A DNA stretch of 20,315 nucleotides, from NCBI GenBank assembly GCA_030614005.1, contig JAUWKS010000058.1:1-20315 (forward strand), given 5' to 3'. A program made the translations under genes and the position numbers. The number at the start of each line of letters is the position of its first letter. The stretch's first letter is position 1. The notes under the pieces were generated by a model. That model was not told the origin of the DNA and ran no database searches. It worked only from the letters and a program-made list of their open reading frames with translations. Source of the stretch: Candidatus Heimdallarchaeota archaeon. GTDB lineage: Archaea > Asgardarchaeota > Heimdallarchaeia > JABLTI01. This document shows, piece by piece, positions 1 to 20,315 of the stretch.

Positions 1-32
1 AAGAAAAGCAAATGAATTGCTTTAGTCAGAGC

Positions 33-1472
33 CTATTTTTTGTATTTCCAAATGGTTCCTTTTGGAGAGTCTTCCAATAGAATATTTAATTCCGAAAGGC
101 CATCTCTGATTTTATCACTCATTGCATAATCTTTATTCTTTCGAGCTTCATCTCTAAGATCAATAATTAATTGAAGAAGTTGATCCATTGTTTTATTTCC
201 TTCTGATGAATCTTGAGCACCTTCGAATAAGCCATATGTAGACAAAAGCTCTTTGTAAATTGTGAATGCTTCAAGAAGAGTTCCGCTATTGATTTCTCCT
301 TTGAGGTATTTGTTCAGAGCTTTTGAGAGTTCATGGATAGTTTTCAGTCCTTTTGGAGTATCGAAATTGACATCCATAAACGATTCGAAATCTTTTCTCG
401 TTTTATATGCTTCTTTTAGGAGCTCTTCTTCATTTTTACCCATTGGTGATTTTTGGCTTGGATCTCTCAATGCTGCTAAGACATTAGCATAACTGTTTCT
501 TAACCGTTCAACACTATTTACCGCACTAGTTAATTTTTCTTCAGTGAACACTAAAATTGCATCATATCGTGTTGATAGAAAGAAGTATCTTATTGCATCG
601 GGATCAAACTTATCCTTTAATTCGTGTAAGCTAGTAACATTTCCTAAAGATTTTGACATCTTTTCTTTAGCAAAATTTAGAAATTCACCATGTAACCAAT
701 ACTTAGCAAATTGTTTACCTGTAGCTGCTTCTGATTGAGCGATTTCATTTGTGTGATGAGGGAAGCGTAAATCAACTGCTCCGGTATGGATATCGAAGGT
801 TTCTCCTAAATATTTCATGGACATTGCAGAACATTCAATATGCCAACCAGGTCGACCCTTTCCCCACGGACTATCATAAAAGATATTTCGTTCAATCTCT
901 TCTGGAGTGCTTTTCTTCCAGAGGGCAAAATCTTGAAGGTTATCTTTATCAAAAGTATCATCTTTTACTCGTTCGCCAGCCTTTTGTTTTTCAAGATTGA
1001 TTTTCACTAACTTTCCATAGTCTTTGTATTTCTTAATATTGAAGTAAACGCCATCCTCAGCATCATACGCATATCCTTTCTTTACTAACACTTTGATTAA
1101 ATCAACCATTTCGTTTATATGATCAGTTGCTCGAGGATACATATGTGCTCTTTTGATGTTCAACCAATCTATTCCATCAAAAAACTCTTGAGTGTATTTT
1201 TCGGTGAATTCCTTTAGAGTCACACCTTCTTTCATTGATTCGCGTATAGTTTTATCATCAATGTCAGTTATATTTAGCAAGTGGAAAACTTCGTATCCTT
1301 TGAATTCGAAATATCTTCGAATCATATCACCCATGAAGAATGTTCGATAATTACCAATGTGTGGAGTACCATAAACAGTTGGTCCACAAGTATATATTTT
1401 GACTTTCCCTTCTTCCAGGGGAATGAACTCCTCTAAATCCATTTTCAAACTATTACGCACTTTCAAAGTCAT
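33..1472 (-). CDS. cysS: Cysteinyl-tRNA synthetase (class I)
   Basis: CGPTVY..PHIGN (HIGH motif), KMSKSLGN, DFALWK, PGWHIECSAM and FPHH.NE zinc-ligand motifs; 479 aa. Confidence 0.98.
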   Translation of the reverse strand: MTLKVRNSLKMDLEEFIPLEEGKVKIYTCGPTVYGTPHIGNYRTFFMGDMIRRYFEFKGYEVFHLLNITDIDDKTIRESMKEGVTLKEFTEKYTQEFFDGIDWLNIKRAHMYPRATDHINEMVDLIKVLVKKGYAYDAEDGVYFNIKKYKDYGKLVKINLEKQKAGERVKDDTFDKDNLQDFALWKKSTPEEIERNIFYDSPWGKGRPGWHIECSAMSMKYLGETFDIHTGAVDLRFPHHTNEIAQSEAATGKQFAKYWLHGEFLNFAKEKMSKSLGNVTSLHELKDKFDPDAIRYFFLSTRYDAILVFTEEKLTSAVNSVERLRNSYANVLAALRDPSQKSPMGKNEEELLKEAYKTRKDFESFMDVNFDTPKGLKTIHELSKALNKYLKGEINSGTLLEAFTIYKELLSTYGLFEGAQDSSEGNKTMDQLLQLIIDLRDEARKNKDYAMSDKIRDGLSELNILLEDSPKGTIWKYKK

Positions 1473-1614
1473 TGTTTACCACCAGTATATCATTTTGTAT
1501 TATTACTATTTTTTAATTCTTTATTTTAGTTCTAATTGAATAGCACTTTATGCTTTAAGTTGTTGATTCATTGTTATTTTAAAAGCATTCTTGCAAATAT
1601 TGCCACTATTTTTT

Positions 1615-3243
1615 CTATGTTTGAAATTTAAGCAAGAGCTTCTCTGCAATAATAAAATAAATAATGCCTAATCCAGTAAAAACAATTGCTAGAATTATAA
1701 ATAGCACCCAAAATGGAATTGTTTGAAATATTAAAACTAGTATGATTACAATGCCACCTACTAAGAATAAATTGATATTTAATGGAAGAGCAATTTGTAA
1801 CCCCCTAATTGGGTTGGAAGTAATATCTGTTGTTTCAAAAAATGGTGCAACAGACAGGGATAATATACCTGTCATTAAACCATTAAATGCACCACAAATG
1901 ATTGTTAATATCAGCAATACAGCATCCAATTTATTGTTATGAAAAATCAGTAACAAAATAGCTATACATACAATTTCAATTACATAAGAGAAGAGAAGTT
2001 GTATTATTTTTCCAATTAACATCTTTCGAATTCCATTTGGTGCAGATTGTGAAACCAGAAAAGTATTCTTTCCCCCAAATAACATTTGTAATCCTTCTGT
2101 GGAAGATACTGTAAGCAAAATAAATCCAACAACAATCGCTCCTAAAAATATGTAGTTAGACCAATCATATTGTTGGAATATGAACCCTAAAATTGTTACA
2201 CTAATAAGACCAATGACAAAAGAAATATCTACAAATCGGTTGAGCGAATTTTTCCTACTGCTCAACAAGTAGAAAGTTTTGATTGAATATTTGTGAGGTA
2301 AGGGTAATTTATCAATAATCTTTACAGCAAAGGGTGTTTTTGAATTAGAAGAAACTTGACCTGTAAGTGCTTCGAAGTTTTCCAGATTTAGTGAGTAATT
2401 AGTTCTAAAATAGGCTAACACTAGAAATATTGACCCGAATAGGATAGATAATAATCCAAATATCGAAGGGATTAAATCAATTGATTGAGAGAGAAATATC
2501 TCTCTAGATAGTTTCGCAAACCACCCAGTAGGTACATAAGTGAAACCTATTTCAAATTGTTCCGGAGTTAAAAAGAACGCTAAAATAATTGGTATGAAGA
2601 ATTGAAAGACAACAAGCAAACTCAATAGCATCATACGAATATCTCTGGTACCTCTCTGACCTTTTTTTTGTTTATCAACGTTAAAGACTGCTTTTGGACC
2701 AAGTGTTAATCCCAACCAACTTAGTGAGAAAAATAATACGCTAAGAGCAATAAAATGGAAAAATAAATAAAACCAATTTATACTCATACCAGCTAATCTT
2801 GCTGCTTCAACTTGAGCAATCATAATGAATGGGACAAAAATAAGGTAATTAATTTGCATACTCAAATACTTGCCAAATAAATACGATCGAGTGCTTATAG
2901 GTGACCCAGATATTAATTCTAATTCTTCCATTGTAGTATTTTGTGCAAAGTAGCTAATACTTGAATTAAAGGCTGTGAAAATAATGAATGCTGCTATTAT
3001 CGTCTCAGCCATAAACGCTCCTTCATTTATTATTGTAGAAAAAATATCAGTAAATTCAGTGCTTAACTCACTAGTAATAACTAAAATAAACTGAATAATA
3101 AATAGGATAATCATAGTAAAAGGAAGAACAAATCTAAATTTACCCAAAAATCGAAACCGTGAGGTACGAACGCGTAAATCCGCAAGAAATACATACCACC
3201 ATTGTGGGTGAACTTTTTCTTGTAAGCGAATTGTTTGTTCCAT
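1615..3243 (-). CDS. ABC-2-type exporter permease, multi-TM. Likely start is ATG 3243; the ORF track starts at 3279.
   Basis: About 12 hydrophobic segments; 'SSPISTRSYLFGKY' and 'SAPNGIRKMLIGK' resemble duplicated ABC-2 permease motifs; directly downstream of an ABC ATPase; GGAG upstream of ATG 3243. Confidence 0.8.
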   Translation of the reverse strand: MEQTIRLQEKVHPQWWYVFLADLRVRTSRFRFLGKFRFVLPFTMIILFIIQFILVITSELSTEFTDIFSTIINEGAFMAETIIAAFIIFTAFNSSISYFAQNTTMEELELISGSPISTRSYLFGKYLSMQINYLIFVPFIMIAQVEAARLAGMSINWFYLFFHFIALSVLFFSLSWLGLTLGPKAVFNVDKQKKGQRGTRDIRMMLLSLLVVFQFFIPIILAFFLTPEQFEIGFTYVPTGWFAKLSREIFLSQSIDLIPSIFGLLSILFGSIFLVLAYFRTNYSLNLENFEALTGQVSSNSKTPFAVKIIDKLPLPHKYSIKTFYLLSSRKNSLNRFVDISFVIGLISVTILGFIFQQYDWSNYIFLGAIVVGFILLTVSSTEGLQMLFGGKNTFLVSQSAPNGIRKMLIGKIIQLLFSYVIEIVCIAILLLIFHNNKLDAVLLILTIICGAFNGLMTGILSLSVAPFFETTDITSNPIRGLQIALPLNINLFLVGGIVIILVLIFQTIPFWVLFIILAIVFTGLGIIYFIIAEKLLLKFQT

Positions 3244-3262
3244 GTTTAATTCTCCGGTGAAA

Positions 3263-4138
3263 TCAGTGATGACTTTCATCTGTTTTCAATTCTGTTTGCT
3301 CAGAAGCTTTGTGGGTGTTATCCTCAGCAATAGACTCAACAACTGTACCTTCGCTTGTAATTATAGGACTTTTATAACCAGGAATAACGGCTAAGTAGGC
3401 ATCTTCTAACGAAGAAGTATTTGTATCTTGCATAATGCTTTTCGGAGTTCCATCTGCGATAATTACCCCTTGATGAATAATTGCAACCCGATCACAAACA
3501 TCTTCTACCAAAGACAATCGATGTGATGAAATAATGATCGTTTTTTCTTTTTCTCGAGATAGATATTTAATGAAATCTTTTACCATTTTAGCTGCAGAAG
3601 GATCCAAGCTAGCCAATGGTTCATCCATAAGAAGGATATCCGGATCGTGAATAAGAGAACAAATAATAGATAATTTTTGTTTCATTCCTCGAGAGAGTTT
3701 CTCGATAAGCTCATCTTTCTTCTCAAAGATTCCAAACATTCGGAATAATTCTATAGATCTATTTCTAGAATTTTCTGCTGAAACGCCAAATAATCCTCCA
3801 ATGAATTCCGAAAGTTCTATTGGAGTTAATCTTCCAATAAGGCTGCCTTCTTCTGGCAAATAACCTGTATGTACTTTTGCCCAATTAAGATTATCACTTA
3901 TTCTTTTCCCCAGGATAAAAGCTTCTCCGGATGTTGGATTAATCATTCCTTTAAGAATTCTAATCGAAGTGGTTTTTCCAGCGCCATTTGGACCTAATAA
4001 GCCAAATATCTCTCCAGGTTTTACTTCAAATGAAACCCCTGCAAGTGCGATGGTTGTACCATACACTTTTGATACGTTAGAAATTCGTATTGCATTCTTG
4101 GTTTCTTCAACAGGAGTTGATTGTGTTTCATCTGACAT
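3263..4138 (-). CDS. ABC transporter ATP-binding subunit (ABC-2/CcmA-like exporter)
   Basis: Walker A GPNGAGKTT, signature LSRGMKQK, Walker B LLMDEP, H-loop SSH. Confidence 0.95.
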   Translation of the reverse strand: MSDETQSTPVEETKNAIRISNVSKVYGTTIALAGVSFEVKPGEIFGLLGPNGAGKTTSIRILKGMINPTSGEAFILGKRISDNLNWAKVHTGYLPEEGSLIGRLTPIELSEFIGGLFGVSAENSRNRSIELFRMFGIFEKKDELIEKLSRGMKQKLSIICSLIHDPDILLMDEPLASLDPSAAKMVKDFIKYLSREKEKTIIISSHRLSLVEDVCDRVAIIHQGVIIADGTPKSIMQDTNTSSLEDAYLAVIPGYKSPIITSEGTVVESIAEDNTHKASEQTELKTDESHH

Positions 4139-4238
4139 CTACAGAATTCTCCCAGAGTAGTAATAATCAATATCTCGATTGATGTTCATGGAAATAAAAT
4201 AATTTGCATAGTAATAAGAATAGACTAGCAATATAATT

Positions 4239-4400
4239 ATGACATCGTTTGTATACAAACGTTTACAAAGCAAGCTTTGTTGGCTGTGCCACACAACCTC
4301 TATCCCCTATCCTTAAGAGGGATTCGGGGAATGCTTTTTGTGCAATGTTTCTTGCAGCATTGATATCAGCGTTCAGGACGACATGACATTTCTTACAGAT
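4239..4400 (-). ncRNA. Predicted omegaRNA scaffold overlapping the tnpB 3' end and the element right end; 5' limit unknown
   Basis: Position follows known TnpB biology. Visible stems: ACAAAG-cttg-CTTTGT (4265-4280) and CGTTTGTATACAAACG (4246-4261). Confidence 0.45.
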
Positions 4401-5456
4401 AAACAGACCACGATACTTTCGGTTTTTACGGGAACGGTGCGAACAGCAAGAACAAGTTTGAGAGGTGTACTCTTCAGTGACGAGAATAACTTCGATTCCT
4501 TGTTCCTCTGCCTTGTACTGGAGCATCTGTAAGAGCTTATGGAACGGCACGGAGGCAAACTTCTGGTTGCTCCTCCTGCCCATACGTATATTTTGCTTCC
4601 AGTTCTTATTGCGACCGATAACTAGTGAGGAAATGTTATTATCAACACAATGTTGAATAATCACTCTTGATGCTTTATGTAAGAGGTCATGGAGATGATT
4701 ATACCGCCAACGCATCAATTGTTGTTTCCTCTTGCTGGTCGTAAGCCCTTGCTTATTTAGCTGCTTCTGTAGTTTCGCTTTTTGCTTATTGTAGAATTGG
4801 TTTATTGACTTAACAACTCCGCCCTTGATGATCAAACCATCTGACGTGGCTACGAGGTTGTTAACACCAAAATCCAGTCCAAGAACCTTTTGTTTTTCTT
4901 TTATGTTTATTGCTGTTACTTCTTCTTCATAAACTAACTCCAAAATGAATTTATCATATTGCGGTTTTAAGCGAACGATAGCGTGATTTGTATCGGTGAC
5001 AGGTAACTTTTCGATAGGTACTGCAGGGAAACCTTCTTTCATAAGTCGCTCTACTACCCTCACGTTCCCGTCTCTAATTCTTACTTGTTGCCCTGACCAG
5101 ACGACGATATATTTACCATTTTTTGGGAGGTATCCTGGTATCCTCGGTTCCCCTAGATATTTTTCTGGATTTATTTGCCAATCCTTTTTTGCTTCTTTGT
5201 ACCCTTCCCAAGTTGCATCTACCATCCTAAGAAGTTGTTGTGGTGTGTGGCTTCCAGCTCGTTCTTGGATTTTCAGGTATTCCTCTTTTTCTCTCAAAAT
5301 GTTCCATATTGTATAATACCGCAGTATCTTGCCTGTCTCGAAGAACTCTTGGCGAACTAGGTAAGTGGCTGAATTGTATAGGTTCTTTGCTAGAAATGTC
5401 AGCTCCTCAAATAGCTTTGTAGTTGGCAGCTGTACTCTGACGACTCTTTTCACCAT
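4263..5456 (-). CDS. tnpB: IS200/IS605-family TnpB RNA-guided endonuclease with rearranged RuvC-II
   Basis: N-terminal KNLYN motif, RuvC-I LGLDFGVNNL, RuvC-II VIGRNKNWKQ with downstream TEEYTSQ, zinc finger CSCC...CKKC, RuvC-III NADINAARNI; 397 aa. Confidence 0.95.
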   Translation of the reverse strand: MVKRVVRVQLPTTKLFEELTFLAKNLYNSATYLVRQEFFETGKILRYYTIWNILREKEEYLKIQERAGSHTPQQLLRMVDATWEGYKEAKKDWQINPEKYLGEPRIPGYLPKNGKYIVVWSGQQVRIRDGNVRVVERLMKEGFPAVPIEKLPVTDTNHAIVRLKPQYDKFILELVYEEEVTAINIKEKQKVLGLDFGVNNLVATSDGLIIKGGVVKSINQFYNKQKAKLQKQLNKQGLTTSKRKQQLMRWRYNHLHDLLHKASRVIIQHCVDNNISSLVIGRNKNWKQNIRMGRRSNQKFASVPFHKLLQMLQYKAEEQGIEVILVTEEYTSQTCSCCSHRSRKNRKYRGLFICKKCHVVLNADINAARNIAQKAFPESLLRIGDRGCVAQPTKLAL

Positions 5457-5628
5457 TTTTCTTCAATAATATATTTATACAGCTCATTATATATTAATTC
5501 TCTAAGGAGAATGCCGAAAGTATTCGAAAGATGTCTAAGTGAATAGTTAACTAAATAACTAAACGTACAGCTTTTCAAAGAGGTATTTAATAAGTGTAAA
5601 ACAAACTCATACCTAGGAGGGCATTACT

Positions 5629-7254
5629 ATAGCTGCTCATCTCCATTGGTCAACGGATCCACTATTACTTGATAGAGAACCAACGAAATATAATGACTGG
5701 GAAACAGCGAACTTAATGATCGTAAGAGAAGGAATCAACGCAGTCATTAATGATAATCTCACATTCAAGAATCTCTATGGGATTATGGTCAGAAAGGTCG
5801 ATTTTGTTCGGAAGAAACGTTCTGATCGTATCATCGCACGGTTTCCCTTTCTCATTTTGAATAACGAGCTTCGAACTAAAATTCAAGAACGAACCCTTCT
5901 TATTGCTGAAGTGGCTCAAAATTACTTTTATCGCTCAATAAACAAGTCGATCACAGCTTGGCGGGATATTATTTGTAAGTACCTTGAACGGGGGTCGTTG
6001 CCTTATCCACTTTTTCGTTGTGCGCAGGAAATTATTCCTGATTTATCCTTGCTTGTAAATGGTTCTGGTAGCATTCCTTTTATGAGTGCTCGAGGAGAAG
6101 CCTTCACTTTTCCAACGAAAGTTTCCAACCAACTAGCCTATATTTGTGGTGTTTGTAACGGTGATGGCAATCTACGTGATTATTGGATCATTATTGCTGA
6201 TGAAACAAAAGCACATATAGAATTTGTAAAGAAATTACTTAATAACTTGTTTTCCAAAGAAGGAAAAATCATGAAAACCGGAGGGGCATGGATAGTAAAA
6301 CTAAACCTTCTCTGGGCAACTCGTCTTTTTAACTTTCTAACTAACCAAGCTATTAATGAACCAAAGTATGATTCATTGGGTGAACCTGTTATTTTTCAAA
6401 GAATAGAGGAACCTTTCCGAAGTCTCTATTGGAGAGGAGTCTTTGATGCAGATGGATCATTTAAGAATCAAATAGCATTTAGCTCAATGAGTGGAAAATA
6501 TTGTATAGACTTTCAAAATTTTTTGACTGAAAAAACAATACATTCTAAAATTTTTCAAATGAAAAATGGTGGTTATATGTTAACAATTCCTGCTAAAGAA
6601 AAGGTTGCTTTTGCTACAATAGTTGGGGTTTCAAATTGTAAAAAAAGAAAGGATTTCATTAATTTTCTAAATACATCCTATAGTTATAAGGTATTTAAAG
6701 GTTTTAACCAAAAAGCGATTACAAAAAATAATTACTTGAACTTCACATTATTGCCAAATATGCAGGTTTTAGGATTGGAGACTTTTTTCCAAAAAAATGA
6801 AATTCATAAAACAAAAGTCATTACAAATAAAGAACTAAATAGATACAAAAGAGGATTTGGTATTACAATAAAAAAACTCAAGCAACACTTACAACTTGAT
6901 TGTGTTGAAGAATTTATGATGTTTCTTTACAAATTTAGAGAGAAAATAAAATTTAGATCATCAAACTCAGTAATAATAAAACTAAAATTAAAACCTACTG
7001 AGACGTTAGAAGAAATTATGTTTGCACTAACACCTACTATTAGAGGAGCAACTTTCAGAGAAGAATCAAATATTCCGTTAAAGACAATTAGTAATTTTTT
7101 TGACTTGAAAATAAATGATAATAAAATCCTTCACAGATTACTCCCACAGTATTTAGTTACATTTGGTGTATATCAAGAAATTTCAACAAATAATTTTAAC
7201 AAAGAAACATTATTCGAAAAATGGGAAAAAGATTTGTTTTTAGAAGAAAAATAG
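5629..7254 (+). CDS. Free-standing double-motif LAGLIDADG (DOD-type) endonuclease-like protein. Possible ATA start at 5629; first ATG at 5716.
   Basis: Motif 1 LAYICGVCNGDG and motif 2 LYWRGVFDADG with typical DOD spacing. Frame is open from 5617; AGGAGG at 5615-5620 lies 8 nt before ATA 5629. Confidence 0.8.
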   Translation: MAAHLHWSTDPLLLDREPTKYNDWETANLMIVREGINAVINDNLTFKNLYGIMVRKVDFVRKKRSDRIIARFPFLILNNELRTKIQERTLLIAEVAQNYFYRSINKSITAWRDIICKYLERGSLPYPLFRCAQEIIPDLSLLVNGSGSIPFMSARGEAFTFPTKVSNQLAYICGVCNGDGNLRDYWIIIADETKAHIEFVKKLLNNLFSKEGKIMKTGGAWIVKLNLLWATRLFNFLTNQAINEPKYDSLGEPVIFQRIEEPFRSLYWRGVFDADGSFKNQIAFSSMSGKYCIDFQNFLTEKTIHSKIFQMKNGGYMLTIPAKEKVAFATIVGVSNCKKRKDFINFLNTSYSYKVFKGFNQKAITKNNYLNFTLLPNMQVLGLETFFQKNEIHKTKVITNKELNRYKRGFGITIKKLKQHLQLDCVEEFMMFLYKFREKIKFRSSNSVIIKLKLKPTETLEEIMFALTPTIRGATFREESNIPLKTISNFFDLKINDNKILHRLLPQYLVTFGVYQEISTNNFNKETLFEKWEKDLFLEEK

Positions 7255-7448
7255 AAATAGGTTAACAATCTCAATAAACTTATCAGAGGGAGCCCAGCGG
7301 AAAAATAGAGGTTGGAAAAGGAATAAATGTATGTTTAGCTAATTCTCTCTTAATCGTTTTATCCATGTAGTTTTAGGAAAGGCGGTAATAACAAAAGGAG
7401 GTTGGAGAAAATTCCCTTCACAGGTGTTTTTTGTGGTTGTTTTTTCTC

Positions 7449-7507
7449 TCGCCCATTTTTTTGTGATGAGTTCTCTTTTTTCTTTTTTTCGCCCAATTTT
7501 TTGTGAT
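7449..7507 (+). repeat. Two 19-bp direct repeats with a 40-bp period
   Basis: TCGCCCATTTTTTTGTGAT (7449-7467) and TCGCCCAATTTTTTGTGAT (7489-7507), one mismatch. Confidence 0.85.
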
Positions 7508-7620
7508 ATGTTTTCACTATTATTTCTTGAAAAAACTATTGTTTCTGATTTTTGACGACTTTAAAATGATGAAGATCAAAATTTTATGCTAAAATATTAA
7601 AATTTAAGATTAAAATCCAT

Positions 7621-7634
7621 TTTTTAGCTATTAA
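7621..7634 (+). promoter_or_regulatory. TTTTTAGCTATTAA, left copy of a 14-bp inverted repeat (promoter/operator or element end)
   Basis: Exact reverse complement of 12035-12048; ends 29 nt before the ATG at 7664. Confidence 0.6.
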
Positions 7635-7663
7635 AAAAGAAAACTAACAATAAATAACTAATT

Positions 7664-8410
7664 ATGACAGCTACTAAACGACTTAATCTTAGCAAAACAG
7701 AATTTACTGTTTATCTTGAGTGCCCCCTAAAATTCTACTTATTAAAACAACAAAACCAGCACATGAAAGAGGGACCTCGAGGGGGAAGAGATCATTCCAA
7801 TTATCCCTCACATTTCAAAAAGGGTTTGAAAGAACATCGCAAATTACGAGCATTCTACAAAAATTATGCTGATGATATCATCAACCAAAACGCCCCACCA
7901 GATAAAGTAACAGTACAACCAATTCTACGAAAATTCTGGGAACAAGAAGTTCATCGGCATCAAGTTGACCCTGACAATTGGTATCCCCTAGCTCTTGAAC
8001 TCTACCTGGCAACAGAAACTATGCGAGGACAGATCGATCGAGTGGACCCACTATCGAACAATGAATGCTGCATCGTTGAGTTCAAGTCTTCAGAAAGGAG
8101 AAGTGGTTTTCTCTACCAGGAACTGTTATTTTATGCTCTTTTAGCATCAGAGAGTCAGGAATTCAAGCAAACCTATGGCAGAACGGTTTCTCAAGTTGGC
8201 TGCTACTTTTATGACTCTGGTGAATGGTTCTCTAAAAAAGTTACACCAGAGGACTTGTCTGACTTTAAACTCACTCTCAAGAGTTATCAAGCTGAAATGC
8301 TCACTGGTAATTTAATTCCTAGGGTAGACTGTCACCTTCAAATAGACAAATGTAGCTATGCGGTCATTTGCACTAAAGTTCCTGATATAATGCTAAAGAA
8401 ACATGAGTAA
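7664..8410 (+). CDS. cas4: Cas4-like / AddB-type PD-(D/E)XK nuclease with predicted Fe-S cluster
   Basis: LS..E...Y.ECP (C20), G...H (H58), RGQID (D125), IVEFK (E139, K141), ELLFY, and C-terminal C223, C230, C236. Confidence 0.8.
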   Translation: MTATKRLNLSKTEFTVYLECPLKFYLLKQQNQHMKEGPRGGRDHSNYPSHFKKGLKEHRKLRAFYKNYADDIINQNAPPDKVTVQPILRKFWEQEVHRHQVDPDNWYPLALELYLATETMRGQIDRVDPLSNNECCIVEFKSSERRSGFLYQELLFYALLASESQEFKQTYGRTVSQVGCYFYDSGEWFSKKVTPEDLSDFKLTLKSYQAEMLTGNLIPRVDCHLQIDKCSYAVICTKVPDIMLKKHE

Positions 8411-8442
8411 TGGAGTTCTGTATTTAAAAATGCATTCTTACT

Positions 8443-9126
8443 CTACTCTTCTTTTTGAACAATTCCTATTGTCATCAAGATATTGCTCTTTATCAATGAT
8501 GCTAGGTTTTCTTTAATAACGAATTCATTATCAGAAAATGATTCCCCACTAGATTCTTTTATGATTTCATGGTAGAACTGCTTTATCTCTTGTTGTGTCG
8601 CTTTTCGGAAAACTTGTTTTTCACAGCTCTTTTGTTCTTTATTTACCTCAGAGACTATAGATTCATATTCTTCACTCATTGGGCTGATTTTTTCTGAGAA
8701 TTTCACAATCTTCTCTTCCATATCAGTTTCATTCTCTCCCATTCTGATGCTCTCTTTAACTCTCTTTACAAAAGGATCATCCAGATTGAGTAAGTATTTT
8801 CTTTTCTTGTACAATAAAATTCCTTCTTTAACTAATTGTTGCATTCTTTGAGATGTACGATTTTTTTTCCAAGGGAGTAGCACCTCGAGTTCTTTTTCTC
8901 CCTTTGGTTCAATTACACCAAATTCTACAAATTGCTTGAGAAGCAGTTTGGTTATCTTATAGGTCATTATGAAATCTCTTTTGCATAAAATAACTATCAA
9001 TTCAAAAATAGGTTTTGAAAAGCTCTCATCCTTGGTTGTTTTGAATATTATCTCTTCCTCGAGTTCAAGCGACAACTCCTCAAGAGGAATCAACTCCGGA
9101 TTTTTATATGGTGGATCGTTTTTCAT
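8443..9126 (-). CDS. Hypothetical protein, probable winged-helix DNA-binding domain
   Basis: 227 aa; 'TSQRMQQLVKEGILLYKKRKYLLN' resembles a recognition helix plus wing; GGTGA SD at 9134-9138; 17 nt after the upstream stop. Confidence 0.6.
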   Translation of the reverse strand: MKNDPPYKNPELIPLEELSLELEEEIIFKTTKDESFSKPIFELIVILCKRDFIMTYKITKLLLKQFVEFGVIEPKGEKELEVLLPWKKNRTSQRMQQLVKEGILLYKKRKYLLNLDDPFVKRVKESIRMGENETDMEEKIVKFSEKISPMSEEYESIVSEVNKEQKSCEKQVFRKATQQEIKQFYHEIIKESSGESFSDNEFVIKENLASLIKSNILMTIGIVQKEE

Positions 9127-9143
9127 TATTAGGTCACCATTTT

Positions 9144-11132
9144 CTAATGCTTGAAATCGAACTCCTCTAGTGATGAACCGAATCGTAGTCTAAAAGGAGC
9201 AAAATACTCCCCCGCTTCATTGACAATTTCCCTTAAAGAACTAGATATTGTTGTTAGTTGTTCCCTTGTGAGGGCATTCAATTTGTTCTCAGCTGCAATT
9301 GCCCATGGAGCATACTTCTTTCCCTCGAGAGTGATGATCGTGTCTTCTTTCCAAACGATGTCTTCCAACAGTCTGTTCATGCTAATAATATTATAATTCA
9401 ATGCTTTACTGATCGTTGTTTCTTGCTCTTTCCCATTTATAACCGACCGTATTTTCAATTCACTAATCTTTTGATAATTAGATTCCAACTCCTCATATGC
9501 TTGCGATTGTTCTTTGATATAAAACACAGGTATTCTTTTTCTCAATCTTTCCGAGAAAATCATCTCCGGTTTTATTCGCTCTTCTACTATCGTTCTCAAT
9601 GTTTCGGGTATTGTTCCTAGCTTTGGCCCCTCTTCATTGTCTAATTTCAACCCAATCTCTCCTCCATGGGTTTTTCTATGGCAGATTCCTTCCAGACCTT
9701 TCCAAGGGAACCCTTGCTCTATACACTTCTCTAAATACAAGTCAGAGATCATTCTAAATGAGCCATTAATGACTGTATTTCCATTGGAATAACTTTGAAA
9801 AAATCCCCAGGGTTTAAATGGATCATTTTCAAGATGTCTTGATCTCGAACGATTAGGAATTTCAAATCCTTGTTTTTCAATGATCTCTTTAATAACTGCC
9901 CACATGTAATTTGCTGCTTGCCCATCAATAGTATTCCAGATATTGCTAGTTAATAGCTGCTTGTCCTTCCTCATCTCCTGTATTTTAGTTATTAATTCTG
10001 TAGTTTTCTCTTGAGCTAAAAACAGCAATCTTTTGTTTGCAAGGTCGCTTATCTCATTAAGAACTGCTAGCCTATTCCAAAGCAATTCTATCGCATAATT
10101 AGTGCTCAATACACCAGTTTTTTGCAATAAACGCGTTGCGCCTATTTGTTGCTTTGTTGGTTTCGCGCTCACAGGTTGCTCTTTTGCCAAAATAATGGTC
10201 ATATCAGTATAATGAGCAGCTAGTTTTTCTTGTAAGATATTGAAATATTCATCTTTTCTTACGACCAAGTATTTTAATTGATTATAATAAGCAAAAAGAT
10301 TGAATGAAGTGAAAGCATTGGTTTCATCATGTAAATCATCTTCTTCATGAAAATCGTGAAGTGAGAGTCCATAATTTACACTTGAATAACCTCTATCTGG
10401 ATCTTCTCCAGTAAACAATCTATAATTCCTTGAGTATTCTCTAAATTTCTCTTTGGAAGCTTTCACATAATATTTCTCTTCTGTTTGATCAAAAAAAAGT
10501 TTGTAAAAAGAACCGCAATAATAGCAAGATGTTAATGAACTGCCTATTAATGGCAATACTCCCCACCCAAACTGAGGTATTGGTTTTTTGCAGAAATAAC
10601 ATCTGTAGGCTTTAAGAGGAACTTGAGGACTATGCAAGTAATTGTCATTCACATCATTCTCTTTCCACCACATAATTGAATCGTAGATTTCTTCTGCAAA
10701 TTCTTGAATGGAATGAAATGTTCTGATTGGGTTTTTTGTTCGAGGAATTCTCCATTTACAAGCAGTTAGTTGTGGATGTATTTTTTTCATCAACCGTTGT
10801 TCATCAACTTTATAGCCTTTCATTGCAAGATCCTGATAGAACGTGCAACTGCTGTTGAACCTGTTCCAATTCTCACAATTTTTACAAATCCATTCTAGAT
10901 AGTCTGGCCAAGACATATCATATGGGATATAGAATCTGATTTTTTTATTAAACCACATAAATAACCTCGATTTGACTTTCTTGCTTCTTCGAAGCTTCTC
11001 TAAAAAATCTGAAGTTGTACTTTCAGGCAGATTAATAATCTGAGCTATTTCCATTTTAGTTGCTGGAAAGAGGGTATTGATTCTTGAAGAAAACTGTTCA
11101 AGTAATACTGAATTTTCTTTGGTTAGATCCAA
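9144..11132 (-). CDS. cas1: Highly divergent Cas1-family integrase fused to an N-terminal wHTH and two Cys clusters
   Basis: Cas1 C-domain motifs in order: TIDGQAANYMW (cf. GIEG.AA..Y[FW]), NRSR, NTVINGSFRMI (cf. NALLNYGY.L), GFPWKGLEGICH (cf. GL.PYLGFLH), GLKLDNEE (cf. SLALDLMEE), and terminal YAPW/FAPFRLR (cf. Y.PF). Confidence 0.8.
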   Translation of the reverse strand: MDLTKENSVLLEQFSSRINTLFPATKMEIAQIINLPESTTSDFLEKLRRSKKVKSRLFMWFNKKIRFYIPYDMSWPDYLEWICKNCENWNRFNSSCTFYQDLAMKGYKVDEQRLMKKIHPQLTACKWRIPRTKNPIRTFHSIQEFAEEIYDSIMWWKENDVNDNYLHSPQVPLKAYRCYFCKKPIPQFGWGVLPLIGSSLTSCYYCGSFYKLFFDQTEEKYYVKASKEKFREYSRNYRLFTGEDPDRGYSSVNYGLSLHDFHEEDDLHDETNAFTSFNLFAYYNQLKYLVVRKDEYFNILQEKLAAHYTDMTIILAKEQPVSAKPTKQQIGATRLLQKTGVLSTNYAIELLWNRLAVLNEISDLANKRLLFLAQEKTTELITKIQEMRKDKQLLTSNIWNTIDGQAANYMWAVIKEIIEKQGFEIPNRSRSRHLENDPFKPWGFFQSYSNGNTVINGSFRMISDLYLEKCIEQGFPWKGLEGICHRKTHGGEIGLKLDNEEGPKLGTIPETLRTIVEERIKPEMIFSERLRKRIPVFYIKEQSQAYEELESNYQKISELKIRSVINGKEQETTISKALNYNIISMNRLLEDIVWKEDTIITLEGKKYAPWAIAAENKLNALTREQLTTISSSLREIVNEAGEYFAPFRLRFGSSLEEFDFKH

Positions 11133-11252
11133 AGGCTGAGCTAGTAGAGCTCGTTCTCTTATGAAAGTCAGAACATTGTATTAATTTTAGCTGAGAAAGC
11201 AACCATCTTTTCTTTTCTATTCTGAGACGAAACCAAATAATTATTCTCCATT

Positions 11253-11984
11253 TCATTTTTTGTTTAATTTTGCTTGAGTTATATATCGCTGTGAATGCAA
11301 ATTGAGGTTTATTCCAACTGATTGTACTTCTGGAATTACAGAAGTAATATTTTCTAGTGTTTCAGAAATTATTACCATGTAGTCAGAAGCATCTAAAAGA
11401 ACCAGAGCACTATTATCAGCTTGAATCAAATCGTCAAAGATTGCTTCAGCTATTTTTTTGGAAATCTCTTTTGCATTATTTAATAAGAATTGAGCATCAC
11501 TCTCTACCAATAAATGATCAATAATCGTCAATGCTTCTTTTTGTTTCTCTTCTTGAGTATTCTTTGATTTGAGAAGCTTAGTTTGAGAGAAATTTTTATT
11601 GGCCTCTTGAGTAAAACTCTTGCTTATCAGAAAAAGCAGATCAATAATATCATTATTTATAGTATTTATTTCAACGCTTGTTTTATTCTTTACCTTCTCA
11701 AGTGTGATAAAATTCAATGACTGTAATTCTTTAAGAGCTGGATTAATTGAATTAAGGTGAGTGTTTAGTTTCTCTGCTAACGCTTTCTGACTTTCTAAGA
11801 TTATCTTCTCACTTGATGTTAATTTCATCCATAAAAGATAGAGCAGTAGTGCTTGTGAAGTTTTGTTTATTCGCTTTACTGTGATTATCTTGTTGGTATT
11901 GTTTAATATATCTGCAAAAAGCCCAATTTTATCTTCTCTCTTTTGCCTATCAATGTTTTTCTGATTAGTAATTATTTTGCTCAC
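11253..11984 (-). CDS. Winged-helix-turn-helix protein (putative regulator) with helical C-terminal region
   Basis: 'SQKALAEKLNTHLNSINPALKELQSLNFITLEK' is a clear wHTH; GTG start; 243 aa. Confidence 0.75.
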   Translation of the reverse strand: MSKIITNQKNIDRQKREDKIGLFADILNNTNKIITVKRINKTSQALLLYLLWMKLTSSEKIILESQKALAEKLNTHLNSINPALKELQSLNFITLEKVKNKTSVEINTINNDIIDLLFLISKSFTQEANKNFSQTKLLKSKNTQEEKQKEALTIIDHLLVESDAQFLLNNAKEISKKIAEAIFDDLIQADNSALVLLDASDYMVIISETLENITSVIPEVQSVGINLNLHSQRYITQAKLNKK

Positions 11985-12034
11985 CTTATCTTTTGTGAAG
12001 TATCTGCAATAGTACTATCGATGACTTTTGCTTA

Positions 12035-12048
12035 TTAATAGCTAAAAA
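12035..12048 (-). promoter_or_regulatory. TTTTTAGCTATTAA (minus strand), right copy of the 14-bp inverted repeat
   Basis: Plus strand reads TTAATAGCTAAAAA; ends 50 nt before the GTG at 11984. Confidence 0.6.
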
Positions 12049-12515
12049 TTTGTCAAAATGCGAATTAGCACAAATGATATGATGAGTTAAAAGTTACTTG
12101 CTCGATAAGGAATATTGAACTTTCACAATTATTTTTTTTAGACAAAGACAATAAAGCCGTTCCTTTTTTAGTCAAATATTCCTTGTCCTAATTGTCAATA
12201 AAAAATCAATAGTTATTAACCTTAAATTGAGGTCATTTACAAGTGATGTTCCTTCTCCTTTTAGGAGGAATTTCTTCTGTTAATCGTTCAACAAATTCGA
12301 TGAATATCTCTTCTTTTTCTATTCTTCAAATGTTTTTTTCTTGCCTTAATTGTCTATAAAAAGAAACAACTCTTCTACTCTTTATTTGCTGTTTTAGATA
12401 TCCTAAAGATGAGTTTGAACCACATAGAACAACAAATTATTGCATACAAAACTACTTATAAGGAATTGTTGCAATGGAAAATCAGACTTATTCAAATATC
12501 TATTGAGGAATACGT

Positions 12516-13928
12516 ATGGCAGCTGTAGGAAAAATTAAACCCCAGCCAGCAAACAAAGGAGCAATCTTAGGATACTCCATAACATCACTAATATTTGTGG
12601 GTATAGGCGTTTTATGTTTCATCCTCTTACTAGGATTAACACCTGAAGGTTCAACTGAAACAGTTGGAGAAATAATTTCTCTCCTTCTTGATGACTTGAT
12701 GGTAATAATAGTAGGAACTGGAGCAACTATTGCACAATATTGGTGGGTTGTACTTCTTATTGTTGTAGGTTTAACAGCAATCGGATTTTTAGTTGGTTGG
12801 TTACTATTAGTTTTAGTGTCAAAATTTGGGCATATTATTGTTTATGCTGGATGTGCTTTTTACATCATAGGAGCAATTGTAATGATTCCGTTTAATCTAA
12901 CGGCTGCGATTGGACCGCTTATACTCGCTGGGGTGTTGATTCTTGGAATGATTACTAATTTCAGGAAGTTCAAACGAGCAGGCGAATTTATGAAATTTAC
13001 CGGTAGAGTTGTTCTTGCAGAAAAAGGTATGATTATAGCTCCACTTTTTGTGACTTTAGTATCTATTATTAACTTAATAACAATGGGTGCAATATTTGCA
13101 TTTTTAGTACTGTCTTTCCAAGAGTCAACAGCATGGTTAGGATATTTATTAGGATCTTTAGCTTCATTTCTGCAATTAGTTATTTACTATGGTATGTTTT
13201 ATGTTGCAGAAGCAATTAACACAACCTATGCTTATGAGTGGTATCGTAAAAGAGATCCTGATATGAAATTCTGTGTGAAAAATGTTGCAGGAGTTTTTGG
13301 ACCCATCTTAACATTTGGAATAGTCACTGCATTAGTGTCTTGGATTCAACAAATGCTCAGGAATTCTGCTGCAAGAACAAGTAAACAAGGTAATGTTGCA
13401 GGTGTTATATTTGCAATTTTGGCTCGGATGGTTGCTAGCCTTATGGGAATTATCTTCAAATATCTTACTTACTTTACACTTCCAGCAATAGCTGTCGAAG
13501 GTAGAAAATTCAAAGATGGTGTAACGAGAAGCTTTGCTTTGTTGAAAAAATACTATATGGATGTTCTTATTCGTGAAACTGGTGTAGCCAGAGGAATGTC
13601 TTTCATACAAGTAATTGCCTTTTTCATCTATGGTGTAATTGGAGCTATCATTGGGCTGATCCTCAAAGGTGCTTTAGGTACTGATATCACTTGGACAGTG
13701 GCAATGCTGGTTACAATTCTTCCAATGTTGATATTTGGTAATGTTCCAACATTCTTTATCTTTAGACCAATGAAGACAGCATATCTAACATTTATTTTCG
13801 CTTACGCTCAAGATGAAGAAACAAATCATAGATTACCATCCAGGATGCCCGCAGAATTACGTGGAGACATTAAGCAAGCAAGCAAAACACTTGATTCTAG
13901 CAAATCAATAGCAAAGCTTGGAATGTAG
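12516..13928 (+). CDS. Choline transporter-like (CTL/SLC44/Pns1-type) multi-TM protein
   Basis: About 10 TM segments. 'FGPILTFGIVTAL' (cf. FGSICFGSLIVA) and 'YLTYFTLPAIAVEGRKFKDGVTRSFALL' (cf. FN.YAY..IAIYG..F..AAK.AF.LL). GAGG SD present. Confidence 0.7.
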   Translation: MAAVGKIKPQPANKGAILGYSITSLIFVGIGVLCFILLLGLTPEGSTETVGEIISLLLDDLMVIIVGTGATIAQYWWVVLLIVVGLTAIGFLVGWLLLVLVSKFGHIIVYAGCAFYIIGAIVMIPFNLTAAIGPLILAGVLILGMITNFRKFKRAGEFMKFTGRVVLAEKGMIIAPLFVTLVSIINLITMGAIFAFLVLSFQESTAWLGYLLGSLASFLQLVIYYGMFYVAEAINTTYAYEWYRKRDPDMKFCVKNVAGVFGPILTFGIVTALVSWIQQMLRNSAARTSKQGNVAGVIFAILARMVASLMGIIFKYLTYFTLPAIAVEGRKFKDGVTRSFALLKKYYMDVLIRETGVARGMSFIQVIAFFIYGVIGAIIGLILKGALGTDITWTVAMLVTILPMLIFGNVPTFFIFRPMKTAYLTFIFAYAQDEETNHRLPSRMPAELRGDIKQASKTLDSSKSIAKLGM

Positions 13929-13942
13929 TAATTTGAATAATA

Positions 13943-13977
13943 GAGGTTGGTTCATCAACCTCAAACCCTTTCTTTTT
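13943..13977 (+). terminator. Hairpin plus T-tract downstream of the CTL-like gene
   Basis: GAGGTTG-gttcat-CAACCTC (13943-13962) followed by CCCTTTCTTTTTC. Confidence 0.55.
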
Positions 13978-14098
13978 CGGATTATTTTCTTACAAGTAGC
14001 GATTTTGAAAATAACCATAAAATTAAATGCAAGGAAAACTCACACATTAAAAAGAAAACTATCTAATATGGGTTATTCTTAATAAAGGAGATATTTGA

Positions 14099-15073
14099 AT
14101 GGCATACCACCGAAAAACGACTGCAAAACAAGTTGATTTGAAATTAGTTGATGTTTTTACTAAAGAACCATTTCAAGGCAATTCTCTTGTTGTAGTACTT
14201 TATGGGGAGGATTTATCATTAGAAGAAAAAACGTCTATTATTCGAGAGATGAATGCTACAAAAGGTGTTTTTATCGGTGATTCAAATGATGGTAAATCTG
14301 ATTTCAAAATAAATTCTTTTTCCAAACGTGGGAAAATTGATTGTGATTATCACAGCTTAATTGGTTCAGCTTTTGTAATGATCGCAGAAAAACAAGTTAC
14401 TTTGAAAGATGGGGGTACTAATGTACTAACAGTTCAAACTAGAGACGGTGTTTTTCCTTTACTTGTTCAGACAAAAGGACGCGAGCTACAACAATTGATG
14501 ATTATGCTTGACTGGAATGAAAAAGCAGAATTTCGTAGAATTGATTATGACAATACGATGATGGCAGAAGCACTAGGATTAGCTCCTGAAGATATTCGCA
14601 GAGATGTTCCTATTCAAGCCGTGAAAATGAACCGTTGGTCTGTAATGGTCCCGGTAACAAGTAAAGAAGCTCTCAATAGTGTTGTTAAGAATAGAAGTAA
14701 ATTGTTTAATCTTACTACAGAAAATAATGTTGAATTCATTTGTTTATTTTATACAAATGAATCACTACCAGACAATAAAATTTACACTCGAGTATTCCAC
14801 CCTAACGCAAATAGTAACGGTTTTGGAAATTACTTTGAGGATCTAATTACTGGTTTAAGTAATCCAGGCATAGCAGCGTATGTTTTTGAACAGAAATTAA
14901 TCCCTATTTCTGACTCCAAAATTACTTTTAATTTTAGTCAACAATCAAACGATGGTCGAATCGGTGAAATTATTGTTGAAATGGTTTCGGTTAATGATAC
15001 TATCAAAGAAATCTACATTGGTGGTAATGCTACTTGTGTATTAGATGGTAAAATGAAACTTACCCAATATTAA
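14099..15073 (+). CDS. PhzF/DapF-fold epimerase-like protein with degenerate active site
   Basis: VDVFTKEPFQGN, REMN, EDLITG and IYIGGNA match PhzF family landmarks; GGAG SD. Confidence 0.85.
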   Translation: MAYHRKTTAKQVDLKLVDVFTKEPFQGNSLVVVLYGEDLSLEEKTSIIREMNATKGVFIGDSNDGKSDFKINSFSKRGKIDCDYHSLIGSAFVMIAEKQVTLKDGGTNVLTVQTRDGVFPLLVQTKGRELQQLMIMLDWNEKAEFRRIDYDNTMMAEALGLAPEDIRRDVPIQAVKMNRWSVMVPVTSKEALNSVVKNRSKLFNLTTENNVEFICLFYTNESLPDNKIYTRVFHPNANSNGFGNYFEDLITGLSNPGIAAYVFEQKLIPISDSKITFNFSQQSNDGRIGEIIVEMVSVNDTIKEIYIGGNATCVLDGKMKLTQY

Positions 15074-15203
15074 AAATCATAATTTTCAAAAGTGAAAGTT
15101 ATTTATTGATATTAGTACACGTGTTATCAGCATCAACATTAATAAAAGTTCTAAAGTCTAAACTGGGTTTTTTTAAAAAGAATAGATACGAATAAGAAAG
15201 AAA

Positions 15204-15389
15204 TTATTTTCTCTTTCTTACAAGTACTGTTAATGAAAATACTGCCAATAAAGGTAAGAAGTAATAAAGTGGTGTTTTTGCTTTATTTTCAGCTATAGTT
15301 AAGATATAAAACGCTTCAGAATTATTTTCTATGGCTGAATTGCGGTTTGGTGAATCATCGACAGCTACTATATTACTACAATGATCTGT
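15204..15389 (-). pseudogene. 3' remnant of a membrane-anchored cell-surface protein gene (not in the ORF track)
   Basis: Start-less 61-codon frame: TDHCSNIVAVDDSPNRNSAIENNSEAFYILTIAENKAKTPLYYFLPLLAVFSLTVLVRKRK*. It ends in TP, a hydrophobic helix and a basic RKRK tail. Confidence 0.65.
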
Positions 15390-15478
15390 TTAAATTGTCA
15401 AAGAAAACTTGAGCGTTTTGTGTTCAAGTGATTAATTTGAATAGTTTTAATAATGAATTGTCTAATAACTGTTTGATG

Positions 15479-15495
15479 CCTCAATTAAATTGAGG
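15479..15495. promoter_or_regulatory. 17-bp palindrome CCTCAATT-A-AATTGAGG, candidate operator
   Basis: Perfect 8-bp arms, 24 nt before the likely TTG start at 15520. Confidence 0.45.
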
Positions 15496-15519
15496 TTTGT
15501 ACTTAGGAGAAGGATTGCT

Positions 15520-16818
15520 TTGGAAGGCAACGGTCTAGAAAATAGTTCCAAAAAATCAGAAGAGCAAGAGAAACTTGGATTCAAAGAACGAAGTAAAAGC
15601 TTTGGTCAAAGGTTTAAGAAAAGACTTCCCCGGTTCACTATAGTATCTCTTATCGGTTTTGGAATCAATACTTTAGCGGTGTTCTTGACAGAGATTATAA
15701 TGAATAAGTATTGGCCACATATGGCAAATCGGTCTATTTCTATTGGTGAAATAGATCTCTTTAGTTATTCGATTATTGGTTTTATTGCTCTTACTTTGGG
15801 TATTGGTGCTGCAACAACATCCAATTTCTTACTAAATAAATTCTGGACTTTCAAAGAAGCTAAGCAAGAAAACTTTTTCTTACAATTCTTAAAATATGGT
15901 TTAGTTGGCGGTTCCGGAGCTATTTTGAAATATTTTCTGACTTCAGGATTGAATAGTTTATTCAGTTTAGTTATAGCTCAAGAAAAATATTCACTCATCC
16001 CCTCAACTATGATAGCCTTTATTGTTACAGTATTATGGAATTTCCTTTGGAATGAAATTTGGACATTTTCCGTTTCTGAGAAAGCACCTGATGAACCAAT
16101 TATTGTTCCTCCTGACATGGATTTCAGCGATTTAACAATTATTTCTCCAACATTCAATGAAAATGAGAATGTCGGACAACTTATGGAAGCCCTTACCGAA
16201 AAATATGCAAACGTGAAATTGATTATTGCAGATGACGGTTCAAAAGATGGCACTCGAGAGCAAGTCCATAAGTTTAACACAATGAACCCAAATGTCTCTT
16301 TACTAGATAGAGAGTTAGAAGAAGTTCATGGTTTAACTATTAGTGTTATCGATGCTATCAAGAGTGTTCAAACACCCTACTATGTTGTTATGGATTGTGA
16401 CTTCCAACACCCTCCTGAAAAGGCTGGTGAAATTGCTATTAGACTACGTAAAGGATTCCATTTTGTTATTGGTGAACGAGATGAAATACCGGATTGGCCT
16501 TTCAAAAGAAGACTGATTTCTTGGGGTGCAAAAACAATTGGTAAATTTTCTCATTGGATCCACAGATCTGCTACTTGTACTGATGTTATGAGTGGACTTT
16601 TTGGCGGGGAAACTGAGTATTCAAAAATGATTATTGAAAATCATCCTAAAGGCTTCAGACCAAAAGGATACAAAATTATGTTTGAATTACTAAAACATTC
16701 TAAAAAGAAAGAAACTACTGTTGGTAGAGTTGGCTATGTTTTCAATCCCAGAGTACGTGGTGAATCTAAGATTTCATCCAAACATATCTTCGAGTTTCTA
16801 AAATCAGCGTTTCCCTAA
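15520..16818 (+). CDS. GtrA-like membrane domain fused N-terminally to a DPM1-like GT2 (polyprenol-phosphate glycosyltransferase). Likely start is TTG 15520; the ORF track starts at 15490.
   Basis: GtrA repeats 'NFLLNKFWTF' and 'NFLWNEIWTF'; GT2 motifs PTFNE, ADDGSKDGT, MDCDFQHPP, DVMSG, GYKI, RVRGESK; AGGAG at 15505. Confidence 0.88.
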   Translation: MEGNGLENSSKKSEEQEKLGFKERSKSFGQRFKKRLPRFTIVSLIGFGINTLAVFLTEIIMNKYWPHMANRSISIGEIDLFSYSIIGFIALTLGIGAATTSNFLLNKFWTFKEAKQENFFLQFLKYGLVGGSGAILKYFLTSGLNSLFSLVIAQEKYSLIPSTMIAFIVTVLWNFLWNEIWTFSVSEKAPDEPIIVPPDMDFSDLTIISPTFNENENVGQLMEALTEKYANVKLIIADDGSKDGTREQVHKFNTMNPNVSLLDRELEEVHGLTISVIDAIKSVQTPYYVVMDCDFQHPPEKAGEIAIRLRKGFHFVIGERDEIPDWPFKRRLISWGAKTIGKFSHWIHRSATCTDVMSGLFGGETEYSKMIIENHPKGFRPKGYKIMFELLKHSKKKETTVGRVGYVFNPRVRGESKISSKHIFEFLKSAFP

Positions 16819-16826
16819 AAAATAGT

Positions 16827-17615
16827 TTATTTTAGGAAAACTCTGTTTATCACTTCATCAAATTCTTTATCTTTTGGATTTCCTTCCCATACAATTCGTC
16901 TATTCATACAAACTGCTCTAGAACAATTATTCCTGATAAAGTCTATATCGTGACTTACCAAAATTATTGTTAGTTCTGTTTCTTCGTGAATCTTCCGTAT
17001 TAAGCTCATGATATTTCTTGCAACTTTGAAATCTAGAGCCGATGTTGGTTCATCTAAGAAGAGAATCTCTGGGTCATTAACAATTCCTCTAGCAATCATT
17101 ACTTTCTGTTGTTGCCCTCCAGATAAATGCCCAATTGGTCTATCTTTAAATTGATCCAATTCCACGATTTCAAGTGCGCGATCGATTCTTTCAGAATCAT
17201 TTTTGTTTAGGGTTCTGAAGAGACCAACAGTTGAATAGAGACCCATTCCTACAACATCTTTTACTAAAGCAGGAAAATTGCGATCAATTTCACTCATTTG
17301 AGGCAAATAACCAAATTTTTTCCGCAGACCATGTAGATTTCCTTTCTTTAAAATATCTTCACCTAAAATCTTGACTGTTCCTTTTAACGGGTCAACAGCA
17401 CCAATAATGCTTTTTAAAAGTGTACTTTTCCCTGAACCGTTTGGACCGCATATACCGACAAACTCATTCCTATAGATATCGAGATTAATATCAAATATCG
17501 CAACATTTGATTGATATGCAACGACTACATCATGTATACAAATAATTGGCTTTTGAGGTTTGTTGGAAGAGTCAACTGATGAATTATTCATTTTGCTAAT
17601 TTCCTTGCTGGTCAT
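16827..17615 (-). CDS. znuC: Zn/Mn ABC importer ATPase
   Basis: GPNGSGKST, GYLPQ, LSGGQQQK, LDEP, SHD; 4-nt overlap with the permease gene. Confidence 0.92.
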   Translation of the reverse strand: MTSKEISKMNNSSVDSSNKPQKPIICIHDVVVAYQSNVAIFDINLDIYRNEFVGICGPNGSGKSTLLKSIIGAVDPLKGTVKILGEDILKKGNLHGLRKKFGYLPQMSEIDRNFPALVKDVVGMGLYSTVGLFRTLNKNDSERIDRALEIVELDQFKDRPIGHLSGGQQQKVMIARGIVNDPEILFLDEPTSALDFKVARNIMSLIRKIHEETELTIILVSHDIDFIRNNCSRAVCMNRRIVWEGNPKDKEFDEVINRVFLK

Positions 17616-18625
17616 TGCTTTGTTTCCTCCTCCATATGGTTATGTGTTGTCGGTTCCTTGTCAGGCAAATGTTTTGTACTTATTATGATTCGATCATCTT
17701 CATGTGTATGAGGTATTCCTAGGTCACAGTCACCATCACATTCGTCACAAGGTCCTGGAAGATAATCTTTGCAGAAAGGACATTCCAGGAGATCTTTTTT
17801 GGCAGATCTTCTTTTTGGCGAAGCAAGGAACGAGATAACAAAGATTAATGTTATCAAAATTACGATAGTTGAACCTGAAGGCAAATCCAATATATACGAA
17901 AAGAATAAACCAAAAACAGCTGAGAAAACACCGAAGATAGCCGAGAGTATAATCATAGTGTTGATTTTGAAAGTCCATTGGTATGCAGCAGCTGCAGGTG
18001 TAACTATCATTGCAAAAACTAAAATTGCCCCAATAGCTTTTAACGAAACTGAAATTGTTAAAGAAACTGCAATAAGGAAGAGATAGGATAGAAATTTAAC
18101 AGGCACACCTGAAACTTGTGCTTGTTGAGAATTAAAAGTCATAAAATATAGTTCCTTTTTGATTGCAAAAACTATTAGTAGAATTACAAATGAAAAAACG
18201 ATTAACAGAAGCATATCTGCTAAATCAACTAGCAATATGTTTCCAAAAAGTATTGAATTAATATCTGAACTGTATTCTCCATGTAACCCGATGAAAAGTA
18301 TTGCTAATGCCATAAAGAATGCAAAGACAATGCCAATTATCACTTCACTATTCATTAATTTCTTCTGGTTGACATACCCAATACCAACTGCAGATACAAC
18401 TGAAAAACCAATTATTGTTAATATTGGATCTATTCCTAGAAGAATAGCTAATGCCGCACCTGCAAATGCAGAATGTGCAATTGCTTGCCCTAAGAAGATA
18501 AGCCCTCGTAAAAGAACAAAAACACCGATAATTGAACAAACAACGCCAATTACAAATGCGGATACAAATGCTCTTTGCATAAATGGATACTGAAATGCTT
18601 GGAAGAATTCTAGTAATATGCTCAT
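17612..18625 (-). CDS. znuB: Zn/Mn ABC importer permease (ABC-3) with Cys/His-rich C-terminal tail
   Basis: FMQRA, AIAHSAFAG, ILFGNIL, IGAILVFAMIVTPAAAA. Confidence 0.93.
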   Translation of the reverse strand: MSILLEFFQAFQYPFMQRAFVSAFVIGVVCSIIGVFVLLRGLIFLGQAIAHSAFAGAALAILLGIDPILTIIGFSVVSAVGIGYVNQKKLMNSEVIIGIVFAFFMALAILFIGLHGEYSSDINSILFGNILLVDLADMLLLIVFSFVILLIVFAIKKELYFMTFNSQQAQVSGVPVKFLSYLFLIAVSLTISVSLKAIGAILVFAMIVTPAAAAYQWTFKINTMIILSAIFGVFSAVFGLFFSYILDLPSGSTIVILITLIFVISFLASPKRRSAKKDLLECPFCKDYLPGPCDECDGDCDLGIPHTHEDDRIIISTKHLPDKEPTTHNHMEEETKQ

Positions 18626-18641
18626 TATTTACTCACCTTAA

Positions 18642-19076
18642 TCAGCTTTTTGCTATGCATTCCTCCACTCTAGGAATGGATTCATTGCAATGACACTTCT
18701 GAGGGTTATTTAACTCTCTGCTAATTTGATCAATCATATTGCATGATATGACACTTGCAATTGCATAACTCTCTTTTTTTGCCTCTCGATGAGACAAGTT
18801 GAGAGTATTCATAAAGAACATTATCAATAAATGAAAATGTCTTTGTTTGTGAGCTGCTTGCTGTTGCCCTTTCTGCGTTAAAGAAATTGGACCATATTTT
18901 TGCCAAGTAATTAATTCATCATCCACCAATCTTTTAATTATTGAATTAATTGATGAATGAGGGATGGCAGTATTTTCTTTCTCCAATTCTTTCTTTAAAT
19001 CACCTATTCGTATTGGACGTAGCCACGAATATAAGAAATCTAACAGCTTTTCTTCCAAATCTATTCTGCGTTTCAA
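18642..19076 (-). CDS. DtxR/MntR-family regulator with degenerate canonical metal ligands
   Basis: wHTH followed by YGPISLTQKG and a dimerisation region ending NPQKCHCNESIP (cf. P..CPHG.PIP); located in a metal-uptake operon; TTG start. Confidence 0.85.
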   Translation of the reverse strand: MKRRIDLEEKLLDFLYSWLRPIRIGDLKKELEKENTAIPHSSINSIIKRLVDDELITWQKYGPISLTQKGQQQAAHKQRHFHLLIMFFMNTLNLSHREAKKESYAIASVISCNMIDQISRELNNPQKCHCNESIPRVEECIAKS

Positions 19077-19092
19077 ATTGATTCACAACCCT

Positions 19093-20118
19093 TTATTCTC
19101 TTGGATTTTTACTCCTAACTATTATTACAGCAACACCTAAGGCAACCAATATTATTCCAGCAAATCCTATTAGTAACCAAGTTGTCCATGGCAAAGATGA
19201 AGATGGCGGATTGAAAGGGTTCTTGAGTGCCAATATATTGTAATCAATCATAGAAATATAATCAACTAAACCATACACGCCTAGCAACGGAGTTAAATTA
19301 GCTATTTGTATCTCTGTATCTCTGGCTATTTGATTTACAGTTTCATCATCCAATTGAGGTTGATTTATTATTAAGGTGACATTTTCTGTTTCAATGGCAG
19401 AAATTATTCCTTGTAAATGGTCAGGAGAAGGTTCAACACCATCTTGTTCTTCAATAGCTCCAACTCGGATAATTCCAAGTAAATCAAAGAGATATTTGAA
19501 TGAAGGATGATGAACAACTACCTTTGTACCACTAAAACTAACCTTGGCTTGATCAATTCGATCAAGCAATAAATCTAGGTCATCGAGATAAGAATCTCTA
19601 TTTAATTCATAGGTAGCACTATTTGTTGGATCTAATAAAGAGATTCTTTGGTAAATTCTCTCGATCATAATTTTTACATTATTTGGATCCATCCAAACAT
19701 GAGGATTATTAGAATCAATTACATCATCGAATTCTATCATTGAAGAATTTACTAATTCCAATACTTTTATCCCAGGATTTACGTCCAAAACGGATTGGAC
19801 CCACGGTTCTAGTCCCTCTAATCCCAATCGCACAAAAAGATCAGCTTGTGCAACTTTTTCTATTTCATGTGGTGATGGTTCGTAAACATGTGGGTTTTCA
19901 TTCCCTGAAACAATACTTTCTACAGTAAATAGCCCTTCACCAATTTGTCCAGCAAAATCTGCAACAATTGAAATCGAAGCTACAACATTTAGTGTTCCAT
20001 TGTTGATCTCTTTTGGATTACTTTCATTAGTATGAGAAGCAACATTTACAATAAACTCTGTATTAATTTGTAACGTTACCACCAATAGAAGAACGATAAA
20101 TGTCTGCACTTGTCTCAT
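19093..20118 (-). CDS. znuA: Metal ABC substrate-binding protein (ZnuA/TroA cluster) with signal peptide and C-terminal TM anchor
   Basis: NPHVYEPSP, NPHVWMDP, VHHPSFKY, GVEPSP; hydrophobic C-terminal helix followed by RSKNPRE. Confidence 0.93.
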   Translation of the reverse strand: MRQVQTFIVLLLVVTLQINTEFIVNVASHTNESNPKEINNGTLNVVASISIVADFAGQIGEGLFTVESIVSGNENPHVYEPSPHEIEKVAQADLFVRLGLEGLEPWVQSVLDVNPGIKVLELVNSSMIEFDDVIDSNNPHVWMDPNNVKIMIERIYQRISLLDPTNSATYELNRDSYLDDLDLLLDRIDQAKVSFSGTKVVVHHPSFKYLFDLLGIIRVGAIEEQDGVEPSPDHLQGIISAIETENVTLIINQPQLDDETVNQIARDTEIQIANLTPLLGVYGLVDYISMIDYNILALKNPFNPPSSSLPWTTWLLIGFAGIILVALGVAVIIVRSKNPRE

Positions 20119-20133
20119 TTACTTAGGACCTCG

Positions 20134-20165
20134 AGTGTATTTTACGAATATTCGTAATAAACACT
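20134..20165. promoter_or_regulatory. 32-bp imperfect palindrome (perfect 16-bp core), candidate operator of the metal-uptake operon
   Basis: AGTGT-att-TTACGAATATTCGTAA-taa-ACACT; 14 of 16 pairs are complementary; lies between a TATA-like run (~20172-20184, minus strand) and the znuA start. Confidence 0.7.
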
Positions 20166-20315
20166 TATTCCAATAATATAAAAGAATTACCGTTCCTTTT
20201 TTTATGGACAAATGGGACACTGAGTCTTTTATCCATTCCCAGTCACCGCGACCAATTTGTTGGTGCAGTTCATCTCTGAGCCCCCACTAGGAACAGTTGA
20301 GTGGGGGATTCCCGA

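Follow-up and report, generated by a model that had tools for sequence, protein, structure and literature searches.

A Heimdall-group aCas1/Cas4 gene module lies within an 8.2-kb TnpB-bounded insertion with empty sites in sister genomes

The main result of this study is the placement of a Cas1/Cas4 module of an Asgard archaeon within a discrete insertion of 8,219 bp. The window (the whole stretch of DNA that was analyzed, 20,315 nucleotides) contains four genes that were confirmed as a genuine example of the Cas1/Cas4 set known from Asgard archaea of the Heimdall group. Comparison of the ABC...CTL synteny, a check proposed with the original prediction, revealed an empty site in two sister genomes (G078:C138 and G072:C21), in which the ABC-ATPase gene lies directly beside the CTL gene; the module therefore sits within a discrete insertion. 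Six genes make up the content of this insertion: those of the module, a LAGLIDADG gene, and a TnpB gene, the last being 3.7 kb from the Cas1-like (aCas1) gene. It is very probable that the module is part of a mobile insertion, and mobility of the element is well supported. For the locus as a whole, we regard the chances as evenly balanced that it is one copy of an aCas1 module in a TnpB-bounded insertion, with aCas1 acting as integrase. The features of the locus are as follows:

4241–12459, − strand: whole insertion, 8,219 bp relative to the sister genomes (junctions read base by base)
4232–4336, − strand: omegaRNA-like region and conserved TnpB right end (eight TnpB copies; Rfam sot0042)
4263–5456, − strand: TnpB, 397 aa (Pfam OrfB_IS605 and Cas12f1-like_TNB; PADLOC Cas12f, E 3e-36)
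5456–5593, no strand: intergenic repeat common to other TnpB/LAGLIDADG junctions in the genome (blastn against the own genome)
5716–7254, + strand: LAGLIDADG-domain protein, 512 aa (Pfam LAGLIDADG_3; atlas look-alikes)
7276–7530, + strand: conserved non-coding element that contains a pair of 18-nt direct repeats (at 7450 and 7490, 40 nt apart)
7621–7643, no strand: left arm of an inverted repeat, 23 nt, just 5′ of the cas4-like start
7664–8410, + strand: Cas4-like PD-(D/E)XK nuclease with four Cys (Pfam and PADLOC matches, conserved residues)
8443–9126, − strand: 227-aa winged-helix protein (topology, weak fold matches), 17 nt after the aCas1 gene
9144–11132, − strand: aCas1, 662 aa, with wHTH, two Cys clusters, and Cas1 fold (fold comparison, alignments)
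11253–11984, − strand: putative DNA-binding protein, 243 aa, HTH_36/RepA_N-like, encoded by the first operon gene (Pfam and embedding look-alikes)
12026–12048, no strand: right arm of the inverted repeat, 23 nt, upstream of the 243-aa gene
12139–12459, no strand: left-end-proximal segment, absent from C122; terminal motif GTATGCAATAAT on the − strand

The positions and orientations of the four predicted genes were all reproduced, as were the 32-nt gap (8411–8442) between the convergent stops of the cas4-like and 227-aa genes, the 17 nt from the Cas1 stop to the 227-aa start, and the GGTGA SD sequence 8–12 nt upstream of the ATG. The extent of the predicted unit had to be revised, in that the LAGLIDADG and TnpB genes at 4263–7254 also belong to it. 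The original prediction covered the 4.4-kb stretch that the inverted repeat brackets; the mobile unit is instead the 8.2-kb element with its conserved TnpB-type end. The inverted repeat is genuine, and among family members only the recent paralogue of the module on contig C122 retains it; thus, it resembles a duplicated promoter motif rather than a transposon end. As a transposon end it was rejected: it is not conserved beyond this pair of recent paralogues, and 15 occurrences of its 11-mer core were counted in the whole genome, where roughly 10 are expected.

Placement of the insertion is ambiguous within the 4 nt TTAT, which is found at 4237–4240 and again at 12456–12459 and flanks the insertion as a 4-bp duplication. 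Beyond these 4 bp, similarity at the ends of the window's element was at chance level, and no longer target duplication was found. A 12-nt duplication register taken from a sister element gave 8 of 12 matches (p ~0.005 by our own estimate, post hoc) and is not relied on. At the right end, eight TnpB copies are alike up to the terminus ...GATGTC(AT) at 4239–4246 and diverge beyond it; a 16-nt palindrome lies at 4246–4261. The match of Rfam sot0042 to this region (E 2.4e-4) was under the gathering score, at which Rfam gave nothing in the window. The terminal motif at the left end resembles the left end of one sister element; it is common to these two elements only, and no left-end family consensus could be defined. 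Terminal inverted repeats above chance were not found at the ends of the window's element, nor was a second copy of these ends found in the genome. In one study, metagenome contigs of three runs spanned the left junction, and contigs of two of these runs spanned the right junction; one metagenome contig has the same right end next to a different flank. Logan contigs of four metagenome runs, which cannot show absence, contained no element-skipping joint and no circle junction.

The same TnpB-LAGLIDADG core is found in three sister elements of 3.25, 11.4, and 12.3 kb, which also have empty sites. Among the three, target duplications of 13 bp (identical at 12 of 13 positions), 5 bp, and ~9 bp were recorded. 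The larger sister elements carry different aCas1 subfamilies. The 3.25-kb element contains only the TnpB and LAGLIDADG genes and no Cas1, and has empty sites in three genomes; being mobile without Cas1, it demonstrates that aCas1 is dispensable in cis. The original suggestion of a Cas1-mobilized element stands as far as the mobile insertion is concerned, and Cas1 as its mover is only possible, because a sister element moves without it.

With high confidence, we assign the 662-aa protein to the aCas1 family. The best 50 Foldseek matches to its AlphaFold model were all Cas1 (best E 5e-7). In VIA fold comparisons it aligned with 4n06_B over 258 residues (Z 21.0, rmsd 3.3 Å) and with the casposase 6opm_A at Z 20.7, and 44 Cas1/casposase entries preceded the first other fold. 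Only fold comparison reached Cas1 in the PDB, where sequence and profile searches found none; Pfam and NCBIfam models gave no match, and the PADLOC Cas1 model matched weakly (E 0.003). Alignment with canonical Cas1 of the same class by hhalign gave an E of only 0.035, yet the D/E-G-x-A-A, H, and D-x2-E motifs align. All 13 homologs examined retain the active-site candidates D403, H485, and D498/E501 without exception. The first catalytic acid is Asp, not Glu; in E. coli Cas1 numbering, the catalytic residues are E141, H208, and D221. The two four-Cys clusters are also invariant, and N-terminal residues 20–74 resemble winged helices (VIA, Z 6–7). The HTH-Zn-Cas1 domains of the original prediction were borne out. 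The gene has a 1-nt frameshift near 11182, which costs the protein about 36 residues at its N-terminus; the unshifted ORF has ~698 aa, matching the paralogue. The gene without the shift was seen on one metagenome contig, so that variation between strains or an error of assembly may account for the frameshift. Conservation within the family is lowest in the stretch that is lost.

The Cas4-like protein matched Pfam PDDEXK_1 (E 3e-12) and PADLOC Cas4 (E 4e-5). It has the Cas4 hallmarks, namely a RecB-type D...ExK motif, a QxxxY-like motif, and four Fe-S-type cysteines; residues C20, C223, C230, C236, D125, K141, and Y157 are invariant in 11 homologs, and the C-terminal cysteines are spaced C-x6-C-x5-C. 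The 227-aa protein has winged-helix topology, and its fold matches were all wHTH and all weak (E 0.03–0.2); it is a winged helix and not a ferredoxin fold as in a Cas2 partner. For the 243-aa protein, weak HTH_36/Crp matches were obtained (Pfam, E 0.02–0.03), and its embedding look-alikes were HTH_36/RepA_N. From the co-folding proposed with the original prediction, the pair of aCas1 and the 227-aa protein was run with purpose-made alignments. Of 80 solved complexes, 58 passed our mark for such predictions, as did 2 of 110 mismatched pairs. The aCas1 pair scored 0.50; only 7 of the 80 solved complexes passed the mark with a score of 0.60 or less, and both passing mismatched pairs lay in this range. 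The best of three controls scored 0.00. Contact agreement between runs was at least 96%, and the pLDDT of the partner was at least 59. The predicted complex gives weak support to binding of the 227-aa protein by aCas1.

The aCas1 family comprises only 22 clusters among 1.8 billion representatives, and its named database matches are all from Heimdallarchaeota. Within a single Heimdall-group genus, 8 of 10 genomes carry it (1–10 copies per genome), and it was found in none of the other 71 genomes of the class. Across the class, canonical Cas1 occurs in 28 of 82 genomes, and among the 10 congeners in 3; none was found in the window's own genome. That the four genes should recur as a set was borne out, since they occur together at 11 loci, other genomes included. 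The module on C122 is the paralogue of the window's module (87% DNA identity), the alignment showing homology from 5576 onward. The C122 cassette contains the same five genes (LAGLIDADG, wHTH, aCas1, wHTH, Cas4) together with Csm3-like and RAMP-HD-like genes. This RAMP pair and a MazE-like gene are missing from the window copy, and the window's module is a RAMP-less copy of the fuller ARAMP-like cassette on C122. The possibility, raised with the original prediction as a refutation, that the locus is a truncated piece of a larger one thus applies in part, the larger locus being a CRISPR-derived cassette. In comparisons of the window and C122 copies, all four genes were under purifying selection (dN/dS 0.16–0.40, dS 0.31–0.55) and none had internal stops. 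Csm3-like/Cas7-like and RAMP-HD genes are linked to the same module at six loci (C122, C67, C9, L010, L012, and L040), and at four of them (C122, L010, L012, and L040) the module is found without TnpB in ARAMP-like cassettes. The genome has seven RAMP-pair loci; the window's locus (contig C78) has no RAMP genes. One TnpB family (73–81% identical) neighbors four different aCas1 subfamilies. The TnpB-aCas1 pairing recurs in genomes G074 and G071; in G074, three of six TnpB copies had no nearby aCas1 detectable by the profile used.

The locus was originally put forward as a candidate new system. It is not one, because the module belongs with Asgard loci already described computationally, namely aCas1/ARAMP and aCas1-TnpB. 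ARAMP (Asgard RAMP) array-less CRISPR derivatives and "aCas1" homologs were described by Makarova et al. (2020, CRISPR J 3:156), as summarized in PMC8730458 and PMC12669027, and these reviews treat ARAMP as a presumed array-less defense system with nucleases. The window's locus resembles ARAMP in its Asgard host, lack of an array, extremely diverged Cas1, and PD-(D/E)XK nuclease, and the C122, C67, and C9 loci resemble it further in having a Cas7-like gene and RAMP-HD pair beside the same module; the window copy differs in having no RAMP genes, with TnpB in the equivalent position beyond the LAGLIDADG gene. The aCas1-TnpB loci of Asgard archaea, Cas1H-Asgard-1/-2, were reported by Altae-Tran et al. 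(2023; PMC10691335), who infer that aCas1 is the transposase of aCas1-TnpB transposons and cite a WhiA/meganuclease-like cargo gene for related TnpB elements. In the window, TnpB likewise adjoins an Asgard Cas1 homolog, whereas the flanking repeats are absent. In the published loci, a hypervariable region and then GTTCACTCA lie downstream of tnpB (PMC10691335); a search 3′ of tnpB in the window's locus found neither the GTTCACTCA motif nor a hypervariable region. The sequence beyond the right end is plain flank, because the empty site proves it so.

Similarity to IS200/IS605 TnpB elements (ISDra2 and IS1341-type solo TnpB) lies in the TnpB gene at the right end, the omegaRNA-like region overlapping its 3′ end, the conserved right-end terminus with subterminal palindrome, and the T-rich, TAM-like TTAT (TnpB strand) 5′ of the left end. 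The window is compatible with insertion of the IS200/IS605 type, 3′ of a short motif and without target duplication (TTAT, 0–4 bp ambiguous); one sister element has a clear 13-bp duplication. In contrast to these elements, neither the window's element nor the genome contains a Y1 TnpA (PF01797), the element carries 7 kb of cargo, and in sister elements the target is truly duplicated, over as many as 13 bp. A duplication of 13 bp is incompatible with peel-and-paste IS200/605 transposition and comes close to the 14–15 bp of casposons. With casposons (family 2 casposase, PDB 6OPM) the element also shares a Cas1-fold protein with added HTH in a non-CRISPR, archaeal mobile element. It differs from them in having no PolB and no long terminal inverted repeats, in the domain order of aCas1, whose wHTH and Zn clusters are N-terminal, and in its variable duplications.

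A truncated conventional CRISPR-cas locus or casposon is the least credible explanation, and we consider it extremely improbable. The Cas1 and Cas4 folds and the presence of canonical Cas1 in related genomes speak for it; however, the window protein reaches no canonical Cas1 model, and 11 loci preserve the gene set in this form. No CRISPR array was found in the window or, by k-mer scan, in the 126 contigs of the genome, which is 90% complete (arrays often fail to assemble). For Cas2 (PF09827), nothing in the genome was over the cut-off, and one sub-threshold match lay outside the module. Pfam showed no polymerase domain in the six genes of 4241–12459. These results agree with the original observation that no array, cas2, or PolB accompanies the module, extending it genome-wide for array and cas2, and uphold the view that the locus, having no Cas2, array, PolB, or long terminal inverted repeats (nor a 14–15-bp duplication), can be classed neither as a casposon nor as a conventional CRISPR adaptation locus. 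It is also quite unlikely that the window copy is a non-functional, partial copy of the C122 cassette in decay, carried passively by a TnpB element. The missing RAMP pair and MazE-like gene and the aCas1 frameshift would fit such decay; against it are the dN/dS values over that range of dS in all four genes, without internal stops, the unshifted aCas1 on a metagenome contig, and the low conservation of the N-terminal stretch that was lost.

A far stronger competitor, although one to which we give clearly less than an even chance, holds that the aCas1/Cas4/wHTH module is a passenger, either an adaptation-like or DNA-capture arm of the array-less ARAMP system, working in trans with the genome's seven RAMP pairs, or a non-programmable defense unit, and that the carrier is moved by the TnpB-LAGLIDADG core or another enzyme. 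It accommodates the mobility of the minimal 3.25-kb element, the linkage of the same module to Csm3-like and RAMP-HD genes, the seven RAMP-pair loci, the published view of ARAMP as defense, and purifying selection on all genes; since the module is found without TnpB in ARAMP-like cassettes, it may serve a RAMP effector rather than transposition. This passenger role is less easily reconciled with the finding of no array, Cas2, or recognizable integration target in the genome, or with the spacer between the 7450 and 7490 repeats, which is identical in both paralogues, so that nothing turns over there. No other transposase has been identified so far, and it would be an odd coincidence if one TnpB family had picked up four aCas1 subfamilies. 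That aCas1 is instead the integrase of its carrier element is our best guess and seems to us only slightly less than an even proposition. In its favor are the Cas1/casposase fold with a conserved site, the empty sites, the lack of Y1 TnpA in the genome, the 13-bp sister duplication, the one TnpB family beside four aCas1 subfamilies, and the transposase role inferred for aCas1 in PMC10691335. Against it are the Cas1-less 3.25-kb element, duplications that vary (4, 5, ~9, and 13 bp), the 4-bp duplication of the window, which contrasts with the long and constant stagger made by known Cas1-family integrases, the lack of terminal inverted repeats, the single-copy ends of the window's element, the aCas1 5′ frameshift, and the three of six G074 TnpB copies without detectable aCas1.

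If aCas1 is the integrase, its D403-H485-D498/E501 site would carry out DNA integration together with two DNA-binding proteins, one of them probably binding aCas1, and the Cas4-like nuclease would trim DNA ends. The most likely substrate would be the carrier element itself, on which aCas1 might act in cis or, where a derivative lacks Cas1, in trans, leaving short target duplications starting with AT as its footprint. TnpB and its omegaRNA, with the flank directly after the right end as guide, could then cut the empty TTAT-flanked site, so that the element is kept or homed. More tentatively, aCas1 may have become the transposase of TnpB-guided transposons, as part of self-mobilizing cassettes whose RNA-guided partner is interchangeable, being TnpB/omegaRNA in the window and Cas7/RAMP-HD on C122.

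Cas1 integrases are at the root of CRISPR memory, with casposons as their presumed ancestors, and Asgard aCas1 is the most diverged Cas1 branch known. Movement of TnpB elements by aCas1 would be a third use of the Cas1 enzyme, after CRISPR and casposons, and would provide a compact pair of RNA-guided nuclease and integrase of possible interest for tool building. These would be the first such elements with base-exact ends, AT-initiated duplications, and empty sites, none having been described in the literature as far as it is accessible. For integration and TnpB cleavage assays, the locus supplies genes that look intact, precisely known ends, and an unoccupied target (TTAT plus known flank), and natural relatives with and without Cas1 are available for comparison.

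The remaining observations concern the LAGLIDADG gene and the non-coding DNA of the insertion. The tblastn census found at least 14 paralogous LAGLIDADG loci in the genome. The 388-nt spacer 5′ of cas4 gave no fold signal (z 0.1), and RNAalifold on five homologs of the conserved non-coding element at 7276–7530 gave no convincing structure. Conservation of this element between the window and its C122 paralogue exceeds that of synonymous sites, and its motifs are also kept in L010, L012, and L040.

The host genome of contig C78 comprises 3.62 Mb in 126 contigs and is 90% complete. The positions and spacings of the open reading frames in the original prediction agreed with our recomputed coordinates. 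The surroundings of the four-gene module (7664–11984) are listed below.

Genes flanking the module in the window
Left of the module: cysS, and a gene for a 554-aa protein of unknown function
3263–4138, minus strand, left: ABC ATPase gene
4263–5456, minus strand, left: TnpB gene
5716–7254, plus strand, left: LAGLIDADG-domain gene (512 aa)
12516–13928, plus strand, right: choline-transporter-like (CTL) gene
Right of the module, beyond CTL: PhzF gene

In the two closest congeners, whose CTL proteins show 91% and 86% identity, the ABC ATPase gene directly neighbors the CTL gene at a distance of approximately 140 bp. Base-level comparison demonstrated an 8,219-bp insert (4241–12459) between ...AATTAT and AAGGAATT... 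in the window; thus, comparison of ABC–CTL synteny yielded the empty site in both congeners. Besides the four-gene module, the insert contains the TnpB and LAGLIDADG genes. Of the predicted Cas1-mobilised element, the mobile insertion is borne out, as a unit larger than the four genes; its mobilisation by Cas1 is a possibility. The sequence TTAT stands at each junction and a single time in the empty site; at the element ends, neither a longer duplication above chance nor terminal inverted repeats were found. The left border of the insert in window coordinates is the point at which eight copies of the TnpB family (73–81% identical, from four genomes) cease to resemble each other. Their common terminus, ...GATGTC(AT), is preceded by a 16-nt palindrome, and this region has a weak Rfam match to a sense-overlapping tnpB transcript family. 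Read on the TnpB strand, the order is TTAT, left end, cargo, tnpB, right end, flank, an arrangement that would let an omegaRNA guide match the empty site. The left junction is bridged by metagenome contigs of three cold-seep runs and the right junction by contigs of two of these runs. A contig from another study's metagenome (run X1) matched the window from 4239 and had unrelated sequence before it, and therefore carries the same right end at another site in another population. Part of the non-coding segment near the left end (12217–12381) shares 82% identity with intergenic DNA that lies 3' of a 1055-aa gene in a congener (G075:C50; L063 6900–7067).

Probing with the flank beyond the right end located empty sites for three further elements of this TnpB family.

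Sister elements
G071:C137, 11.4 kb: TnpB, LAGLIDADG, a 670-aa-type aCas1 module, and three more genes; empty site in three genomes; flanking duplication of 13 bp (12/13 identical)
G074:C235, 12.25 kb: TnpB, LAGLIDADG, and another Cas1-like gene; empty site in two genomes; flanking duplication of 5 bp
G074:C212 (L060 602–3854), 3.25 kb: TnpB and LAGLIDADG gene (541 aa) only; empty site in three congeners; imperfect flanking duplication of ~9 bp

All of the duplications begin with AT, immediately 3' of GATG(T/C)C, and the left-end motif GTAT(A/G)CAA(A)TAAT is common to the window and C235 elements. We conclude that elements of this TnpB family are real mobile elements and share a core, the TnpB gene with the LAGLIDADG gene. 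Their true duplications, that of 13 bp in particular, disagree with the peel-and-paste mechanism of IS200/IS605 and point to an enzyme producing staggered joins.

The Cas4-like protein (248 aa) matched PDDEXK_1 (E 3e-12) and the PADLOC Cas4 models; its nuclease residues and four cysteines are kept across eleven homologs. The 662-aa Cas1-like protein, aCas1, had no match in Pfam, NCBIfam, or PDB sequence searches. An AlphaFold model built with 13 homologs, with pLDDT mostly >85 in the C-terminal half, had only Cas1 and casposase as structural matches (Foldseek; VIA Z 21.0 and 20.7). Profile–profile comparison with canonical Cas1 of the same archaeal class was statistically weak (E 0.035); in that alignment D403, H485, and D498/E501, which are invariant among aCas1 homologs, fall on the Cas1 catalytic motifs. 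We regard both the fold and the conservation of the active site as shown. The N-terminal 320 residues contain an extra winged helix (Z 6–7 to TFE-alpha-type domains) and a pair of four-Cys clusters, both invariant. Near 11182, towards its 5' end, the window gene is frameshifted by 1 nt, which reflects either strain variation or an error in the assembly; the frame is open through to ~698 aa in the paralogue on C122, another contig of the same genome, and in a contig from run X1 with one extra C. The 227-aa protein was modeled as a winged helix with a helical tail, its weak fold matches all being to wHTH proteins, and the 243-aa protein gave only weak HTH_36-type signals. Co-folding of aCas1 with the 227-aa protein scored 0.50 (best control, 0.00), a slight hint from modeling that the two might pair.

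In two big libraries the aCas1 family is very small (16 clusters at the 90% identity level, 22 at 50%), and its named matches were to Heimdallarchaeota. Of the 82 species genomes that represent the class, only members of the window's genus have it, namely 8 of the 10 others (1–10 matches per genome); the window's own genome has four copies. The window protein belongs to a subfamily of ~700 aa; others are of 625 aa and 670 aa, and there are fusions of 1000–1300 aa. The order wHTH, aCas1, wHTH, Cas4 is maintained at 11 loci, so the predicted co-occurrence of the four genes is firm.

Proteins of this kind have been described computationally. Altae-Tran et al. 2023 (PMC10691335), crediting aCas1 to Makarova et al. 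2020, reported aCas1–TnpB loci in Asgard archaea and proposed aCas1 as the transposase. According to two later papers from the group of Makarova et al. (PMC8730458 and PMC12669027), which summarise the 2020 work, Asgard RAMP (ARAMP) loci are array-less CRISPR derivatives with diverged Cas5/Cas7, HNH or PD-(D/E)XK nucleases, and mostly a distinct Cas1; a part of the aCas1 proteins may come from novel mobile elements. The genes and spacings noted in the original prediction are confirmed and its interpretation is partly supported; the module is a further copy of a known kind and not a new system.

The window's own genome fits the published ARAMP picture. Contig C122 has a DNA copy of 7276–12137 that is 87% identical (LAGLIDADG gene, 75%), followed by a MazE/AbrB-like gene and two genes whose homologs score as Csm3 in one case and, in the other, as the HD region of Cas10. 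Where the window has TnpB, C122 has this RAMP pair and the MazE-like gene, with the breakpoint at window 5576. Contigs C67 and C9 have the same arrangement with more distant paralogues. The window copy is therefore the aCas1 half of an ARAMP-like cassette. All five genes shared with C122 are under purifying selection (dN/dS 0.16–0.40). With a dS of 1.45, the LAGLIDADG gene has diverged much further than its neighbors (0.31–0.55), which makes the unit a mosaic and suggests that this gene was exchanged independently or moved by homing. The genome has seven RAMP-pair loci, and the ~520-aa LAGLIDADG-domain protein, the most expanded part of these cassettes, is encoded at no fewer than 14 loci (for example, C8 4803–6092, C41 5794–7305, C110 42931–44370, and three on C9). 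Its 126 contigs contained no canonical Cas1, array, or Y1 TnpA, and a Cas2 search gave none over the cut-off.

From these data we infer the role of aCas1 itself. Our best guess, to which we give slightly less than an even chance, is that aCas1 is the integrase of its carrier element, because these elements and the genome have no other known transposase, four aCas1 subfamilies accompany one TnpB family, the duplications are staggered, and the published proposal says the same (PMC10691335). That the module is instead a cargo or defense passenger is plausible if rather doubtful; this reading is favored by the 3.25-kb element without Cas1 and by the occurrence of the identical module beside RAMP effectors, to which it is linked in cassettes lacking TnpB. 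If aCas1 is the integrase, it would act in trans on the 3.25-kb element, which would then be a non-autonomous derivative. This analysis adds the exact limits of the four elements, the duplications at their targets, and the relative without Cas1, which jointly make aCas1 function testable.

A conserved non-coding element lies 20–280 nt 3' of the LAGLIDADG stop.

Positions of the conserved non-coding element
Window: 7276–7530
Locus L005: 5925–6190
TnpB-less cassettes: L010, ~18650–19050; L012, 13515–13877; L040, 12460–12760

Its invariant motifs are TATCAGAGGG, GTTTTAGGA, and two copies of CC(A/G)(A/T)TTTTTT(G/A)TGAT ~40 nt apart, kept among cassettes with proteins merely 45–55% identical. The element is near-identical in the two paralogues (window and C122), whose synonymous sites differ by 26–39%. 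The search for an RNA fold gave nothing convincing; a small RNA that terminates at the tandem T-tracts and a set of iterated protein-binding sites are candidate readings. The 3.25-kb element has two CGAAAGTCCGA repeats ~40 nt apart 3' of its LAGLIDADG gene, echoing the repeat pair of the window.

In the C67 cassette (L009 4295–8914 = G000:C67 32295–36914), proteins of 1113 aa and 403 aa, neither with a family match, adjoin the Csm3-like/RAMP pair and may be further ARAMP components. The terminal 127 bases of C78 (20189–20315) have copies 98–100% identical at or near the ends of contigs C124, C79, C117, and C35, and further copies (78–84%) in C11, C116, C50, C5, and C9; this stretch is a dispersed repeat and the probable cause of the assembly break.
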